Source of the DNA: Treponemataceae bacterium | Lineage (GTDB): Bacteria; Spirochaetota; Spirochaetia; Treponematales; Rectinemataceae | Assembly (NCBI GenBank): GCA_963678065.2 | Contig: CAXXVZ010000005.1 | Coordinates: 64,001-128,000 of the forward strand | Length of the DNA stretch: 64,000 nucleotides | Direction: 5' to 3' | Shown: positions 1 to 64,000 of the stretch, in pieces | Layout of the letters: the number at the start of each line of letters is the position of its first letter | How positions within the stretch are numbered: the stretch's first letter is position 1 | Notes under the pieces: model-generated | What the model saw: only the letters and a program-made list of their open reading frames with translations | Told to the model about the DNA's origin: nothing | Database searches by the model: none | Translations under genes and position numbers: made by a program

Positions 1-961
1 CTTCTCCGGCTCCGGCATCGTCGCGCGATACTTCAAGCGACACGCCTCGTTCATATACGCGGGCGATCTCGAGGATTACGCGGAGATCATCAATCGCTGT
101 TATCTGACGGACGCCTCACAGTTTCCTGCGGCGGCTTATAAAGCCGAGGCCGCGAGGATAGCCCGACGGATCGAAGAGGAAGGGCTGCATGGCGGCTTCA
201 TCTCCGAGCTCTACGCGCCGGATGACGATTCCCGGATCAGGAAGGGAGAGAGAGCCTTCTTCACGACGAGGAACGCCCGCTACATCGACACGTACCGCGC
301 GCTTCTCGAAGATACGCCGGATGGGCTCCGGCCGTTCTTCCTCGCCCCCCTCCTCTCGGAAGTCTCGATCCACGCGAACACGGCCGGGGTGTTCAAGGGC
401 TTCTACAAGGACAGGACGACAGGCATCGGGCGCTTCGGAGGAAGGAAGGGCGACGCTCTCTCCCGCATCCGGGGCGACATCGAGGTGCGCGAGCCCGTGC
501 TCAGCAGATTCGCGTGCGGCGCGCGGATCCTGAAAGGGGACGCGGCCGAGACATGCCCCTCGATACCGCGGGTCGATGTGGCCTACCTCGATCCGCCCTA
601 CAACCAGCACCCCTACGGCTCGAACTACTTCATGCTCAACCTGATCGTGAACAACAGACGACCGGAGCAGATCTCCGAAGTGTCGGGCATACCGCGGGAC
701 TGGAAACGCTCCGACTACAACAGAAAACGCTGCGCGAAGGACAGGCTCGACAGTCTCATCGGCGCGCTCGACGCGCGTTTCGTTCTCGTCTCCTTCAATT
801 CGGAAGGCCACATCGCTCAGGACGAGATGGAGGCGATGCTCGCGCGCTACGGGAGTGTCGGAGTGCTCGAGAGGACATACAACACCTTCAGAGGCAGCCG
901 GAATCTCTCGGGACGCTCAAAACACGTGAAAGAGTATCTGTTCGTCCTGGAGAAAGCCTGA
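1..961 (+). CDS. DNA adenine methyltransferase (D12/N6 class), 5' end outside the window
   Basis: The frame is open from base 2 (FSGSGIVARYFK, SAM-binding motif I) into ORF 389..961, which has the catalytic YLDPPY motif. Confidence 0.85.
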   Translation, partial: FSGSGIVARYFKRHASFIYAGDLEDYAEIINRCYLTDASQFPAAAYKAEAARIARRIEEEGLHGGFISELYAPDDDSRIRKGERAFFTTRNARYIDTYRALLEDTPDGLRPFFLAPLLSEVSIHANTAGVFKGFYKDRTTGIGRFGGRKGDALSRIRGDIEVREPVLSRFACGARILKGDAAETCPSIPRVDVAYLDPPYNQHPYGSNYFMLNLIVNNRRPEQISEVSGIPRDWKRSDYNRKRCAKDRLDSLIGALDARFVLVSFNSEGHIAQDEMEAMLARYGSVGVLERTYNTFRGSRNLSGRSKHVKEYLFVLEKA

Positions 962-997
962 GCTGAAGGCCGGAACGGGATGAGCCGGCCCCGCCAG

Positions 998-2986
<1,989 letters not shown>

Positions 2987-2998
2987 CGCGAATGCCCT

Positions 2999-4093
2999 TT
3001 AGCCGTTCTTCTTCATAAAATCTTTCATGAAGTCGACGGAGACCGCTACGCTCTCGACCATGTTGGCGTTGTAGGTCGAGAAGCGGATGCCGCCCGTGGA
3101 GCGGTGGCCCTTCACGCCGACGATGCCGGCGGCCTTGGCATCCTTCACGAACTTGTCCTCGAGCTCTGGTGTCGCGAGGCGGAACACCACGTTCATCTGC
3201 GAGCGCGAATCTTTCGCGACCGGGGCGCGGTAGAATCCGCCGGATTCGTCGATCGCGCCGTAGATCAGCGCAGACTTCTCGTCGTTGATCTTCTTCATGG
3301 CCTCAAGCCCGCCCACCTTCTCGAGCCACTTGAGGGTCAGGCTGAGAACGTAGATCGAGAAACAGGGCGGCGTGTTGTACAGGGAGTTGTTCTCCGCGTG
3401 GGTGCGGTAGGACAGCATCGTCGGCAGTTTCGCCTGCTCCTGGGCCAGGTTGTAGAAGGAATCCTTCATCGCGACGACGGTGACGCCCGAGGGACCGAGG
3501 TTCTTCTGCGCTCCCGCGTAGATCATGGAGAACTTTTCCGCCGGGAAGGGGCGCGAGAAGATGTCGCTCGACATATCACAGACGAGCGGTACGTTTCCGA
3601 CTTCGGGCCAGTAGTGCCACTGGCTTCCGAAGAGGGTGTTGTTGCTCGTGAAGTGGGCGTACGTCGACGCGGGGTCGACGGCGATCTCGTCCTGGCGCAG
3701 GATGCGGGTAAAGGTTCCGTCAGGATTCTCCGTGCTCACCGAGTCGCAAGTCCCGAAGCGCTTGCCTTCCTTCAGGGCGTTCTTGGCCCAGGTCCCTGTG
3801 ACCAGGTAGCTGGCCTTGCGCCCGTCGAAGAGGTAGTTCATCGGAAGCATGAAGAACTGGGTCGAGGCGCCGCCCGTGAGGAAGAGAACCTTCCACTCCG
3901 GGCCCATTCCGGCGAGCTTGCGGAACAGCGTCTGGGCCTCGTTGTGCATCTCCTCGTACTCCTTGGAGCGGTGGGAGACCTCCATGACCGACATGCCGGT
4001 GCCCTTCCAGTCGAGCATTTCTTCCTGGGCAGCCTTGAGGACATCGAGGGGGATCGCCGCGGGGCCGGCGTTGAAGTTGATCACGCGTTTCAT
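2999..4093 (-). CDS. serC: Phosphoserine aminotransferase
   Basis: NFNAGPA, SVMEVSHRS, YAGAQKNLGPSG (PLP lysine), KGHRSTGGIR. ATG at 4093 follows an AGGAG RBS. Confidence 0.95.
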   Translation of the reverse strand: MKRVINFNAGPAAIPLDVLKAAQEEMLDWKGTGMSVMEVSHRSKEYEEMHNEAQTLFRKLAGMGPEWKVLFLTGGASTQFFMLPMNYLFDGRKASYLVTGTWAKNALKEGKRFGTCDSVSTENPDGTFTRILRQDEIAVDPASTYAHFTSNNTLFGSQWHYWPEVGNVPLVCDMSSDIFSRPFPAEKFSMIYAGAQKNLGPSGVTVVAMKDSFYNLAQEQAKLPTMLSYRTHAENNSLYNTPPCFSIYVLSLTLKWLEKVGGLEAMKKINDEKSALIYGAIDESGGFYRAPVAKDSRSQMNVVFRLATPELEDKFVKDAKAAGIVGVKGHRSTGGIRFSTYNANMVESVAVSVDFMKDFMKKNG

Positions 4094-4161
4094 GGGTATG
4101 CTCCTATAAAATGTCAACCGGGTGGTCGACACGAATCCGAAATTGCCCGGCTACGCCGGCA

Positions 4162-5250
4162 TCATGCGGTTATCCTCAGGGCGGCCCGCATGGAATCCGC
4201 CTTTTTGCTCAGTCGTTTATCGATCATGAGACTAGGATCGAAAGGCTCGTCAGCAGTCAACATGCACCAGATGATCCTGGAAATCCTTCGGGCGGTCGCG
4301 ATGATCGTTCTTCCCGTCCCTTTCTCGTGTCTCATTCTCGCGTAGCGTTCCATCAGTCGCCAGGATAACGTCTGCTTGCTTCTTCGCATCCCGAGCACCA
4401 GCTGGACCAATGCCGTCCGGAGTTCCTCGGGGCCACGCTTCGTGATCCGGCCGTAGTGCTCGGTGGTGTTCGAGCATTGGACCCATGGAACGAGGCCCGC
4501 GAAGGCGGAATAGTTCCTAAATGATTCGAAACGCCCGATGTCGTCCGTGAAGGCGCGGATCGTCCATGCCGTCACTTTGCCGCAGCCGGGAATCGTCTGG
4601 AGAAGTTCGACCGCTCGATCTTTTCCCGTCAGAGCCTCGAGCTCGCGTTCCACAATCTTGACGTTCTCTTCGAGCCGATCTATCGTTTCGAACAGCGGTT
4701 GGACCACGAGTCCGTTGTCCGCTCCTGCGAGGGTGTCCAGAATCTTCTGGCGCCCTCGCTTGCTTTGCAGACTGGCTTTGGAATCCTGCATCCCCAGCCC
4801 GATTAATAGCCCGTGAATCTGGTTCTTCACCGTCACGATAGTCCGAACCAATGTCGTACGAACCTTCAAGAGTCGTCGTAGCTGCTCACTCGCCTCGGAG
4901 CAGAGATGAGACTCAGGAAGCATGTCTTTCTCGAGAAACTCCGCGATGGTCGCGGCGTCGTGACGATCGGTCTTCTTCACCGATTCGTTGACGACTTTGA
5001 ACTTGAGCGTGTTGATCACTCTCACTTCGATGCCCTCTCGCTCCATCCTGTTTTTGAAGTACCTCGTATTGCCGGTCGACTCGACGCCCACCCGCACCGA
5101 CTGCCCTTCCTTTCGCCACACCCTGATTCGCGCCAAGAACGCTTCATATCCGTCCTCTGTCGTCAGGTACTTCCCGAAAAAACCTTCGCCCACGCGGGCG
5201 AACATCGTGAACTGCGTCTTGTGAAGATCAACGCCAACACTGATGCTCAT
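4162..5250 (-). CDS. IS110-family DEDD transposase/recombinase
   Basis: VGVDLHK, VESTG, KTDRHDA (DEDD RuvC-like domain) and a C-terminal TIPGCG...FAGLVP..QCS...GRITKRG domain. Confidence 0.95.
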   Translation of the reverse strand: MSISVGVDLHKTQFTMFARVGEGFFGKYLTTEDGYEAFLARIRVWRKEGQSVRVGVESTGNTRYFKNRMEREGIEVRVINTLKFKVVNESVKKTDRHDAATIAEFLEKDMLPESHLCSEASEQLRRLLKVRTTLVRTIVTVKNQIHGLLIGLGMQDSKASLQSKRGRQKILDTLAGADNGLVVQPLFETIDRLEENVKIVERELEALTGKDRAVELLQTIPGCGKVTAWTIRAFTDDIGRFESFRNYSAFAGLVPWVQCSNTTEHYGRITKRGPEELRTALVQLVLGMRRSKQTLSWRLMERYARMRHEKGTGRTIIATARRISRIIWCMLTADEPFDPSLMIDKRLSKKADSMRAALRITA

Positions 5251-5440
5251 ATCCTCTCCCCATCCGATATAGGTTCGATGCGGTGGATCGGGCCCATTCT
5301 CCTATTCGACCTCGCGGGTCATTGAATGATGCGGCTAGGCTCCTCATTCTCCTTACCGGCCTCGTAAGCCATAAACCATGACGAGCAATAGCCTTCCCGT
5401 ATCGGATCCCTCCGCTACAGGATACCCTCTTCACCTAGAA
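5251..5440 (-). ncRNA. Candidate bridge/seek RNA of the IS110 element
   Basis: About 190 nt of non-coding sequence upstream of the transposase, with two similar modules carrying 7-mers that match the element's junctions. Confidence 0.6.
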
Positions 5441-5466
5441 CCCGGTTGACGTTTTATCATTCCTCC

Positions 5467-6339
5467 TTAAATTCCTGAGTATTTCTTCATGCGGGCGACG
5501 ATGCTGTCGCCGAGGCGCAGGAGGTTCTCCTCCGTCGAGGCGCCGAGATGAGGGGTGAGGAGGACATGCGGGGCCGTCACGAGGGGCGATCCCTCAGGTG
5601 GCTCCTTGTAGAAGACGTCGGTCGCGTAGCCCGCGAGTTTCCCGGAGGCGAGGGCCGCCGCGATATCCTGCTCGACGACGACCTGACCGCGGCAGGTGTT
5701 CACGATGCGCACGCCGGCCTTCATCTTCGCGATGGCAGCCGCGCTGATCATGCCCTTCGTCTCGTCCGTCAGGGGCGTGTGCAGGCTGATGTAGTCGGAC
5801 CTGGCGAAGACTTCGTCCAGCGTCACCATCTCGGCGGCGTCGGAGCTCGCCACATACTTGTCGTAGGCTATGACCGTCATGCCGAATGCCCTGGCCCGCA
5901 CGGCGAGCTCGCGCGCGATCCTTCCGATGCCCACAAGACCGAGGGTCTTTCCGCCCAGCTCGGTCCGCTCGAGCTCCTTCTTGAGCCACTTGCCCTCTTT
6001 CATCGACGAGTCAGCCTCGGCGATGTGGTTCGGCATCGCGATCATGAGGGCGAAGGCCAGCTCCGCGACTGCCAGGCTCGAGGCCTCGGGAGTGTTGTCC
6101 ACCGCGATGTTCTTCGACTTCGCGTAGTCCACATCGATGGTGTCGACCCCGACGCCTCCGCGGATGATGTACTTGAGCGCAAAGGCCCTGTCCATCATCG
6201 CCTTGTCCACCTTGGTCTTGGACCGCACGATGATGACTTCCGCTTCCGGAACCCGTCCCATATCCTGAGTCACCTCGCCGAAGGGCGCGAGTCGTCCGGG
6301 AAGATCCGGCGCAAACGCGTCGGCCAACAGAATTACCAT
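5467..6339 (-). CDS. serA: D-3-phosphoglycerate dehydrogenase (short, SerA-like)
   Basis: D-2-hydroxyacid dehydrogenase motifs GLVGIGRIA, NTCRG, DVFYKEP and LTPHLGAST, in a DUF1015/serC context. Confidence 0.85.
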   Translation of the reverse strand: MVILLADAFAPDLPGRLAPFGEVTQDMGRVPEAEVIIVRSKTKVDKAMMDRAFALKYIIRGGVGVDTIDVDYAKSKNIAVDNTPEASSLAVAELAFALMIAMPNHIAEADSSMKEGKWLKKELERTELGGKTLGLVGIGRIARELAVRARAFGMTVIAYDKYVASSDAAEMVTLDEVFARSDYISLHTPLTDETKGMISAAAIAKMKAGVRIVNTCRGQVVVEQDIAAALASGKLAGYATDVFYKEPPEGSPLVTAPHVLLTPHLGASTEENLLRLGDSIVARMKKYSGI

Positions 6340-6474
6340 GTGTTCCTCCTTGAGCAGTCTATGCACCATCCGGACCGGGGTGCGCGCGAAGAGGTGTCCG
6401 TGATCCCGCCGGATCGCCCTCCGTTTTTCCCCGAACCGGGCTCTTCTGTCTCCGCTGTCCCTATCTCCGCTCGC

Positions 6475-7881
6475 TCAGGCCGGCGCGATCACGCGCGACT
6501 CGACGTAGAAGCGCTTCTCCGGCGCCTCGCCCATCGAGAAGGTCTTGCGCGGCATCACCCCGTCCCGGATCACGGTCCGGAAGAATCCGGCCTTGTCCAC
6601 CGGCGGGAGATAGAGCCCGAGGTTCCCCGGTCTCTCGGCCAGGGCCACGAGGCTCTCCGTCCCGTGGATGTAGTCGATGCTCGCAAAGGGATGGGCCTTG
6701 ATCCAGGGATCGAGTATTCCCTGGATCGTTCCCGCCGCGAGATTCGCTTCGGGATTCCCGAAGACGATCGTCCCGGCTCCCGACGCCGAGAGATAGCAGA
6801 TCGTGTGCACCTTCCCCTGCAGAGTGCCGTCGGGAGCGCCGGCAGGCGAGTCCACGGCGGCGAAGACAGCCGCAGCCTGCTTCCCGGCTTCGGTCCCGCC
6901 AGACGCCGCGCCGTCGCCGGCAGGGCGAACGGCGCCGCCCGCCGCGCGGACAGCTGCGAAAAAGGCGGCTTCGTCGACATTGAAGAGAACGCGGTGTATC
7001 GGGTGGAAGGGAAGCCCCTTGTCGTAGATGTTGACGAGTTCAACCAGGGCGTAGCGCCCCGGATGCCCGGCAAGGAACTCCGGCCTGTCCGCGTTCGCCG
7101 CCTTGATCTCTTCCCAGACAGCCTTGGCCGTCGCGAGCGAGTGGTTGCCGTCCCCGACCGCGAACAGAAGGACATCCCTGTTCCCGTAGCGGGCGGCATA
7201 CGCCTCCGGATCGGCCAGCTTATCCAGGGCAACCGCGACGCGGCCGAGAAGCGTGCGATCCGAAACATGCCAGCCCCTGACATGGCCCGAACCCTTCATG
7301 AGCTCGAAATCGTAGAGAACGGGAAGTTCTGCGCGGTCCGAGTATAGAGGCTCGATGAGACTCATCCGGGCATCGTCGACGAGCAGCATGATGTGGGGAA
7401 GCTCGAGGGGCGCCCCGCGGCGGATCTGCATGCGCGGAGGCAGACGCTCCACGATCGTTCCCTCCGTCGGCCGGATCAGCGACTTCGAGTCAACCCCGTA
7501 CCGGTACTTCTCGAGATCGACGGCGATCATGAGACCGACGCGCGGCTCCTTCTCGAAGGGAGTGCTCCTCTCCACGAGGACGAAACCCGGCTCCATCTTC
7601 TTCAGATAGCCGCGCGCGAGGTAGTCCTTCATCGCGCGCTGTATGGCCGCGATGCGTTCGGCCTTGTCCCTGTCCTCCAGGTAGCACTCGGGAAAAATCA
7701 GGTTCAAAGTCGACGGCGCGGTTCCGACTGCTTCCCTCACGCCATCCCAGTATGCACGCTCCGAGGAATACTGGTCGCAAGCCACAACCGCCCACAGGCT
7801 GTGGTCGACGCCCTCCGCGGGAAGACAGACCTCCGGCACCTGAACTCCGAGCCTGTCGAAGTCGGCGGTGTAATCGGTCAT
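6475..7881 (-). CDS. DUF1015 family protein
   Basis: WAVVACDQY, PTEGTIVERLPPR, AVGDGNHSLATAK and MPRKTFSMGEA; usual neighbour of serA/serC. Start reassigned to ATG at 7881. Confidence 0.85.
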   Translation of the reverse strand: MTDYTADFDRLGVQVPEVCLPAEGVDHSLWAVVACDQYSSERAYWDGVREAVGTAPSTLNLIFPECYLEDRDKAERIAAIQRAMKDYLARGYLKKMEPGFVLVERSTPFEKEPRVGLMIAVDLEKYRYGVDSKSLIRPTEGTIVERLPPRMQIRRGAPLELPHIMLLVDDARMSLIEPLYSDRAELPVLYDFELMKGSGHVRGWHVSDRTLLGRVAVALDKLADPEAYAARYGNRDVLLFAVGDGNHSLATAKAVWEEIKAANADRPEFLAGHPGRYALVELVNIYDKGLPFHPIHRVLFNVDEAAFFAAVRAAGGAVRPAGDGAASGGTEAGKQAAAVFAAVDSPAGAPDGTLQGKVHTICYLSASGAGTIVFGNPEANLAAGTIQGILDPWIKAHPFASIDYIHGTESLVALAERPGNLGLYLPPVDKAGFFRTVIRDGVMPRKTFSMGEAPEKRFYVESRVIAPA

Positions 7882-8063
7882 CTGGAGACTCCTTTTTCCG
7901 CGCGGACGATCCTGCCGATGATCCCTCTCCGGGCATGCCCGGTTCCGGATCAGGAAGATCGTGCCAGTCGCAAGTCCGATAATTCCGATAATAATGACAC
8001 CAAAGCGTCCATCAGTAAACCGGGATTCCACCTGAGAGCCTTGCCCAGGCCTCTCGCGCTGAC

Positions 8064-8360
8064 TCAGTCCAGCCTCTTGTCCCCGGGCTTTCCGGGCTTT
8101 CCAGTCCTTCCGCCGAGCAGTTTTTCGAGGTCGTATCGTTTCTGTCCGTACTTGAGCAGGGCCTTGTAAGCGAACCCGGCGCCCACCAGGGCCAGAATGA
8201 AGCAGACGAAAACAGCCACCGCGACCGCCCCTGAGGGGAGTATCTTCGCGAGAGTCAGCCCGTAGAGAACGAAAAGAGCGAGGAAGATGGCTGCCGTCAT
8301 CAGAAGGTTGACGAGCGTGGCGACGACGATGAAGAGCGTCGTTCTGGCCATTTTGTTCAT
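8064..8360 (-). CDS. Small membrane protein with two hydrophobic segments
   Basis: Start overlaps the lspA stop (ATGA); hydrophobic stretches. Confidence 0.65.
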   Translation of the reverse strand: MNKMARTTLFIVVATLVNLLMTAAIFLALFVLYGLTLAKILPSGAVAVAVFVCFILALVGAGFAYKALLKYGQKRYDLEKLLGGRTGKPGKPGDKRLD

Positions 8361-8992
8361 GGTTTCCCCTTTGTCTTGTCCGGAATGATACCGGAGATCG
8401 CCAGCAGAATGGCGCATACGAGGACGGAGGCGTCCGCCAGGTTGAAAGTCGGCCAACGCTCCAGTCCGAATAGTCCATAGAATTTGAAAGAAAGGAAATC
8501 GACGACGCCGTCAGGCCTGAATATCCTGTCGGCGAGGTTGCCGAGTCCCCCTCCGACGACGCCGCACAGAGCCCAGCGCTGCAAGCCGGTGAGCTCGCGG
8601 GACCTGAAATGAAAAACCATGATCCCGCCCAGCATGAGGACGGGAAAGAGGATGAAGAGGATTTTCCTGATGGACTCCGGGAATCCGTATCCGAGCGAGA
8701 AGGCGATACCGAGATTCCTCGCGTGCACGAGCCAGAAAAAATCTCCTCCCATGCTCCAGCCTATGTTCCCTTCGGCAATGGACGCGACGACGAAAGCCTT
8801 GAGAATCTGGTCAGCCGCCAGGATGGCGGCCGTGAGTGTGAGAGGCATGAAAAGTCCCCGGCGGTCCGGCCCCGCTAATTTTCCCGGAGGCTTTCCGTCG
8901 GGTTCCCCTCGGGGTTTCCCTGCAGGCCTCTCGGGAGAAATCCCAGAGGGAAACCCGGAGGGCTTCAGGTTCGTCTTCGCTTCGGTGGACAT
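8357..8992 (-). CDS. lspA: Lipoprotein signal peptidase II
   Basis: ADQILK, NLGIAFS, GGLGNLADRIFR, VVDFL and WPTFNLAD motifs. Confidence 0.93.
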   Translation of the reverse strand: MSTEAKTNLKPSGFPSGISPERPAGKPRGEPDGKPPGKLAGPDRRGLFMPLTLTAAILAADQILKAFVVASIAEGNIGWSMGGDFFWLVHARNLGIAFSLGYGFPESIRKILFILFPVLMLGGIMVFHFRSRELTGLQRWALCGVVGGGLGNLADRIFRPDGVVDFLSFKFYGLFGLERWPTFNLADASVLVCAILLAISGIIPDKTKGKP

Positions 8993-8998
8993 ACTTCC

Positions 8999-9760
8999 TC
9001 AGAGTCCCGTCGGAAGATCGATGAAGGTGGTCTTGAGGCCCGTTTCGGCGGCGAGTCTTTCAGCGACGGCCCTGACGCCCCATATCTCCGTCGCATAGTG
9101 TCCGGCGGCCATGAAATTGAGACAGCCCTCGACCATGTGGTGATAGATGGAATGGGAGGGTTCTCCCGTGACATAGAGGTCGATGCCGGTTCCGAGTGCC
9201 TGGAGGGCCTCGAAGGGCGCGCCGCCGGAGACCACCGCCACCTTCCGGATGAGGCTGGGCCCGGCGGCGATGAGGGTCCGGGGCCTCGAGCCGTCGGGAA
9301 GAATCCTGCGAATCGCCTCCTCCATGCCTATCGGTTCCGGGAGGGTCCCGGCACAGCCGATATCGATTCCGTGATACCGCCCGAAAGGTTCCAGGTTCAT
9401 GAGGCCGAGGAGGCGCGCGAGAACAGCGTTGTTGCCAAGCTCGGGGTGACTGTCGAGAGGAAGATGGCAGGCGTAGAGGGCCAGGTCCGATTGCACGAGG
9501 GCCCTGATACGGCCGAGCATGAGACCATCGATGCGTTCCGGCTTGCCCCAGAAAAGGCCGTGGTGGACGAAGAGAGCCTGCGCGCCCGAAGCCGCCGCGC
9601 GGGAAATGCTTTCGGCGCAGGCGTCGACGGCGAAGGCAACCTTGGTCAGAGGACCCGCGCTGCGCCCTACCTGGATTCCGTTGAGGGAATCATCCTTCTC
9701 GGCGAAAGCGTCGATGTCGAGGAGTTTCCTGAACCAGACATCAAGTTCCTTGATCGTCAT
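8999..9760 (-). CDS. Nif3-like dinuclear metal centre protein
   Basis: NGIQV, VHHGLFW, HLPLDSHPELGNN and AGHYATE. Confidence 0.93.
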   Translation of the reverse strand: MTIKELDVWFRKLLDIDAFAEKDDSLNGIQVGRSAGPLTKVAFAVDACAESISRAAASGAQALFVHHGLFWGKPERIDGLMLGRIRALVQSDLALYACHLPLDSHPELGNNAVLARLLGLMNLEPFGRYHGIDIGCAGTLPEPIGMEEAIRRILPDGSRPRTLIAAGPSLIRKVAVVSGGAPFEALQALGTGIDLYVTGEPSHSIYHHMVEGCLNFMAAGHYATEIWGVRAVAERLAAETGLKTTFIDLPTGL

Positions 9761-9772
9761 CGCATGAGTATA

Positions 9773-9818
9773 AATAAAAAGGGCTCCGCGTGGAAGGAGG
9801 CAGACCACGCGGAGCCCA
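9773..9818 (-). terminator. Intrinsic terminator/attenuator immediately upstream of nif3
   Basis: 13-bp stem GGGCTCCGCGTGG/CCACGCGGAGCCC followed by TTTTTATTT on the minus strand. Confidence 0.75.
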
Positions 9819-9823
9819 GGCGG

Positions 9824-9880
9824 TTATTGGCCGCCAATATGGAAAGAACGGAACGTTGCTGGAACCTTCCGGATGTCCAT
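9824..9880 (-). CDS. Putative 18-aa leader peptide MDIRKVPATFRSFHIGGQ
   Basis: Short ORF lying exactly between a consensus promoter and the terminator. Confidence 0.4.
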   Translation of the reverse strand: MDIRKVPATFRSFHIGGQ

Positions 9881-9892
9881 ATCAATGCCAAG

Positions 9893-9921
9893 AACATAGC
9901 CAATTACTTTCGACGTGTCAA
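9893..9921 (-). promoter_or_regulatory. Sigma70-type promoter
   Basis: TTGACA-N17-TATGTT on the minus strand. Confidence 0.65.
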
Positions 9922-10104
9922 GACAAACAATCCCGTTTGGTGCTGTTTAATCACATATATTGCATTTATTTGTCAAAAAATGGATCATTCTGCCCGATCA
10001 GACGTTTATCCACATGAATAGACGAAATTTCACTGTCTTTCGCATTCACGTGGTGTAGCAACGGTCCCTCTGCATCGTTATTTTACACCATGAGAGGAGC
10101 GAGT

Positions 10105-10680
10105 ATGAAAAACCTGGCCCTATTTGTGACGGGCAAACGAGGATCCGGGAAAAGCACTGCATGCCGCGTCGCCCTCCGTATCCTCGAGGCCCGGGGAATC
10201 CCGTGTTCGGGGATTCTCTGCTCCAGCGACAGGACCCCTGAGGGAAGACCTTACAGAATAGTGGCAGAGGACGTAGCGACCGGGGAATCCCGCCTTCTCG
10301 CCGAGCGCCCGATAGAAGGCGCTTCGGACTTCGCCTTCTGCCCGGAAAGCTTTTCCTGGGCCGGATCGGTCCTCCGCTCGGGAGTCGAAGCATCGCGCTT
10401 TCCGCTCTTTCTCGACGAGGTCGGCCCTCTCGAGCTCGTATCGAAGGGCGGTTACTTCCCCTTTCTTGCGTGGCTGGCTCAACGAGGAGCAGGGCCGATC
10501 GTCATCGCAGTGCGATCCGGCCTGGAAGCGGCGCTCCGGGATGTTCTCGACTCAGCCGGACCGGGACTCTGGAGGGTCGAAAGTATCGTGGTCAGGGAAG
10601 ATAATCGCGACCCGATACCGCAGATGATTGTGGATTCACTTTTTCGGGTTGCCGACTCGACGCAATGTATTTATAGTTGA
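10105..10680 (+). CDS. P-loop nucleoside triphosphatase (NTPase_1/DUF2478-like)
   Basis: Walker A GKRGSGKST and Walker B-like LFLDEVGPLE. Confidence 0.8.
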   Translation: MKNLALFVTGKRGSGKSTACRVALRILEARGIPCSGILCSSDRTPEGRPYRIVAEDVATGESRLLAERPIEGASDFAFCPESFSWAGSVLRSGVEASRFPLFLDEVGPLELVSKGGYFPFLAWLAQRGAGPIVIAVRSGLEAALRDVLDSAGPGLWRVESIVVREDNRDPIPQMIVDSLFRVADSTQCIYS

Positions 10681-10696
10681 GCAGAGGAGAGGAAAC

Positions 10697-11128
10697 ATGA
10701 TCCAATGGAACGCCGATCTGTCGCGCAGACTGAGTTGCTCCGGGGAAGAAAAAACCGGGCTCGTTTCCCTCATCAAGCGCTTCCTCGATCTTTCGGCGAC
10801 ATATCGGACCGAGGGCCTGACGGCCATGGAAGCCGCGTCCCGGAACTTCACTGAAGCTCTGTTTACCGCGGGCATACAGCTCATGGCCGAAGGGATTTCC
10901 GGCGAGACACTCGAGGACATCCTCGCCACCTATCTCGCGGTCTCCCCGGATACCGGCTATGCGTTCCTCCAATCCTGCGTCATCGCGGAGGGGATCGTCG
11001 GACTGTCGAACGGCGATGATCCTGCAGTCCTCGTGCGCAAACTCGCGGCCTATTTCGGAGCCGGGGACGCGCTCCCCCTCCTCGAAGAGCTGGAGACCGC
11101 CCATGGGACAGGAAGGGAGCAGCGATGA
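10697..11128 (+). CDS. Hypothetical protein resembling the MotA cytoplasmic segment
   Basis: RTEGLTAME...LFTAGIQLMAEG...LEDIL pattern; strong RBS. Confidence 0.55.
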   Translation: MIQWNADLSRRLSCSGEEKTGLVSLIKRFLDLSATYRTEGLTAMEAASRNFTEALFTAGIQLMAEGISGETLEDILATYLAVSPDTGYAFLQSCVIAEGIVGLSNGDDPAVLVRKLAAYFGAGDALPLLEELETAHGTGREQR

Positions 11129-12228
11129 TAGCTTCCCTTCCGAGATTCATGGCGGCCACGAAGGGATGCTCATCGGTGTCCCGGCGGAAAAAGAACGCGA
11201 TCTTCGATGTCGCGGCCCGTCTGACCCTCATCGCGGAGAAGGCGCGGTCCGACGGAGGGACCGGCCTCGCCTCCTCCGCGGCGACAGAACGCCGGAAGGC
11301 TCTCAAGCTCGGCCTGGAACTCCTCGTCCGCGGAGTCGGCCACGATGGACTCGACCGCTCGTTCAGAAAGGCCCACCTGACGAAGACCTTCGACCCCGGC
11401 GAAGCCCTGGAAAACCTGGTCATACTCGAAGGCCTCCACGCTTTCGTGGCGGGAGAGCACCCCTTCATCATGCTCCGGAGGATGACAGCCTTCCTCGGAA
11501 CGGAATTCCTCGAAAAAACCGATGCCTGGCTCACCGCCCGCATCGCGCGCAGGCGCAGGACAAAGGGCGAGGATCTTCTCGTGCCAGGCGAGCTGCCCGA
11601 CATTCTCAGGTCTCTCTCCCGCCAGGATGGCAGACTGGAGCGCGTCGCGCGCGCCGCCGGAAGAGACATCATGTCAGCTTCCCTCGCGGGCTGCCCCCGC
11701 GAGAGCCTTCTCCTCGTGAAACCCGCCTTCGGCAGGATCGGCGGTGCCATCCTCGAGGACAACATGGTTTTCCTCCGCTCCCGGCTGTCCACCGAAGAGA
11801 TAGCGGGCGCGCAGAGCGCCTTTCTGGAAATCCTCCACGAGCACGAAGCGCAGGAAGGGCTCGATGCAGCCGAAGGTCAGGGCGAGACCGAGACGGATCC
11901 GGACTTCGTCAGGGAGCTCACCGGGGCCATCCTCGCCCTGGACGAAAAAGCGATCAAGGCGGGAGTTTCCGGGATGGAGGGCAAACACCTCGCCGCCGCG
12001 ATGCAGGGGATGGAACCCGTCGCGCACGAGCGAATCCTGGCTTCCCTCGGCAAGCGCGAAGAAAAACGCATCCTCGATTCCATAGACGACTTCGATCCTC
12101 TCACGAGGACGGAGGTTGCGGCCGCAGCAGTCATACTGATCGCGCGGCTCGCGGCCGCCGCGGAAAAACTCGGAAAACTGCCCGAAACCCTCAAGCAGCG
12201 GTTGGAAGCCCTGCGGAACTGGAAGTAG
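11125..12228 (+). CDS. Protein with a MotA-like N-terminus and two FliG C-terminal-like repeats
   Basis: ILALDEKAIK...LAAAMQG...ERILASLGKREEKRILD...EVAAA resembles FliG_C. Start overlaps the previous stop. Confidence 0.6.
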   Translation: MIASLPRFMAATKGCSSVSRRKKNAIFDVAARLTLIAEKARSDGGTGLASSAATERRKALKLGLELLVRGVGHDGLDRSFRKAHLTKTFDPGEALENLVILEGLHAFVAGEHPFIMLRRMTAFLGTEFLEKTDAWLTARIARRRRTKGEDLLVPGELPDILRSLSRQDGRLERVARAAGRDIMSASLAGCPRESLLLVKPAFGRIGGAILEDNMVFLRSRLSTEEIAGAQSAFLEILHEHEAQEGLDAAEGQGETETDPDFVRELTGAILALDEKAIKAGVSGMEGKHLAAAMQGMEPVAHERILASLGKREEKRILDSIDDFDPLTRTEVAAAAVILIARLAAAAEKLGKLPETLKQRLEALRNWK

Positions 12229-12417
12229 GGTCCCCGCCCCGGCAGGCAGCGGCGAGCTGTCCGCCAGGGAGAAATCGTCCGGAAAAACCGGAATCGCTCC
12301 GCCTCATACCTCAACCGGACTTCAATATATGCATTTCGCGATAAAAACATTTGCACGGAGTATCGGGCCATGATACTGTCTCTCTGTCGCGGAAGCATCC
12401 CCGACAGGAGGAAGTAC

Positions 12418-13413
12418 ATGAAACGAACAGTTCTCATCCTTTTGGCCTTTGCGGTATGCGCGGGAAGCCTCATCGCCGCCCCCAAGACCAAAGTCAAGAT
12501 CGGACTCATCGTCGAATCCACTGTCGACGACAAGGGCTGGGCCCAGGCCATGCACGACGCGATCATCGCCGTCCAGAAAAAGTATGGCTCCGCACTCGTC
12601 GAGTACAGCTACACCGAGAAGATGAAGCCGGTCGACGCCGGTTCGGCGGCCCGCCAGTACGCGGCCAAAGGCTTCGACATCATCATCGGCCACGGAGCCC
12701 AGTACAAGAACCTCATCCTCGAGATGGCGGAAGAGTACCCGAAGGTCACCTTCGCCTTCGGAACCTCAGGCGAGATCGGACCGAAAAACGTGTTCACCTA
12801 CATGCCCGAGAGCGAGGAAACCGGATACATCAACGGAGTCATCGCCGGTATGGTGACCAAAGTCAACATCATCGGCCTCGTCGGCCCCGTGGACGGCGGA
12901 GACGCCGCCCGCTACAACCGCGGCTTCGTGCTCGGCGTCAAGGCCGTGAATCCCAAGGCCACGGTCCAGGTCGCCCACACGGGCAGCTTCGGCGACTTCG
13001 TCAAAGCGGGCGAGCTCGCCCAGACCCAGATCAAGGCCGGCGCCGACGTCCTCACCGGCTCCGCGCAGCAGGCCCTCGGCGCTCTCCGCGCCGTCGCCGA
13101 ATTCAAGGACAAGCCCATCTGGTGGCTCGGTCAGGACACCGCCCAGCTCGACATCCCCGAAAGCTACAAGGTCATCGCGGCGGCGAGCTACGACTACTCA
13201 GCGGTCGTCGAGGCTCTCATCGACAAGCGCCAGGCCGGCGTTCTCGGTGGCCAGAGCATCCCGATGAACTTCGCCAACCACGGCTTCACCTACGAGTTCA
13301 ACTCCAAGGTCGGCGCCGTCCTCTCCCCCTCGGTCAAGGCCGCGGCGGAAAAGGCCAAGGCGGACATCACCGCCGGGAAGCTCACGATCAACTGGAAAGA
13401 CGTCAAGTACTGA
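12418..13413 (+). CDS. BMP-family ABC transporter substrate-binding protein
   Basis: Signal peptide, DDKGWAQAM and GFDIIIGHGAQY; followed by an ATPase and two permeases. Confidence 0.9.
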   Translation: MKRTVLILLAFAVCAGSLIAAPKTKVKIGLIVESTVDDKGWAQAMHDAIIAVQKKYGSALVEYSYTEKMKPVDAGSAARQYAAKGFDIIIGHGAQYKNLILEMAEEYPKVTFAFGTSGEIGPKNVFTYMPESEETGYINGVIAGMVTKVNIIGLVGPVDGGDAARYNRGFVLGVKAVNPKATVQVAHTGSFGDFVKAGELAQTQIKAGADVLTGSAQQALGALRAVAEFKDKPIWWLGQDTAQLDIPESYKVIAAASYDYSAVVEALIDKRQAGVLGGQSIPMNFANHGFTYEFNSKVGAVLSPSVKAAAEKAKADITAGKLTINWKDVKY

Positions 13414-13428
13414 GGTCCTGACAGTCTC

Positions 13429-13498
13429 GGCTTCCGGATTCCGTGTGGAATCCGGAAGCCGACCATAGAGGCGATCCTCGCGGTCGCCTGTTTTTTTT
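13429..13498 (+). terminator. Perfect hairpin plus intrinsic terminator after the BMP gene
   Basis: GGCTTCCGGATTCC-GTGT-GGAATCCGGAAGCC, then AGGCGATC..GGTCGCCT followed by a T-run. Confidence 0.65.
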
Positions 13499-13565
13499 GG
13501 CGGGATGGCGGATGGTGTTGCGCGTCGCAGGACTGTTCCCGCGACGACATCCCGAAGGATGTCGC

Positions 13566-15107
13566 ATGATGCACTCAGAACGTATCGACAGCCTCGCGGT
13601 GGAGGGTGTCACCAAACGCTTTCCGGGCATAGTCGCCTGCAAAGACATATCCCTCGACGTGGGGAGAAGTCAGGTGCTCGCCCTCGTGGGCGAAAACGGG
13701 GCCGGCAAGACTACCCTGATGAACATCCTCATGGGGCTGTATCAGCCGGATGAGGGGCGGATACTCGTCAACGGGAAGCCCGTCAGGTTCAGGACGCCGA
13801 ACGACGCCTACGCATGCGGGATCGGCATGGTCCACCAGCACTTCATGCTCGTGCCGAACATGACGGTGGCGGAAAACATCGCCCTCGGGGCCAAGGATCT
13901 GCACAGAGGATTCCGCATCGACCTCAAAGAGGCGCGGAAACGGATTTCAGCCATCTCCGAACAGTACAGCCTGCCTGTCCAGCCGGACGCCTACATCTGG
14001 CAGCTCTCCGTCGGCGAACAGCAGCGCGTCGAACTCGTCAAGACACTCTGCTTCGGCGCCCGCTTCCTCATCCTCGACGAACCCACCTCGGCCCTGACCC
14101 CTCAGGAGACGGACGATCTCATCGAGCTTCTCAGGCGCATGACGAGCGACATGTCGATCATCTTCATAAGCCACAAGCTGGGCGAGGTGAAGGCGCTCTC
14201 CGACACGGTCACGATACTGCGACACGGCGAGGTCGTCTTCAGGGGCAATACTGCCGACCACAGCTCGTCGAACCTCGCAGCCCTCATGACCGGCCACGAA
14301 GTCGTCCTGCCACGTAACGAGTGCGGCGACGAGTGCGGCCAGCCCCTCGCGTCGATGCGCGGCCTCAGGGTCAGAAGCGACCGCGGCTTTCTCGCCCTGG
14401 ATGGATTCGATCTCGAAATCGGAGCCGGGGAGATCGTGGGACTGGCCGGCGTGTCGGGGAACGGACAGAAAGAGCTCGCGGACGCGCTCGCTGGCCTCCG
14501 GCCGATCGAGTCGGGCAGTTTCACCCTCCTCGGGAAGGAACTCGCGAACGCCTCTCCCAGGGCCATAATCGATTCGGGCATCGGCTATATCCCGGAGGAC
14601 AGGCATACAGAGGGTATCGTGCCCTCCTTCTCGATCCGCGAAAATCTCATCCTCAAGGATTTCGCGTCGAGGCAGTTCAGCGCGGGCCCCTTCCTCAAAC
14701 TGAAGGAATCGGAGAAGAACGCGGCGGGACTCCGCACGCGCTTCGACATCCGCTGTCCCTCCACGGCCACGGCCGCGGGCTCCCTCTCCGGCGGCAATAT
14801 CCAGAAAGTCATCCTCGCGCGCGAGATTGCGCGCTCGCCCAAACTCCTCGTCGCCGTCTACCCCACACGGGGCCTCGACATGGGCGCGGAAGAGTTCATC
14901 CACAAGAGCCTCCTCGACTTACGTCGCGCGGGCGTGGGAATCCTCCTCATCTCCGAGGAACTCGACGAGATCATGAACCTTTCCGACCGTATCGCCGTGG
15001 TCTATAAAGGAAGGATACTGAAGGTTCTGAAGGGGCCTGAGGCGACGAAGAAACGGCTGGGCATTCTCATGGCCGGACTTTCCGAAAGAGAGAACCCCGA
15101 TGAGTAA
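13566..15107 (+). CDS. ABC transporter ATP-binding protein (two ATPase domains, nucleoside/sugar type)
   Basis: GENGAGKT, LSVGEQQRVE, LILDEPT and LSGGNIQK. Confidence 0.93.
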   Translation: MMHSERIDSLAVEGVTKRFPGIVACKDISLDVGRSQVLALVGENGAGKTTLMNILMGLYQPDEGRILVNGKPVRFRTPNDAYACGIGMVHQHFMLVPNMTVAENIALGAKDLHRGFRIDLKEARKRISAISEQYSLPVQPDAYIWQLSVGEQQRVELVKTLCFGARFLILDEPTSALTPQETDDLIELLRRMTSDMSIIFISHKLGEVKALSDTVTILRHGEVVFRGNTADHSSSNLAALMTGHEVVLPRNECGDECGQPLASMRGLRVRSDRGFLALDGFDLEIGAGEIVGLAGVSGNGQKELADALAGLRPIESGSFTLLGKELANASPRAIIDSGIGYIPEDRHTEGIVPSFSIRENLILKDFASRQFSAGPFLKLKESEKNAAGLRTRFDIRCPSTATAAGSLSGGNIQKVILAREIARSPKLLVAVYPTRGLDMGAEEFIHKSLLDLRRAGVGILLISEELDEIMNLSDRIAVVYKGRILKVLKGPEATKKRLGILMAGLSERENPDE

Positions 15108-16263
15108 ATACTTCAAGGTCCTGTATACCGTCGCGGTCATAGTCCTCGCGGCGGCCGCGGCGGTCGGAATCGGAGCTGTCGTCCTCACGGTGATTGGCGT
15201 CAATGTCATCCAAACCTACAAGGTCATCCTGACGGAACCGCTCAAGGATATCTTCGGCATCACCGAGATACTCGTCCGCGCCATCCCCTTGAGCCTCATA
15301 GCGATGGGGATCGCGATAGCCTTCCGGAGCGGTATCCTCAACATCGGAGCGGAAGGCCAGATGCAGATCGGGACGATCGCCGCGACAGCCTTCGCCCTCG
15401 CTTTTCCGGCCGTGCCCAAATTGTTCCTTCTCCCGGCCGTCATGCTGGTCGGGGCCGCAGCGGGCGGGCTGTGGGGCGGCATCGCGGGCATCCTCAAGGC
15501 ACGCCTCGGCGTCAACGAGATCCTCTCGACGGTCATGCTCAACTACATCGCGGCGCAGTTCTACGGCTTCCTCCTGCGAGGCCCGATGATCGATCCCGCG
15601 GAACTCCAGACCGGCTCAGGCACGCCCCAGTCGATGCGCCTTCCCAAGACTGCCTGGCTCGACAGGCTCATCCCCGGCTCGCGGCTCCACGCGGGCATTT
15701 TCGTCGTCATCGCCGCCGCCGTCATCGTCTACATTCTGCTCTGGCGGACGAAATACGGTTTCAAGATGCGCGCCGCGGGGGCGGAGGCCAAGGCGGCCCG
15801 CTACGCCGGCATCAAGGTTGAGTCCTGCCTCGTCGCCGCCATGCTTCTTTCGGGAGCCTTCGCGGGCTTGGCCGGCGCGATCGAGGTGACGGGTGTCCAC
15901 AGGCGCGCCATCGAGGGCATTTCGTCGGGCTACGGATTCTCAGGGATAGTCGTGGCTCTCTTCGGAGGCCTCCACCCCGCCGGCATCCTGCCCTCGGCCG
16001 TCTTCTTCGGCCTCCTCCTCATCGGGGCCGACATGACGCAGCGCGCGATGTCCGTGCCGGCCAACATGGTCCTTGTCCTTCAGGGAGCGGTCATCCTCAG
16101 CATCGTTTCGGCGAGAAACTACATCAACGATCCCTACGCGCGGGAGAAATTCGCGAGAAAACTCGCGAGCCTGACGGGGAAGACGGGGCGGAGAAGGAAG
16201 ACAGGAGTCCCTGACGGAAGAACGGGCATCGGGACCGGCGCGACGAAGGAGGTCCGACGATGA
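15100..16263 (+). CDS. ABC transporter permease
   Basis: NIGAEGQ, NEILSTVMLNY and GYGFSGIVVAL; multiple transmembrane segments. Confidence 0.92.
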   Translation: MSKYFKVLYTVAVIVLAAAAAVGIGAVVLTVIGVNVIQTYKVILTEPLKDIFGITEILVRAIPLSLIAMGIAIAFRSGILNIGAEGQMQIGTIAATAFALAFPAVPKLFLLPAVMLVGAAAGGLWGGIAGILKARLGVNEILSTVMLNYIAAQFYGFLLRGPMIDPAELQTGSGTPQSMRLPKTAWLDRLIPGSRLHAGIFVVIAAAVIVYILLWRTKYGFKMRAAGAEAKAARYAGIKVESCLVAAMLLSGAFAGLAGAIEVTGVHRRAIEGISSGYGFSGIVVALFGGLHPAGILPSAVFFGLLLIGADMTQRAMSVPANMVLVLQGAVILSIVSARNYINDPYAREKFARKLASLTGKTGRRRKTGVPDGRTGIGTGATKEVRR

Positions 16264-17210
16264 GCATACTGACGGTCGTTTCCAACATACTTGTCCTCGG
16301 CGTGCCTTTTTCGATCGCCCTCCTTCTGGCGGCCTTGGGCGAAATGTTCAACCAGAGAGCGGGAGTCTTCAATCTCGGCTGTGAGGGCATCATGGCTATG
16401 GGAGCCTTCCTCGCCTTCCTTCCGGCCTATTTTTTCAAAACCGGGCCCCTCATGCCTTACGCAAACCTGATTGGCGTGGCGGGGGCCGTCGCCGTCGGCG
16501 CCCTGCTCGGCGCCGTATTCGCCCTCGTGACCGTCACGTTCCGGGCCCCGCAGGGCATCGCCGGGATAGGCCTCCAGATGCTCGGATGGGGCACTGCGGG
16601 CACACTTTTTCGGCATTTCATAGGCGGAGTCACGGGAGTCCCCGGCATTCCGGCTCTTCCGGTTCCCTTGCTGTCCAGGATTCCCGTGCTCGGCCCCATT
16701 CTCTTCAACCACAATCCATTGGTCTATTTTGCTCTTCTGATGGTTCCGGCGAGCTGGCTCATCCTCTTCAAGACTCCGTGGGGGCTCAAGGTGCGCGCAG
16801 TCGGGACTCATCCGCGGGCTGCGGACACCATGGGCACGAACGTTTCCCGGGTGCGCTACCAGGCGCTCGCCCTCGGCGGCGCGATGGCCGGCCTCGCGGG
16901 GGCTTATCTGTCGCTCTGTCAGGCGAAAATGTTCGCAGACGACATCGTCGCCGGCCGAGGCTTCATAGCGGTGGCCCTTGTGTATTTCGGCCGCTGGCAT
17001 CCCGGATGGATTCTGGCCGGAAGCCTTCTCTTCAGCCTCGCCCAGTCCTTCCAGCTCACCATCCAGGTGTTGGGCATCAAGTTCCCGTACGAGTTCGCCG
17101 TCATGCTGCCCTACATCATGGTGATCCTGGTCCTCTCGCTGGCCAGCTCTTCGAAGCTGCATGGTCCGGACGCTCTCGGCAAACCGTTCAATCGGGAAAA
17201 GCGGGTCTGA
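16260..17210 (+). CDS. ABC transporter permease
   Basis: GVFNLGCEG and AGRGFIAVALVYFGRW. Confidence 0.92.
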   Translation: MSILTVVSNILVLGVPFSIALLLAALGEMFNQRAGVFNLGCEGIMAMGAFLAFLPAYFFKTGPLMPYANLIGVAGAVAVGALLGAVFALVTVTFRAPQGIAGIGLQMLGWGTAGTLFRHFIGGVTGVPGIPALPVPLLSRIPVLGPILFNHNPLVYFALLMVPASWLILFKTPWGLKVRAVGTHPRAADTMGTNVSRVRYQALALGGAMAGLAGAYLSLCQAKMFADDIVAGRGFIAVALVYFGRWHPGWILAGSLLFSLAQSFQLTIQVLGIKFPYEFAVMLPYIMVILVLSLASSSKLHGPDALGKPFNREKRV

Positions 17211-17408
17211 ATCGGGCAAACAGGGCAAACAGAAACAGGGCAAAGGCGACTGGCAGCGTCACAATGCCCTGTCTATGCTGCGTCAGGAAAAACAAAAAAG
17301 GCCGCCCGGCACTCCATTCCCTCCCCAAGGGAACCGGATGCCAGACAGCCTTTTTCCGACAAATCCCCGCGAGCTGAAGGGAAACCCTTCAGCGATGATC
17401 GTCGGAGC

Positions 17409-18071
17409 TCAGGGGGCCTTTGCCTTCTTGCGGGTGGAAGGTTTTTTCTCCTTGCCAGGGAGAAGGAAAAGTTTTTCCATCTCATCCATTCTGGCACGGG
17501 ACGCTACCTTGAGGTCGAAGGAAAAACCGCTGGTAATCCACTGCGCGACCGTCACGTACGTCATGCCGAAGATAGTGGATGAAATGGTCTCCGGAGATAT
17601 GTCACTCCGCACTTCCTTACGCTCGACCGCTTCCTTGACGCAGGCAAGAAAGTGCTCCTGATCCTCGGCTTCGAGCTCGTTAAGCCTTTCGCGGAGATCA
17701 GGATAACCTCCGAAAACCTGGCGTGCGTATATGATCACGTAGGCGAGATCCTTGCCATCGGCGAGGATCTCTACCATGGAGAGCGTCGCCGTTCTGAGGC
17801 GCTCCCAACCCTTGAGCTCCTCTTCGAAGCCCTGGCCTATCCGTGCATATACCCGCTCAACCGTGTGGAAGAGTCCGGCAAAAAGACCATCCACACCCTC
17901 GAAATGCCTGAAGATTGCAGGCTCCGTGATTCCGACCCTGTTGGCGATGTTCTTGAGCGTGGCTGAGCGTGGGCCACGTTCCCTGATAACTCCCGCGGCG
18001 GCCGCGAGAACAGCCGTCTTGGCCTTGGAATATGGCCATTCAGGATCTGCAGCAAGTAGTTCTGGTGTCAT
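17409..18071 (-). CDS. TetR/AcrR family transcriptional regulator
   Basis: HTH ATLKNIANRVGITEPAIFRHF. Confidence 0.9.
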   Translation of the reverse strand: MTPELLAADPEWPYSKAKTAVLAAAAGVIRERGPRSATLKNIANRVGITEPAIFRHFEGVDGLFAGLFHTVERVYARIGQGFEEELKGWERLRTATLSMVEILADGKDLAYVIIYARQVFGGYPDLRERLNELEAEDQEHFLACVKEAVERKEVRSDISPETISSTIFGMTYVTVAQWITSGFSFDLKVASRARMDEMEKLFLLPGKEKKPSTRKKAKAP

Positions 18072-18231
18072 ATTAATATGATACAACAAGTTATTTTAAT
18101 TGTGAAGACATGATTGAAAAAAATGTTTTATTTTTTGCAGAAAAAAAACTTTTAATACTGTATAACTATAATAAATAATATATTTACACTTTTATTTTAA
18201 ACATCATGTAAATATATTATGTGTAAATTAA

Positions 18232-18882
18232 CTAAATGTTATACTCACCCAGTTTCACCACGACCTGTGCCGGTTTTGTCCCGAACCGGGACAGGAAAAA
18301 CTTTTCCGCGAGCGAGGCCACAGAAGAGCGGATCTTTTCCCTCAGCTCCGGGTTCTCGAGACTCGCGGTCGCTTCGCGCAGCAACTCGGCCGACAAGCCT
18401 GATTCCATGCTCCGCGCCGCCTCCCTCAGCCGGAAGAGAGTCTCTGAAAGGATGTTGGCGCCCTTCGTCCGCACTTCGAGGGTTTCGGTCATGATAGCGG
18501 GCGGAAGGACACGGGGCGTCGGCAGGCAGACCGACAGTATCCTTGCCCTGCGGTCCCACGCGGCTCTGCAGTCCGCGGGATCGGAGACTTCGATATAGTA
18601 GGCGACATCGGCGTAGACCGATATCTCCACCGAGGACTTGAGCTGTATGAACGCGAGAAGCCGGGCTGAAAAATCACGGGACAGGGTGTACCTCTGCCGC
18701 GAAGTGAGGACGACGAGTTTCCCCGCCGGCCTGATCTCTTCGAGGTACATGACAAAGCGGTTCGAAACATTTGTCACGGGGGAGAGCAGTTTTGGAAGCA
18801 GGACCAGGGCGAGGACAGCGATCGCGAGCAGCGCAAGGAGAGCGGGCAGCATGCGGCTAACGGGGCCACGAATCCCTTTCAT
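18232..18882 (-). CDS. Membrane-anchored hypothetical protein (DUF4230-like)
   Basis: N-terminal transmembrane helix followed by a beta-rich domain ('LSVCLPTPRV'). Confidence 0.6.
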   Translation of the reverse strand: MKGIRGPVSRMLPALLALLAIAVLALVLLPKLLSPVTNVSNRFVMYLEEIRPAGKLVVLTSRQRYTLSRDFSARLLAFIQLKSSVEISVYADVAYYIEVSDPADCRAAWDRRARILSVCLPTPRVLPPAIMTETLEVRTKGANILSETLFRLREAARSMESGLSAELLREATASLENPELREKIRSSVASLAEKFFLSRFGTKPAQVVVKLGEYNI

Positions 18883-18894
18883 GAAATATTTTTA

Positions 18895-20445
18895 TCATGA
18901 CTTTGGAGAGGAGGCAAGCCGCGAAGGGGATTTCGTGAAAAAAGCTTTCCGGTTTGCCGTCGTATAGAGCCACACGAGACGGGAGATGTTGCGCAGTATC
19001 CCGAACACACAGGCCGCGACAATGACCGCCGCGAGATCCGGTTCGAGGGTGAAGAGGCTCTGTATCGTTACGAGGCGCCCGAAGGCCAGGCCGACAAGGA
19101 CGGGAGCGTATACGATCACGAGCACCCGGGCGACGCATCCAAGGATGGTGCGCAAAGCTGAAACAACGACCGGTCTCAGTGTGCCGCTCGCCTCGGAACT
19201 GTCCTTGACCGAACGCGCCCAGCCGAATGCTCCGGATATCTGGATAGTCAGAACGAGAAGATAGACGAAGGAAGATACCGCAAACAGAATGAGTACCCGG
19301 CCCATCGGCAGGGGTTTCATGGAACTCCCGTTGAACATGATGCGGGACGCGGTGCCGGCGAGAGCCGGAAGCACGATGGAGGACTGTATGAAGCCGCCCT
19401 GTGCGGAAAGAAGGATAATGCCCGAACGCCTTTCGGGCCAGATCACGATGTTGGATGAAAAACCCTGTATAGACCCTCCCTGAAAGATGATCCGGTCGCC
19501 GTTTTTTTCGTTGATCCTCCATCCGTAGCCGTAGTTGCCGCCGGGCAATACGGGCTGGTAGAGAGCCGGAACATGCTTGGAGGGAAGGGCTGCAATGCCG
19601 CGCACCCGCGGCGATGCGATGTAGGAGACGAACTTGGCCATGTCGCGCACTGTAGAGACGATACCGTCGGCCGGTATGGCCGACTCGGAAACCGCCTGAG
19701 CGGGATACGGCAGGGCAACGCCGAAAAAAAGCCCGCTGCCGCGCGGAATATCGGCGGAGGCCGGAGGCCTCGCGGAAGTGGAAGTCATGTCGAGGGGAGC
19801 TGCCAGGCGCCGGGTCAGAAGCTCGGCGAAGGATTTTCCGGAGGCTTTCTCCATGACGAGGGCGAGAGTCCTGTATCCGAGACCGGAGCGGTGGATACGA
19901 AGCTGCCCGGATTGTGCGGTCAGTCCCTCGGGATCTATCTCCATGGTTTCAAATCCAAAACCCTCGACGCTGCGGGCTTCAGACGCCAGAAGGCCCTGGG
20001 GATAGGAGTGAGTGACAAGGTCGGCTATGGTCACGGTCCGGCCCACTCCCGCGTCGTCCGAGGGGGGAAAGGAGCTTTTCGGATTCTCGGGTAAGGATGT
20101 CCCGGGAAGCGTCCAGGCTTTCTCGTCAAGGGAGAGGGTCTTGTCCAGGATCATGGAGCAGGCGAGGGCCCCGGTGAGTATTTCACTGGAGGGGCCGAGG
20201 TAGAGAGGACTGTCGACCGTGAGTTTTTTCCTCGCGCCATCGAAGCCGAAGGCCTCCTCGTAGACCAACTTGCCTTCCTGTATCACGGCGACCGCGAAAC
20301 CCGAACAGGCCTGCCTCTGCTTCTCGATGCGGAACATGGCTCCAAGATCCTTGTACCGCTCGGGCCCGATATCGGGAAGAAAGAGAAGGAGGGCCGAGGC
20401 TGCCACGATGATGAAAGTCGGGGCAAGACGTCTTAGGAAGCGCAT
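18895..20445 (-). CDS. Beta-lactamase-fold serine hydrolase homologue with C-terminal transmembrane helices; catalytic motifs degenerate
   Basis: GFAVAVIQEGKLVYEEAFG, TIADLVTH, PLDMTST, GIVSTVRDMAKF and YGYGW are present, but SxxK reads PSSE. Confidence 0.8.
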   Translation of the reverse strand: MRFLRRLAPTFIIVAASALLLFLPDIGPERYKDLGAMFRIEKQRQACSGFAVAVIQEGKLVYEEAFGFDGARKKLTVDSPLYLGPSSEILTGALACSMILDKTLSLDEKAWTLPGTSLPENPKSSFPPSDDAGVGRTVTIADLVTHSYPQGLLASEARSVEGFGFETMEIDPEGLTAQSGQLRIHRSGLGYRTLALVMEKASGKSFAELLTRRLAAPLDMTSTSARPPASADIPRGSGLFFGVALPYPAQAVSESAIPADGIVSTVRDMAKFVSYIASPRVRGIAALPSKHVPALYQPVLPGGNYGYGWRINEKNGDRIIFQGGSIQGFSSNIVIWPERRSGIILLSAQGGFIQSSIVLPALAGTASRIMFNGSSMKPLPMGRVLILFAVSSFVYLLVLTIQISGAFGWARSVKDSSEASGTLRPVVVSALRTILGCVARVLVIVYAPVLVGLAFGRLVTIQSLFTLEPDLAAVIVAACVFGILRNISRLVWLYTTANRKAFFTKSPSRLASSPKS

Positions 20446-20673
20446 CGTCTCGAGTATAGCACCGCCACGGAGGGTCTTGCCACGGCCCTCCGGCTATGAT
20501 AAACATTCGCACGACATGAGAGTTCCAAGACAAGTCGGACCTGATGCGCGTGGCGCCTGTCCGCTCTCATTGTCCTTGTTGTCCGGCCTCGGCTGGCACC
20601 CTTCGCCGTCGCTGGCGGCACCGTTTCCGGCGGCACCGCTTCACGCGGATAAAATTCCGTTTTTGGTCACCAT

Positions 20674-20703
20674 GGACCGTCCATTCCGGACGGTCCTTTT
20701 TTT
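20674..20703 (+). terminator. Intrinsic terminator in the 5' leader of the permease gene
   Basis: GGACCGTCC-ATTCC-GGACGGTCC followed by T7, 35 nt before the start codon. Confidence 0.75.
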
Positions 20704-20738
20704 ATCCCCACACATTCCACACATCACAAGGAGGCATC

Positions 20739-22064
20739 ATGAAAGCCGCAGCCAGTGTCTGGAGGACGCTCGGATTCCGAAAAGGAGATGACAGGGAAGG
20801 ACTACTCCCCGACGAGGCGCCTTCCTTCGGCAAGCTCGTACTCTTCTCCCTGCAGCAGTTCATCGTCATGTTCCCGGCGACCGTCCTCGTCGCCCTGCTC
20901 ACCGGATTCCACGTGAGCACGACCATCTTCGCCTCGGGATTCGCCACACTCTGCTTCGTCTTCGTGACCGGGGGAAAGATCCCCCTCTATTACGGATCAT
21001 CCTTCTCCTACATCGCGGCCATCGTCTCCATCACGGGAGCGAGGGACTTCGGACAGATCGCGCCCGACGCCCTCATAGGTCAGGCCCAGTTCGGCGTCAT
21101 CCTCTCGGGTTTCGTTTCGATCGCGGCCGGAATCATCATCGACCGTTTCGGGAAGAAGGCAATCGAGACCGTCCTGCCCGCCGAGGTCACCGGCTCGGTG
21201 GCCATCGTCATCGGAATCTCCCTCGCGGGGACGGCCATGCAGGGCGCCGCCCAGAACTGGAGCATCGCCCTCATCACCATCCTCGTCACCATCCTCGCGT
21301 CGGTCTTCCTGAAGGGTTTTCTCGGACAGCTTCCCGTCCTCTTCGGCATAGCGGCGGGGTACCTGGCCTCCCTCGCCACGGGAGGGATCGACTTCACTGC
21401 AGTCGCGACAGCCTCCACACTCCAGATTCCCCACTTCACCCTGCCCGTCCTCTCCTGGGCTGCGGTCGGAGCCATCATGCCGATCGCCATCGCGACCATC
21501 CCTGAATCCACCGCACACCTTTTCCAGATCGACCTCTACGTCAACAAGCTGGCCGAGAAGCGGAAGGAGAAGCGCTACGATATCGCGAGCAAGCTCGGCC
21601 GCAATCTCATCGGAGACGGCGTGGGCGACATCGTGAGTTCGCTCTTCGGCGGGCCGGCCGGAACCAACTACGGCGAAAACATCTCCACAATGGCCGTCAC
21701 CCGGGTCTTCTCGGTTCCCGTCATCATATCGACGGCACTGCTGGCCATACTCTTCAGCTTCCTCGGCAAGTTCTCCGCCGCCGTCAGCACCATCCCCGGA
21801 TCGGTCATCGGCGGTCTCTCCGTCTACCTCTTCGGCGTCATCGCCGTCCAGGGCGTCGGCATCATGGTCGAGAAGAAAGTCGACCTCTTCGACAACAGGA
21901 CCCTCGCCGTCATCGCGACTATCCTCGTGATCGGTATCGGCGGATCCTTCGCCTTCCCGGGCGGCATGATTCCGGTCTTCGGAGCCAGACTGCCGGCCAT
22001 CGCGTCGGCGGCGGTCTGGGGCATCGTCCTCAATCTCGTGCTGCGCGCCACGAAGAAACGCTGA
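20739..22064 (+). CDS. NCS2 uracil/xanthine permease (UraA/PyrP-like)
   Basis: PLYYGSSFSY, ESTAH, GDGV and GGPAGTNYGEN (NAT signature). Confidence 0.9.
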   Translation: MKAAASVWRTLGFRKGDDREGLLPDEAPSFGKLVLFSLQQFIVMFPATVLVALLTGFHVSTTIFASGFATLCFVFVTGGKIPLYYGSSFSYIAAIVSITGARDFGQIAPDALIGQAQFGVILSGFVSIAAGIIIDRFGKKAIETVLPAEVTGSVAIVIGISLAGTAMQGAAQNWSIALITILVTILASVFLKGFLGQLPVLFGIAAGYLASLATGGIDFTAVATASTLQIPHFTLPVLSWAAVGAIMPIAIATIPESTAHLFQIDLYVNKLAEKRKEKRYDIASKLGRNLIGDGVGDIVSSLFGGPAGTNYGENISTMAVTRVFSVPVIISTALLAILFSFLGKFSAAVSTIPGSVIGGLSVYLFGVIAVQGVGIMVEKKVDLFDNRTLAVIATILVIGIGGSFAFPGGMIPVFGARLPAIASAAVWGIVLNLVLRATKKR

Positions 22065-22095
22065 CAAAGCGCGGTCCACAGCGGCATAAAGCCAC

Positions 22096-22128
22096 AAAAA
22101 AGCCGACCATTCGAGGCCGGCTTTTTTG
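22096..22128. terminator. Bidirectional terminator between convergent genes
   Basis: A6-GCCGACC...GGCCGGC-T6. Confidence 0.7.
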
Positions 22129-22195
22129 TACCCACAGGACGCAGGCTTTCCTTCCCGGAGACCGGATTCCGGTCGCCGGGAAGAGAGACAGCCCT

Positions 22196-24328
22196 TTACA
22201 GCGTGAAGAGCAACTCCTCGTAGCTCGGCAGGGGCCAGAGCGTGGTGGGAACGAGCTTCTCGACATCGTCGGCGACGCTGCGGAGTGCATCCATGCGCGG
22301 TATGACGGACTCGCGGTAGGCCTTGGCCTTGGCGAGAGGATCGTCGATCTTCTGGGCATCGTTCAGGACTTTTTCCAGTCTGTCGGTTTCATCCACGAGG
22401 GCGGCGGCAAACACGGCTATTTTCTGGGCGCGGGCTTCCTGCGGCGTCGAGATCGCGCCGACTCCGGCCAGCTCCGCGGCTGCTCTCGCATACTGTTCGG
22501 CGGCCGCGCTGACGGCCGGGAAAATCGCCCGCCTGGAAATGTCGACCATGAGGCCCGCCTCGATGTTGACTTGTTTGGCGTAGCGCTCGAGGTAGATCAC
22601 GCAGCGGCTTTCACTCTCTTCCTTTGTAAGGATGCCAAGCTTCGAGAGAAGACTCACCGTGGACGCAGAGGCGAACTCGGGAATGACCTCGACGGCGGAC
22701 TTGAAACGCGGCAGACCGCGGCGCTCGGCCTCGAGGGCCCACTCGGCCGAATAGCCGTTGCCATTAAAAACCACTCTCCGGTGCGACTTGTATGACTCGG
22801 CGATGATCTTCCTGATCTCGGCTATCATATCGGCACCGGAAGCGGTGGCGCGTTCAAGCCGGTCGGCGAAGCCGGTAAGGACTTCGGCCACAGCGGCATT
22901 GAGCATCGTTGTCGGGGTCGCGGCCGACTGGGAGGACGCAACCATGCGGAACTCGAACTTGTTGCCCGTAAAGGCGAATGGACTCGTCCGGTTCCTGTCG
23001 GAGAAATCCTTGGGCAGTTTGGGAAGGGATGCCGTTCCGAGCTCCACCACGCTGCCCTCGGAAGAGATGGCCGGCCTGTTCTCGGCCACGGCGTCCAGAA
23101 GCTCGGTCAGCGGATCGCCCAGGAATATGGAGATGACGGAGGGAGGCGCCTCGTGGCCCCCGAGACGGTGGTCGTTGCCGGCGGTGGCGGCGGACGCCCT
23201 GAGCAGGGCCGCATATCTGTCGACGGCCTCGATGATGGCGGTGACGAAGAGGAGGAAACGCGCGTCGGAGGCGGCGTCGGTTCCGGGCTCGAGGAGGTTG
23301 ATGCCGTCGTCGGTGGCGATGGACCAGTTGATGTGCTTGCCCGAGCCGTTCACGCCTGCGAAAGGCTTCTCGTGCAGGAGGCAGGCCATGCCGTGGCGTC
23401 CGGCGACCTTGCGCATGGTCTCCATGATGAGCTGGTTGGCGTCCGCGGCGACGTTGGCCGAGGCGTAGATGCTCGCGAGCTCGAACTGGTTCGGGGCGAC
23501 TTCGTTGTGCTGGGTCTTGGCGGAGACCCCCATCGCCCAGAGTTCGGTGTTGAGCTCATTCATGAAGGAGGTGACCTTCTCCTCTATCGCGCCGTAGTAG
23601 TGGTCCTCCATCTCCTGCCCCTTGGCGGGCATGGAGCCGAAGACTGAACGGCCGGCGAGCATGAGGTCGGGGCGCTTCTTGTAGAGGGCCTCGTTGACGA
23701 GGAAGTACTCCTGCTCCGGGCCGACCGAGGGTACGGCGCGCTGTGAAGCCGTGTTGCCGAGGGCGCGCAGGACGCGCATGCTGGCCTTGTTGATCGCTTC
23801 CATCGACTTGAGGAGGGGAACTTTCTTGTCGAGGGCATGGCCATAGTAGGAGACAAAGGCCGTCGGGATACAGAGGGTGATCCTGTCAGGAGCTGTCTTG
23901 AGGAAGGCCGGACTCGTGACATCCCAGGCAGTGTAGCCGCGGGCTTCGAACGTGGCGCGCAGACCGCCCGAGGCGAAGCTCGACGCGTCCGGTTCGCCCT
24001 TCACGAGTTCCTTCCCTGAGAATTCCATGAGCGCGCGGCCGTCCCCGATAGGGGAGATGAAGGCCTCGTGCTTCTCTGCGCTGAGACCGGAGAGGGGGTG
24101 GAACCAGTGGGTGTAGTGGGTCGCGCCCTTCTCGATGGCCCACTCGCTCATGGCACTGGCGACGACCTCGGCGATGGAGAGAGTGAGTTCGCCCTTTCCT
24201 GCCTGGATGCTCACGAGTTCGTTGTACACACTCTTGGGGAGGCGCTCGCGCATCACCGAGTTGGAAAAGCAGTTGGTGCCGTAGAGTTTCTTGAGGCTGA
24301 TTTCACTTCCGTCGATAGGATTCCGCAT
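22196..24328 (-). CDS. glnA: Glutamine synthetase type III
   Basis: GATHYTHWFHP, EPDASSF, TFEARGYTAWD, HEKPFAGVNGSGKH and DRNRTSPFAFTGNKFEFR; 710 aa. Confidence 0.95.
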   Translation of the reverse strand: MRNPIDGSEISLKKLYGTNCFSNSVMRERLPKSVYNELVSIQAGKGELTLSIAEVVASAMSEWAIEKGATHYTHWFHPLSGLSAEKHEAFISPIGDGRALMEFSGKELVKGEPDASSFASGGLRATFEARGYTAWDVTSPAFLKTAPDRITLCIPTAFVSYYGHALDKKVPLLKSMEAINKASMRVLRALGNTASQRAVPSVGPEQEYFLVNEALYKKRPDLMLAGRSVFGSMPAKGQEMEDHYYGAIEEKVTSFMNELNTELWAMGVSAKTQHNEVAPNQFELASIYASANVAADANQLIMETMRKVAGRHGMACLLHEKPFAGVNGSGKHINWSIATDDGINLLEPGTDAASDARFLLFVTAIIEAVDRYAALLRASAATAGNDHRLGGHEAPPSVISIFLGDPLTELLDAVAENRPAISSEGSVVELGTASLPKLPKDFSDRNRTSPFAFTGNKFEFRMVASSQSAATPTTMLNAAVAEVLTGFADRLERATASGADMIAEIRKIIAESYKSHRRVVFNGNGYSAEWALEAERRGLPRFKSAVEVIPEFASASTVSLLSKLGILTKEESESRCVIYLERYAKQVNIEAGLMVDISRRAIFPAVSAAAEQYARAAAELAGVGAISTPQEARAQKIAVFAAALVDETDRLEKVLNDAQKIDDPLAKAKAYRESVIPRMDALRSVADDVEKLVPTTLWPLPSYEELLFTL

Positions 24329-24364
24329 CGATTGCTCCTTGAGAAAATCTGACGCAATTCAGAA

Positions 24365-24381
24365 TGCAATGTTCGTGCCAA
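24365..24381 (-). promoter_or_regulatory. Sigma54 (-24/-12) promoter of GSIII
   Basis: Minus strand TTGGCACGAACATTGCA matches the TGGCAC-N5-TTGCA consensus. Confidence 0.85.
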
Positions 24382-24529
24382 GGAGCGAAATAATTCACGC
24401 ATTTATGCAATGTCTTGCTTATTTCGTTATCATGAAATTGTTTAAAAACTTCACACCGAGATTTCAGAATCCTCCGGTGCCGGAATACCGCCTAGAAAAA
24501 GTCACATCGATGTAGGAATAAGGAATTTC

Positions 24530-26065
24530 CTACTGCTTTGTACGAAACCTCCGCCAGTCGATGCCGAAGCGCCTGAGGGAGAGCCCAATCCTGCGCTCCG
24601 TCACGGCGAGCCTGCGGGCGGCCGCAGCTGCGTTTCCCCTCTCCATTTTGAGGGCTTCGAGAACAAGTTCTTTTTCGAGCCGGGCGAGGGCCCCGTCGAG
24701 CGTGGTGGAAGGCCCCGTGCCGGTGGACTCCGCGGACTGCAGGCTCGGGGGCAGGTTGTACGCGTGGATGACGCCGTCGGCGCTCATGATGACGGCCCTC
24801 TCGATGCAGTTTTCCAGCTCCCTGACATTGCCGGGCCAGTGGTAAATCATGAGAAGGTCGAGGGCCGGGCTGGAGATGCGGAGGATAGGTTTGCCGGCCT
24901 TCTTGCCCAGTCTGTCCGCGAAGTGGTCGGCGAGCAGGAGGATGTCGGAACCTCGCTCGCGCAGAGGCGGCATATGGATGGGAAACACGTTGAGCCGGAA
25001 GTAGAGATCCTCGCGGAAACGCCCTTCGGCGACTTCTTTCTCCAGGTTCCGGTTTGTCGCGACGACGATCCTGACCTCGGCGTTGATGGTCTGGCTTCCT
25101 CCGACCCTCTCAAAGCTACGTTCCTGTAGGATTCTGAGCAATTTAGCCTGAACCGAGAGAGAGAGCTCCCCGATCTCGTCTAAGAAAAGCGTGCCACCCG
25201 AGGCCAGCTCGAATCTACCCTTCCTCTGGACATGTGCTCCTGTGAATGAGCCTTTCTCGTGGCCGAACAACTCGCTCTCCACCACGGATTCGGGCAGGGC
25301 GGCGCAGCTGACGGCGACGAAAGGACCGGCCGAGCGCCTGCTCTTCTCGTGGATCGCGCGGGCGATGAGTTCCTTGCCTGTCCCGCTCTCCCCTGTGATG
25401 AGGACGGTGCTCTCGGTCGGCGCGACCCGTTCGACCAATGAGAAGGCTTCCATCATGGGAGCCGAGCGGCCGATGATGCCAGCAAAGCCCGAATCCTCGC
25501 ATGAGAGCACCTTGTGGCTCGCCGTGCGGTCTTCGGAAATGCCCGAGCCGACGGAGGCTCCGAGACGCATTCTGAGGGCTATCGCTTCTTCGATGAGGAT
25601 GGCCGACCACTCGGCGAGGGAGACGAAGGCATCGGAAAAACCATCGACGCCCGCCGCGTCGCCGATCCCGGCGCCGGCCGGGGCCTGCAGACAGATGACA
25701 CCCGCCACGGAGTCCGCGTGCCGCACGGGGATCTCGAGCCAGCGCGAACCGTCCGCGGATCGACTCCGGACTGTCGTGGCGGCCTGAAGGGCCGATCCGC
25801 CCGGCCAGATGCCCATGCGCAGGGGAACATCGAGGAGACCGGAATCGGATGGCTCCGTCACAGCGATGATCCTGGGCCCGGGCACATCGCGCGCGGCAAG
25901 CGCGGCGATTCCCCGCCTCATGCCCGTGGACTGGACGAGAAGGGCAAGAAACGGCTCCATGGCGTCGTCGAGTTCGGGATGGCGACCGAGAAGCCTGGAC
26001 AACTCGAAGAGGATAGAGAGGGTCTCGGCCGGAGGCGCAATGCGCAGTGATCCATGGGCGGTCAT
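24530..26065 (-). CDS. Sigma54-dependent activator, GAF-AAA+-HTH (NifA-like)
   Basis: [41 protein letters not shown] and [10 protein letters not shown]. Confidence 0.93.
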
Positions 26066-27429
26066 GGTATCAGCAGCACCTGAATGTCGCAGACATTCGT
26101 GTTTGTCGGGCCGGTCCTGAGAAGACCGCCGATCCTGTCGAAGAAATGCCAGGAATCGTTGCCCGCGAGGTAGTCGGCGGCCTTGATTCCGGCCGCCTTT
26201 GCGCGGGCGGAGAGTTCCATGGAGGCGAAGGCGCCCGCCGCGTCGGTCGGTCCGTCGTTGCCGTCCGTGGACGCGGCGAGGAAGACAAGGTCCTCCGCGT
26301 CCTTGGGGAATCGCTCCATCGCGTCGAGAAAGGCGAGAGCCATCTCCTGGTTGCGCCCCCCCAAACCCGGGCCACGCAGGGTGACCGTCGTCTCGCCGCC
26401 AGCGAGGAAGCAGGCGGGCCTCGTGAGGGGAAAACCCGAAGCCGCCACGTCCTTTCCCACCGCGAGGTACATGAGGGCGACCTCGCGCGCCTCGCCGGAG
26501 AGGCGCGCGGTCAGGGCCAGGGTCGAATACCCCAGGGCCTCGGCGCGGGCCCGGGCGGCCATGAGGGCGAGCCTGTTGGAGCCGAGAAGGACGGTCTTTG
26601 ATCGCGCGAATGCAGGATCGCCGGGCTTGGGCGTGTCGGGAATTTCTCCAGCGGCGCCGCGGAGAAGACGGTCCGCCACAGATGCAGGCAGAGAGTCCAT
26701 GATACCGTAGCGCCTCACGATGCCGAGGGCGTCCTCGAAGGTTGTCGGATCGGGGACAGTGGGGCCCGAGGCGATGGCGTCGAGGTCGTCTCCGGAGACG
26801 TCGGAAAGAATGAGGGAGAGGACGGTGGCGGGCGCGTAGGCGGCGGCGAGCCGCCCTCCTTTGACGGCGGAAAGGTGCTTGCGGACACAGTTCACCTCGT
26901 GGATCGCCGCGCCTGAAGCGAGCAGAAGTTTCGTCGTGGCGGCCTTGTCCGCGAGGGAAAGCCCCTGTGCAGGTGCACAGAGGATGGCCGAGCCTCCTCC
27001 GGAGATAAGAACGATGACGAGGGTGCGCGCGTCCGGCTCTCCGCAGACTCCGAGGACCGCCCGCGCCGCCTCGACTGAAGATGAGTCGGGTACGGGGTGG
27101 GAGGCCTCGATGAGAGAAACGCGGGAGAGAGACTCGACGTGGCCTCTCTTCACAGCCACGAGGCCGCCTGTGATGCGTTCGCCGAGTGCGCGCTCGAGCC
27201 CGAGCGCCATCCGGGCGGATGCCTTGCCCATGCCGGTCACGACAAGCCGGTCAAAGCCGGATAAGTCGATACGCTCTTCCTGGATCTCGGTCCTGACGAT
27301 CAGTGTGGGGGCAGGCTCCGTCACGACAGAGACGGTGGACGCGAGCATGGACGCAGGATCGACCCGCGAAAGGCCGGCCCTGAAAATGGATTCTGCGTCT
27401 GCGTAAGCCTTGTCAACATTCATGCCCAT
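26062..27429 (-). CDS. Glycerate kinase type 2 (MOFRL/TtuD family)
   Basis: [43 protein letters not shown] and [10 protein letters not shown]. Confidence 0.93.
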
Positions 27430-27545
27430 GCAATCCCGCCTGAAAGAAGGTCTTATGGCCAAGACTATGCGCGGCCGCCGATCATGGCAAGTGGCCGCGC
27501 GGTATCCTTGCACAAAAATCAGGGACTGTGCTACAGTCCGGAAAC

Positions 27546-27730
27546 CGATGGAGGAGCGATTCCCATCAGTACCCACGGGGAGGGATTCAGGATCCCGGAG
27601 AAGCGTGGGGAAAGGGGAGAATCGCCGAAGGGCCCGGGCATTCCTGCCCCCGAGCCTTGGACGTCCGGGTCAATACCCGGCGGCTGTCGCGGAACATCCT
27701 TGCGAAGGAGTCCGCGGAGCGCCTGAGGCT
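27546..27730 (+). ncRNA. Lysine riboswitch (L-box)
   Basis: Conserved elements in order: GAGGAGCG, AGTA, GAAAGG, CGCCGAA, TTGG, AATA, CTGTC, GGAGCGC; upstream of lysC. P1 pairing looks weak. Confidence 0.85.
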
Positions 27731-27989
27731 AGGTCTCTTCGCCCCCGCCCTTCTCTCCCGGAGGGTGTCGGAAGCTACCTATCCACGGCCTCTTTCGGAT
27801 TGGAGGCATACCGTGTGTAGCTTTCGATCCGTGGGGACCGGTAGAATCTCGCCAGAGTTCTACCCGACTACCACAAGTTATCCCGCAACTGTCCCACCCC
27901 CTTCCCGCCCCGCTTTTCCCGCGTCCGGCATGCCCACCCACAGCCTCGATTCCTCCACATCATCCAGACAGAAAGGAAAGGAGTGAGCC

Positions 27990-29336
27990 ATGTCCCCCCT
28001 CGTCATGAAATTCGGCGGCACCTCGGTAGGCGACGCCTCGCGCATCGAACAGGTCGGAACGATAGTGCGCGCCAACACCAATGGCGGCGTCCTCGTCGTC
28101 GTCTCTGCGATGGGAGGCGTGACCAACATGCTGTTCGACGCGGCCAGAACAGCTCTCGCAGGCGAGATAACTCGCTCCCTCGAGATGCGCGACGCCATCC
28201 GGGAACGTCATTACGCGGCCGCCCGTACGCTCGGCACAGGACTCACTGACAGTCTGGCCGCGACCATCACGGCCATCACCGACGAACTCGGCACCTATCT
28301 CCAGGGTATCGGCCTTCTGCGCGAGCTTTCGGAGCGCAGCATGGACACTGTCGCGTCAATCGGAGAGCGGCTTTCGGGCATCCTCGTCGCGCACGGCCTC
28401 GGCGTCCCCTGCGTCGACGCCCGTCTCGTCATGCGCACGGATTCCCGCTTCGGGCAGGCGAGGCCGCAGCCGGAGACCATCCGCGAACTCGCCACGCGCC
28501 ACTTCGCACCCCTCCTCGGCGCGGGGAAAATCCTCGTAACCCAAGGCTACATCGGATCGGATGGCTCCGGCACAACGACGACCCTCGGACGCGGCGGATC
28601 CGACTACTCCGCCAGCCTCTTCGGGGCGGCGCTGGACGCGGCCGAAATCCAGATTTGGACCGACGTCGAGGGAGTCCTCACCTGCGACCCGCGCGTCGTG
28701 CCGCAGGCCCATCCTGTCGAGATACTCGGCTATGAGGAGGCGGCGGAACTCGCGGCATACGGCGCCAAGGTTCTCCATCCGGCCACCATCAAACCCGCTG
28801 TGGAGGCAGGCATCCCGGTCACTGTGCGCAACACGATGCTTCCCGAAGGCCGCTACACGACGATCAGGGCTGGTGCCTCGAGCGGGCTGCCCGTCACGGC
28901 CCTCGCCGTCCGAAAAGGCATCGCCATCATCAATCTCCGCCAGGAGACCATGATGGACCAGTCAGGCTTCCTGACCCAGCTCTTTGATGTGTTCGGCTCG
29001 CGCGGCACGAGCGTCGACCTCGTTTCCACCTCGGAGGTCTGTGTCTCCGTCACAGTCGACATGGGCGCGCCCCTTGACCTCCTCGAGAAAGATCTGTCGG
29101 CTCTCGGCTCGGTGGAGATCGCGAGGGACAGGGCCGTCGTCGCCCTTGTCGGGGAGCGCCTGCGCCAGACTCCGGCCGTCCTCGCGACCGCTTTCACGGC
29201 CCTGGGCGACATCGGCGTCGAGATGATTTCCATGGGCGCCAACGAGATCAACCTGAGCCTCGTCATGAAGTCGGACAATTCGGGAGAGGCGCTCCGCAGG
29301 CTCCACGCGGCCTTCTTCGAGGGAGGGAAGGAATGA
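27990..29336 (+). CDS. lysC: Aspartate kinase
   Basis: MKFGGTSV, VVVSAM, TLGRGGSDYSA and IWTDVEG; ACT domains. Confidence 0.95.
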   Translation: MSPLVMKFGGTSVGDASRIEQVGTIVRANTNGGVLVVVSAMGGVTNMLFDAARTALAGEITRSLEMRDAIRERHYAAARTLGTGLTDSLAATITAITDELGTYLQGIGLLRELSERSMDTVASIGERLSGILVAHGLGVPCVDARLVMRTDSRFGQARPQPETIRELATRHFAPLLGAGKILVTQGYIGSDGSGTTTTLGRGGSDYSASLFGAALDAAEIQIWTDVEGVLTCDPRVVPQAHPVEILGYEEAAELAAYGAKVLHPATIKPAVEAGIPVTVRNTMLPEGRYTTIRAGASSGLPVTALAVRKGIAIINLRQETMMDQSGFLTQLFDVFGSRGTSVDLVSTSEVCVSVTVDMGAPLDLLEKDLSALGSVEIARDRAVVALVGERLRQTPAVLATAFTALGDIGVEMISMGANEINLSLVMKSDNSGEALRRLHAAFFEGGKE

Positions 29337-30184
29337 AAATAGGCATATTCGGACGCGGCAAGCTCGGAAGAGCCGTCGCGTCGCAGATAGAATCTGCGGC
29401 GGAGATCGAGGCCGTGGCGGCAGCCGCGAAGGCCCGCCTTTCTGCGGTATCGGCTGCATCGCATGCCCCGGCCGGAATTACGACCGAAACGGAGACGGCC
29501 GACATCCCCGTCCTCGAGTGGATCATCGACCAGGGCGAGGAACCGGGAGGGCCAGTCGATGTCGCCCTGGACGCGAGCGCGGCGGGGGCCGTCAGGTCGC
29601 ACCTCGAGTGGGCCCTCGCGACGGGCACGAACCTCGTCATCGGGACGACGGGCTGGAAGATCGACGGGCTCGCAGGGCTCGTCGGGGACAGGATCGGCCT
29701 CCTCGTCTCCCCCAACTTCAGCCTGGGCGTCGCCCTGACCAAACGGCTGGCGCGGGCCCTCGGCGAATACGCGGCGATCACCCCCGACGCCGATCTCGCC
29801 GTGATCGAGAAACACCACAGCCGCAAGGCCGACGCGCCGAGCGGCACGGCGAAGGCCCTCATCTCGGCTCTGCAGGAGGGATGCCCCCGCATGGACGGCT
29901 ACCTCCTCGGCCAGGCTGCGCCCGGCAAAATCTCCGTCGGTGTCGTGCGCGCCGGCTATGAGGTCGGCTACCACGAAGTCCTCCTCGACTCGGAGTACGA
30001 GACCATCTCGATAATCCACCAGGCTCGCGGACGCGAAGTATTCGCGCGCGGCGCCCTCAGGGCTCTCCTGTGGATGAAGGGCCGGAAAGGATTCTACGAC
30101 ATCGACGACCTCGCGGCCGATCTCCTCGGTCCCGGACCGGCGGACGGCAACCTGCACTCGCGACGACATGAAAAGGGAGACTGA
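29333..30184 (+). CDS. dapB: 4-hydroxy-tetrahydrodipicolinate reductase
   Basis: VIGTTGW, SPNFSLG and EKHHSRKADAPSGTA. Confidence 0.92.
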   Translation: MKIGIFGRGKLGRAVASQIESAAEIEAVAAAAKARLSAVSAASHAPAGITTETETADIPVLEWIIDQGEEPGGPVDVALDASAAGAVRSHLEWALATGTNLVIGTTGWKIDGLAGLVGDRIGLLVSPNFSLGVALTKRLARALGEYAAITPDADLAVIEKHHSRKADAPSGTAKALISALQEGCPRMDGYLLGQAAPGKISVGVVRAGYEVGYHEVLLDSEYETISIIHQARGREVFARGALRALLWMKGRKGFYDIDDLAADLLGPGPADGNLHSRRHEKGD

Positions 30185-30185
30185 C

Positions 30186-31106
30186 ATGGCAAGCGCATCG
30201 TTCATCCAGGGATTGGGAATCGCGATCGCGACCCCCTTCACCGCCTCGGGCGAAGTCGACTACCGGGCCTTCCGGAGCCTCGTCGACCACACGACGGGAG
30301 CGGTCGATTTTTCAGGCGAGTCCGGCGGGGTCGATTTCCTCGTCGTCCTCGGATCCACGGGCGAGGCGGCGACCATCCTCGACGCCGAACGCAGGAAGCT
30401 CATCGAGACAGCCCGTGAAGCTGCAGGGACAGTGCCGATCATCGTCGGGACGGGGACAAACGCGACTGCCCGCACTGTCGAACTTACGAAAGAAGCCGTA
30501 GCGGAGGGGGCGGGCGGCGTCCTCGTCGTGACGCCATTCTACAACAAGCCGACAGCAGAGGGGCTCGTGGCGCATTTTTCGGCGGCGGCCGAAGCCGCGG
30601 GAGGCGCCCCCGTCGTCGCCTACAACGTGCCCGGGAGAACCGGGCTCAACATGACGCCCGCCATCATGAATCGCCTCTGGAAGATCCCCGGGGTCGATGC
30701 CCTGAAAGAATCCTCGGGCAACCTGGCCCAGATCGGCGAGATCCTCCGGACCATGCCGGAAGGGAAGGTCCTTCTTTCAGGCGACGACGCTCTCGCCCTC
30801 CCGGCCATCGCCCTCGGCGCGGAAGGCCTCATCAGCGTTGTCGGCAATATCCTGCCGAAGAGGATGAAGGCCATGGTCGACGCGGCTCGCGCCGGCCGCA
30901 GGGCGGAGGCGGCCGCGCTGCACGCGGCACTGCTCCCCTACATGGACGCCCTTTTCCTGGAATCCAACCCCATCCCGCTCAAGACAGCCCTCGAGATAGC
31001 CGGCATCTGCGGCGGGGAACTCAGATTGCCACTCACCCGCCCCTGTGCCGCGACACGCGCGCGGCTCGAGGAACTCTTCGCTCCCCTCTTCCGGAGGCAA
31101 ACATGA
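30186..31106 (+). CDS. dapA: 4-hydroxy-tetrahydrodipicolinate synthase
   Basis: LGSTGE, TPFYNKP, YNVPGRTG, LKESSG and ESNPIP. Confidence 0.95.
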   Translation: MASASFIQGLGIAIATPFTASGEVDYRAFRSLVDHTTGAVDFSGESGGVDFLVVLGSTGEAATILDAERRKLIETAREAAGTVPIIVGTGTNATARTVELTKEAVAEGAGGVLVVTPFYNKPTAEGLVAHFSAAAEAAGGAPVVAYNVPGRTGLNMTPAIMNRLWKIPGVDALKESSGNLAQIGEILRTMPEGKVLLSGDDALALPAIALGAEGLISVVGNILPKRMKAMVDAARAGRRAEAAALHAALLPYMDALFLESNPIPLKTALEIAGICGGELRLPLTRPCAATRARLEELFAPLFRRQT

Positions 31107-31936
31107 ATTCTTCCGATTTCACAACGACAGTCGCCCGACTGGAAGCTTTTTACGCCCGGGACTTTGAAGCTATCCTCGCAGATCCTGACTGGGTGGAAAC
31201 ACATGAGGCCCTGCTCGAAGCCCTGGAGTCGGGTATACTCGCGACCGTAGCGCAGGCCGGGGACGGAAACTGGAGCGCGGTCTCATGGGTAAAGAAGGCC
31301 ATATTGGCCGGCTTCAGGCGCGGCGGCATAGCCGAGCACGCCTGGCCGGGCGGCGCCTTCGACCGGCCGGCCTTCCCTCCCCGCTGGTTCGACGCGGAGG
31401 ACGCCGTGAGGCTCGTGCCGGGCGGAAGTTCGGCCAGGCGCGGTGCCTACATCGCGCCTGGCGTCGTCGTCATGCCGCCTTCCTATATCAATGTGGGGGC
31501 CTGGATCGGGAGAGGCACCATGGTAGACAGCCACGTCCTCGTCGGCTCCTGCGCCCATGTCGGCGAGAAAGTCCACCTCTCGGCGGGCGTCCAGGTTGGC
31601 GGCGTTCTGGAGCCTCCCCAGGCATGTCCCGTCGTCGTCGAGGACGGCGCCTTCATCGGCGCGCTGTGCGGACTCTTCGAGGGCGTCGTCGTGCGCGAGC
31701 GCGCGGTCCTCGCGCCCGGCGTCATTCTGACCGCGGGAACCCGGATCTTCGACCTCGTCGGCGGACGGGAGCTGAGGGGAGAGGTGCCGGCCGGAGCCGT
31801 CGTCGTGACCGGAAGCCGCCCCGCTTCGGGAGACTTCGCGCGCCAGGCGGGGATATCCCTCAATGTGCCCTGTATCGTAAAATACCGGGATTCGAAGACG
31901 GACGCTGCCGTCGTCCTGGAAGAAGCGCTGCGCTAG
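31103..31936 (+). CDS. dapD: Tetrahydrodipicolinate N-succinyltransferase
   Basis: WVKKAIL, PSYINVGA, VGSCA and GGVLEPPQA; hexapeptide repeats. Confidence 0.92.
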   Translation: MNSSDFTTTVARLEAFYARDFEAILADPDWVETHEALLEALESGILATVAQAGDGNWSAVSWVKKAILAGFRRGGIAEHAWPGGAFDRPAFPPRWFDAEDAVRLVPGGSSARRGAYIAPGVVVMPPSYINVGAWIGRGTMVDSHVLVGSCAHVGEKVHLSAGVQVGGVLEPPQACPVVVEDGAFIGALCGLFEGVVVRERAVLAPGVILTAGTRIFDLVGGRELRGEVPAGAVVVTGSRPASGDFARQAGISLNVPCIVKYRDSKTDAAVVLEEALR

Positions 31937-32004
31937 GCGCGCCTCGGCTTCCCGCCAGACCGGGACCTCCCCAGCGACCCCGAACCTCGTCCAAGGAGAC
32001 ATGA

Positions 32005-32817
32005 ATGTCGGCAAAACTCGGAATCATCGGAACCGGAAAACTCGGCGAGGCGATACTCGCGGGCATGTTCGCCCGCAAGCTCGTCGATCCGGGAGAAGTC
32101 ATCCTCTCGGTCCGGACCGAGAAGCACCGCGCCGACCTGGAAGCCCGCTACGGCGTCCGCGCAGTACTCGACAACAATATCATCGCCGCGGAGGCCCAGA
32201 CCATCATCGTCGCCGTCAAACCCAAGACAGTGACGGAGGTCCTGAGCCACATCGCCCCCCACCTCAGGGCGGGGCAGCTCATCATCTCGACGGTCGCGGG
32301 CGTCGTCCTCGACCACTTCGAGACGATGGTCCCCGGCACTGTCGGCGTCATCCGGAGCATGCCGAACATGGCCGTCGCTGTCGGCGAGGGCATGACCGTC
32401 CTCTCCCCGGGACGGGCCGTGACCGAAGCCCAGCTGGACTGGGCGCGCGAGATCTTCGGGTCTGTCGGCCGCGTCCTCGTCCTCGCGGAAGAGCACATGG
32501 ACGCCGTCACCGGACTGTCCGGATCGGGCCCCGCCTACGTCTACATCATCATCGAGTCGCTCGCGGACGGCGGGGTCAAGCTGGGCCTCCCGCGCGACGT
32601 GTCCATCGAGCTCGCCGCTCAGACCGTCCTCGGCGCGGCCAAGAACGTCATCGTCACCGGCGAGCACCCGGCCAAGCTCAAGGACCAGGTCACGACACCC
32701 GCCGGCGTCACCATCGACGGTATTCTCGAACTCGAGGAGGGCGGCCTGCGCGTCACCCTCATCAAGGCCGTCGTCAAGGCGGCGGAGAGGGCGAAGGCGC
32801 TGCTCAGGAAAAACTGA
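32005..32817 (+). CDS. proC: Pyrroline-5-carboxylate reductase
   Basis: AVKP, RSMPN, TGLSGSGPAY and LKDQVTTPAGVT. Confidence 0.95.
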   Translation: MSAKLGIIGTGKLGEAILAGMFARKLVDPGEVILSVRTEKHRADLEARYGVRAVLDNNIIAAEAQTIIVAVKPKTVTEVLSHIAPHLRAGQLIISTVAGVVLDHFETMVPGTVGVIRSMPNMAVAVGEGMTVLSPGRAVTEAQLDWAREIFGSVGRVLVLAEEHMDAVTGLSGSGPAYVYIIIESLADGGVKLGLPRDVSIELAAQTVLGAAKNVIVTGEHPAKLKDQVTTPAGVTIDGILELEEGGLRVTLIKAVVKAAERAKALLRKN

Positions 32818-32827
32818 CACTACGCCA

Positions 32828-33676
32828 TCAGGGGACGCCGCCATTCCGGTATTTTACCTGCGCCGTTCCCGCCGCATACCCATAGAGGGCGACGTAGTAT
32901 GTCGGATCAGGCGTGGAAAATACTTTGGATTTCTGGCCAAGCGAAGACGAAGTCTCATTCCCGACGAATACGCCGCTCGTGTCGAAGACATAGAGGTCCA
33001 GGTCGCCGGAAATGCGGTTGATGAAGAAGGTCGTCGTCCCGAGCGCTGCCGGCACCTTGTACCATTTCTCGCCGCGCAGCCCGAGACTCGCGGTGGACGA
33101 CCAGATGTTTTCCGTGCCCGTGAGATCTTCGACCAGGACGGGGATGCAATTCACCGTCGCGTATGAAGTGCTCCCGCCAGTTATCGTAATGCCGGAATTC
33201 CAGCCAATCGTCACGGGGTCGGAGCCATTGGCGTTGTTGTAGATCGATACCTTGAGCCAGTCGTAGCCGCCTGCGGGAATCTCCGAGATGCTCACGACGC
33301 CGAGGGTCGAACTCGTATTTATGGAAGTGGCGGGATAGCTCCAGGCCGAGAATGCCAAATTCGAACCCTTGTACAGTTCAAAGAGAACTTTGTCGGCCCG
33401 CACCCATGCCTTTGACGCGGCATCAACCGCTCCGGTCCGCTTCTGTGCCGCCTCGAGGGTCGACGGGGCCGCTATCTCGGGAGGTATACCCTCAGGCAGA
33501 GTGACGATTCCCCTCGAAGAACTGAGGGGTTCCAGGCTGACGGCGAGACTCCCCTTCGTCGAGGGATCGATGATGATAGTGCAGCCAGCGCTCACAAGCG
33601 CCACAGCAGCCATGGCTGCGAGGAGAAGGACCGGGCGTACATGACGGCGCGCCCTTGATTCCGAAACGGTTTTCAT
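32828..33676 (-). CDS. Hypothetical lipoprotein
   Basis: Signal peptide ending in SAGC; beta-rich, with a PPC-like 'GDLDLYVF' C-terminus. Confidence 0.7.
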   Translation of the reverse strand: MKTVSESRARRHVRPVLLLAAMAAVALVSAGCTIIIDPSTKGSLAVSLEPLSSSRGIVTLPEGIPPEIAAPSTLEAAQKRTGAVDAASKAWVRADKVLFELYKGSNLAFSAWSYPATSINTSSTLGVVSISEIPAGGYDWLKVSIYNNANGSDPVTIGWNSGITITGGSTSYATVNCIPVLVEDLTGTENIWSSTASLGLRGEKWYKVPAALGTTTFFINRISGDLDLYVFDTSGVFVGNETSSSLGQKSKVFSTPDPTYYVALYGYAAGTAQVKYRNGGVP

Positions 33677-33826
33677 CGCGGTGAACTCCCTTGTCGTATG
33701 CTTCACTACAATATACCGCCATTTCCCGGACTTTTCAGTTCAGACTCGGGTCGGGCCCCAGCGCGACAGGCCGTGGCGCCGCAAGCTCAAGGCGTAGCTG
33801 TGACACAGCGAGCGTGAGCGCAGGCT

Positions 33827-34621
33827 TTAGGCGTAGCTGTGAAGTCCCGAGAGGAGGAAGTTCACGCCGAAGAAGGTGAAGACCGTGCACAAAAAACCGA
33901 TGACGGAAACCCAGGCGGGGAGCAGTCCGGTCTTTCGCTTGATGAAGCGGATGTGCAGATAGAAGGTGTAGATGAGCCAGGTGACGAGGGCCCAGGTTTC
34001 CTTCGGATCCCAGGACCACCAGACTCCCCAGGCCTGCTCGGCCCAGATGGCGCCGAAGACCAGGGCCCCCGCCGTGAAGATCGGGAAACCGACAGCGATG
34101 GCCGTGTAGGTTATGCGATCGAAATCGGGGCGCTTCCTTTCATCCCGCGTGAAGATATAGGCCAGGGAGGCGACGAACCCGGCCACGAAGAAGGCCTCTC
34201 CGACAAAGGAGAGCGCCACGTGGGCGACGAGCCAGCCGGAGCGCAGAGCGGGGATCGGCGCGAGGAGATCCTTGGGAGCGAGAGGTGAGCTCGCGACAGC
34301 GAGGAGAACGAGGGCGACGACAGTCGCGCCGAACTGCACGAAGGGCAGGAAAATAAAGCGCTTCTGTGTCCGGTAAGCGAATCCCATCAGGCAGACGAAA
34401 CCCGAATAGAAGACCAGGGACTCGAATGTGCCGGTCAGGGCGGGGAATCCGATCCTGAACGAGCGGTCGGCGATGACGGCAGCGAGAAGCGCGGCAGCGC
34501 CGAGTAGGAGAAAACGGGATGCAGGCTCTCTCTCCCCTCCTTCCTTGCGGAAGAGGAATACCGCCTGGACTGCGGCAGAGGCGAGTATCAGCAGGATTGC
34601 GATGGTCGGCAGGCTGTTCAT
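33827..34621 (-). CDS. ccsA: Cytochrome c biogenesis protein CcsA/ResC (system II)
   Basis: GAIWAEQAWGVWWSWDPKETW (WWD domain) and C-terminal GLHSYA. Confidence 0.95.
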   Translation of the reverse strand: MNSLPTIAILLILASAAVQAVFLFRKEGGEREPASRFLLLGAAALLAAVIADRSFRIGFPALTGTFESLVFYSGFVCLMGFAYRTQKRFIFLPFVQFGATVVALVLLAVASSPLAPKDLLAPIPALRSGWLVAHVALSFVGEAFFVAGFVASLAYIFTRDERKRPDFDRITYTAIAVGFPIFTAGALVFGAIWAEQAWGVWWSWDPKETWALVTWLIYTFYLHIRFIKRKTGLLPAWVSVIGFLCTVFTFFGVNFLLSGLHSYA

Positions 34622-35553
34622 GGCTTCATGTCTCCGAGTTTCTGGATGAAGGTGAGAAAGAGTCCCACCACGACGAAGATGAGGGCGGCGAGAATGACAG
34701 GATACCCGGGATCGACGACGGCGTGGAGGCCGGTGATATCCGAGTCTTTCATCCCGGAGATGAGGAAGGGCCCGGCCCTGTCTCCGGCAGCGACGCGGAG
34801 GACATCGGTCTTTTCGCCCGATTTGAGGCGGATCACGGCCTTTCCCTTTCCGTCGTCGGCGGCCATGAAGTAGAGACTGGAGCCTCCGTCGGAGAACTCA
34901 CCGCCCTGGTCGAGCAGATGCTCCTTCCCGGCGGAATCCGCGACCGAGAGGGCGCGCTTCGCGCTATGCGAGAACTGGTAGAGGCTCATGGTGCCGAGCT
35001 TCAGGGGATGGTTGACGCGGATGGCGTAGCCTTCCTTCTCGATCTTCCCGTCCTTCATGACGCTCACGGTGGAAGTCCAATCCTTGGGCCGCCCGTCGTC
35101 GTAGGTCTCGTAGCTGAAGTCCGTCAACTCGAGGACGCGTGACTCGGGCATCTCGACCTTGTCGCCGACGGAGAGGCTCACCGACCCTTCCTGTTTGCCG
35201 GAGAAAGAGACGACGGAGCCGATCACGAGGATCATGAGGCCGAGGTGGAGAATGTCGGGACCGTGCCTGCGTCGACCTTTTTTCCGCAATTCGCGTAAAA
35301 GCCTGTCGATGGTGCAGACAGAGAGGTTGACGAAGAAGGCAAGGACCGGAATCAGGAAGAGGATCGAGGTGAAAAAGCGGGAAAATCCCGTCTGCACGAT
35401 GAGTTCGCCGAGGAGCCTTCCGTACTTTGCGGTGTAGGCCCCGGCATCCAGTCCCTGGGGAATGAGGGTCGCGAGGATTCCTGTCAAGGCGAGCCAGGCG
35501 ATGAGGAAGACAGCGAGCTTCATCGATTTGAGGGATTTGAAGAGTCGTTCCAC
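34618..35553 (-). CDS. resB: Cytochrome c biogenesis protein ResB/CcsB
   Basis: SMKLAV, TLIPQ, NLSVCT, LHLG, VNHPL and DPGYPV; GTG start assumed. Confidence 0.88.
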   Translation of the reverse strand: MERLFKSLKSMKLAVFLIAWLALTGILATLIPQGLDAGAYTAKYGRLLGELIVQTGFSRFFTSILFLIPVLAFFVNLSVCTIDRLLRELRKKGRRRHGPDILHLGLMILVIGSVVSFSGKQEGSVSLSVGDKVEMPESRVLELTDFSYETYDDGRPKDWTSTVSVMKDGKIEKEGYAIRVNHPLKLGTMSLYQFSHSAKRALSVADSAGKEHLLDQGGEFSDGGSSLYFMAADDGKGKAVIRLKSGEKTDVLRVAAGDRAGPFLISGMKDSDITGLHAVVDPGYPVILAALIFVVVGLFLTFIQKLGDMKP

Positions 35554-35667
35554 GGATTTCCGCCTTGAGGAATCGAGAGATCGTCGGTGCAAAAATGATA
35601 GTCGCCGCCTCATGGACCTGTCAACAACAATTCGATGATAAAGATAGAATTTTATCAACATATCGAG

Positions 35668-35696
35668 TTTACAATATTATATCACGGGTGTATGAT
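35668..35696 (+). promoter_or_regulatory. Sigma70-type promoter of the cytochrome operon
   Basis: TTTACA-N17-TATGAT; inverted repeat TGATAAA-N8-TTTATCA just upstream (35636-35657). Confidence 0.65.
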
Positions 35697-35728
35697 TCAG
35701 ATATAAATCTATACAAAGGAGGTATGCC

Positions 35729-36946
35729 ATGAAACGGATGACTGCGCTTGCAGTCTTCGCGCTCGCGGGTCTGGCGGCTTACGCCGCCGAATCGACCTGC
35801 GTCACCTGCCACACAGACAGCGAGACCATGAAATCGCTCTTCGTGCCGCCGGCGATGAGCGCGTCCGAAGGCGAGGGCTGAGCGGGAACTCCTCCCCCGG
35901 TCCGGGCGGATGAACTTTACCTGGGATTCGTCGTCGACAAGTCCCTTCTGGAAACCGATCCACATCTCAAAAATGACTGCACGTTCTGCCACAAAGGCGA
36001 CCCGACGGCTTCCGACAGGAGCCTCGCGCACGCGGGCGTGAACAAGCGTCCCTCCGACGACCTTGCGACCTGCGGGACATGTCACGAGGAGACAGTCAAA
36101 ACCTACAAACTCTCCCTCCACTACACGACAGCGGGCATGAAGAGCGGGGTGAATCCCCGGTTCTCCGGCGCGGAAGCCTCGGTCTACGATCAGAAGGTCT
36201 TCGAGCAGTCCTGTCGCTCCTGCCACGCGTCATGCGGCGACTGTCACGTCAAGAGCCCCACCATCTCCGGCGTCGATCTCGGTCTCATGGCCGGACACAA
36301 ATTTGTAAAGAAAGACGAGTCGAAGACCTGCGCGCTCTGCCACGGCGGACGCGTCTACCCCGAGTTCACGGGCGAATACGGCGGCAACGCCGATGTCCAC
36401 TACCAAAAAGGCATGTCCTGCACGGACTGCCACTCAGAGTCCGAAATTCATGCCAGCTCCGGAGCACAGAGCGACAGGCGCGCCGTTTCCGACAAGCCGT
36501 CCTGCGTGAAGTGCCACGCTCCCGGGACGGAGAAGACCGAAAAGGCGAGAACCGCGCACGCCGACCACGGCGATATGGTCTCCTGTTCCGCCTGCCACAG
36601 CTCGGCGGAGTACCGCGGCTGTGCATCCTGCCATCTCGGCGAAGGCGCTACATCGAGCCCCATGTTCATGCTCGGCGACAATCCGAGGAAACCCGGCCAG
36701 CTCACCACGCTGCGCCTCGTTCCCACGGTCCGCGACACGTTCAAGAAGGTCGGTATCGTCCAGGAAAACTTCGATTCGATGCCCAATCTCTGGGATACCG
36801 TTCCGCACAACACGCGCAAGCGCACCGAGCGCACGCGCGACTGCTCTGTCTGCCACTCGGAGAAGCGGAACGTCCTCACCGAGGAAACGCTCCCGAAGGG
36901 CGGATCCGAGGCCAACAAGAAACTCATTTTCGAGTTCATGTATTGA
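35729..36946 (+). CDS. Secreted 11-heme c-type cytochrome, predicted selenoprotein (Sec51), 405 aa
   Basis: AAGGAGG RBS, signal peptide, CVTCH, then in-frame TGA at 35879-35881 after GEG. The same frame continues without stops into ORF 36038..36946; 11 CxxCH motifs in total. Confidence 0.88.
35882..35912 (+). promoter_or_regulatory. Candidate bacterial SECIS hairpin
   Basis: TCCTCCCCCGGTCCGGGCGGA can fold with a small G-containing apical loop about 17-20 nt after the TGA. Confidence 0.6.
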
Positions 36947-36965
36947 ATTTTCAAGGAGAAAAACG

Positions 36966-37844
36966 ATGAAGAAGCTGTTTGCCATCCTCGTGCTCGCCGC
37001 CTGCCTCGCGCCGGCTGCCTTCGCAAGAGACATCGATCCCGTAGTCTCGGCCGCGTGGCTGGAGTCCAACCTCGCCAACCCCAACCTCGTCGTCATGGAC
37101 GTCCGCTCGGTGGAGAACTACAAGGCCGGCCACATTCCCGGCGCCGTCAATGTCATAGGGGCCAGTCTCTATGTGAAGAAGGGCGAGATCAACAACGAGG
37201 TGCCCGAGATGGATGAGCTCTCGGATACCCTCTCCGCGGCCGGAGTCAAGGCCGACTCCTGGATCGTCGTCGTCGAAACCGACGGCTCCCGCCTCGCCTG
37301 GTCCACGCGCGTCGCCTGGACTCTGAAATACGTCGGGATCGAGAACGTCGCCTTCCTCGACGGCGGCTACGCGGCCTGGACCAAGGCCGCCAAGCCCGTC
37401 TCCAAGGACGCGGTCACGAAGTCAGGCGGCTACACCGCCAAGGCGGTTCCCGCCTACTTCGCGGACAAGGCCCAGGTCCTTGCGGCAAAAGACGCTCAGA
37501 TCGTCGATGCGCGCACCTACGATACCTACTTCGGACTCGTCAGGCAGTCCTTCGTCGCTCAGGCCGGACACTTCCCCGGCGCGTATTCTCTCCCCTACAC
37601 CTGGATCCTCAACGCCGACAACATGGTCAAGTCCAAGGCCGACCTGGCCGCCTACGCCGCGAAGCTCGGACTCGACCCCTCCATCGAGACCATCGTCTAC
37701 TGCGACTCGGGCGTCCTGTGCACCGCCTGGTGGTATGCCTTCTCCGAGATACTCGGCTGGAAGAATGTCAGGAGCTTCGACGGATCCTCCCAGGTTCTCA
37801 CCGCCGATCCATCAGTCAAGTATGTGGCTCTGACCTGGCGCTGA
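36966..37844 (+). CDS. Secreted tandem-domain rhodanese/sulfurtransferase; may extend to 37928 by TGA read-through
   Basis: Signal peptide, GHIPGA, LDGGY, VDART, GHFPGA and active-site YCDSG. Confidence 0.92.
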   Translation: MKKLFAILVLAACLAPAAFARDIDPVVSAAWLESNLANPNLVVMDVRSVENYKAGHIPGAVNVIGASLYVKKGEINNEVPEMDELSDTLSAAGVKADSWIVVVETDGSRLAWSTRVAWTLKYVGIENVAFLDGGYAAWTKAAKPVSKDAVTKSGGYTAKAVPAYFADKAQVLAAKDAQIVDARTYDTYFGLVRQSFVAQAGHFPGAYSLPYTWILNADNMVKSKADLAAYAAKLGLDPSIETIVYCDSGVLCTAWWYAFSEILGWKNVRSFDGSSQVLTADPSVKYVALTWR

Positions 37845-37928
37845 GCCCGGACGGCGACGGTCCGGTACTGCTACTCCTGTCATCACGCCGAGACCCTCGT
37901 CAACTGCAACAAGTGCCACAAGGAGTGA
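37845..37928 (+). other. In-frame 27-codon two-heme segment ARTATVRYCYSCHHAETLVNCNKCHKE
   Basis: Two CxxCH motifs directly after the rhodanese TGA; no ATG or RBS of its own. Confidence 0.7.
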
Positions 37929-37988
37929 GGCGGCCGGGCACTGCGGAGGACTAAAAACTCCAAAGGCTCTGTCACAGAGACGATTGTC

Positions 37989-38022
37989 GATGAGGGGCCG
38001 GCCGCAAAGCCGGCCCCTCATC
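37989..38022 (+). terminator. 14-bp perfect hairpin closing the cytochrome-rhodanese unit
   Basis: GATGAGGGGCCGGC/GCCGGCCCCTCATC; no T-tract. Confidence 0.55.
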
Positions 38023-38063
38023 ATCGAGGCCATTCCGGTCTTGGCCATCCCGGACAGGAAAGC

Positions 38064-38093
38064 TTGACCCCGCATCCGGAGTGCGGCTAGTAT
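38064..38093 (+). promoter_or_regulatory. Putative promoter of selCAB
   Basis: TTGACC-N18-TAGTAT, 7 nt before the tRNA. Confidence 0.55.
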
Positions 38094-38100
38094 CGCCTGC

Positions 38101-38189
38101 GGAAGCAGACGGGGTCTGGTGGCTCCCGCGGTCTTCAAAACCGTTGGCCGCGCCTTGCGCGGCGGCAGGTCCGATTCCTGCCTCTTCCG
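38101..38189 (+). tRNA. selC: tRNA-Sec (UCA)
   Basis: GGAAG 5' end, 6-bp D-stem with 4-nt loop, anticodon loop CTTCAAA, long variable arm, T-arm GCAGG-TCCGATT-CCTGC; adjacent to selA. Confidence 0.95.
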
Positions 38190-38223
38190 ATCACCATGAC
38201 CGGCACCCGCCGAGGCAGAAAGC

Positions 38224-39672
38224 ATGACAGAACCATCCAGAGATATCCGTTTGCCCCAGATCGGCAGGATTCTCGAGAATCCGGATATCGCCGCGTTTTT
38301 TCCCCTCATCTCGCGTCCTTTGACCGCAAAGTCGGTGGCCGAAACGGTGGCGCGCATCCGCGCCTCAGCCCTGGCAGGCTCCGTTTCAGTCTCCGATACC
38401 GAAGTCATCGGACGCTGCGTCGACGACTGCCGCGCCCTCGCATCCAGACGACTCAGGCCTGTGCTCAACGCGACGGGCATCCTCCTTCACACGAACCTCG
38501 GCCGTTCGCCTTTGAGCGAGGGCGCGTGGGAGAAAGCCCGGCGGATAAATACAGGCTACTCGAACCTCGAGTTCGACCTCGGGGCGGGAGAACGGGGAAG
38601 GCGCGGGGGTCTCGCGCCTGAATTGGCCGCCCTTCTTTCGGGAGCCGAATCCGCCCTCATCGTCAACAACAACGCGGCCGCAGTGCTCCTCGCGCTCGGA
38701 ACTCTCGCCGCGGGTCGCGAAGTCATCGTCTCACGAGGGGAGCAGGTTCAGATCGGCGGCGGGTTCCGCATCCCGGAGATCCTCGCCCTGTCCGGCGCGA
38801 AACTCGTCGAGGTGGGAACGACGAATGTCACCACGGTCGACGACTACCTTCAGGCCCTCGGGCCGGAGACTGCCGCCGTCCTCGTGGTTCACAGCTCCAA
38901 CTTCGCGATCCGCGGATTCACCAGGAAGGCGGCGCTCGCCGACTTGGTCGGGGCGCTCCCCTCCCGCGTTCCCGTCATCGCCGATCAGGGATCGGGATGC
39001 ACCACAGAGCGCATCGAAGGCGAGATCCCGGTTTCGCGGTACATCGCGGACGGAGCAGCCCTCGTCTGTTTTTCCGGGGACAAGCTCGCGGGCGGACCCC
39101 AGGCGGGCATAATCGCGGGCCGCAGCGACCTCGTCGCGGCCTGCGCGCGTCATCCGCTCATGCGGGCGTTCCGACCCGGGAAAACCATCCTGTCGCTTCT
39201 GGAGCAGAGACTCGTCGAGATTCTCTCCGGAGTTCCCGCTCCGGCTTCGCCGCGGGATGCGGCCGGGCTCGAGACCTTCGGCGCGGCGATCCTCGCCGGA
39301 TTGCCAGGGGGAACGGCGCGCCTCGTCCCCTCTGTCGCGTCCACGGGAGGCGGAACGAGTCCGGACGAAGGATTTCCTTCGCGCGCGCTCGAACTGCTTC
39401 CACCGCTCGCCGCGCAGCGCCTTCTCGAAGCATTCCGGCAGGGCGATCCACCGCTCGTCGCGTGCGTGCGTGCGGGAAAGATTCGGCTCGACCTCGCGTC
39501 GCTGCGCGGCGAAGACCCGCGGCTCGTCGCACAGCTCATCATGGAGGCCCTCGCCTCCTGCGACAGCGATGCCCCATCGGGGAAGCGCGCCGACTCCGCC
39601 TGTTTCGACGTCTGTCATTCTTCTCCGCTCAGGGTTGGCGGCCCGGCGTCGGGTCCGGTCACAGGAGACTGA
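38224..39672 (+). CDS. selA: L-seryl-tRNA(Sec) selenium transferase
   Basis: VLNATGILLHTNLGRSPL, YSNLEFDL, VNNNAAAV, IGGGFRIP, EVGTTN and FSGDKL.GGPQAG. Confidence 0.95.
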   Translation: MTEPSRDIRLPQIGRILENPDIAAFFPLISRPLTAKSVAETVARIRASALAGSVSVSDTEVIGRCVDDCRALASRRLRPVLNATGILLHTNLGRSPLSEGAWEKARRINTGYSNLEFDLGAGERGRRGGLAPELAALLSGAESALIVNNNAAAVLLALGTLAAGREVIVSRGEQVQIGGGFRIPEILALSGAKLVEVGTTNVTTVDDYLQALGPETAAVLVVHSSNFAIRGFTRKAALADLVGALPSRVPVIADQGSGCTTERIEGEIPVSRYIADGAALVCFSGDKLAGGPQAGIIAGRSDLVAACARHPLMRAFRPGKTILSLLEQRLVEILSGVPAPASPRDAAGLETFGAAILAGLPGGTARLVPSVASTGGGTSPDEGFPSRALELLPPLAAQRLLEAFRQGDPPLVACVRAGKIRLDLASLRGEDPRLVAQLIMEALASCDSDAPSGKRADSACFDVCHSSPLRVGGPASGPVTGD

Positions 39673-39676
39673 GAGG

Positions 39677-41290
39677 ATGCCTGTCGTCGGGACGAGCGGC
39701 CATGTGGATCACGGCAAGACGACCCTCATCGCAGCCCTGACCGGCGTCGACACAGACCGCTTGCCCGAGGAAAAAGCCCGCGGCATGACCACGGATCTCG
39801 GTTTCGCCCATTTTGCAGACTCGCAGGGCAATCCCGTCGGCATCATCGATGTGCCGGGCCACGAACGGTACATGCGCAACATGTCCGCCGGAGCTTTCGG
39901 CATCGATGGCGCCATCCTCGTCGTCGCCGCGAACGACGGCTGGATGGAACAGACGGGGCGACATCTCCAGATTCTCGAGGCTAACAAGGTTCCAATCCTC
40001 GCTGTCGCCCTGACGAAGGTCGACCTCGTCGCTCCCGACCGCGTGAAGGAAGTCGGCGAGGATATCGCGCGCAGGTTGCATCGTTCGCCCTCGGGGTCGA
40101 TTCCGGGTCCTGCGCAGCCCTCACCGGCGGGAGTAGAGAAGGAACTGCGGCGCCCGGCCGTATGTCCGGTCGACGCCGTGCGTGGCCTGGGTCTCGATGA
40201 ACTGAAATCAGCCGTTCTCGGCGGTCTCTCCCGTCTCGGGCCGCGCCCTTTCCCGACGGGTCCCTTGCTCTTCATCGACCGGGTCTTCCCGCTGAAGGGG
40301 ATTGGCGTTGTCGTCGCGGGGAGTCTTCGGGGCGGTCAGCTGAGGCAGGACGATGAACTCTTCCTCTATCCCTCCGGAGAGAAGCTGAACCTGCGGGGCC
40401 TTCAGGCATACGGACTGCCGGTCAGAGAGGCGCCCGAAGGCTCGCGGGTCGCGCTGGCCCTCTCGCGCCCCCGCGCGGAACCGCGCCGGGGTGACTGCGT
40501 CGCTTCCGCAAAGGCCGGCATCGTGGCAGCGCACTCCGTCTTCTTGCGGACCCGCCCTCCTCAAGGCGAGATGCCGGGTGCCGGCCGCCTGCGCGCCGGC
40601 ATGGAAGTCGAACTGTCAGCGGGCACCGCGAACAGGATCGCGACACTCTACCCATCGCGCGTTCCCGGCGTCCTCCATCTCGCGTGGACAGGAGAGCTCG
40701 CGCTGTACCGCGATGAGACTGTCATCGTATTGCGACATGGAGGCGCCGATATTCTCGCCTCGGGAAACATCGCGGCATTCGGAGGCGACTCGGCTCCCGG
40801 ACGTCGCCGGATCGAAGAGGAGCTGAGACAGAGCCTTCTGCCAACCTCTCCAGAGCTCTCTGTTCCGGCAAAGGGCACGAAGCTGTCCCCGGCAAGGCCT
40901 CTCCAGCGGGAGGTCCCTCCCCTCGCCCCATCGGCCCTCCAGGTACTCGGGCAGCTTCGCTCGGCCGGGGAACCGGGCATCGACGCTGAGACACGGCCTG
41001 TGCCCGGACTTCGCGCGGATCTTTCGGCGCTCTGCGCGCAAAACCTTGCCCTGAGCCTCGATGCGGGCCTGTTCATGGAAACTGGCCGCTACCACATCCT
41101 GACGGCGGCCATCCTCAGAGGGCGCGGGCCAGGCAGCGGCTTCGGCATCAAGGAAGCGAAAGACGCCACCTCGCTGTCGAGAAAATGGATCATTCCGCTC
41201 CTCAATCGCATGGAGAGGGACGGCTATGTCAAACGCGCGGGCGACACGAGAATCGTGACCGGGAAAGCGCCAGGACCTGAATCGGCCTGA
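39677..41290 (+). CDS. selB: Selenocysteine-specific elongation factor
   Basis: GHVDHGKT, TDRLPEEKARGMTTDLGF, DVPGHERY, TKVD and C-terminal winged helix SRKWIIPLL. Confidence 0.93.
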   Translation: MPVVGTSGHVDHGKTTLIAALTGVDTDRLPEEKARGMTTDLGFAHFADSQGNPVGIIDVPGHERYMRNMSAGAFGIDGAILVVAANDGWMEQTGRHLQILEANKVPILAVALTKVDLVAPDRVKEVGEDIARRLHRSPSGSIPGPAQPSPAGVEKELRRPAVCPVDAVRGLGLDELKSAVLGGLSRLGPRPFPTGPLLFIDRVFPLKGIGVVVAGSLRGGQLRQDDELFLYPSGEKLNLRGLQAYGLPVREAPEGSRVALALSRPRAEPRRGDCVASAKAGIVAAHSVFLRTRPPQGEMPGAGRLRAGMEVELSAGTANRIATLYPSRVPGVLHLAWTGELALYRDETVIVLRHGGADILASGNIAAFGGDSAPGRRRIEEELRQSLLPTSPELSVPAKGTKLSPARPLQREVPPLAPSALQVLGQLRSAGEPGIDAETRPVPGLRADLSALCAQNLALSLDAGLFMETGRYHILTAAILRGRGPGSGFGIKEAKDATSLSRKWIIPLLNRMERDGYVKRAGDTRIVTGKAPGPESA

Positions 41291-41432
41291 AGTCGACAAC
41301 CTCGCGGCGAACTGCGGAGGTATGAAACCCGTCTGCGAATGAACAACATGTCCAGGCCCTGATTGTCGCGCCGGAGCGCGATATTGTCTCGTTCAGATCG
41401 GGGAATCGGTTTCCATATAGCAGGGAGAAAAA

Positions 41433-41837
41433 ATGAAAAGCATGAAATTTTTGCCAGGCCTCATCGCGGTCGCGTTCATCTCCGCAGGTTTCCCGGGATG
41501 CGCGAAACTCGCGGAGATGAAGGCGATGACGGACAGCATCGGCACTCTCACCATCGGTCGCGTCGATGTTGCGGCTGTGCGGGACGGCGACTACGAAGGG
41601 TCTCAGGACAATGGAGCCGTGACAGCCAGAGTGGCCGTCACGGTGCGGGGAGGAAAAATCACGGCGATAAAGGTGCTGGATCACAGGCACGGGCCGGGAA
41701 AAAACCACGACGCCGGAGCCATATCCGACAAGGTCGTGGCGGAACAGAGTCTTCAGGTCGACGCGATCGCCGGGGCCACCGCCTCGAGCAAAGTAGTGCT
41801 CAAGGCCATCGAAAACGCGCTGACGAAAGGCATATAG
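41433..41837 (+). CDS. FMN-binding domain lipoprotein
   Basis: Signal ending in PGC; DGDYEG, VTVRGGKI, and VDAIAGAT resembling the flavinylation motif. Confidence 0.85.
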   Translation: MKSMKFLPGLIAVAFISAGFPGCAKLAEMKAMTDSIGTLTIGRVDVAAVRDGDYEGSQDNGAVTARVAVTVRGGKITAIKVLDHRHGPGKNHDAGAISDKVVAEQSLQVDAIAGATASSKVVLKAIENALTKGI

Positions 41838-41973
41838 ACGCTGACTGCTCTGGCCGCTCTCTCCGCCCGCCGCGCCGACTGAAGATCCTCCCGCGAGCTC
41901 TCAGGTCCAAAAGGTCCGAAGGGCCAGGCTGCCCGAACAAAGACCGGCGCAGCCGCATCGCGGGCCTTTCCCC

Positions 41974-43908
41974 TTACTTTAGGACCGATCTGGCCACCCT
42001 GAATCCGATAGTCCGGTCGTTGTTGAGCGGATTGTGATAGTTGCGGAAGGGGACGCGGGCGAAATCGGGCAGACGGTTCCATCCTCCTCCCCTCTTGACT
42101 CTCATGGTTCCGCTTGCCGGTCCCTTGGGATCCACCAGCGGTTTCCCTGTCAACGCAGGATAGATTCCATACCAGTCGTGACACCATTCCCACACATTCC
42201 CCGTCATGTCGAAGAGTCCGAGCCCATTGGCGGCCCTTGTGCCGACAGGCTTGGTTCCGCCGCCGGAATTCCGTGAGTTCCAGGACACAGCGTCGGCATC
42301 GTCCGAGCCTGAATACTTCAGCACGACAGAGCCGGGAAGAGTGCCGATCAGCCCGCCCCGTGCGGCGAATTCCCATTCGGCCTCGGTGGGCAGGCGGTAG
42401 CCGGGTTTGGAAAAATCGGCGGCGACGGTGGTCCCGGACACCGAGTAGACCCGCGGCAGGCCCGCGAGATCCGAGAGCGCGTTGCAGTAGCCGACGGCGT
42501 TGAACCAGCTCACCTGCTCCACAGGTCTGGAATCCGCCTCGATGCCATTCTTGAAGAAGCTCGGGTTGGACCCCATGATGCTCCTGTATTGGGCCTGCGT
42601 AACTTCGTTCCTGCCGATGTAGAACGCAAGGAGCGTCACGGGATGAACTGGCTTTTCGTCGGATTCGCCTGAGGCGGAACCCATGTTGAAAGTGCCCCCC
42701 TGGACCAACACCATTTCAGGAGTATCGACGAAGGTGTAGGAGACGACCGTGGCCGGGGAATCCTTCCAGCCCGGCTTGCCCGCGATAGCTGTTATCGTGA
42801 CCGAGCCCTTTGCCTGGAAGGGCGACGAGTACAGGTTCCCCCGCGAGGACGAGGGGAGGCTGCCGTCCATGGTATAGCGGATCACCGCTCCCGGAGTGGC
42901 ACAGGACATCGACACGGTGCGGTCAGGCGTATATGTCCCCGCGGCCGGCGAGACAAGGGGGGACGCGACCGTCCCCGTGATGACGAACTCTCCGACGGCG
43001 ACGGACGATATCCGGGAATCGGCCCCGACAGCGACCGCTTTGACGGTTTTCGTGCTTTCGATCCTGAAAGGAGCGGAGTAAACCGTCCCGGTTCCAGCCC
43101 CCGGTTCGCTCCCGTCAGTCGTGTAGCGGATACCCACAACGTCAGAGGCGGCTGCGAGGCTCACCGTGACAGCTTCCTGGAAGGTACCCGGCTCCGGGCT
43201 GAAGCGGGGAAGTGATGGAGGGAGGGCCACCGGCATCCCGGCCACCGGAGAGGCCGGAGCGGCAGCTGTCGCCGGATTCCGGGATGCCTGGACTTCCGCC
43301 TCGTCGTCGAAATTCTTCGACGAAACGCTCGATTCTTTCCATCCCGATCTGAAGGCTATGGCCTTCATGGTCATCCCCTTCTTCACGATCGCGGGTATCC
43401 CGGCGTACTCCATCCCGTAGACGGGGGTCGGTTCCGATCCGTCCAGCGTGTATCGGATCCTGGCTTCAGGTGTCGCGGTGCTGAGCTTCACCATGGTCGT
43501 ACCCGCCGGGGGAGTCGCATCCAGAGACTTTTCGATGCCCGGGGCCGCCACGGTTCCCGTGACGACATAGGTCGCGCTGACAATGTCGCTGGGCTTGCCG
43601 GAGGCGGGGACTGCGATGGCCCTGATAGTCTGGGATTTGTTCACGGGAATCGGCTTCATGTAGGTCTGGCTCTTCGTGCCTTCCTGGGCCGATGGCTCGC
43701 TGCCGTCCACGGTGTAGTAAATTTTTGCCGCCGGATCGGCGGGAAGCAGCTCGACCTTCTGCGGGCTGGTGTACGTTCCGTTTGCGGGCTTGAAGGAAAC
43801 GGCGGGAGGGGCGTCCTTCCCTCCCTTCGCCGTCGCGCAGCCCGCGAGCAGGGCGGCGAGGGCCAGGATAGCTATAAAAGAAAGAGTGGTATTCTTGCGA
43901 TGCGTCAT
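41974..43908 (-). CDS. Lipoprotein with four Fn3-like/CHB_HEX_C repeats and a C-terminal FGE-sulfatase (SUMF1) domain
   Basis: LAGC lipobox; 4x 'I.YT.DGS.P'; RLPTEAEWEFAARGG, GLFDMTGNVWEW, RGGGW and GFRVAR. Confidence 0.88.
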   Translation of the reverse strand: MTHRKNTTLSFIAILALAALLAGCATAKGGKDAPPAVSFKPANGTYTSPQKVELLPADPAAKIYYTVDGSEPSAQEGTKSQTYMKPIPVNKSQTIRAIAVPASGKPSDIVSATYVVTGTVAAPGIEKSLDATPPAGTTMVKLSTATPEARIRYTLDGSEPTPVYGMEYAGIPAIVKKGMTMKAIAFRSGWKESSVSSKNFDDEAEVQASRNPATAAAPASPVAGMPVALPPSLPRFSPEPGTFQEAVTVSLAAASDVVGIRYTTDGSEPGAGTGTVYSAPFRIESTKTVKAVAVGADSRISSVAVGEFVITGTVASPLVSPAAGTYTPDRTVSMSCATPGAVIRYTMDGSLPSSSRGNLYSSPFQAKGSVTITAIAGKPGWKDSPATVVSYTFVDTPEMVLVQGGTFNMGSASGESDEKPVHPVTLLAFYIGRNEVTQAQYRSIMGSNPSFFKNGIEADSRPVEQVSWFNAVGYCNALSDLAGLPRVYSVSGTTVAADFSKPGYRLPTEAEWEFAARGGLIGTLPGSVVLKYSGSDDADAVSWNSRNSGGGTKPVGTRAANGLGLFDMTGNVWEWCHDWYGIYPALTGKPLVDPKGPASGTMRVKRGGGWNRLPDFARVPFRNYHNPLNNDRTIGFRVARSVLK

Positions 43909-44118
43909 GGTGTGATCCTCCGGTTTCTTTTCCATTGTAGCTTCTTCGGAGCGGCACTCAAGAGAGTGTAACGGAAAATCGACAAAAAACCCCGGAATCC
44001 CTTGTGCGCGGACTCCGGGGCATATGGTTTTGACAGTCAGGAAGGTTATCCGTCCTGAACCCTGGCGGCGCACCCTGGCGGCGCGCCCCAGAACGGAGGG
44101 ACGGCGCCCCATAGAGTC

Positions 44119-45120
44119 TTAGAGGTCGCCTATCGTGGCCACCATCACCGCCTTGATCGTGTGGAGTCTGTTCTCGGCCTCGTCGAACACGACGGAGTTC
44201 TTCGAGCGGAAAACCTCGTCGGCGACTTCCATCTCTTTGAGCCCGTGCTTCTCGTAGGTCTCGCGGCCGACCGCGGTCTCGAGGTCATGGAAGGCGGGCA
44301 GGCAGTGCAGGAAAATACAGTCCGGGTTGCCGGTCTTCTTCATGAATTCGGCGGAGATACGGTACTTCTCGAGCTGGGCGATGCGCTCGGCGAACTTCGC
44401 CTCCTCGCCCATGGAGACCCAGACGTCGGTGTACAGGGCATCGGCGCCGGCGAGGGCCTTGTCGGCATCCTCGATGGAAAAAAATTCGATCTTCGCGCCT
44501 GTCCCGGCGGCGATGGCCCTCATCTCGGCGGTGAGTTTCTCGTTCGGCCAGAGCTCCTTCGGCGCGAGGGCGACGAAGTGCAGGCCCATCTTGGCCGAGC
44601 CGATCATGAGGGCATTGCCCATATTGTTGCGGGCGTCGCCGCAGTAGACCATTTTCACTTTGTTCAGGGGCTTGGCCACATGCTCCTCGATGGTGAGGAG
44701 GTCGGCGAGAATCTGCGTGGGGTGGTCTTCATCGGTGAGGCCGTTCCAGACGGGGACACCGGAGTACTTCGCGAGGTCCTCCACAAGTTTCTGGGAGAAG
44801 CCGCGGTACTGGATGCCGTCATACATGCGGCCGAGCACCTTCGCGGTGTCCTCGACGGATTCCTTCTTGCCCATCTGGCTGTTGGTGAGGAAGGTAGCGT
44901 TTCCGCCTTCGTCCCAGCACGCGGTCTCGAAGGCGCAGCGCGTCCTCGTGGAGGCTTTGTCGAAAATGAGGACGATATTCTTGCGGTACAAGAGGTCGCC
45001 CTTCACACCTGAGCGCTTCTTGGCCTTGAGATCGCGGGAGAGGTCGAGAAGATAGCGGATTTCCTCGGGACTGAAATCCTTGAGCGTCAGGAAACTGCGC
45101 CCCCTGAGATTTACGGGCAT
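44119..45120 (-). CDS. argF: Ornithine carbamoyltransferase
   Basis: [21 protein letters not shown] and AENRLHT. Confidence 0.95.
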
Positions 45121-45266
45121 GGGAAACCTCCTGTGATTCTGGAAAAATGCGCTGCACGCATTCGCGGATGACGATCGTGCCGGGAAAGGTTGGCATCCTT
45201 TTCCGGCACGGAATCGATGATATCCGAGGCTTTCCAAAAAAACCAGTACATGCTCAAGGCGGAGGC

Positions 45267-48200
45267 TCAGGGCTCCCGGACGAGGATGAACTCGACCCTT
45301 CTGTTCTTCCAGCGCGTGGCAGGGTCTTTCGGGTCGACGGCGGGCAGCGAGGAGCCCAGACCCGCGACAGTGAAGCGCCTCGAGTCGAAGCCGCGCGCCA
45401 CGAGGAGGTCGCGGATAAAGCTCGCCCGCGCAAGGGAGAGGGGGACAATCTCGCCCTTCTCTTCCGCCTCGACCTTGTCGGCCGGGAGTCCGTTGATCTT
45501 CCCCTCATTGTTCGCGTGTCCCTCGATGCGGATGCGGTAGTCGGGGAAGCGGGAGAGTATCTGGACGAGACGGGAGAGCACCTTCTGGTTCCTGGCCTCC
45601 GACTGGGGCGCGAGCCCGGAAAAATCGGCCAGGGAGGCGCGGAACTCGATGGAAGGGATGTTGATCCTGATCCGCGAACCTTCTCGCACGACGAGGACAT
45701 CGACGGCGATGATCCCGCTCACGACGACCTGCTTGCCGGCAAAATCGCGGATGCGCATGCGGAAAGGATAGTCGCTCGCGGCCTCCACTTTTTCTCCGCC
45801 GGGATTTTTTCCATCCCAGGTTATGGACACGGGAGGGGCGCCGTTGCCGCTCCAGACTCGGAAAAGCCTCTCGCGTGTCTCGCGGGAATCGGGAAGCCCC
45901 TCGCCTGAGGCGGACTCGAGGACTTCGAGTCTCCAGGATGCGACGCGCGAAGGATCGTCCACCGTGACAAGAAAGGTGACCATGTCCTTGATACCGTCGC
46001 CGTCGGGGCTGAAGAAGTCCGGCAGGACGATAACTTCCAGTTTCGGAGCCGCCTCCTCGACGAGGATGGTCCCGCTCGATGCCTGTGCGATATCGCCTTT
46101 CAGATACACGACCGCGAGTCGCCCGAATACCTGCCCCCGGACGACCGCCCCCGTTTCGTCCCGCCCGTCCCAGACGAGGCGGCCGGGAACATCGCCTCCG
46201 GAGCGCCTGAAAAATATTTTTTCCGACTTGTCGGCGGCCACGATGGAGAAACTCCACGACATGATCCTGGAGTTCCTGTCGACGATCAGCGTGAAGCCCA
46301 CTTCGTCCATGAATCCATCGCCGTCGGGCGAAATGGAACTCGCATCCGCCTTGACGAAGACCTTGGGTTTGTTCGTGTCGAGGGAGAATTCCACTGTCCG
46401 CGACTCGCACTGATCTCCATTCGGGTAGGAGACCGTGATTTTTGCCGCGTAGTCTCCGTTCGCGGCCTTGGCGCCTGAATCCGCAATTCCGTTCCAGATA
46501 ATCGACTTCGGGACTTCTCCCTTCCCCGCGAAACTGCGGACCCGAAGCGATTTCGCCATTTCCGGACTCGATCCTTGAGCGGGGGTCGACGGGAGGGCGA
46601 GCACTTCGAGCGCGTAGGATGAGGATTTCACTCTGCTTGTCGTCGTTATCCCGAAATTCACCGTATCGCCCACTCCGTCGCCGTCCGGGCTGAAAACGCT
46701 CGGTCCTACGGAAAGCGATACGGCCTTCCTGTCCGTATCGATCGCCACTTGTATGGGGCGGGAGACATATGAGTGCCCTGCGGCGTCGCTGCCTTTCAAG
46801 CGGTAATCATAGCTCCCGTCGGCCAGTCTCATTCCTCCGGAATCACTCCCGTCCCACTCGAGGAAGGATGGAAGCTTCGCGCCGAAATCCCAGACTCTCA
46901 GAAGAAGACCATCGGAGTTCGACAATTCGCCCTTCCAGAGATCTCCGGCCGTTCCCGTCTGGGTGAAGCGCACCCGGCTTCCCGCCCCGGGAACCGAAGG
47001 GTTGATAGCCTGCCTGTCTGCCTGGATGAAGGCTTCCGGCGGGCTGGTATCGAGGGAGAACCAGGGCGAGGAGGCCTCCCCCGCGAACCCGTTGCGGAGG
47101 GAGAAAACGAGAGTCGCGCGGTAGCGCCCATCTTCCCAGGCCTTCCCTGTGGCGGGATACTTTCCGTCCAAGGTGATTTTTTCCGGCAAGGGCTCGCCGG
47201 TCTTGCCTTCCTGTCTGCGAACTACCGTTCCCGCCGCGTTCCGGACTGTGATGGACCAGACAGAGGGGAGGACGGCGGGGACGAGGCGGGGCAAAAGGTT
47301 TATCGTCTCGAGAATGCCATCCCCGTCCGGACTGAAAATATCCGGATCGCAGAGGAGGCTCCCGACAGGCCGCGAAAGGTCGACGACAAAACTCCCGGAG
47401 AGGGCGGTCGCCACATTTCCGGCCTCATCCATGCCTGAAAGCTCGAGCCGATACTCGCCTTCGGGCACGACGGCTCCCGAGTCGTCCTTTCCGTCCCAGA
47501 GGAATGATGGGGGGGGAAGTCCCTGAAAACTCCGCGAGAAAAAGGCTTTCCCGCCCACGTCGAGCGCGCGCAGCCTCCACTGACTTCCTCCGCCCGCGGC
47601 TATCGAAAACGCGATAGTATCCTTCTGCCCATCCCCGTCCGGACTGAAAACGGGTATCGCATCGACGATGGAGATCTTCGCTTCGGGCGGGCTCGTGTCG
47701 ACCTGAAACACGGGACTGTAGACGACGAGCTTGTAGCCGTTGCCGTATTCGAGGCTCAGAGCCGCGCGGTAGCTGCCATCGGGGAGAGGATCGCCCTTGC
47801 CCGTCCTTCCCTCGAAGGCGAAGGCCTGTCCCGCCGCGAGCCTGGCCCGGTCCTGCGTGGACCAGAGCTCGAAACCGGAGTCGTCGAGAACGGAAATCCT
47901 GAACTCCGCGAGATCCCCGTCCGATTCGAGCCAAGGTCGAATGGCAAGAGAATCCTTCACCCCATCGCCGTTGGGACTGAAAACGAGGCTGTCGATGTCC
48001 AGTGTCGCCTTGGGGCTGCGGGTATCGATCCTGATCCCCTCCAGGGTCCTGGACGCCGAATTGCCCGCTCTGTCCCTGCCCGAGAGCCGCGCCGAATACA
48101 GGCCGTCCGGGAGGGTCGTGCCCGAGCCGTCCCTTCCTTTCCAGACAAAGTCCGCAGGAACAGAGTCGGCCCATCCTTCCGAAGCCACGACAACCCCGGA

Positions 48201-49721
48201 GGAATCGAAGATCTCCAGTTTCCACGTGGCTTCTTTCGAGCCTGCCGCGTGCAGGACGAGACTGTCCTTCCGTCCATCGCCGTCGGGGCTGAAGACCCCG
48301 TCTCCCTCGTACGAGAACGCGATCTCGGGCGGCCTTCGGTCAATGATCACCGCGAGGAAGCCTTCGTAGTCGCGTATCCATGGGCCGTCTATGGCGCGAT
48401 AGATGAATCCCGCGATGTATTCGCCGTCGGGCGCCGCCTGCGTCGCAGGCCTCTTTGCTTCGACCGTCGCCGTCGCTCCCTGTCGAAGCGCGGCCTTTGC
48501 TCCGCCGGTCAGTGTTCCGTCCCAGATGAGGCTCCGGGGCAGGTCGATCCCCGCGTGGACCAGGGCGAGTGTGTCGCCGGCGGGCCTCATTTTCTGCATG
48601 GAGTCGGGATGGTTGTGCGCGATCTCGGCGATGTGGACGAGAGTGCCTGAGTTTTTCTCCCGTACACAGAACTCCAGCGCGCCCGCGTTCAGGGAATGCG
48701 TCGCCGTAAGCGGTATTTCGAGCCTGTCCTGAATCCCGTCGCCATTCGGGGAGATGAAGACAGAAGATGTCTTGTCCGACATCTCCGGCCTGATCGCGAC
48801 CGAAGAACCCCACGCGTAGGAGAGTGATCCGGCGACCGCGGAGAGCTGTCCGTAAAGGGGCTCGTAAGCCACCCTGGTCGAAATTCGCGCGGGCGAGGAT
48901 TCGGGAAGGGCCGATCCTGCGGCGGGGCGCCCGAGAGGGATGGAGGCCGAGAGGCTCAAAGAAGGCAGAAGGCTCCGCTTCGTTCCCGCGCTGCAGTCCT
49001 TCCAGCCGATATCCCAGCCTGCGAGCAGACTGAAACCTTCTCCGAACGCCATGTCGAGCGAAGAGAAGAGTCCGATGTCAGTCAATCCGGGGGCAACAAT
49101 GCCGAGCCCGAGTCCCATCCTGAATCCTTCCCGTCGCACGAGGAGGCTGTGCATGGCGAGTTTCGCGCTCACCACTGGGTCGATACCGATCTTGGGCATG
49201 CTGCGGTACATGCCCAGGGCAGGAAGAGGAATTCCGCCCGATACGCCCAATCCTGAAAGGGAGAATCCCCAGGAAAACTCCTTGAGGAACCCCAGATCGC
49301 CCGCGAAGTGCTCGATCCCCAGGTCCAAAGCCAGGTTCCAGCCCAGGCCCCCATTGTCTCCGATGGCTCCCGAGAGTCCCGCACCGGCGGAAAATCCGGG
49401 ACCGAGGGGGGCAGCGTAGCCGATGCGCGCCGAGCCGAAGGTTCCGAGAGGCAGGTCAGTCATGGAGGCGGGAAGATTGAGATAACGGAGAGAGAGCCCG
49501 AAGCTTCCCTTTTCGCCGCGCAGGCTGTAGGCGAGGGAAGCGACCTGACCGAAACCCTGTGCGCCCGATCCGAAATCGGTCAGGCCGTCGAAGTCGAGGC
49601 TGAGGCTCTGGAAGGGTACAGTCTTCTCAGCCTTCGCGCTCTGGGCTTCCGCGCCGGAGACCGCGAAGGCGATGAGGATGAGCGAGACGAAAAAGGCGTG
49701 AAATGGAATCTCCTTTGACAT
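45267..49721 (-). CDS. Large OmpA-family envelope protein with repeated FlgD/Ig-like domains
   Basis: Signal peptide, beta-rich N-terminus, many FSP(D/N)GDG...WDG...DG.Y repeats and C-terminal IEGHAN...LSLARA...NRRVEF. Confidence 0.85.
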
Positions 49722-49837
49722 CTGCGGTACCCGTCCCGGATTTCTGTATAATTCCAGTATCGGACGAAAATCCTGCGAATAAAAGGGCCGAAACAAAAGA
49801 GTCGCGGCCTGAAGCGGATCGGTCACCGCTTCACGGG

Positions 49838-50275
49838 TCACCGCTCCACGGGGATGACACCTTTCTTTATGATGATATTCGCGTACTTGACCGTCTCTCC
49901 CGTCATGACGACGGCGAAGGCCTTTCGGGTCCGCTCGTAAAAAGCGAATCGCTCGATGCGCGCGATCGCCGGGGCGTCGGGCCAATGCCGGTCTATTGCG
50001 GCCCGGAAGGAAAGCTCGACAGCGGGGTCGAGGGTATCGCCTGAAGCCGGCGCCATCATGACAAAGGGCGCATCGGAGTAGGAATCGGGGTTGATGAGAG
50101 AGAGAATGCCGTCGAGCAATGCGGGAACGCGCAGGCCGTCGGCGCGGATTACCCTCTGGTTGCAGCTGTCGCCGGGAAAAAACGCGTCGGCGAGGACGAT
50201 CTCGTCGCCGTGCCCCATACGGGCGAGAACGACCAGGAGTTCAGGGGAGATCAGGGGAGAAATTCCGATGAGCAT
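49838..50275 (-). CDS. RbsD/FucU family sugar mutarotase
   Basis: [19 protein letters not shown] and [10 protein letters not shown]. Confidence 0.92.
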
Positions 50276-50349
50276 AGGACTACTCCTTGACCGGGGCAGC
50301 CCTTCCGCTCCGCGAGCCCGGTCCTCCCGCGATGGATTCCAGATAGGCT

Positions 50350-51318
50350 TCAGAACAGTATGACGCCCTTCATGTAGCCGTCTTTCCGTTCCATCGCCGT
50401 GGTGAAAATCTCTTTCGCATCTTCAAGCCGCGCCGAGTGCGTCAGCAGTTTTTCGTTGGAAAAAACGCCGTTCTTCATGAGCCTGATCGTCCGCGGGAAC
50501 AGATCCCCGAAATGCGGATTCACGCCGGGCTGGATATTCAGGATGCGCCAGGCGTTCGTGTGCCAATCGTCCAGCTCGAACTCGTGGCCGTGATGGTGCC
50601 AGGCGAAATTTTCGATTATCGCCGCAGGTTTGGCGAGGGCGAGGGCCAGGCGCATCGAGTCGGGATTCCCGGCTGTCTCTATTATGACGTCGAAATGTTT
50701 CAGGTATTTTTCGGCCGGCGCACCGCGCCCGACCAGGGCCGTTTCGCTCGCGCCCATCTCCTTCGCCATCGCGAGCCTCTTCTCGTCCACATCGAAAACG
50801 GTCACTTCGCCCGCGAGCATCCTGGAAAGCCCCTGCATGAAGATGAGGCCCATGTAGCCTGCGCCCACGAGGGCGACGGAATCTCCCGGCTGTATCCCGG
50901 AATATACGAGACCGTTGACGATGCAGACCACCGGCTCCACGACCCAGTATTTGAGGGGGATATCGTTTTCCGGGATCAGGGAAACCTTCTGGTCGGTCCT
51001 GATGGCGTGGCGCGCCATCAAGGCCCCTCCGGGGACTCCGATGGGGACCTCGTGGCAGGCGACGCGCTGGCCGACCGCGACCGAAGTCACATGCTCGCCC
51101 GCAGCAATCACGCGGCCGACGCCTTCGTGGCCGGCGCAGAATGGATACGGATGAAAGCGCCCGAAGCGTCCCGCAAAGGACAGGACGTCCCAGCCGCAGA
51201 TGCCGCACAACTCCATTTCCACCGCCACCTCGTTCGCGGCCGGCTCGGGAATTTCCATGTCGCGGAGCTCGATGCTGCGCTCGCCGAGATACCAAAGTCC
51301 CTCTGTTTTCATGGTCAT
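50350..51318 (-). CDS. Zinc-dependent alcohol/sugar dehydrogenase
   Basis: CGICGWD, GHEGVG and GAGYMG. Confidence 0.88.
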
Positions 51319-51325
51319 ACCCCTT

Positions 51326-52264
51326 TCAGGCCGCTTCTTCGCGCAACCGATCCAGCAATACGGCTCCGATGATGATCAATCCCTTCACGACAAGCTGGAA
51401 ATAGGCGGAAATGCCGAGCAGGTTCATTCCGTTGTTGATCACGCCGATCATGAGGGCCCCGAGAAAGGTTCCCCAAACGCTGCCACGGCCTCCGTTCAGG
51501 CTCGTGCCGCCGATGACGACGGCCGCGATGACGTCGAGCTCGTAACCGCTTCCCGCTATCGGTTCGGCGGAATTGAGCCGCGAGGTGAGGATCAGCGAGC
51601 TTATCGCCGCCGTGGCGCCGGCGATGACGTAGGCGAAGGTCTTGAAGAATCCGGAATTGATTCCCGAAAGCTTGACCGTCTCCTCATTGCCTCCGATGGC
51701 GTAGGTGTAGCGCCCGAGTCGTGTCTGGGTGAGGACCACGAAGGCGATGACGACGATTACCAGGAAGATGATGATAGGGACGGGCAGCCCCAGGATGTAT
51801 CCGCCGCCGATGAAGCGGAACGCGGGCGAAAAGCCGGAAATCGGGTAACCCTTGGTGTAGATGAGCGTGAGTCCGCGCGCGATGCTCATCATGCCGAGAG
51901 TCACGACGAATGGAGTGATTTTGCCGATCGTGATGAAAAGTCCGTTCATGAGGCCGCAGCCGATCCCTATCCCCAGAGTGGCGATCACGACGACGGGAAG
52001 AGGGCTCCCCCCTTTAAGGAGGCCGGCGCAGACCGCTCCGGATATGGCCAGGATGGAGCCGATGGACAGGTCGATGCCGCCCGTCAGAATGATGAACGTC
52101 ATGCCGACGGACATGATGCCGTAGATCGAAGTCTGCCGTATCACATTTATGATGTTCGTCATCTGGAAGAAAACCGGCGAGAGGATCGAAAGGATTATGC
52201 AGATCAAAAAGAACGCTATTACGATCCCATAGTTTTTGAGTGTGTTCCGTACATTGATCTTCAC
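51326..52264 (-). CDS. Ribose-type ABC permease (RbsC-like)
   Basis: GGIDLSIGS, YAIGGNEE and ELDVIAAVVIGGTSL. Confidence 0.92.
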   Translation of the reverse strand: MKINVRNTLKNYGIVIAFFLICIILSILSPVFFQMTNIINVIRQTSIYGIMSVGMTFIILTGGIDLSIGSILAISGAVCAGLLKGGSPLPVVVIATLGIGIGCGLMNGLFITIGKITPFVVTLGMMSIARGLTLIYTKGYPISGFSPAFRFIGGGYILGLPVPIIIFLVIVVIAFVVLTQTRLGRYTYAIGGNEETVKLSGINSGFFKTFAYVIAGATAAISSLILTSRLNSAEPIAGSGYELDVIAAVVIGGTSLNGGRGSVWGTFLGALMIGVINNGMNLLGISAYFQLVVKGLIIIGAVLLDRLREEAA

Positions 52265-52291
52265 GATGCGGCTCCTTGGAAGATTCCTGGC

Positions 52292-53791
52292 CTATGAAGC
52301 GTCCGGATGCAGGCCAAGCGCGTACTCCATGACTTGTTCGCTGTTCGCTTCCCCTTTTTTGAATTCCTTGACGATCCGGCCACCGAAGACAACTTCTATC
52401 CTGTCGCTCATGTTCATGATTTCGGGCAGCTCGGAAGACACCATGATGACCGCAGCGCCCTCCTCGGCCAGATTCTGCATGAGTTTGTATATCTCCACCT
52501 TGGCGCCGACATCGATTCCCCGCGTCGGCTCGTCGAAGATGTAGACTTTGCAATGCCGGACGAACCATTTGGAGAGCACGATTTTCTGCTGGTTGCCGCC
52601 CGAGAGGAACCGCACCTGCTGTTTCAGCGTCGGAGTCTTTATCTCCATTTTTTTGACCATGTTCCTGACGAGGCCGCCGATCTCCTTCCTGCGAAGCAGG
52701 CCGAAAGCCGAGTACTGGTCAAGAATTGTCAGCGCCGAATTGTCGAATACGGAAAGCCCCAGGACGAGCCCCTGTTTCTTTCTCTCTTCGGGGATGAGCC
52801 CGATGCCTTTGAGCACGGCATCGCGTGGACTACGGATGACCGTCTCCACTCCATCGATGAAGACCTTGCCCGAATCCCTTTTTATGAATCCGTAAAGGAG
52901 CTGCATAATCTCGGTGCGGCCGGCTCCGACAAGGCCGGTGAATCCCACTATCTCGCCTTTCCGGACAGCGAACGAAACACCGGAACAGACGCCTTTTTTT
53001 GACAGACCTTCGACGCGCAGCACCTCGTTCCCGACGGAAATCGACGCCACTGGATACTGCTCCGTGAGTTTGCGGCCTACCATGTGGTGTATGATCTCAT
53101 CGGTCTGAAGTTCCGCGAGCGGTTTCGTCACGATCCGGGCGCCGTCGCGGATCACGGTGACCCGATCGGCGACCCGAGGAATCTCCTCGAGCCTGTGCGA
53201 GATATAGATTACGGAAACTCCGGTTTTTTTCAGGTTGTTGATCATCTCGAAGAGACGCTCGACTTCGTTTCCCGTGAGCGGCGCGGTGGGTTCATCCATG
53301 ACGATGATGTCGGATTTCAGGGAAAGCGCCTTCGCTATCTCCACGACCTGCTGGTAAGCTGGTCCGATGCTGTGGATTTTCGCCCGGGGATCGAGGGCGA
53401 CATTGAAAGGCTTGAGCAGGGCATCGACGTCCCGGTACATTTTTTTCCAGTCTATGAATCCGCCGGGGAGCCGCGGCTCGCGCCCGAGAAAAATGTTCTC
53501 CGCGACGGAGAGGTACTGGATGAGGTTGAGTTCCTGGTAAATCACGCTGATTCCGGCGTCGAGCATCTGTTTGATACCCAGGGCGGTGACTTTTTTGCCC
53601 CTGAGCCGTATCTCGCCTTCGTCGGCGCGGTAGAGTCCCGAAAGGATTTTCATGAGGGTCGATTTCCCGGCGCCGTTTTCTCCCACAAGGGCGTGGACTT
53701 CGCCTTCACGCAGATCGAAGTCCACACGGTGGAGGGCGCGGACGCCGGGAAAAGATTTACTGATACCGACCATTTCCAATAAGGTCTGCAT
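52292..53791 (-). CDS. Sugar ABC ATP-binding protein (RbsA-like)
   Basis: GENGAGKST, LSGGNQQK and DEPTRGIDVGAK. Confidence 0.93.
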   Translation of the reverse strand: MQTLLEMVGISKSFPGVRALHRVDFDLREGEVHALVGENGAGKSTLMKILSGLYRADEGEIRLRGKKVTALGIKQMLDAGISVIYQELNLIQYLSVAENIFLGREPRLPGGFIDWKKMYRDVDALLKPFNVALDPRAKIHSIGPAYQQVVEIAKALSLKSDIIVMDEPTAPLTGNEVERLFEMINNLKKTGVSVIYISHRLEEIPRVADRVTVIRDGARIVTKPLAELQTDEIIHHMVGRKLTEQYPVASISVGNEVLRVEGLSKKGVCSGVSFAVRKGEIVGFTGLVGAGRTEIMQLLYGFIKRDSGKVFIDGVETVIRSPRDAVLKGIGLIPEERKKQGLVLGLSVFDNSALTILDQYSAFGLLRRKEIGGLVRNMVKKMEIKTPTLKQQVRFLSGGNQQKIVLSKWFVRHCKVYIFDEPTRGIDVGAKVEIYKLMQNLAEEGAAVIMVSSELPEIMNMSDRIEVVFGGRIVKEFKKGEANSEQVMEYALGLHPDAS

Positions 53792-53859
53792 GACCGCTCC
53801 CCCGATTGAATGCAAAATGAGGGGCCGGCGTCCGACGCCGGCCCCTATCCGGGAATCGC

Positions 53860-54756
53860 TTACTTCGTGACAGGCAAGGGGTTGATGAAGACAACCTTCT
53901 TGGCCGGCTCTTTTTTATTCTTGATCTTGTCGACGAGGGCGGAGAGCGCGAGACCTGCCTGCTGGCCGGGGAACTGGTCGATTGTCGCGCCGAGTTTCCC
54001 TTCCTTCATGTAGGAGAAAGCGTCTGTCGTGGCGTCGAAGCCGATAGTGACCTTGCTCTTGAGATTGATTCCGGCGGCCGACATCGCCTCGATGGCGCCG
54101 ATGATCATCTCGTCGTTGGCGCCGAACACGGCGTCGAATTTCGGATACACCTGCATCAGGTTTTCCATGACGGACTGAGCCTTCGAGCGGCTGAACTCTG
54201 CGGTCTGGGAAACGAGGATCTTGACGCCGGAGGCTTTCATGATCTCATCGAAGCCTTGCTTCCGGTCCACCGCGGCGGAAGAGCCCGGGGTGCCTTCGAG
54301 TTCGATGACGCTTCCCTTGTTGCCCAGTTTCTGGATGATGTAGCGGGCGGCGGCCCTTCCGCCTTCGACATTGTCCGCCCCGACGTGGACGAGAACCGCG
54401 TCGGTGTTGGCCTTGCGGTCCACGGTCGCGACGGGGATGCCGGCTTTGACAGCGTCCTCGATCGCCGGGACGAGAGAATCGGTCGTCATCGGGGAGATGA
54501 GAATGCCGTCCACCTTCTGGGCGACGAAGTTTTCCATGGCGGCCATCTGTTTGTCCGAAGCGTTCTGCGCGTCGATGAACAGCAGCTTCACTCCCAGTTT
54601 TGCCGCGGCGGCGTCCGCGTCGTTCTTCATCGTGACAAAGAACGGGAACTGGAGACCGGGAACCGTCATGCCGATGACGATCTGTTTGGTCTGCGAAAAC
54701 ACGGAAACAGGCATCAGGGCGAGAACCAGCAAAAAGAGAATGAGTACCTTTTTCAT
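53860..54756 (-). CDS. Sugar ABC substrate-binding protein (RbsB-like)
   Basis: Signal peptide, PFFVTM, ADNVEGG, ANDEM and IGFDA. Confidence 0.92.
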   Translation of the reverse strand: MKKVLILFLLVLALMPVSVFSQTKQIVIGMTVPGLQFPFFVTMKNDADAAAAKLGVKLLFIDAQNASDKQMAAMENFVAQKVDGILISPMTTDSLVPAIEDAVKAGIPVATVDRKANTDAVLVHVGADNVEGGRAAARYIIQKLGNKGSVIELEGTPGSSAAVDRKQGFDEIMKASGVKILVSQTAEFSRSKAQSVMENLMQVYPKFDAVFGANDEMIIGAIEAMSAAGINLKSKVTIGFDATTDAFSYMKEGKLGATIDQFPGQQAGLALSALVDKIKNKKEPAKKVVFINPLPVTK

Positions 54757-54854
54757 CTTTGCCACCTCCATGGGAATTTGTGTGCGATAGAAAACATTGT
54801 TAACCTGCTTTTTCGTATTGTCAACGGAAAAGCGTCGAAAAACACGAAATTCTT

Positions 54855-54884
54855 GAATGATATCGTTTGCGCAATCGTTATCAT
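54855..54884. promoter_or_regulatory. LacI-family operator, copy 1
   Basis: GAATGATATCGTTTGCGCAATCGTTATCAT; imperfect palindrome identical to copy 2. Confidence 0.8.
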
Positions 54885-55000
54885 TGACCATGAATGCAAT
54901 AAAAGGCAAATTTATTTAATTAGAAATATTAATACTTTTTACTGAATGATATTAAATATGGCTTATATAACAAAAGAATCAATTTGACAGCATTTAATAA

Positions 55001-55030
55001 GAATGATATCGTTTGCGCAATCGTTATCAT
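55001..55030. promoter_or_regulatory. LacI-family operator, copy 2, overlapping the -10 of a TTGACA-N17-TATCGT promoter
   Basis: Exact 30-bp repeat of 54855-54884; TTGACA at 54984. Confidence 0.8.
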
Positions 55031-55048
55031 GTTTCAAGGAGAGTCCCG

Positions 55049-56065
55049 TTGGCATCAATGAAGGATGTAGCCCGCCTGGCCGGCGTTTCGACCTCGACAG
55101 TATCACGGGTTATCAACAGCTCCATCCCTGTCGACGAAGAAACACGCGTCAAAGTCGAGCGAGCAATACGGGAGATCAACTTCAAGCCCAACCTGGTCGC
55201 CCGCGGACTCAGGATGAAAAGCGCCAATCTGATCGGCATCGTGGTTCCCGAACTCCAGCATGAAACCTTCACGTCGTTCATAAAATTCACCGAGGAAAGC
55301 GCGGAAGCGCAGGGCTACAATCTCGTCATCGGCTCCACGAACACGAATCCCGACACCGAGGAACGGTTCATAGAAAACCTCATCCGGAGGAACATCGACG
55401 GCATCATTTTTTCGCGGGTATCCGACAAGAGTCGCGTCCTCAAGCTGATAGACCGCACCAAGGTTCCGGCCGTCATCATAGACCGCTCCCTCGAGCGCGA
55501 GGACATCCCCGCCGTGGTGATGGACAATTACGGCGCCGGCGTGATGGCTGCCGAGCATTTGCTCTCGCTCGGGCACAGGCGTTTCGCCTGCATCACGGGG
55601 CCGATGGATATTTCCATCAACCGCGAACGCTTCGCCGGTTTCCGGAATACCATACAGACGAAGGGCGGGCAGCTGGACGACAGATGCGTTTTCGAAGGCA
55701 ACTTCAAGTTCGAGGCGGGAGGCAGGGGGATCGATCACCTGATGGATTCAGGCGCCGATTTCACCGCGCTCTGGGCCCAGAACGACTACATGGCCATAGG
55801 GGCCATGAACAGGCTCATAGCCCGCGGTGTTTCGATCCCGGCCGACATATCCCTCATCGGTCTCGACAATATCGAACACTCGTGGATGATCAAGCCCGCC
55901 CTCACGACGATAGCCCAGCCCTTCCAGAAAATGTGCGAGAGCGCCGTCGACCTCATCATACGGATGAGCCGCAAGGAAAAAATGGAAAAAATCAGGATCG
56001 TGCTCGGGCCGGAACTGGTGATCCGGGAGACGACGGCGTCGCCGGGCGCGGGACTGCGGCATTGA
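55049..56065 (+). CDS. LacI family transcriptional regulator
   Basis: MKDVARLAGVSTSTVSRVIN HTH and PNLVARGL; TTG start after AAGGAG. Confidence 0.93.
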   Translation: MASMKDVARLAGVSTSTVSRVINSSIPVDEETRVKVERAIREINFKPNLVARGLRMKSANLIGIVVPELQHETFTSFIKFTEESAEAQGYNLVIGSTNTNPDTEERFIENLIRRNIDGIIFSRVSDKSRVLKLIDRTKVPAVIIDRSLEREDIPAVVMDNYGAGVMAAEHLLSLGHRRFACITGPMDISINRERFAGFRNTIQTKGGQLDDRCVFEGNFKFEAGGRGIDHLMDSGADFTALWAQNDYMAIGAMNRLIARGVSIPADISLIGLDNIEHSWMIKPALTTIAQPFQKMCESAVDLIIRMSRKEKMEKIRIVLGPELVIRETTASPGAGLRH

Positions 56066-56143
56066 GTCCGCGGTCGCAGAAACCAAGCCGCCCTGAAGAA
56101 GTCGCTTTCGGCCTCTTCAGGGCCTTGTTAAGGAGATTCGATC

Positions 56144-57337
56144 ATGGCAGGCGAAAAACAACTGGTGGAAGCCGCTCTCAATAATGGAAACGGCGTTTTC
56201 CGGCTGGAACCGGCGTGGGTCCCCCGCTCATTCTGCATTCCGGGCAGGCGGCTCAAGCTGCACCCGGACGATTATTACTCGTACGGCGCCAATCGCGGAG
56301 GCATCGACGAGCGCTGGTTCGCCTCGACGACGAAGGCCGACAACGGGCCGCTGACGACACCTTTCGAAGGGCTCTCCTTCATTCACGTCGACGACTCCTC
56401 CAGGGTGCTGCTCCGCGATGCCCTCGAAATCGCCGGCGCGGAAATCCTCGGCACAGAGGTCCTGCAAAAATACGGCGGCTGGATGATGTACTCGAAATTC
56501 TTCGACAACCAGGAACCCCTGCCCCACCACATCCACCACACCGACGCGATGGCGGCGAAGGTCGGGCGCACAGGCAAACCCGAGGCATACTATTTCCCCA
56601 AGCAGCTCAACAACCACGGCGGCTACTTCCCCTACACCTTCTTCGGTCTCAATCCGGGGACGACGAAGGGAGAGGTCAAAAAATGCCTCGCAAACTGGGA
56701 AAAGGAAGACAACGGCATCCTCTACCTCTCCCGGGCATACAAGCTCAGGCCTGGCACGGGATGGGACGTTCCACCGGGCATCCTGCACGCTCCGGGATCG
56801 CTTCTGACCTACGAGCCGCAGCGCGCCTCGGACGTGTTCGCCATGTTCCAGAACATCGTATGGGAAGCCTACACGCCGAAGGAATTGCTGCAGAAGGATA
56901 TTCCCGAAAACAAGAAAGACGATCTCGACTACTATGTCGGGCTGCTCGACTGGGAGCTCAACACCGATCCTGAGTTCTTCGAACACCGCTACATGGCCCC
57001 GAAACCCGCGCGGCCCCTGGAGGAGATGCGCGCGGGGGGCTATGAGGAATTCGACATCGTCTACAAGTCCGATTTTTTCTCCGCAAAGGAGCTGACGATC
57101 CTGCCCGGCAGATCGGCGCTGATAAAGGACGAGGGGCCCTACGGGGCCATAGTCATCCAGGGACAGGGCATGTTCGGCAAACTCGATATCGGATCTCCCG
57201 CCCTCATCCGCTTCGGCCAGATGACCCACGATGAGCTCTTCGTCACAGCGAAGGCGGCGAAGGAAGGCATCCTCGTCACGAACACGAGCCCGACGGACGG
57301 ACTCGTCATGCTCAGGCATTTCGGGCCGAAGGCCTGA
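56144..57337 (+). CDS. Cupin-fold, phosphomannose-isomerase-like protein, paralog 1
   Basis: ERWF, SKFFD, HHIHH, GKPEAYY and HAPGSLLTYEPQ. Confidence 0.7.
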   Translation: MAGEKQLVEAALNNGNGVFRLEPAWVPRSFCIPGRRLKLHPDDYYSYGANRGGIDERWFASTTKADNGPLTTPFEGLSFIHVDDSSRVLLRDALEIAGAEILGTEVLQKYGGWMMYSKFFDNQEPLPHHIHHTDAMAAKVGRTGKPEAYYFPKQLNNHGGYFPYTFFGLNPGTTKGEVKKCLANWEKEDNGILYLSRAYKLRPGTGWDVPPGILHAPGSLLTYEPQRASDVFAMFQNIVWEAYTPKELLQKDIPENKKDDLDYYVGLLDWELNTDPEFFEHRYMAPKPARPLEEMRAGGYEEFDIVYKSDFFSAKELTILPGRSALIKDEGPYGAIVIQGQGMFGKLDIGSPALIRFGQMTHDELFVTAKAAKEGILVTNTSPTDGLVMLRHFGPKA

Positions 57338-57347
57338 AGGAAATCCC

Positions 57348-58550
57348 ATGCACACGACCAAGGCCATCCACGAAACCTTTGAAAAAAACTCGGGCGTCCT
57401 CAGACTCGCGCCGGTATTCGTGCCCCGGCGGTTTTCCTCGGCCGGAAAGCGGCTCAGGCTCCATCCGGACGATTACTACGCGCTGGGGACCGCGCGCGGA
57501 TCGATCAAGGAGCGGTGGTTCTCTTCCGTCATCCCGGCCATGAACGGCCCCGCGGCTCCGGCCGACGAGGGCATGAGCTACGTCGATCCGAGCGGGAGAA
57601 AAGACGAACTCTTCCTCTTCAAGGACGCCGTCGACGAACTCGGAGAGAAAATCATCGGGAGGGAGCTGAAAGAAAGGTTCGGAACCTGGCCGATGTACTC
57701 GAAATTCTTCGACTACGAGGCACCCCTCTTCCACCATCTCCACCTGCGGGAAGAAGATGCCAGGCGGGTCGGCCGGAAGGGCAAGCCCGAGGCCTACTAT
57801 TATCCACCCCAGCTGAACAACCATCCGGGACAGTTTCCCCACACCTATTTCGGCTTCGATCCGGACGTGACGAAGGAAGAAGTCCGCAGCCGGCTCGCGG
57901 ATTTCGAGAAGCGGGACATCCGCATCACCGATCTTTCCCGCGCATTCAGGATCGAGCTCGGGACCGGCTGGTACACGCCGCCGGGAGTCGTCCACGCGCC
58001 CGGCTCTTACCTGACCTACGAGCCGCAGTGGAACTCCGACGTCAATTCGGTCTATGAAAACATCGTCTCGGGCGAGGTCTATCCCTACGACTTCCTGGTC
58101 GAAAACTGTCCGGAAGACAGGAAGCGCGACATCGACTACGTGCTCAGTCTCATGGACTGGGAAAAAAACGTGGATCCCAACTACCGGAAGCACTATTTCC
58201 GCCCTCCGGTCGTCGCGTCGCAGGACGAAAACCACATCGAAAAATGGGTCGTCTACGCGACCGGCTACATCGCGGCCAAGGAGCTGACAGTCCTGCCGGG
58301 ACGAAGCGCCGTCATCAAGGACCGGGCCGCCTACGGCTGCATCCTCACTCAGGGACACGGCAGGTTCGGATGTCACGAGGCCGAGGCCGCTATCATGCTC
58401 CGCTACGGAGACCTCAGCGCCGACGAGTATTTCGTGAGCGAGGCCGCGGCGCAGGAAGGCGTCATCGTGACCAACAGAAGCAGGACAGAGCCGCTCGTCG
58501 TGCTGAAACACTTCGGCCCTAACGCCGGAGACCCGGCCGTGGCCGGCTGA
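57348..58550 (+). CDS. Cupin-fold, phosphomannose-isomerase-like protein, paralog 2
   Basis: Same motif series as the upstream gene (HHLHL, GKPEAYY, HAPGSYLTYEPQ). Confidence 0.7.
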   Translation: MHTTKAIHETFEKNSGVLRLAPVFVPRRFSSAGKRLRLHPDDYYALGTARGSIKERWFSSVIPAMNGPAAPADEGMSYVDPSGRKDELFLFKDAVDELGEKIIGRELKERFGTWPMYSKFFDYEAPLFHHLHLREEDARRVGRKGKPEAYYYPPQLNNHPGQFPHTYFGFDPDVTKEEVRSRLADFEKRDIRITDLSRAFRIELGTGWYTPPGVVHAPGSYLTYEPQWNSDVNSVYENIVSGEVYPYDFLVENCPEDRKRDIDYVLSLMDWEKNVDPNYRKHYFRPPVVASQDENHIEKWVVYATGYIAAKELTVLPGRSAVIKDRAAYGCILTQGHGRFGCHEAEAAIMLRYGDLSADEYFVSEAAAQEGVIVTNRSRTEPLVVLKHFGPNAGDPAVAG

Positions 58551-58561
58551 GGAGGGACCGC

Positions 58562-59812
58562 GTGGGCAGCGCTCTCGAAGCCAGGCGATTCGACTATCTC
58601 GGACGGAAGTCGACCGCCCTCTCGAACGGAAAGGTGAGGGCCCTCGTCGACGCATCCGGCGGCATGATGCCCGAATTCAGTCTCCTCAGGGGCTCGGGCG
58701 GAGTTAACGCGCACTGGATGCCGGATTTTCGCGACAACTCCGGAAGGCCGTATTCCGAAGCCGAGCACGGAAAATACTGGAAAAACAAGGTTCTTTACCT
58801 CATCGCGGGGGATTTCCCCTGCAGCCCCAACTTCGGATCGTCCTGCGTCGTGGACGGGGTCGAACTCCCCGTCCACGGATGGACGGCGAACGAAGAGTGG
58901 AAAATCGAAAATGTCGGAATTTCGCCCGATGCAGGAGCCGCCTGGGCGCGATTCTCCCTCGGAAGCCCCGAGCCGGCCATGCCCCTCGTCTGGAACAAGT
59001 GCGACCTTCTTTTCGAGGAGCAGACAGCGTATTACTCCGTAATCCGCATCAGGAACGGCGGGGAAAAACCTGTCGCCATAAATCTGACCCGGCACAACAC
59101 GCTCGGCTCGCCCTTCCTGCAGGCCGGCTGCCGCATCAGCCTCTGTGCCGAGCGTTTCCTGACGGCGCCCGCCGGCACTGAGTACGACGACACGGGCCGC
59201 CTCGCTCAAGGGGCAGAGTTCGGGAGCCTGTCCTCCGTGCCTCTGCGCGACGGGGGCTCCACCGATCTTCGCACCGTGCCGGGCATGATAGGCGCCACGG
59301 ATTTCGTCACCGGAGCCGTTCCGGCGCGCCTTTCTCTCGGCTGGAGCTGCGTCGTCAACCCCGTGCTCGGGATCGCCTACATCTGCTTTTTCCCTGGCGA
59401 GGCAGCCCTGCCGCGCGGGGAGATAGCCCTCTCTTTCAACGACCTCTGGCTCCAGTACGGCGGCAGGCCATTCACACCCTGGGCTCTCGACGAGGGCGGC
59501 GCCGACCACAGCTTCTGCCTCGGCACGGAGAACGCGGTGGGAGCCTTCGCGAGCGGTCTCGCCTACGCCCGCTCCGTGCCCGAAATCCTCGGAAAGCCGA
59601 CGACGCTCACAGTCCCCTCAGGCGGCGAGAGAAAACTCTGTTACGGCACGGCCCTCGTCGAGCTCACCCCGGATCTTCTCCGGGAAGGGGTCCGGTCCAT
59701 GGAAGCCGAGGAAGGGAGACTGGTCCTGAAAGGGGAAAGGGCCTTCCAGCGAGTCGCCCTGGACAGTACATTCCAGAGGACGCGCTGCTTCGAGTCGGGA
59801 TTCTGGGAATGA
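58562..59812 (+). CDS. Hypothetical protein, possibly aldose-epimerase fold
   Basis: GTG start with GAGG RBS; PVHGW and HNTLG motifs. Confidence 0.55.
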   Translation: MGSALEARRFDYLGRKSTALSNGKVRALVDASGGMMPEFSLLRGSGGVNAHWMPDFRDNSGRPYSEAEHGKYWKNKVLYLIAGDFPCSPNFGSSCVVDGVELPVHGWTANEEWKIENVGISPDAGAAWARFSLGSPEPAMPLVWNKCDLLFEEQTAYYSVIRIRNGGEKPVAINLTRHNTLGSPFLQAGCRISLCAERFLTAPAGTEYDDTGRLAQGAEFGSLSSVPLRDGGSTDLRTVPGMIGATDFVTGAVPARLSLGWSCVVNPVLGIAYICFFPGEAALPRGEIALSFNDLWLQYGGRPFTPWALDEGGADHSFCLGTENAVGAFASGLAYARSVPEILGKPTTLTVPSGGERKLCYGTALVELTPDLLREGVRSMEAEEGRLVLKGERAFQRVALDSTFQRTRCFESGFWE

Positions 59813-59837
59813 ACGATCACGGAAGGGCAGGTTGCGG

Positions 59838-61355
59838 ATGAAAACATATTTCCTCGGAATCGACAACGGCGGCACGCTCACCAAGGCGGTGATATCGGAC
59901 AGCGAAGGCAGGGAAATCGCCTCGGCTTCGCGCAAGGTACCCCTCATCATGCCCCAGCCGGGCTTCACCGAGCGCGACATGGACCTGCTCTGGCGGGCCA
60001 ACTGCGACGCGATCCGGGAAGCCCTCTTTCTGTCCGGCGCCCAGCCAGCCGAGATACGCGGCATCGCGTGCACCGGCCACGGGAAGGGTCTGTACCTCTG
60101 GGGGCGCGACGGGAAGCCCGCGTACAACGGCATCGTCTCGACCGACACGCGGGCCTGGGCCTATCCCGAGCAGTGGGAAAAGGACGGCACTGCCGCGAAG
60201 GTCTACGAAAAGACCTACCAGAAAATCCTCGCCTGCCAGCCCGTCTCCCTCCTGCGCTGGCTGAAGGACAACAGGCCGGGCATCCTCGGGAATGTCCGGT
60301 GGATTTTCGAGGTCAAGGACTACATACGGTTCATGCTCACGGGAGAGGCCTTCGCCGAAATCACGGACTATTCCGGATCGGGCCTCATGAACCTCCGGGA
60401 TACGTGTTTCGACCGGGAATTGCTGGAGGATTTCGGGCTGGGCGAGGTGATGGACAGGCTTCCGCCCCTGCGCTACTCGACCGAGCGCTGCGGCAGCATA
60501 TCCGCCAAAGCCGCGGCGGCGACGGGCCTTCGCGAAGGAACACCTGTCGCCGGCGGCATGTTCGACATCGACGCCTGCGCCGTCGCCGTGGACGTGACCG
60601 ACGAAGAGAACCTCTGCGTCATCGCCGGGACCTGGAGCATCAACGAATATGTCTCCAGAACTCCCGTTCTCAACAAAACCGTCATGATGAATTCCCTGTT
60701 CTGCCTGCCCGGATACTATCTCGTCGAAGAGAGCAGCCCGACCTCGGCGGGAAACTACGAGTGGTTCTGCAAGCTTTTTCTCGACGAGGAAAAGAGGGAA
60801 GCACAATCGCGCGGCATCAGTCTCTACGAACTCGCCGGGGACATGGCCGCCGGTGTCCCACCCGACGGACAGAGCATCGTGTTCCTGCCCTACATTTTCG
60901 GCTCGAACTACAATCCCCAGGCGCGCGCCTGCTTCGTGGGCCTTTCAGGCGCGAACACCCGCGCCCAGATAATCCGCGCGGTGCTCGAGGGGATCGTATT
61001 CTGCCACATGGTCCACGTGGAAAAACTGCTGGCAAACAGAAAACGCGGCCCGGCCGTCAGGCTCGCGGGCGGGGCTGCCAACTCGAAGGTCTGGGTCAAG
61101 ATCTTCGCCGATGTGTTCCAGCTCCCGGTCGAAATTGTCGATGTCGCGGAACTCGGCGCCCTCGGCTGCGCCATGGCTGCGGCCGTCGCTTCGGGAGTGT
61201 ACGCAGACCTGAAAGAGGCCGCGAAGCACATGGTGAAGATCAAGTATCGCCAGGAACCGGAAATCGCGAACGCCGCGATCTACGCAGGAAAATACTCCCT
61301 TTACCGGAAGGTTTCGGAGGCGCTCGATGGCCTCTGGAAAGAATTCCCTGCCTGA
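59838..61355 (+). CDS. FGGY-family carbohydrate kinase (L-xylulokinase-like)
   Basis: LGIDNGGT, TGHGKGLYL, STDTRA, KDYIRF, GMFDI, AGTWSIN and LAGGAA. Confidence 0.9.
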   Translation: MKTYFLGIDNGGTLTKAVISDSEGREIASASRKVPLIMPQPGFTERDMDLLWRANCDAIREALFLSGAQPAEIRGIACTGHGKGLYLWGRDGKPAYNGIVSTDTRAWAYPEQWEKDGTAAKVYEKTYQKILACQPVSLLRWLKDNRPGILGNVRWIFEVKDYIRFMLTGEAFAEITDYSGSGLMNLRDTCFDRELLEDFGLGEVMDRLPPLRYSTERCGSISAKAAAATGLREGTPVAGGMFDIDACAVAVDVTDEENLCVIAGTWSINEYVSRTPVLNKTVMMNSLFCLPGYYLVEESSPTSAGNYEWFCKLFLDEEKREAQSRGISLYELAGDMAAGVPPDGQSIVFLPYIFGSNYNPQARACFVGLSGANTRAQIIRAVLEGIVFCHMVHVEKLLANRKRGPAVRLAGGAANSKVWVKIFADVFQLPVEIVDVAELGALGCAMAAAVASGVYADLKEAAKHMVKIKYRQEPEIANAAIYAGKYSLYRKVSEALDGLWKEFPA

Positions 61356-61479
61356 CAACTGAGTCAACAACTCCGAGCCCACAAACAGAGGCTGCCTGAT
61401 GCCGCGGGTCTTGGTTGTGGGCGGGCGGAATCGGGCGAGGCCGGACTTGTCGCCCGGCCCAGATCGGCTTAAGGGTCTC

Positions 61480-62343
61480 TCAGCCCGCGAACTCCGCCAT
61501 CAGGGCACTTTTCATTTCGGCCACCGGGGCTTCGAGGCCCGTCCAGATCCGGAATCCGATGGCGCCCTGATTGACGAGCATACCCAGCCCGTCGAGGGTT
61601 TTGGCGCCACGCTTTTCCGCCTCCCGGAGGAAGAGCGTCCGCGGCGGGTTGGGAATGACATCGCAGACGACCATTCCGGCGCCGATGCTCCGATAATCGA
61701 TATCCGGCCTGTCATCCACGCCAGGATAGAGCCCGATCGAGGTCGCGTTCACGAGAATATCCGTATCCGCCGGAATGGCGATTCCTTTTGTCCAGGGCGA
61801 GTAGCGCGCCTTCACCGGAGTCTTTTCGCCAAGGAGGCCCGCGAGGGTTTCGCCGCGCGTTCTGTCCCTGTTGACGACAGTTATGTCCAGGGCGCCGTGG
61901 AGGGCGAGTTCGACCGTGATGGCCCGGGCCGCGCCGCCAGCGCCGAGCACGACGACGCGCTTGCCCTCTGGATCGACCCCCGCCTCCTCCCGCAACGAGG
62001 CGAGAAAACCCTTGCCGTCGGTGTTTTCGCCGTACGACAGACCATCCTTCTGGTAGACCGTGTTCACGGCCCCGATGAGACGGGCGTCCGAGGCGACCGC
62101 GTCGAGATATTTGAGGACCTCGACCTTGTGCGGAATCGTCAAGTTGATGCCGCGCATATTGAAGGCTTTGAGTCCCGCGATCGCAGCCGCCAGATCTTCG
62201 GGCCGCACTTCCAGAGTGAGGTAGCGCCAGTCGAGACCCGCCGCCCGGAATCCTGCCTCGATCATGACTATCGTCGGATTTTCAGCGACCGGGTAGCCGA
62301 AGACTCCGACCAGTTCCGACTTGTAACTCTTTGACCCAGCCAT
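61480..62343 (-). CDS. aroE: Shikimate dehydrogenase family protein
   Basis: NLTIPHK, GAVNT, NTDGKG, GAGGAARA, NATSIG and DGLGMLVNQG. Confidence 0.88.
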   Translation of the reverse strand: MAGSKSYKSELVGVFGYPVAENPTIVMIEAGFRAAGLDWRYLTLEVRPEDLAAAIAGLKAFNMRGINLTIPHKVEVLKYLDAVASDARLIGAVNTVYQKDGLSYGENTDGKGFLASLREEAGVDPEGKRVVVLGAGGAARAITVELALHGALDITVVNRDRTRGETLAGLLGEKTPVKARYSPWTKGIAIPADTDILVNATSIGLYPGVDDRPDIDYRSIGAGMVVCDVIPNPPRTLFLREAEKRGAKTLDGLGMLVNQGAIGFRIWTGLEAPVAEMKSALMAEFAG

Positions 62344-62356
62344 ACACCACCTTCCT

Positions 62357-63496
62357 TTAAGGGCGTTCCCAGGAGCCTGAGGCGGCCGAAGCCAGCGCCG
62401 CGTCACAGACGAGCTGCGTGCGATAGGCATCCGCGAAATCGGGACAGAGCTTTACACCCCGTTCGAGGCCGTAGAGGAAGTCCGACACAACGTGGATGAA
62501 GCTGTGCTCGTAGCCGATCGCGCAGCCCGGCACCCACCAGTTGCCCATATAGGGATGATGCGCCCCGTCCCATACCTGTATTTTCGAGAAGCCGCGGCAG
62601 GCCGGATCCACCCGATGGTCATAGTATTCCAGGACATGGGCGTCTTCAAGGTCGAAGGCGATCGTACCGAGTTCGCCGTTGATCTCGAAGCTGTTCTGGT
62701 TCTTCCGCCCGCGGGCGAAGCGGGTTGACTCGAAGGTACCCATCGCGCCGTTCTCGAAACGGGCGAGGAAGGCGCAGGCATCCTCGATCTCGACTTTCGC
62801 GGACTTGGACGGATCATTCTGAAGGCGCCGCTCGGCAATAAAGGTGCCACTCATCGCGGAGAGCTCCCGGATGGGCCCGACAAGCCAGAGCGCGAGGTCG
62901 ATGGAGTGCGCGAGGAGATCGCCGGTCACTCCCGAGCCCGCGGCTTTCGCGTCGAGCCGCCACAGTGTCGTGCCCCCCATGGGAAGATCGGAGCTCATTG
63001 TCCAGTCCTGAAGATACTTTGCCCGATAGTGAAAAATGCGGCCGAGCCGCCCTTCCTCGATCATCCGCCTGGCAAGCGATACCGCGGGCACCCTTCGGTA
63101 GTTGAAGCACACCATGGATTGCACGCCAGCCCGGGAGACAGCCTCGACCATGAGGGCGGCTTCCTCTGCGTTCCGCGCGAGGGGTTTCTCGCAGACGATC
63201 ATCTTGCCGGCCTTCGCCGCGGCGAGCGCGATGTCCAGGTGCGTGTCGTTGGGGCTGCAGATGTCGATCAGATCGATATCGGAACGTTCAATGAGGCGGC
63301 GCCAATCGGTCTCGACTCCCTCCCAACCCCAGTTCTCGGCGAAAGGCCCCAGCTCGGCGGCGTCACGACCGCAGGCGGCCTTGAGCACCGGACGGATGGT
63401 ATGAGGAAAAAATTTACAGACTTGGGAGTAAGCGTTCGAGTGGGCGCGGCCCATGAATCCATGGCCGATAAGACCGACATTGATGCGATCCTTCAA
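62357..63496 (-). CDS. Gfo/Idh/MocA family oxidoreductase
   Basis: GHGFMG, CEKPLA, FNYR and GDLLAHSID. Confidence 0.92.
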   Translation of the reverse strand: MKDRINVGLIGHGFMGRAHSNAYSQVCKFFPHTIRPVLKAACGRDAAELGPFAENWGWEGVETDWRRLIERSDIDLIDICSPNDTHLDIALAAAKAGKMIVCEKPLARNAEEAALMVEAVSRAGVQSMVCFNYRRVPAVSLARRMIEEGRLGRIFHYRAKYLQDWTMSSDLPMGGTTLWRLDAKAAGSGVTGDLLAHSIDLALWLVGPIRELSAMSGTFIAERRLQNDPSKSAKVEIEDACAFLARFENGAMGTFESTRFARGRKNQNSFEINGELGTIAFDLEDAHVLEYYDHRVDPACRGFSKIQVWDGAHHPYMGNWWVPGCAIGYEHSFIHVVSDFLYGLERGVKLCPDFADAYRTQLVCDAALASAASGSWERP

Positions 63497-63545
63497 GGCT
63501 TTTCCTCCCCGGGTCCGATCGCGCGACCGGACCCGGATTTCTTCA

Positions 63546-64000
63546 TCAGAACTTATCAGGAGTCTGGAGGAGCTTCTGAACCGCGGGCGAATTGTAATTT
63601 TCTTTGGTGATGAGCACAGGGGGAAGCTCGATCTTTTTCTTGTCGACCTTCTGTCCCTTTATCACCTTGTCGATAACGCCGACGCCTTCGTAACCCATCT
63701 GATAAGGATCCTGGGCGATGATCGCGTTGATGGTTCCGTCTTCGAACATTCCGAGGATCTCGGGACTCGGGTCAAAGGTCACGATCTTCACCTTCTTGTC
63801 CACGCCTTTTGCCTTGACCGCCTGGGCAATACCGACCGCGGTGGGAGCGCAGGCCGAAAAGAATCCCGCGAGGCTGGGGTTGCCGGTGAGCAGGTCGGTG
63901 GCGATGTTCATCGAGGCCGCCGCATCGGCGTTGGTCCACTGGATCGGAAGGACTTTCATGCCGGGATATTTCTTGATCGCTTCGTTGAAGCCCACGGATC
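63546..64000 (-). CDS. Sugar ABC substrate-binding protein, 5' end outside the window
   Basis: IVTFD and IAQDPYQMGY, typical of periplasmic binding proteins. Confidence 0.85.
   Translation of the reverse strand, partial: SVGFNEAIKKYPGMKVLPIQWTNADAAASMNIATDLLTGNPSLAGFFSACAPTAVGIAQAVKAKGVDKKVKIVTFDPSPEILGMFEDGTINAIIAQDPYQMGYEGVGVIDKVIKGQKVDKKKIELPPVLITKENYNSPAVQKLLQTPDKF

Follow-up and report, generated by a model that had tools for sequence, protein, structure and literature searches.

A predicted selenocysteine-containing eleven-heme cytochrome c and its rhodanese partner beside selCAB in a spirochaete

Among multiheme selenoenzymes the literature found describes a single characterised case (2026), MccSep, alias ExtKL (GSU2937-2936), of Geobacter sulfurreducens, a polysulfide reductase in which selenocysteine (Sec) stands beside a heme (PMC13510729). 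MccSep also reduces selenite (PMC13510729), and the ext cluster has been tied to selenite and tellurite reduction. For a second relevant cytochrome, octaheme tetrathionate reductase (OTR) of Shewanella oneidensis (PDB 1sp3), a Lys-ligated catalytic heme is described (PMC13562315), and use of nitrite is also reported; a Sec-bearing member of TIGR04315 is listed in a 2026 review. The cytochrome family described here is absent from the table of 119 families of a 2026 selenoprotein review, and literature searches found no paper on it.

The locus and its conservation

The window, i.e., the whole stretch of DNA analysed (64,000 nucleotides), derives from a Treponemataceae bacterium, and the assignment to a spirochaete in the initial annotation is supported. 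All eight genes (8/8) that this annotation had described as lying side by side are present at the positions claimed:

33827..34621, minus strand: ccsA (CcsB/ResC), system II heme lyase; PF01578 and TIGR03144 above cut-off
34618..35553, minus strand: resB (CcsB partner); PF05140; GTG start at 35553 inferred among start candidates
35595..35696, both strands: putative divergent promoter-like region; sigma-70-type matches of 11/12 (minus strand) and 10/12 (plus strand)
35729..36946, plus strand: eleven-heme cytochrome c, 405 aa; predicted signal peptide, Sec predicted at residue 51
35879..35881, plus strand: in-frame TGA, predicted Sec codon 51 (EGEG-U-AG motif)
35893..35910, plus strand: SECIS-like hairpin; stem 6 bp, loop 6 nt, loop G and U invariant
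36966..37844, plus strand: tandem-domain rhodanese, predicted exported, 292 aa; PF00581 twice
37845..37928, plus strand: diheme tail, 27 codons; remnant, probably untranslated
38100..38190, plus strand: selC, tRNA-Sec (UCA); ARAGORN, RF01852 63.5 bits
38224..39672, plus strand: selA, selenocysteine synthase; TIGR00474 425 bits, cut-off 268
39677..41290, plus strand: selB, Sec-specific elongation factor; TIGR00475 232 bits, PF09107
41433..41837, plus strand: FMN-binding lipoprotein (FMN_bind); PF04205; a neighbour, no conserved module membership

The selB score lies slightly below the TIGR00475 cut-off of 242 bits, and the SelB winged helix is present. Promoter-like sites, predicted by sequence match, numbered 7 as compared to 1.2 in shuffled sequences, and a promoter-like site lies ahead of selC (38064-38093). 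The locus is covered by contigs assembled from the runs of three studies, a single 12.2-kb contig spanning 33500-41451, and these contigs exclude a misassembly or chimera at the locus or at the tail. Three RNA runs contained only 6-11% of the words. The suggested mobility of the module left no present sign: a plasmid search with the locus gave no match, long repeats do not flank it, its GC content (0.60-0.67) resembles that of the flanks, and the 30 spirochaete copies of the cytochrome form one clade in a quick tree with long outgroup branches.

Which of these genes belong together? Rhodanese, sel and ccs genes do accompany the homologues, which removes one objection foreseen in the initial annotation, and retention of selCAB beside the cytochrome is supported. 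Among 53 genomes of the same family selB was found in 14 of 16 cytochrome-positive genomes versus none of 37 negative ones, a co-occurrence that is partly due to physical linkage and shared ancestry. An exception is the fragmented assembly G023 with selA, selD and a split selB, in which the cytochrome was not detected. In the relative G001 the cytochrome-rhodanese pair and selB were lost in separate deletions, the tRNA-Sec gene is decayed and selD gives no match; such natural losses suggest that the Sec trait in this family serves one protein. Crude de novo screens of the host genome for selenoproteins were noisy and yielded no convincing further candidate, and SelD and a formate-dehydrogenase-like protein carry Cys. 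SelABC appear to be maintained in this family for a single protein, the cytochrome. The selD gene, whose loss from the genome would have left the host unable to make Sec, is present outside the window within a yedF/yqeB/yqeC selenium-cofactor cluster, and in 6 of 12 relatives it lies inside the locus. The resB and ccsA genes are divergent from the cytochrome gene in 10 of 12 relatives. However, ccsA, a single-copy gene in the host genome, occurs in 28 of 36 family genomes versus 10 with the cytochrome, so that the Ccs pair is not dedicated to the cytochrome, as had been proposed, but constitutes the general maturation system of the host. The FMN lipoprotein gene, previously counted as a module member, does not travel with the cytochrome (0/12 relatives, 0/80 loci). 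Its homologues occur in 16 of the 53 family genomes, just 4 of them cytochrome-positive with about 5 expected by chance, and without conserved linkage a role as electron donor was rejected; ApbE, which the initial annotation suggested looking for, is encoded in the genome. In summary, "self-contained" is too strong a term for the eight adjacent genes, as selD lies elsewhere, hemC was sought in the host genome and not found, and the FMN lipoprotein gene is not conserved at this place.

Predicted selenocysteine in the cytochrome and an ordinary stop in the rhodanese

In-frame TGA at codon 51 is conserved in 12/12 relatives having the cytochrome gene, in 16/16 cytochrome-positive family genomes and in 79/80 best related genome loci (overlapping sets), which far exceeds chance and rules out a sequencing error. 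At the exceptional locus, L110, CGA replaces TGA and one stem pair is also broken. Within the hairpin 92.8% of the cells are paired across 74 distinct sequences. The stem shows little covariation (1 pair, 2 cells) and the stronger signal comes from silent sites, since fourfold-degenerate positions in the stem are invariant in 95% and 100% of sequences, a level that at 96 other sites does not exceed 81%. Sequence features of a bacterial selenoprotein are found for the cytochrome, namely a conserved in-frame UGA, a SECIS hairpin immediately 3' of it, Cys homologues, and selA, selB, selC and selD in the genome, and it is very likely that this UGA is read as selenocysteine; the exported Sec-containing multiheme cytochrome of the initial annotation is supported. 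Of 41 full-length distant homologues 12 have Cys in the Sec column and 24 neither Cys nor Trp, indicating that Sec or Cys is not universal, albeit Sec forms are under-counted among distant homologues because databases truncate them. Among the best 120 database proteins 118 lack the N-terminal heme and the Sec site. The family comprises at least 582 loci in a collection with one genome per species. Many of the taxa that hold it are syntrophs.

The second protein of the pair matches thiosulfate sulfurtransferases in the PDB (E 6e-30), and Cys246 at the catalytic position (YCDSG) is kept in every relative aligned at this site. Its gene adjoins that of the cytochrome in 12/12 relatives and 67/80 best loci, and in two homologues (P0032, P0053) both proteins are fused, bearing out the proposed coupling of a multiheme cytochrome to a rhodanese. 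In the distant homologues L137 and L138 a different rhodanese-like gene, identified by motif, comes next. In 12-15 deltaproteobacterial loci, mostly of the Syntrophales type, more multiheme proteins come after the pair, together with another rhodanese and a protein of 9 hemes that weakly matches cytochrome b. Outside spirochaetes the pair lacks sel neighbours, and selA is found in 7 of 80 loci. ArsR genes lie near 11 and small thioredoxin genes near 6 of the 80 loci, and L065 has a gene for a sulfur transporter in its vicinity.

The rhodanese gene also ends in TGA, and two CxxCH motifs follow in frame within 27 aa. Could this TGA be decoded as Sec as well, yielding a rhodanese-Sec-diheme fusion? 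The tail is unbroken and in frame with coding-like codon use, contigs from three studies support the region, and it contains the loop GGTCCG of the true hairpin. However, a tail would be in frame by chance in one of three cases, and the region fails the hairpin geometry of the family with 2-3 of 6 stem pairs. A CxxCH tail follows the rhodanese stop in none of 12 relatives and none of 65 loci, and the stop itself is TAA in 7 and TGA in 5 relatives, and TAA, TAG and TGA in 37, 13 and 15 of the 65 loci, i.e., TAA or TAG in 50/65. The tail matches the C-termini of intact 4-heme open reading frames of 7 relatives (78% over 23 aa), has no second copy elsewhere in the genome, and is what remains of the 3' end of a gene for a small tetraheme cytochrome c3, probably no longer translated. 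Neither a conserved UGA nor a SECIS nor conserved downstream coding was found for rhodanese plus tail, which makes decoding of this TGA very improbable. Judged by these comparisons, the rhodanese gene simply ends at its TGA, and the second exported selenoprotein that had been suggested is rejected.

Possible function of the pair

How could the cytochrome and the rhodanese act together? The 405-residue cytochrome contains 11 CxxCH motifs and its structure is predicted with a pLDDT of 89, the Sec loop being lower (62-69). For this predicted model the best fold match is OTR (1sp3; VIA-align Z 10.0, rmsd 4.2, 260 residues aligned; next 4.8), covering residues 76-405, and a profile match to 1sp3 has an E value of 1.4e-7; Foldseek with the same model found nothing at E<=0.001, and PDB searches with a single sequence were not informative either. 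Hemes 3 and 4 of the cytochrome align with hemes 1 and 2 of OTR. An alignment of 96 family sequences shows 9 conserved spare His for 11 hemes, leaving two hemes without a His partner, and, aside from the Sec column, conserved Cys only within CxxCH. Lys is conserved at no position, no Lys column exceeding about 55% of the 96 sequences. Arg144, Arg208, Arg329 and Tyr295 are conserved, which suggests a possible anion pocket.

On balance, we lean towards a two-gene core, the eleven-heme Sec cytochrome and the exported rhodanese, acting as a periplasmic, molybdenum-free S-S reductase, the substrates of which may be polysulfide or the sulfane sulfur that thiosulfate or tetrathionate provides. MccSep, a polysulfide reductase with Sec next to a heme, is a precedent. 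From the observed gene content, conservation, pairing, fold and selB co-distribution we infer recoding, heme loading, persulfide formation, attack and release as the steps of such a reaction. SelD, supplied from its other locus, together with SelA, SelB and tRNA-Sec would recode UGA51, and ResB-CcsA would attach the 11 hemes to the exported protein; scavenging is assumed as the source of this heme because hemC was not found. The rhodanese would load sulfane sulfur as persulfide onto Cys246. It could be imagined that the selenolate, carried on the flexible segment that links heme 1 to heme 2, then attacks this persulfide near a heme without distal His, possibly heme 4, which aligns with the second heme of OTR. 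The heme chain would reduce the Se-S adduct, releasing sulfide. For the host the reaction could serve as an electron sink for fermentation, fed by a membrane electron donor; the host has Rnf and menaquinone genes. Neither NrfD nor cytochrome b561 was found above cut-off in the host genome, and its only open reading frames with at least two CxxCH besides the cytochrome are the tail and one of 95 codons.

Alternatively, the pair might detoxify or reduce selenite or tellurite or capture selenium, the clustering with selABC(D) then reflecting selenium metabolism. MccSep reduces selenite, the ext cluster has its link to selenite and tellurite, selD lies within the locus in half of the 12 relatives and ArsR and thioredoxin genes occur nearby. 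We consider this quite unlikely, as dependence on Sec alone accounts for the sel clustering, the pair lacks sel neighbours outside spirochaetes, and ExtH, ExtI and ExtKL are unmatched. A protein for electron transfer or oxidation, with Sec as axial heme ligand or redox sensor and electrons coming from sulfide or going to a partner cell, would fit the two hemes without His partner, the many syntrophs among the holders, the replaced Sec site of many distant homologues and the failure to find a quinol dehydrogenase in the host genome. The constant pairing and occasional fusion with a rhodanese of intact active site argue against it, and so do the best fold match, which is to an enzyme and not to an electron wire, and the conserved Arg and Tyr, which suggest an anion pocket, rendering this role rather unlikely. 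The OTR fold, together with the reported action of OTR on nitrite, could also point to a nitrite or hydroxylamine reductase next to a rhodanese with a separate role; such a function is highly improbable, since the Lys is not conserved, TIGR04315 does not match, and Sec and the rhodanese fusion favour chalcogen chemistry.

A broader version of the S-S reductase proposal is tentative and, taken as a whole, somewhat doubtful. According to it the family would form another class of selenium-heme sulfur reductases, the second to have evolved and independent of the first, with an OTR fold and a Sec arm taking sulfane sulfur directly from the rhodanese. Free-living spirochaetes considered fermenters would have acquired it a single time, from deltaproteobacteria, and in them it would be the sole selenoprotein, use scavenged heme and support periplasmic sulfur respiration through a membrane electron donor, with truncation at UGA hiding the at least 582 loci. 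If sulfane sulfur is indeed reduced, the pair would represent an unrecognised sulfur-linked electron sink in many syntrophs and free-living spirochaetes. The spirochaete locus offers a compact test system, since 7.5 kb accommodate the enzyme and its carrier together with heme attachment and the larger part of Sec decoding.

Comparison with known systems

Like MccSep, the cytochrome is a periplasmic multiheme c-type protein in which a single UGA, accompanied by a SECIS, would encode Sec, and the cluster of MccSep also includes a rhodanese, ExtH. However, MccSep has 5 hemes and the spirochaete protein 11, Sec325 of MccSep comes from a C-terminal Ig-like domain whereas Sec51 lies between hemes 1 and 2, and the heme-ligating Cys239 of MccSep has no counterpart. 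NF040886 did not match the cytochrome at E<=0.1 and was not among the best 25 of 45 families for the 96 family members. Homology to ExtKL, on which the initial annotation had been undecided, is therefore rejected. Genes for porin, Rieske and cytochrome b proteins are absent from this locus; the porin ExtI and partners of the ExtM/N/O/P/S type were not found there, and scores of 53 bits for ExtH (cut-off 200), 34 for ExtM (800) and 30 for ExtN (200) stay below the cut-offs.

With OTR the cytochrome shares the predicted fold at 17% identity and differs by three additional hemes, two of which belong to an N-terminal extension that bears the predicted Sec, and by the missing conserved Lys. TIGR04315 does not match the cytochrome itself and is matched weakly by 21 of the 96 family members (best 5.7e-10). 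That OTR-type ligation lacks its Lys and that the Cys of MccSep has no counterpart count against our favoured reading as S-S reductase, as do the distant homologues with neither Cys nor Trp in the Sec column, the empty Foldseek result and the failure to find NrfD or cytochrome b561 above cut-off in the host genome. The family differs from MccSep, is widespread, and is split in two by annotation.

The rhodanese is comparable to tandem thiosulfate sulfurtransferases of the CysA3/SseA type (PF00581), whose catalytic Cys likewise sits in the second of two rhodanese domains. It is predicted to be exported, and its score of 53 against ExtH (NF040901) compares with a cut-off of 200. Since it holds no Sec, the listed Sec-rhodanese forms do not apply. 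The genes of system II (ResB/CcsB-CcsA) and of SelABCD are ordinary members of their kinds, but gathered around one client gene.

The locus and the in-frame TGA of its cytochrome

Gene calls, tRNA/RNA searches and domain searches find in the window, positions 64001-128000 of host contig C5, all eight genes that the initial annotation had placed at this locus, with resB-ccsA oriented left and cytochrome, rhodanese, tRNA-Sec (selC), selA, selB and an FMN_bind lipoprotein oriented right. In three studies, sequencing runs gave contigs that cover the locus, a single one spanning 33500-41451 with 113 differences, and the locus is therefore real DNA.

The cytochrome and features of the surrounding DNA (window positions)
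27541-31936, lysine riboswitch (RF00168) upstream of lysC-dapB-dapA-dapD-like genes named from their translations; ordinary
32828-33706, minus strand, lipoprotein-like ORF of 292 aa without Pfam match, none in related loci
33780-33842, 24-nt direct repeat (88%) overlapping the ccsA stop
35729-36946, oriented right, cytochrome, 405 aa with TGA read as U
37989-38022, strong G+C hairpin without T run, 3' of the diheme tail behind the rhodanese; may be the terminator of the cytochrome-rhodanese transcript
41974-43908, minus strand, exported protein with four Fn3/CHB_HEX_C repeats and an FGE-sulfatase domain

The cytochrome has a signal-peptide-like start and one CxxCH, then the TGA at codon 51, then ten further CxxCH. 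The gene was found in 12 of 60 sampled relatives and in 16 of 53 family genomes (completeness ≥85%), and the TGA is kept in all 12 and all 16; a scan with one genome per species yielded at least 582 related stretches, the best 80 of which have TGA in 79 and CGA in one, these sets overlapping, so that the counts are not additive. A six-pair hairpin begins 11 nt past the TGA codon, and over 74 distinct sequences 92.8% of its cells pair, against at most 63% in a control with slid hairpin partners. There is little covariation (one pair, two cells), and in the alignment the stronger signal for the hairpin is silent-site invariance, two fourfold-degenerate stem sites being 95% and 100% invariant versus at most 81% at 96 other such sites. 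The lone CGA (Arg) locus, L110 (6962), has one of its stem pairs broken as well. TGA also stands at this position in three distant homologues from spirochaetes, and across 41 full-length distant homologues the selenocysteine (Sec) column shows Cys 12 times and Trp 5 times, the other 24 sequences having another residue or a gap. A mis-read TGA accounts for at least one of the Trp residues in databases (P0206, identical to locus L101 at 355/355 residues downstream), and databases truncate the gene, the N-terminal part being missing in 118 of the 120 closest database proteins. Together, TGA conservation, hairpin and homologue column make Sec very likely at this codon. The cytochromes very likely form a real selenoprotein family, probably undescribed, here in a spirochaete locus gathering its maturation genes.

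The rhodanese and the gene neighbourhood

The rhodanese TGA, in frame with 27 further codons holding two CxxCH, had been proposed as a second Sec codon. This was not upheld, as the stop varies among relatives (TAA in 7 and TGA in 5 of 12; TAA 37, TGA 15 and TAG 13 in 65 readable loci), a heme-motif tail follows in none of the 65, and the hairpin is poor, only 2-3 of 6 pairs forming in the geometry of the cytochrome family. A rhodanese-Sec-diheme fusion was rejected on the unconserved stop, these few pairs and the likeness of the tail to the C-terminal ends of tetraheme c3 ORFs from seven relatives; the tail is most plausibly a gene remnant of recent date. No further copy of the tetraheme c3 gene was found in the host genome. 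Intact small tetraheme cytochromes of seven relatives (L029-L035) have repeated DAxS[GA]A[ST] motifs, which resemble flavinylation sites. In the rhodanese itself, the second-domain Cys is kept in all relatives aligned there and falls at the catalytic position of thiosulfate sulfurtransferases with solved structures.

The rhodanese adjoins the cytochrome in 12 of 12 relatives and in 67 of the best 80 of at least 582 loci, and the two are fused in the database proteins P0032 and P0053. Adjacency in the 12 relatives extends to resB-ccsA (10), selC (11), full-length selA (9) and selD (6). The same best 80 loci, many of them cut short, have resB in 26, ccsA in 23, selC in 9 and selA in 7, all sel neighbours being spirochaete. 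The notion that homologues never co-occur with sel, ccs or rhodanese genes was thus checked, and all three kinds of neighbour are present. Since the sel and ccs counts fall so far across the 80 loci, the arrangement of eight genes belongs to spirochaetes and surrounds a core of two genes. The FMN lipoprotein, counted as a module member by the initial annotation, drops out: it is absent from the loci of the 12 relatives and from the 80, and across the family its homologues show no linkage to the cytochrome. Genes for an ArsR regulator and for small thioredoxins are found close to the cytochrome at L085, L046 and some nine further loci of spirochaetes. ccsA is single-copy in the host genome and is in 28 of 36 family genomes, the cytochrome in 10; a possible second ResB-CcsA client is an exported protein of 527 aa with a single CxxCH and a weak NF041762 match (L123 6409-7992, minus strand; host contig C5 near 321994).

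Selenium machinery, losses and origin

selD, on which the Sec claim had been made to depend, was found outside the window (C3:1583836), is Cys-type and lies inside a yedF/yqeB/yqeC cluster. The extracted locus (L028 8779-15007) holds selD with yedF, a cysteine desulfurase family gene, yqeB, yqeC and xdhC. As this is a selenium-cofactor cluster, a second selenium trait is likely in the host. selB (threshold E≤1e-45) was detected in 14 of 53 family genomes, all 14 cytochrome-positive, and in 0 of 37 cytochrome-negative ones, a correlation inflated by linkage and kinship. The exception, below threshold, is G023, with a split selB, selA and selD; neither cytochrome nor ccsA was found in its 410-contig assembly. 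G001 retains ccsA, a frameshifted resB and selA, and compared with G021 it is short of two separate stretches, one of about 2.3 kb with the cytochrome and rhodanese and one of about 1.9 kb with selB. The tRNA-Sec of G001 falls under the Rfam cut-off, and selD was not found in this genome. Its decayed locus copy is L125 8199-11380, with degraded tRNA-Sec and intact selA. Crude screens gave no other convincing selenoprotein in the host genome, and the overall pattern is consistent with a Sec trait maintained in the family for a single protein.

In a quick tree of 97 best-match rows, whose root depends on long branches, all 30 of the rows labelled Spirochaetota cluster together (SH-aLRT 93), nested inside deltaproteobacterial and Nitrospirota rows, and 5 of 400 genomes in a phylum sample matched. 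A single old transfer, after which the locus was inherited and at times lost, would fit; the suggested mobility found no backing, the locus showing neither a plasmid match nor flanking repeats nor a shift in GC.

Fold, proposed working and comparison with known systems

An AlphaFold2 model of the cytochrome (96 sequences) has pLDDT 89, with 62-69 in the Sec linker. A Foldseek search with this model gave no significant match; the top VIA-align match is octaheme tetrathionate reductase (OTR, 1sp3; Z 10.0, rmsd 4.2, 260 residues), the next scoring 4.8. The family profile matches 1sp3 at E 1.4e-7, hemes 3 and 4 aligning with the first two hemes of OTR, and two other multihemes outscored it slightly over short stretches. 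The second OTR heme we take to be the catalytic one. Lys ligation of the catalytic heme is given in PMC13562315. Outside the motifs, the cytochrome family conserves nine His for its eleven hemes, and it conserves neither a Lys nor a spare Cys; two hemes thus have no obvious distal ligand.

How might such a cytochrome work? In MccSep of Geobacter sulfurreducens, as described in PMC13510729, the Sec is mobile and attacks polysulfide next to a heme. By this analogy, Sec51 would take up sulfane sulfur offered by the rhodanese, to be reduced by the heme chain; we give this reading about even odds. Electron supply is its weak point. Neither NrfD nor cytochrome b561 exceeded the cut-off in the host genome, which has Rnf, cytochrome bd and menaquinone-pathway genes; ApbE, which the initial annotation had proposed to look for, is present. 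Downstream of the core, 12-15 deltaproteobacterial loci encode a 7-8-heme protein, another rhodanese and a 9-heme protein that weakly matches cytochrome b561 and could plausibly provide a link to quinol. A Syntrophales module downstream of the pair (L112 9039-13785, L060 9040-13720) comprises a 7-8-heme protein, a further rhodanese and a 9-heme/cytochrome b-like protein. In genus g14 (L133 of G013, L134 of G032) the neighbours of resB-ccsA are a distinct 11-heme protein, small triheme proteins and a probable cytochrome b, which together may supply the Sec cytochrome of that genus with electrons. hemC was not found in the host genome (99.9% complete) or in 14 of 16 cytochrome-positive kin, so heme would be scavenged.

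The function of the cytochrome-rhodanese locus we only infer. No NCBIfam model covers the cytochrome, and a literature search, with most subscription journals outside its reach, found no published description of the family. Among the 119 families in Table 1 of a 2026 review, the only heme-type selenoproteins are ExtKL, GSU2204 and a TIGR04315 member (PMC13188914). Tested for MccSep/ExtKL membership, the cytochrome does not qualify, and its likeness to MccSep in working is a hypothesis. The OTR family model is not matched, but the fold, in the predicted model, is common to both.

Follow-up and report, generated by a model that had tools for sequence, protein, structure and literature searches.

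An in-frame UGA, almost certainly read as selenocysteine, in a widespread family of 11-heme cytochromes

Is a spirochaete gene with a stop codon inside its reading frame a broken gene, or does it encode a multiheme cytochrome with selenocysteine (Sec), and what would such a protein do? The question arises from a window of 64,000 nucleotides (contig CAXXVZ010000005.1 of the Treponemataceae genome GCA_963678065.2, positions 64,001 to 128,000). Here, a frame of 405 codons opens with an ATG that has AAGGAGGT just ahead of it and closes with a TGA at 36944-36946. Its sole internal stop is a TGA at codon 51, in the context SEGEG-U-AGTPPP (Table 1). In a mechanical ORF list, the protein begins only at 36038, as the initial annotation had pointed out.

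That annotation claimed a single hidden 11-heme cytochrome interrupted by the TGA, and our results bear this out. The frame contains 11 CxxCH motifs (at C24, 84, 115, 162, 169, 201, 231, 259, 286, 298 and 372), one on the N-terminal side of the conserved TGA and ten on the C-terminal side. All 22 cysteines lie in these motifs and none outside them, and nine histidines lie outside the motifs. Residues 1-19 (MKR, a hydrophobic stretch and AYA/A) form a signal peptide predicted by eye; the piece downstream of the TGA has none.

Table 1. Features of the window, with positions counted from its first nucleotide
Feature	Position	Strand	Basis
CcsA/CcsB-type heme-attachment protein	33827..34621	-	TIGR03144 above cut-off; genome's sole PF01578 match
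ResB/Ccs1-type cytochrome c biogenesis protein, divergent	34618..35661	-	PF05140
Divergent sigma-70-like promoter matches	35595..35696	.	Minus strand 11/12, plus strand 10/12
11-heme c-type cytochrome, predicted selenoprotein (405 aa, Sec51)	35729..36946	+	Frame, family alignment; AlphaFold2 mean pLDDT 88.8
In-frame TGA, almost certainly read as Sec; family motif G-x-G-U-[GA]-G	35879..35881	+	166/170 spanning loci
SECIS-like hairpin, ~9-12 nt past UGA, loop region starting with G	35890..35913	+	Fold; family covariation
Heme 4 motif CRSCH (C162-H166), predicted catalytic heme	36212..36226	+	Inferred from profile alignment on OTR heme II
Heme 6 motif and GGRVYPE with Arg208, predicted lining of heme 4 distal pocket	36329..36364	+	Covariation with Sec/Cys51
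Tandem-domain rhodanese, signal-peptide-like N-terminus, active-site Cys246 (YCDSG)	36966..37844	+	Pfam PF00581
tRNA-Sec (selC), anticodon UCA	38101..38188	+	Rfam RF01852, 63.5 bits; ARAGORN
selA, L-seryl-tRNA(Sec) selenium transferase	38224..39672	+	TIGR00474, 425 bits, above cut-off
selB, Sec-specific elongation factor	39677..41290	+	TIGR00475, 231 bits (cut-off 242, just under); SelB winged-helix Pfam

Decoding of the in-frame UGA

TGA stands at this column in 166 of the 170 related loci that span the site, reaching down to ~40% identity, where the 170 include duplicates and near kin and do not count as independent events. TAA or TAG was found at the column in none of them. The tally is based on 176 loci, after 11 own-genome, SelD or duplicate loci were dropped, and six of the 176 were truncated; the TGA was recognised by pattern in 162 loci and by eye in four (L050, L135, L143 and L186). 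The four spanning loci without TGA have Arg (L005), a shortened loop (L073) or Trp in a shorter loop (L090), or are broken (L051). In contrast to the constant internal TGA, the terminal stop of the family genes varies between TAG, TAA and TGA. L073 is a second copy in a genome (G063) that also has a TGA copy; this paralogue has all 11 heme motifs, lacks both Sec and the Arg208 discussed below, and may be a non-catalytic electron-transfer version.

The family occurs in many anaerobic bacteria, and its named carriers include syntrophs (Syntrophales, Syntrophorhabdaceae) and spirochaetes. Among 51 GTDB loci, titled nearly all Syntrophales, Smithella, Syntrophorhabdaceae or Deltaproteobacteria, 45 have TGA, one has CGA, one is broken and four are truncated. 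The gene was found in 12 of 60 relatives, every copy with one TGA within the match. In the phylum of Syntrophus, 44 of 401 genomes gave matches, with TGA in 45 of 46 matches and a truncated exception, and in the window's own phylum 5 of 401 did, all with TGA. One locus (L040) comes from Syntrophus buswellii DM-2, which is in culture. The same G-x-G-U-[GA]-G motif was seen in the best 80 of 546 confirmed metagenome stretches from a distant clade, at 39-45% identity to the clade query. The nearest database matches are titled Rectinemataceae, Treponema sp. and Spirochaetaceae. Most of the best 120 matches span 66-86% of the query protein, and two RefSeq entries of the family (PMC11492766, supplement file 3) start downstream of the Sec site.

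A sequencing error at the TGA was rejected, given its conservation across the family and a public sequencing-run contig that is identical across 35719-36053, although this run may be the source sample itself. A strain contig with 38 differences also covers the gene, and none of the differences listed falls at the TGA. Small shares of RNA runs were searched as well; two gave short near-identical contigs at the 3' end of the gene or in the rhodanese gene, too weak to speak of expression.

Besides TGA, the column holds Cys, with both flanks conserved. Cys was found in 13 of 42 distant full-length proteins (e.g. P0164, GEG-C-GG); these were spotted by eye, and the alignment column bore them out. 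The remaining proteins have other residues there or lack the loop, in a set that is biased against Sec because full-length Sec forms are invisible in protein databases; three Trp entries may be code-4 translations. The initial annotation regarded a non-Cys sense codon at this position as a sign of nonsense mutation or sequencing error. This objection holds to the extent that a minority of homologues does have R, A, S, W, Y or H. It fails for the close clade, whose non-Cys copies look degenerate or repurposed rather than like evidence of nonsense mutation, because their otherwise near-invariant HGGRVYPE segment is altered as well.

The hairpin of the window by itself was no more stable upon folding than shuffled sequences. 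Across clade B, 92.8% of the cells were paired (n = 81 unique sequences), compared with 34-51% in slid controls and a shuffle mean of 81.8%. Across clade A the value was 88.3% (n = 67 sequences), compared with 33-69% and 86.3%, respectively. None of 1000 shuffles reached the observed value in either clade; three loci that were out of register or mis-assigned were set aside in this test. Compensatory pairing 3' of the UGA is hence present in both clades, as in a SECIS-like stem-loop. The Pro codon at +6 is CCG in 81 of 81 clade-B sequences. At four loci (L148, L149, L172 and L175) the two stem arms have changed places compared with most clade-B sequences, which turns the peptide APLEP into EPLAP; here, RNA structure appears to drive the protein sequence.

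The tRNA-Sec, selA and selB genes lie 1.2-4.3 kb downstream of the cytochrome, past the rhodanese, while selD is located on another contig of the same genome. With all four components, a hairpin past the UGA and Cys homologues, the system resembles that of other bacterial selenoproteins made by SelA, SelB, SelC and SelD. Among relatives, selA scored above cut-off in 11 of 12 carriers versus 7 of 48 non-carriers (kin that are not independent), and in nine carriers it shares a contig with the gene, within ~7 kb. According to clustering, selD directly follows the rhodanese in 5 of the 12 relatives' loci, one of which was confirmed (spirochaete set L057, L058, L061, L062, L064 and L065); in some relatives the gene is thus accompanied by the complete Sec pathway. 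At 4 of 52 loci, the gene has a seleno-YedE transporter and an SclA-like cysteine desulfurase as neighbours (Smithellaceae loci L035:3264-5843, L027, L031 and L037).

The Sec read-through proposed in the initial annotation is supported because the TGA and both its flanks are conserved, Cys homologues exist, the hairpin covaries, and selC, selA and selB are adjacent. As judged from sequence comparison, UGA codon 51 is almost certainly read as Sec. A true stop, which would leave a mono-heme peptide of 50 aa plus a 10-heme protein of its own, or else a pseudogene, would agree with database gene calls that cut the protein at this point and with the few homologues that have non-Cys residues at the column, but is extremely improbable in view of the lack of TAA and TAG at the 170 loci, the unchanged frame across the TGA, the Cys homologues that form a single ORF, the covarying hairpin and the downstream piece without signal peptide. 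The common frame, the single-ORF homologues and the signal-less downstream piece equally contradict two separate genes with their own starts, which the initial annotation had also considered. Reading of TGA as Trp was rejected: TGA terminates both the cytochrome and the rhodanese, and the sole tRNA(UCA) found is the tRNA-Sec.

Elsewhere in the genome, family searches found no in-frame stops in molybdopterin enzymes, peroxiredoxins, rhodaneses or SelD, and no match to FlpD. A crude genome-wide search for further Sec codons returned 1519 candidates, swamped by antisense shadow frames.

Heme core and the surroundings of residue 51

The AlphaFold2 model of the cytochrome was computed with Sec as Cys and without hemes; the Sec loop is its least confident part (pLDDT ~60). 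Among 48,161 representatives, the top fold match was octaheme tetrathionate reductase (OTR) of Shewanella oneidensis (PDB 1SP3; Z 9.3, rmsd 4.5, 261 aligned residues, 19% identity), followed by a match with Z 4.8; with a second search included, no other match had a Z value above 5.1. The Foldseek E-value against OTR was 0.014. This best structural match, moderate in score, extends to the order of the hemes: OTR hemes I-VII are collinear with hemes 3-9 of the window protein, the DVH distal-His motif included. In the profile alignment, heme I corresponds to heme 3, heme II to heme 4 and hemes IV-VII to hemes 6-9, whereas heme III, which a second HMMER stretch places on heme 4, was assigned to heme 5 because of the spacing. 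In OTR, the stretch that follows heme IV presumably lines the active site; its counterpart in the cytochrome is G206-E212.

In OTR, the catalytic heme is heme II, which has a Lys ligand and is accompanied by a conserved Cys (bioRxiv 10.1101/2023.04.20.537704; PMC9250108). Unlike the eight-heme OTR, the window protein has 11 motifs and thus three extra hemes, at 19% identity, and it lacks conserved equivalents of Lys56 and Cys64 between hemes 3 and 4. TIGR04315, the OTR model, is not among its matches, and 19 of 116 family members match this model weakly (best E 5.9e-10).

All nine spare His are conserved at 90% or more, and because the hemes number 11, two of them lack a His distal ligand. Heme 4 would be the catalytic heme, because it is aligned with the catalytic heme II of OTR and nine conserved spare His serve 11 hemes.

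Besides residue 51 itself, residue 208 was the strongest covarying position when four Trp-type rows were left out: Arg or Lys was present in 32 of 34 Sec/Cys representatives versus 8 of 25 others. In the close clade, 64 of 68 Sec forms had HGGRVYPE unaltered, compared with none of five non-Sec forms, and changes numbered 9 of 35 inside this segment versus 13 of 300 elsewhere, counts that rest on a quick tree. Among phylogenetically independent pairs, a mean of 3.2 of 6 went in the same direction and 0.0 in the opposite one (median p 0.25), which is not significant. The role suggested for Sec in the initial annotation, a heme ligand or catalytic arm, is consistent with these data, because two hemes have no His as distal ligand and because Arg208 is lost together with Sec/Cys.

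Gene neighbourhood and proposed function

The rhodanese next to the cytochrome has an active-site Cys that all 46 aligned neighbours share. A gene of the rhodanese cluster occurs at 73 of 92 loci in one set and 30 of 52 in the other, many of the loci being short, and in P0149 and P0170 the rhodanese is fused to the cytochrome. The cytochrome is the sole open frame with at least three CxxCH motifs in the genome (99.94% complete, 6.72% contamination). The promoter search between the divergent genes returned six sites versus a shuffle mean of 0.6, all of them consensus matches only. Clade-specific neighbours elsewhere include a HybA-like Fe-S protein (28 of 92 loci), an FdnI-like cytochrome b (14 of 92), Ccm genes and a CsoR-like repressor, and in some clades other multihemes, one with a cytochrome b561, lie beside the gene. 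No quinone-linked partner gene is adjacent to the cytochrome in the window's genome.

Several other elements of the window deserve mention. Beyond the TGA stop of the rhodanese, 27 in-frame codons with two CxxCH motifs run to another TGA (37842-37928, plus strand). No relative shows such a CxxCH tail; the last rhodanese residue is the same in them, and the stop codon is often TAA or TAG. A second Sec at this stop was rejected as unconserved, and the tail is probably the remnant of a small cytochrome gene; less probably, it is read through in this lineage alone. The gene directly past selB (41433-41837, plus strand) encodes a small protein of the FMN-binding type (PF04205), which has a lipoprotein-like N-terminus and could exchange electrons with the cytochrome outside the cytoplasm. 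Further upstream on the plus strand, a lysine riboswitch (Rfam RF00168; 27541-27732) precedes genes that by eye resemble aspartokinase, dapB, dapA and dapD (27990-31936), an ordinary arrangement.

By analogy, the cytochrome is likely an exported persulfide/polysulfide reductase that acts with the neighbouring rhodanese; we infer its substrate, the direction of its reaction and the position of Sec in the fold. On balance, we lean towards a single 11-heme cytochrome in which a flexible loop places Sec51 at heme 4, next to Arg208, to reduce persulfide or polysulfide that the rhodanese delivers. The Gly-rich loop would carry Sec51 into the pocket of heme 4 beside Arg208, where it would replace the Cys of OTR as nucleophile. 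Arg208 would hold the anionic sulfur substrate, the rhodanese would supply the persulfide, and the selenolate would attack an S-S bond, either in polysulfide or in the Cys-persulfide of the rhodanese. The resulting Se-S adduct would then be cleaved by electrons arriving through the heme chain, and HS- would be set free. The chain may, in some clades, be linked to the quinone pool through the adjacent Fe-S and cytochrome b genes.

A bolder proposal is that Sec51 forms a direct, reversible bond to the iron of catalytic heme 4, as a natural His/Sec-ligated heme enzyme, and that free-living spirochaetes have a self-contained cassette (heme attachment, cytochrome, rhodanese and Sec decoding) dedicated to this enzyme and conferring sulfur respiration. 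We regard this combination as rather doubtful.

Possibly, the same active site works in the oxidative direction, taking sulfane sulfur or sulfide and feeding the heme chain in the manner of TsdA and SoxAX, or takes part in sulfur disproportionation. The sequence has nothing that fixes the direction, the MccSep mechanism relates to the reverse of the TsdA and SoxAX reaction (PMC13510729), and a flavocytochrome c (18 of 52 loci) and a small cytochrome c3 (15 of 52) encoded upstream of the gene could accept electrons. As in TsdA and SoxAX, which have a His/Cys-ligated heme, a chalcogen residue would by analogy act at a heme on sulfur substrates (PMC13510729), but neither protein is among the fold or family matches of the window protein. 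The oxidative direction is nevertheless unlikely: OTR and MccSep have been characterised as reductases, and from general knowledge, an oxidative sulfur sink is less obvious in carriers that are named as anaerobes (Syntrophales, Syntrophorhabdaceae and spirochaetes).

A selenium substrate such as selenite or polyselenide, with the cassette detoxifying selenium or supplying selenide for Sec synthesis and the rhodanese as selenium carrier, is quite unlikely. It would suit the adjacent selC, selA and selB, the selD that follows the rhodanese in relatives and the seleno-YedE and desulfurase genes at the few loci mentioned above, and MccSep also reduces selenite (PMC13510729). Yet, co-transfer as a cassette explains sel genes beside a selenoprotein, and an 11-heme chain with quinone-linked Fe-S and cytochrome b neighbours would better fit a flux on the scale of respiration.

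We give still less credence to Sec51 as a mere axial ligand that tunes one heme (heme 4 or one of hemes 1-3) for electron transfer without S-S chemistry. Two hemes do lack a His partner, and some homologues have other potential ligands (His, Tyr or Met) near the column. However, homologues without the loop retain all heme motifs and the spare His, and a rhodanese with its catalytic Cys is conserved adjacent or fused to the cytochrome.

Relation to known systems and significance

MccSep, or ExtKL (GSU2937-2936), of Geobacter sulfurreducens is a polysulfide reductase that uses Sec, heme and Arg (PMC13510729; NCBIfam NF040886). One of its five hemes is ligated by His and Cys239, and its Sec325 is located in a C-terminal Ig-like domain (PMC13510729). 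It belongs to a family first predicted in PMC1914089 and is the sole characterised multiheme selenoenzyme found in the parts of the literature searched. Like MccSep, the window protein is a multiheme c-type cytochrome destined for export whose gene is interrupted by an in-frame UGA; in both, Sec follows Gly on a mobile loop, a nearby Arg is implicated, and the context is one of sulfur chemistry. In contrast to the five hemes and C-terminal Sec325 of MccSep, it has 11 hemes and Sec51 in an N-terminal loop, and it has no spare Cys where MccSep has its heme-ligating Cys239.

The match between the family profile and MccSep is limited to one heme motif of 23 residues (E 0.005). NF040886 is not among the NCBIfam matches of the window protein at E 0.1, MccSep is not among the fold-search matches listed, and phmmer found no match to the window protein in the PDB. 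As far as the alignments reach, the family is not homologous to MccSep beyond this motif. By analogy, it may work like MccSep on an OTR-like heme core.

A 2026 compilation of 119 prokaryotic selenoprotein families (PMC13188914, Table 1) has no multiheme family with G-x-G-U-[GA]-G; the cytochromes that it lists are ExtKL, the GSU2204 family and an OTR-family Sec form annotated in GenBank. No NCBIfam model scored above cut-off for the window protein. The text of BSepDB (PMC13326102) names no cytochrome family, and its supplement, as far as searched, is a genome list without family names. PMC11492766 mentions an uncharacterised 11-heme periplasmic cluster, which may or may not be the present family. 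We found no description of the family in the paper listings searched.

The selenoprotein family is real, widespread and mis-annotated, and it is a member of neither the MccSep nor the OTR family. It likely represents an uncatalogued extracytoplasmic enzyme that breaks sulfur-sulfur bonds. Our results add a widespread selenoprotein family that gene callers cut to a 10-heme fragment without signal peptide. If Sec does ligate the iron, this would be a heme coordination that was not found for any natural protein in the literature searched. Beside MccSep, the family points to a second, independently built route that combines Sec and heme for sulfur chemistry, on an OTR-like fold, in syntrophs and free-living spirochaetes that are not usually credited with sulfur respiration.

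Follow-up and report, generated by a model that had tools for sequence, protein, structure and literature searches.

In the window (the whole 64,000-nt stretch of DNA that was analysed), the reading frame of a rhodanese gene continues behind its TGA codon with two heme motifs. The question raised by this locus is whether that TGA ends the protein or is read as selenocysteine (Sec), which would append a diheme tail to the rhodanese. Sec read-through was at first a serious candidate, given that the sel genes and an 11-heme cytochrome adjoin the rhodanese. The sequence-only reading of the window had offered two explanations: read-through yielding a rhodanese-diheme isoform, or the 3' remnant of a small cytochrome gene that happens to be in frame.

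The rhodanese, the tail and the surrounding genes

The rhodanese starts at ATG 36966 and stops at TGA 37842-37844. It has a signal-peptide-like N-terminus and a catalytic-type Cys motif in the second domain. Behind the stop, 27 in-frame sense codons with two CxxCH motifs run up to a closing TGA at 37926-37928, exactly as first described, and the tail contains no ATG, in agreement with the earlier statement that it lacks a start of its own. The gene order is ccsA-resB (minus strand), 11-heme cytochrome, rhodanese, tail, selC, selA and selB. The features of the locus are as follows:

33827..35661, minus strand: resB and ccsA/ccsB for cytochrome c maturation by system II, oriented divergently to the operon (PF05140, PF01578, TIGR03144)
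35729..36946, plus strand: gene of an 11-heme periplasmic or exported cytochrome c (1 + 10 CxxCH) with an in-frame TGA at 35879-35881, predicted to encode Sec
35893..35910, plus strand: SECIS predicted for the 11-heme cytochrome gene, with the loop 18-19 nt downstream of its TGA, near-invariant in 11 aligned genomes
36966..37844, plus strand: rhodanese (sulfurtransferase) of 292 aa with tandem domains (two Pfam PF00581 matches, E 1e-30)
37845..37928, plus strand: the tail, putative remnant comprising the last 27 codons and the stop from a gene for a tetraheme cytochrome c, a flavocytochrome-type heme subunit, with heme motifs 3 and 4; 59-91% identical to the C-termini of intact spirochaete cytochromes
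37847..37865, plus strand: 6-bp hairpin behind the rhodanese TGA, its loop starting 9 nt after the TGA; it fails both the consensus spacing and the operon's own SECIS profile
37929..37952, plus strand: 3' flank apparently carried along with the cytochrome fragment (blastn to locus L027)
37989..38022, plus strand: 14-bp GC-rich hairpin without a U tract (folding z -4.16 for the region)
38064-38093: sigma70-like promoter of selC (promoter scan)
38100..38190, plus strand: selC, tRNA-Sec (ARAGORN; Rfam RF01852, 63.5 bits)
38224..39672, plus strand: selA (TIGR00474, 425 bits, above cut-off)
39677..41290, plus strand: selB (TIGR00475, 225 bits with a cut-off of 242 and a query without its first 7 residues; Pfam SelB-wing_3)
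C3:1583836-1584759 (L058): selD, Cys type, on another contig far from selABC

SelA, SelB, SelC and SelD are thus all present in the host, SelB slightly below its cut-off with the shortened query. The homologues that carry names are from spirochaetes. The hairpin at 37989..38022 is possibly the terminator of the cytochrome-rhodanese operon; a terminator scan made no call there, and the hairpin is partly deleted in runs X5 and X10. In both of these runs 15 nt are missing from 38027 onward, and X5 additionally carries 2 inserted nt at 37969. On account of these differences the spacer is regarded as unstable among strains.

In two other genomes (G012 and G003) a selD-like ORF lies between the rhodanese and selC. 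In G012 (L046 9769-13364) this gap holds what we take to be a cysteine-desulfurase-like ORF, possibly a YedE-like membrane protein, and the selD-like ORF on the opposite strand. Farther along the minus strand of the window are presumably a lipoprotein of 712 aa in which domains are repeated and the end is FGE-sulfatase-like (41974-44112) and a repetitive protein of 1572 aa that ends in an OmpA-like part (45267-49985). Four related rhodaneses (P0162, P0164, P0171 and P0218) presumably have S-layer-homology-like N-termini and would probably be anchored at the cell surface.

An open frame behind a stop is common in this genome, in which TGA is the usual stop codon (1947 of the 2836 predicted genes): at least 27 open codons follow 55% of the 1947 TGA-ending genes. 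The motif pair is another matter. Among the 2836 predicted genes, a set that excluded the rhodanese itself, none has two CxxCH motifs within 40 in-frame codons past the stop and two have a single one, so that the earlier judgement of a pair beyond chance was borne out. Over the whole genome, only three frame segments contain two or more CxxCH: the 11-heme gene, the tail and one segment on C5, which is likely spurious.

An assembly chimera, in which the rhodanese and the cytochrome of two organisms had been joined, was considered since the genome (99.9% complete) is flagged as 6.7% contaminated. Contigs bridge the junction with at least 31 letters on each side in 5/8 runs (X3, X4, X5, X8 and X13), which represent four studies, one of them perhaps the source of the window. 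Strains about 1.5% divergent, from three further studies (X5, X8 and X13), show it on single contigs. The single RNA run in the set, X18, has no coverage at the junction. This refutes the chimera, to which we assign practically no probability: contigs of several studies bridge the junction, which is therefore real DNA of a species. The tail is retained in every strain covering it. Among the at least 29 classified strain changes listed, the two genes have 21 synonymous and 7 non-synonymous ones and the tail a single non-synonymous one (Thr to Ile, run X16), which as one event has no statistical power.

The rhodanese TGA and the TGA of the 11-heme cytochrome

The upstream cytochrome has an in-frame TGA of its own (35879) and therefore provides an internal control for the rhodanese TGA. 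TGA was found in 27/27 of its orthologues in which the site was detected; the remaining 13/40 loci do not cover the site or were missed by the pattern. The SECIS that follows is near-invariant in the 11 aligned genomes, including at synonymous positions. The 11-heme gene thus shows a conserved in-frame TGA with conserved flanks and a SECIS. A search for full-length homologues with Cys, made with its residues 15-130, retrieved four shorter proteins (302-339 aa), none of which spans more than 57% of the searched region, and no NCBIfam model exceeded its cut-off for this cytochrome. From these sequence comparisons, TGA 35879 is likely the actual Sec codon candidate.

The rhodanese TGA was compared across 400 sampled genomes of the order, all from other genera. 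Every match outside the own genome at E ≤ 1e-60 was taken as an orthologous rhodanese (n = 40). All 40 end at the same codon, which is TAA in 24, TGA in 13 and TAG in three. CxxCH was absent within 600 nt downstream of the rhodanese in all 40 loci, five of which had less than 600 nt of DNA and one only 15 nt. It was likewise absent from 120 close homologous rhodanese proteins, 112 of which stop one residue past the last Trp, and from the best 150 cluster representatives; phylum-wide and class-wide searches added no fused rhodanese-CxxCH form. It is the DNA count over the 40 loci that carries the weight here because predicted proteins reveal sense-codon fusions only. The four rhodaneses that are 87% identical to that of the window (P0004, P0128, P0129 and P0130) were compared as proteins.

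Conservation of the TGA as TGA or as Cys in homologues is a criterion for selenoproteins, according to the available part of PMC12013277. Besides its 13/40 occurrence as TGA among the rhodaneses, the codon can be judged from the cytochrome side: in the alignment column that matches it, 21/21 distinct cytochromes have G, A, N, H, S, D, Y, K or I and 0/21 have Cys. No Sec/Cys pair is therefore seen, nor are both sides conserved as one protein, with the tail in 0/40 loci, 0/120 homologues and 0/150 representatives. Judging by the alignment, the position matching the rhodanese TGA is a variable linker residue of the cytochrome.

By consensus, the loop of a bacterial SECIS is led by a G, lies 16-37 nt from the UGA and caps a stem of at least 4 bp; some elements depart from this (PMC13188914). 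The hairpin at 37847-37865, which the sequence-only reading had noticed as lying rather close for a canonical SECIS, does exist; with its loop at +9 and its profile score it is not SECIS-like. Its folding energy does not stand out (-12.5 kcal/mol, z -0.29), and perfect stems of at least 6 bp occur in 231/7500 coding 30-mers. The G-led loop at +9 is the only one behind this TGA; the hairpins at +18 and +24 do not have this G and form only with G-U pairs. No qualifying hairpin was found within the consensus range. Folding energy was discarded as a discriminator, as the true SECIS and the 37847-37865 hairpin are both non-significant.

A SECIS profile was built from 17 distinct orthologous sites of the 11-heme cytochrome. 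It represents one gene family, because a de novo genome-wide coding-score search for read-through TGAs was too noisy, and SECIS of other shapes in the organism may escape it. The upstream TGA scores +36.4 bits and the rhodanese TGA -69.4, a value reached by 94% of the 1947 ordinary TGA stops. The site at 35893..35910 is the only one in the genome above 12 bits. An 8-nt core identical to that of the true SECIS does lie one codon closer to the rhodanese TGA, without a stem; its best score is -26.5 at offset -3, which is matched by 32% of ordinary stops.

Functional Sec read-through would have to be SelB-dependent and to act via a non-canonical SECIS, giving an exported, species-specific rhodanese-Sec-diheme isoform, a recently born selenoprotein. 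CcsBA would load the two hemes, and the isoform would hand on electrons of the 11-heme cytochrome to sulfur or selenium bound by the rhodanese. Several features fit: rhodanese and tail are joined in frame at the stop, with intact heme motifs; selC-selA-selB lie directly downstream, selD elsewhere, and resB-ccsA adjoin; the SECIS-like core is one codon early, and some SECIS of bacteria are off-consensus (PMC13188914); and the junction is retained in strains from several studies. Set against these are TAA or TAG in 27/40 orthologues, with the tail in none of the 40; a TGA column that is never Cys in the cytochromes; the failure of both the SECIS rules and the local profile; and the lack of a fused homologue in the searches described. 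The sole listed strain change in the tail, being non-synonymous, also points this way, with no power at n = 1, and the Sec would fall within a variable linker and not in a catalytic site. The comparison of related loci that had been proposed, in which a conserved in-frame TGA with its tail would favour read-through, has thus gone against it, and a rhodanese-diheme isoform made in this way is now considered very unlikely.

Origin of the tail

No gap is needed to align the tail with the C-terminal end of intact cytochromes that have four CxxCH motifs, and up to 21/27 residues are identical. The parent cytochrome is small, exported and of the PF14537 family, with four CxxCH, and was found intact in 13/400 other genomes of the order. 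A flavoprotein gene lies upstream in 12/13; the 13th locus is cut by the contig start. This partner has a twin-arginine-like N-terminus, belongs to PF00890 (TIGR01813 at 151 bits, below the cut-off of 285) and is often encoded beside tatC. Homology to the cytochrome begins within one or two codons of the rhodanese TGA, in frame, and the leave-one-out score of the tail (85.9) is within the range of intact members (32.6-99.2).

Similarity extends beyond the coding part. By blastn, positions 37866-37952 match the end of the L027 cytochrome and its flank (83.9% over 87 nt), reaching 24 nt past the cytochrome stop, which indicates that non-coding flank travelled with the fragment.

The tail is the sole match to this cytochrome family in the 99.9% complete genome, in which only residues 83-105 of 105 are matched and the rest of the gene was not found. 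For the flavoprotein, tblastn against the genome was empty at 1e-5, and PF00890 gave only N-terminal pieces of up to 53 positions. The orthologue of the AEC transporter of L027 lies on C2 in this genome, with no cytochrome remains alongside. As an own start, a signal peptide, four CxxCH and an upstream flavoprotein gene were not found, the tail is regarded as a remnant and not as a member of the family. It keeps one of the family's four conserved non-motif histidines, which makes a self-contained bis-His diheme unit unlikely; to judge from its residues, the tail alone would hold too few histidines to ligate two hemes.

A structure model of the parent cytochrome reached pLDDT 56, and a fold search with it returned only non-significant matches, to Shewanella flavocytochrome c3 (E > 3); a sequence search found no solved structure related to it.

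The remnant explanation of the sequence-only reading is therefore supported: the tail corresponds to the C-terminus of intact tetraheme cytochromes, the rest of which is missing here. That reading had also named an observation that would overturn read-through, namely an intact separate cytochrome gene at this locus in relatives with a C-terminus equal to the tail. In essence this has been observed: such a gene is present in relatives (the 13 genomes above), although it does not occupy this locus and sits elsewhere in those genomes. An ancestral order rhodanese-flavoprotein-cytochrome was not found in L024-L047, L124-L139 or the order-wide searches. Three genomes (G003, G020 and G768) hold both the rhodanese and the cytochrome, on different contigs. 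In G928 (L137, C1:3104000-3123000) resB-ccsA and tatC come immediately after the flavoprotein-tetraheme cytochrome pair, and no rhodanese or sel genes occur within 19 kb of the pair. Flavoprotein-cytochrome-resB-ccsA-tatC thereby forms in G928 a self-contained module that includes the genes for its maturation and export.

The tail is very probably an untranslated remnant of a separate cytochrome gene. Recombination would have left the 3' end of a gene for a tetraheme cytochrome c stranded behind the rhodanese, whose TGA would act as an ordinary stop. The ancestor may well have held a flavoprotein-cytochrome operon behind the rhodanese, from which a deletion removed the flavoprotein and most of the cytochrome, a route that we somewhat favour; capture of a short cytochrome fragment is a possible, less probable origin. 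The in-frame register would be a coincidence, and the intact look of the tail would reflect a recent origin, as it is present across strains about 1.5% apart.

Some doubt about the remnant remains because of the in-frame join at the stop, the undecayed tail, the selC-selA-selB genes directly after it and a comparison set drawn from other genera. A random break would give an in-frame start of homology at the TGA only rarely, which counts against the remnant. The weight of this argument is lowered because the feature was picked genome-wide for being a coincidence.

Other readings, known systems and significance

UGA is generally regarded as the leakiest stop codon of bacteria. With the tail open and in frame and a partial SECIS core present, a leaky, non-functional read-through (by Trp, or occasionally by Sec via the imperfect core) could give traces of tailed rhodanese without a selected role. 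This differs from an untranslated remnant only in degree, and we give it little credence. A selenoprotein caught at birth was also envisaged, in which the two-heme end of a flavocytochrome recombined exactly behind the rhodanese UGA and SelB achieves partial read-through via a SECIS one codon off register; we hold this improbable as well. If it were true, the product would be a sulfurtransferase that is wired by heme and depends on selenium, so far seen in a single species.

In its arrangement the parent gene pair resembles two-component flavocytochromes c, in which a Tat flavoprotein acts with a separate multiheme cytochrome, e.g., Mrd/Mcc, described in the available part of PMC4427408 as the methacrylate reductase of Geobacter sulfurreducens AM-1. 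The spirochaete pair is likened to it by arrangement alone, and unlike Mrd/Mcc only the last 27 codons of the cytochrome are present in this genome.

Rhodanese selenoproteins (forms 1-5, including NF041203 and TsoB, NF045694) and the Geobacter ExtH (NF040901) have the rhodanese fold in common with the gene of the window, as far as the available part of PMC13188914 describes them. ExtH adjoins ExtKL much as the rhodanese of the window adjoins a multiheme cytochrome predicted to contain Sec. In the known Sec rhodaneses covered by that text, Sec is placed in motifs inside the domain (UxxS, UxxG, CxU, UxxxxU), whereas the candidate U would here come after the last residue of the domain. The rhodanese of the window is also far below the cut-offs (ExtH 53/200, NF041203 32/115 and TsoB 18/805).

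MccSep/ExtKL (GSU2937-2936, NF040886), a multiheme selenoenzyme for sulfur respiration, resembles the upstream gene in being exported and in having an in-frame UGA with a SECIS. It has five heme motifs, in contrast to eleven in the upstream gene (both points on MccSep from the available part of PMC13510729), and NF040886 gave no match to the latter at E ≤ 1. An identity of the upstream gene with MccSep/ExtKL was ruled out by the eleven motifs and the absence of this match; the comparison has no bearing on the tail. No fusion of a rhodanese, Sec and a diheme cytochrome c was found in the literature searched.

As a remnant the tail is ordinary. It is useful as a negative control: the rhodanese TGA, with a motif-rich tail in frame behind it and selC-selA-selB alongside, fails every comparative selenoprotein test, and only 2 kb away another TGA passes the tests on conservation and SECIS. 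Were read-through true, it would represent a rare conversion of a stop to Sec by gene fusion, and not a change from Cys to Sec. The more valuable object is the 11-heme Sec cytochrome with its rhodanese. The sel genes next door likely serve this cytochrome. As the profile finds no second SECIS site and CxxCH segments are few, the organism may keep its sel and ccs genes mainly for the sake of the 11-heme protein.
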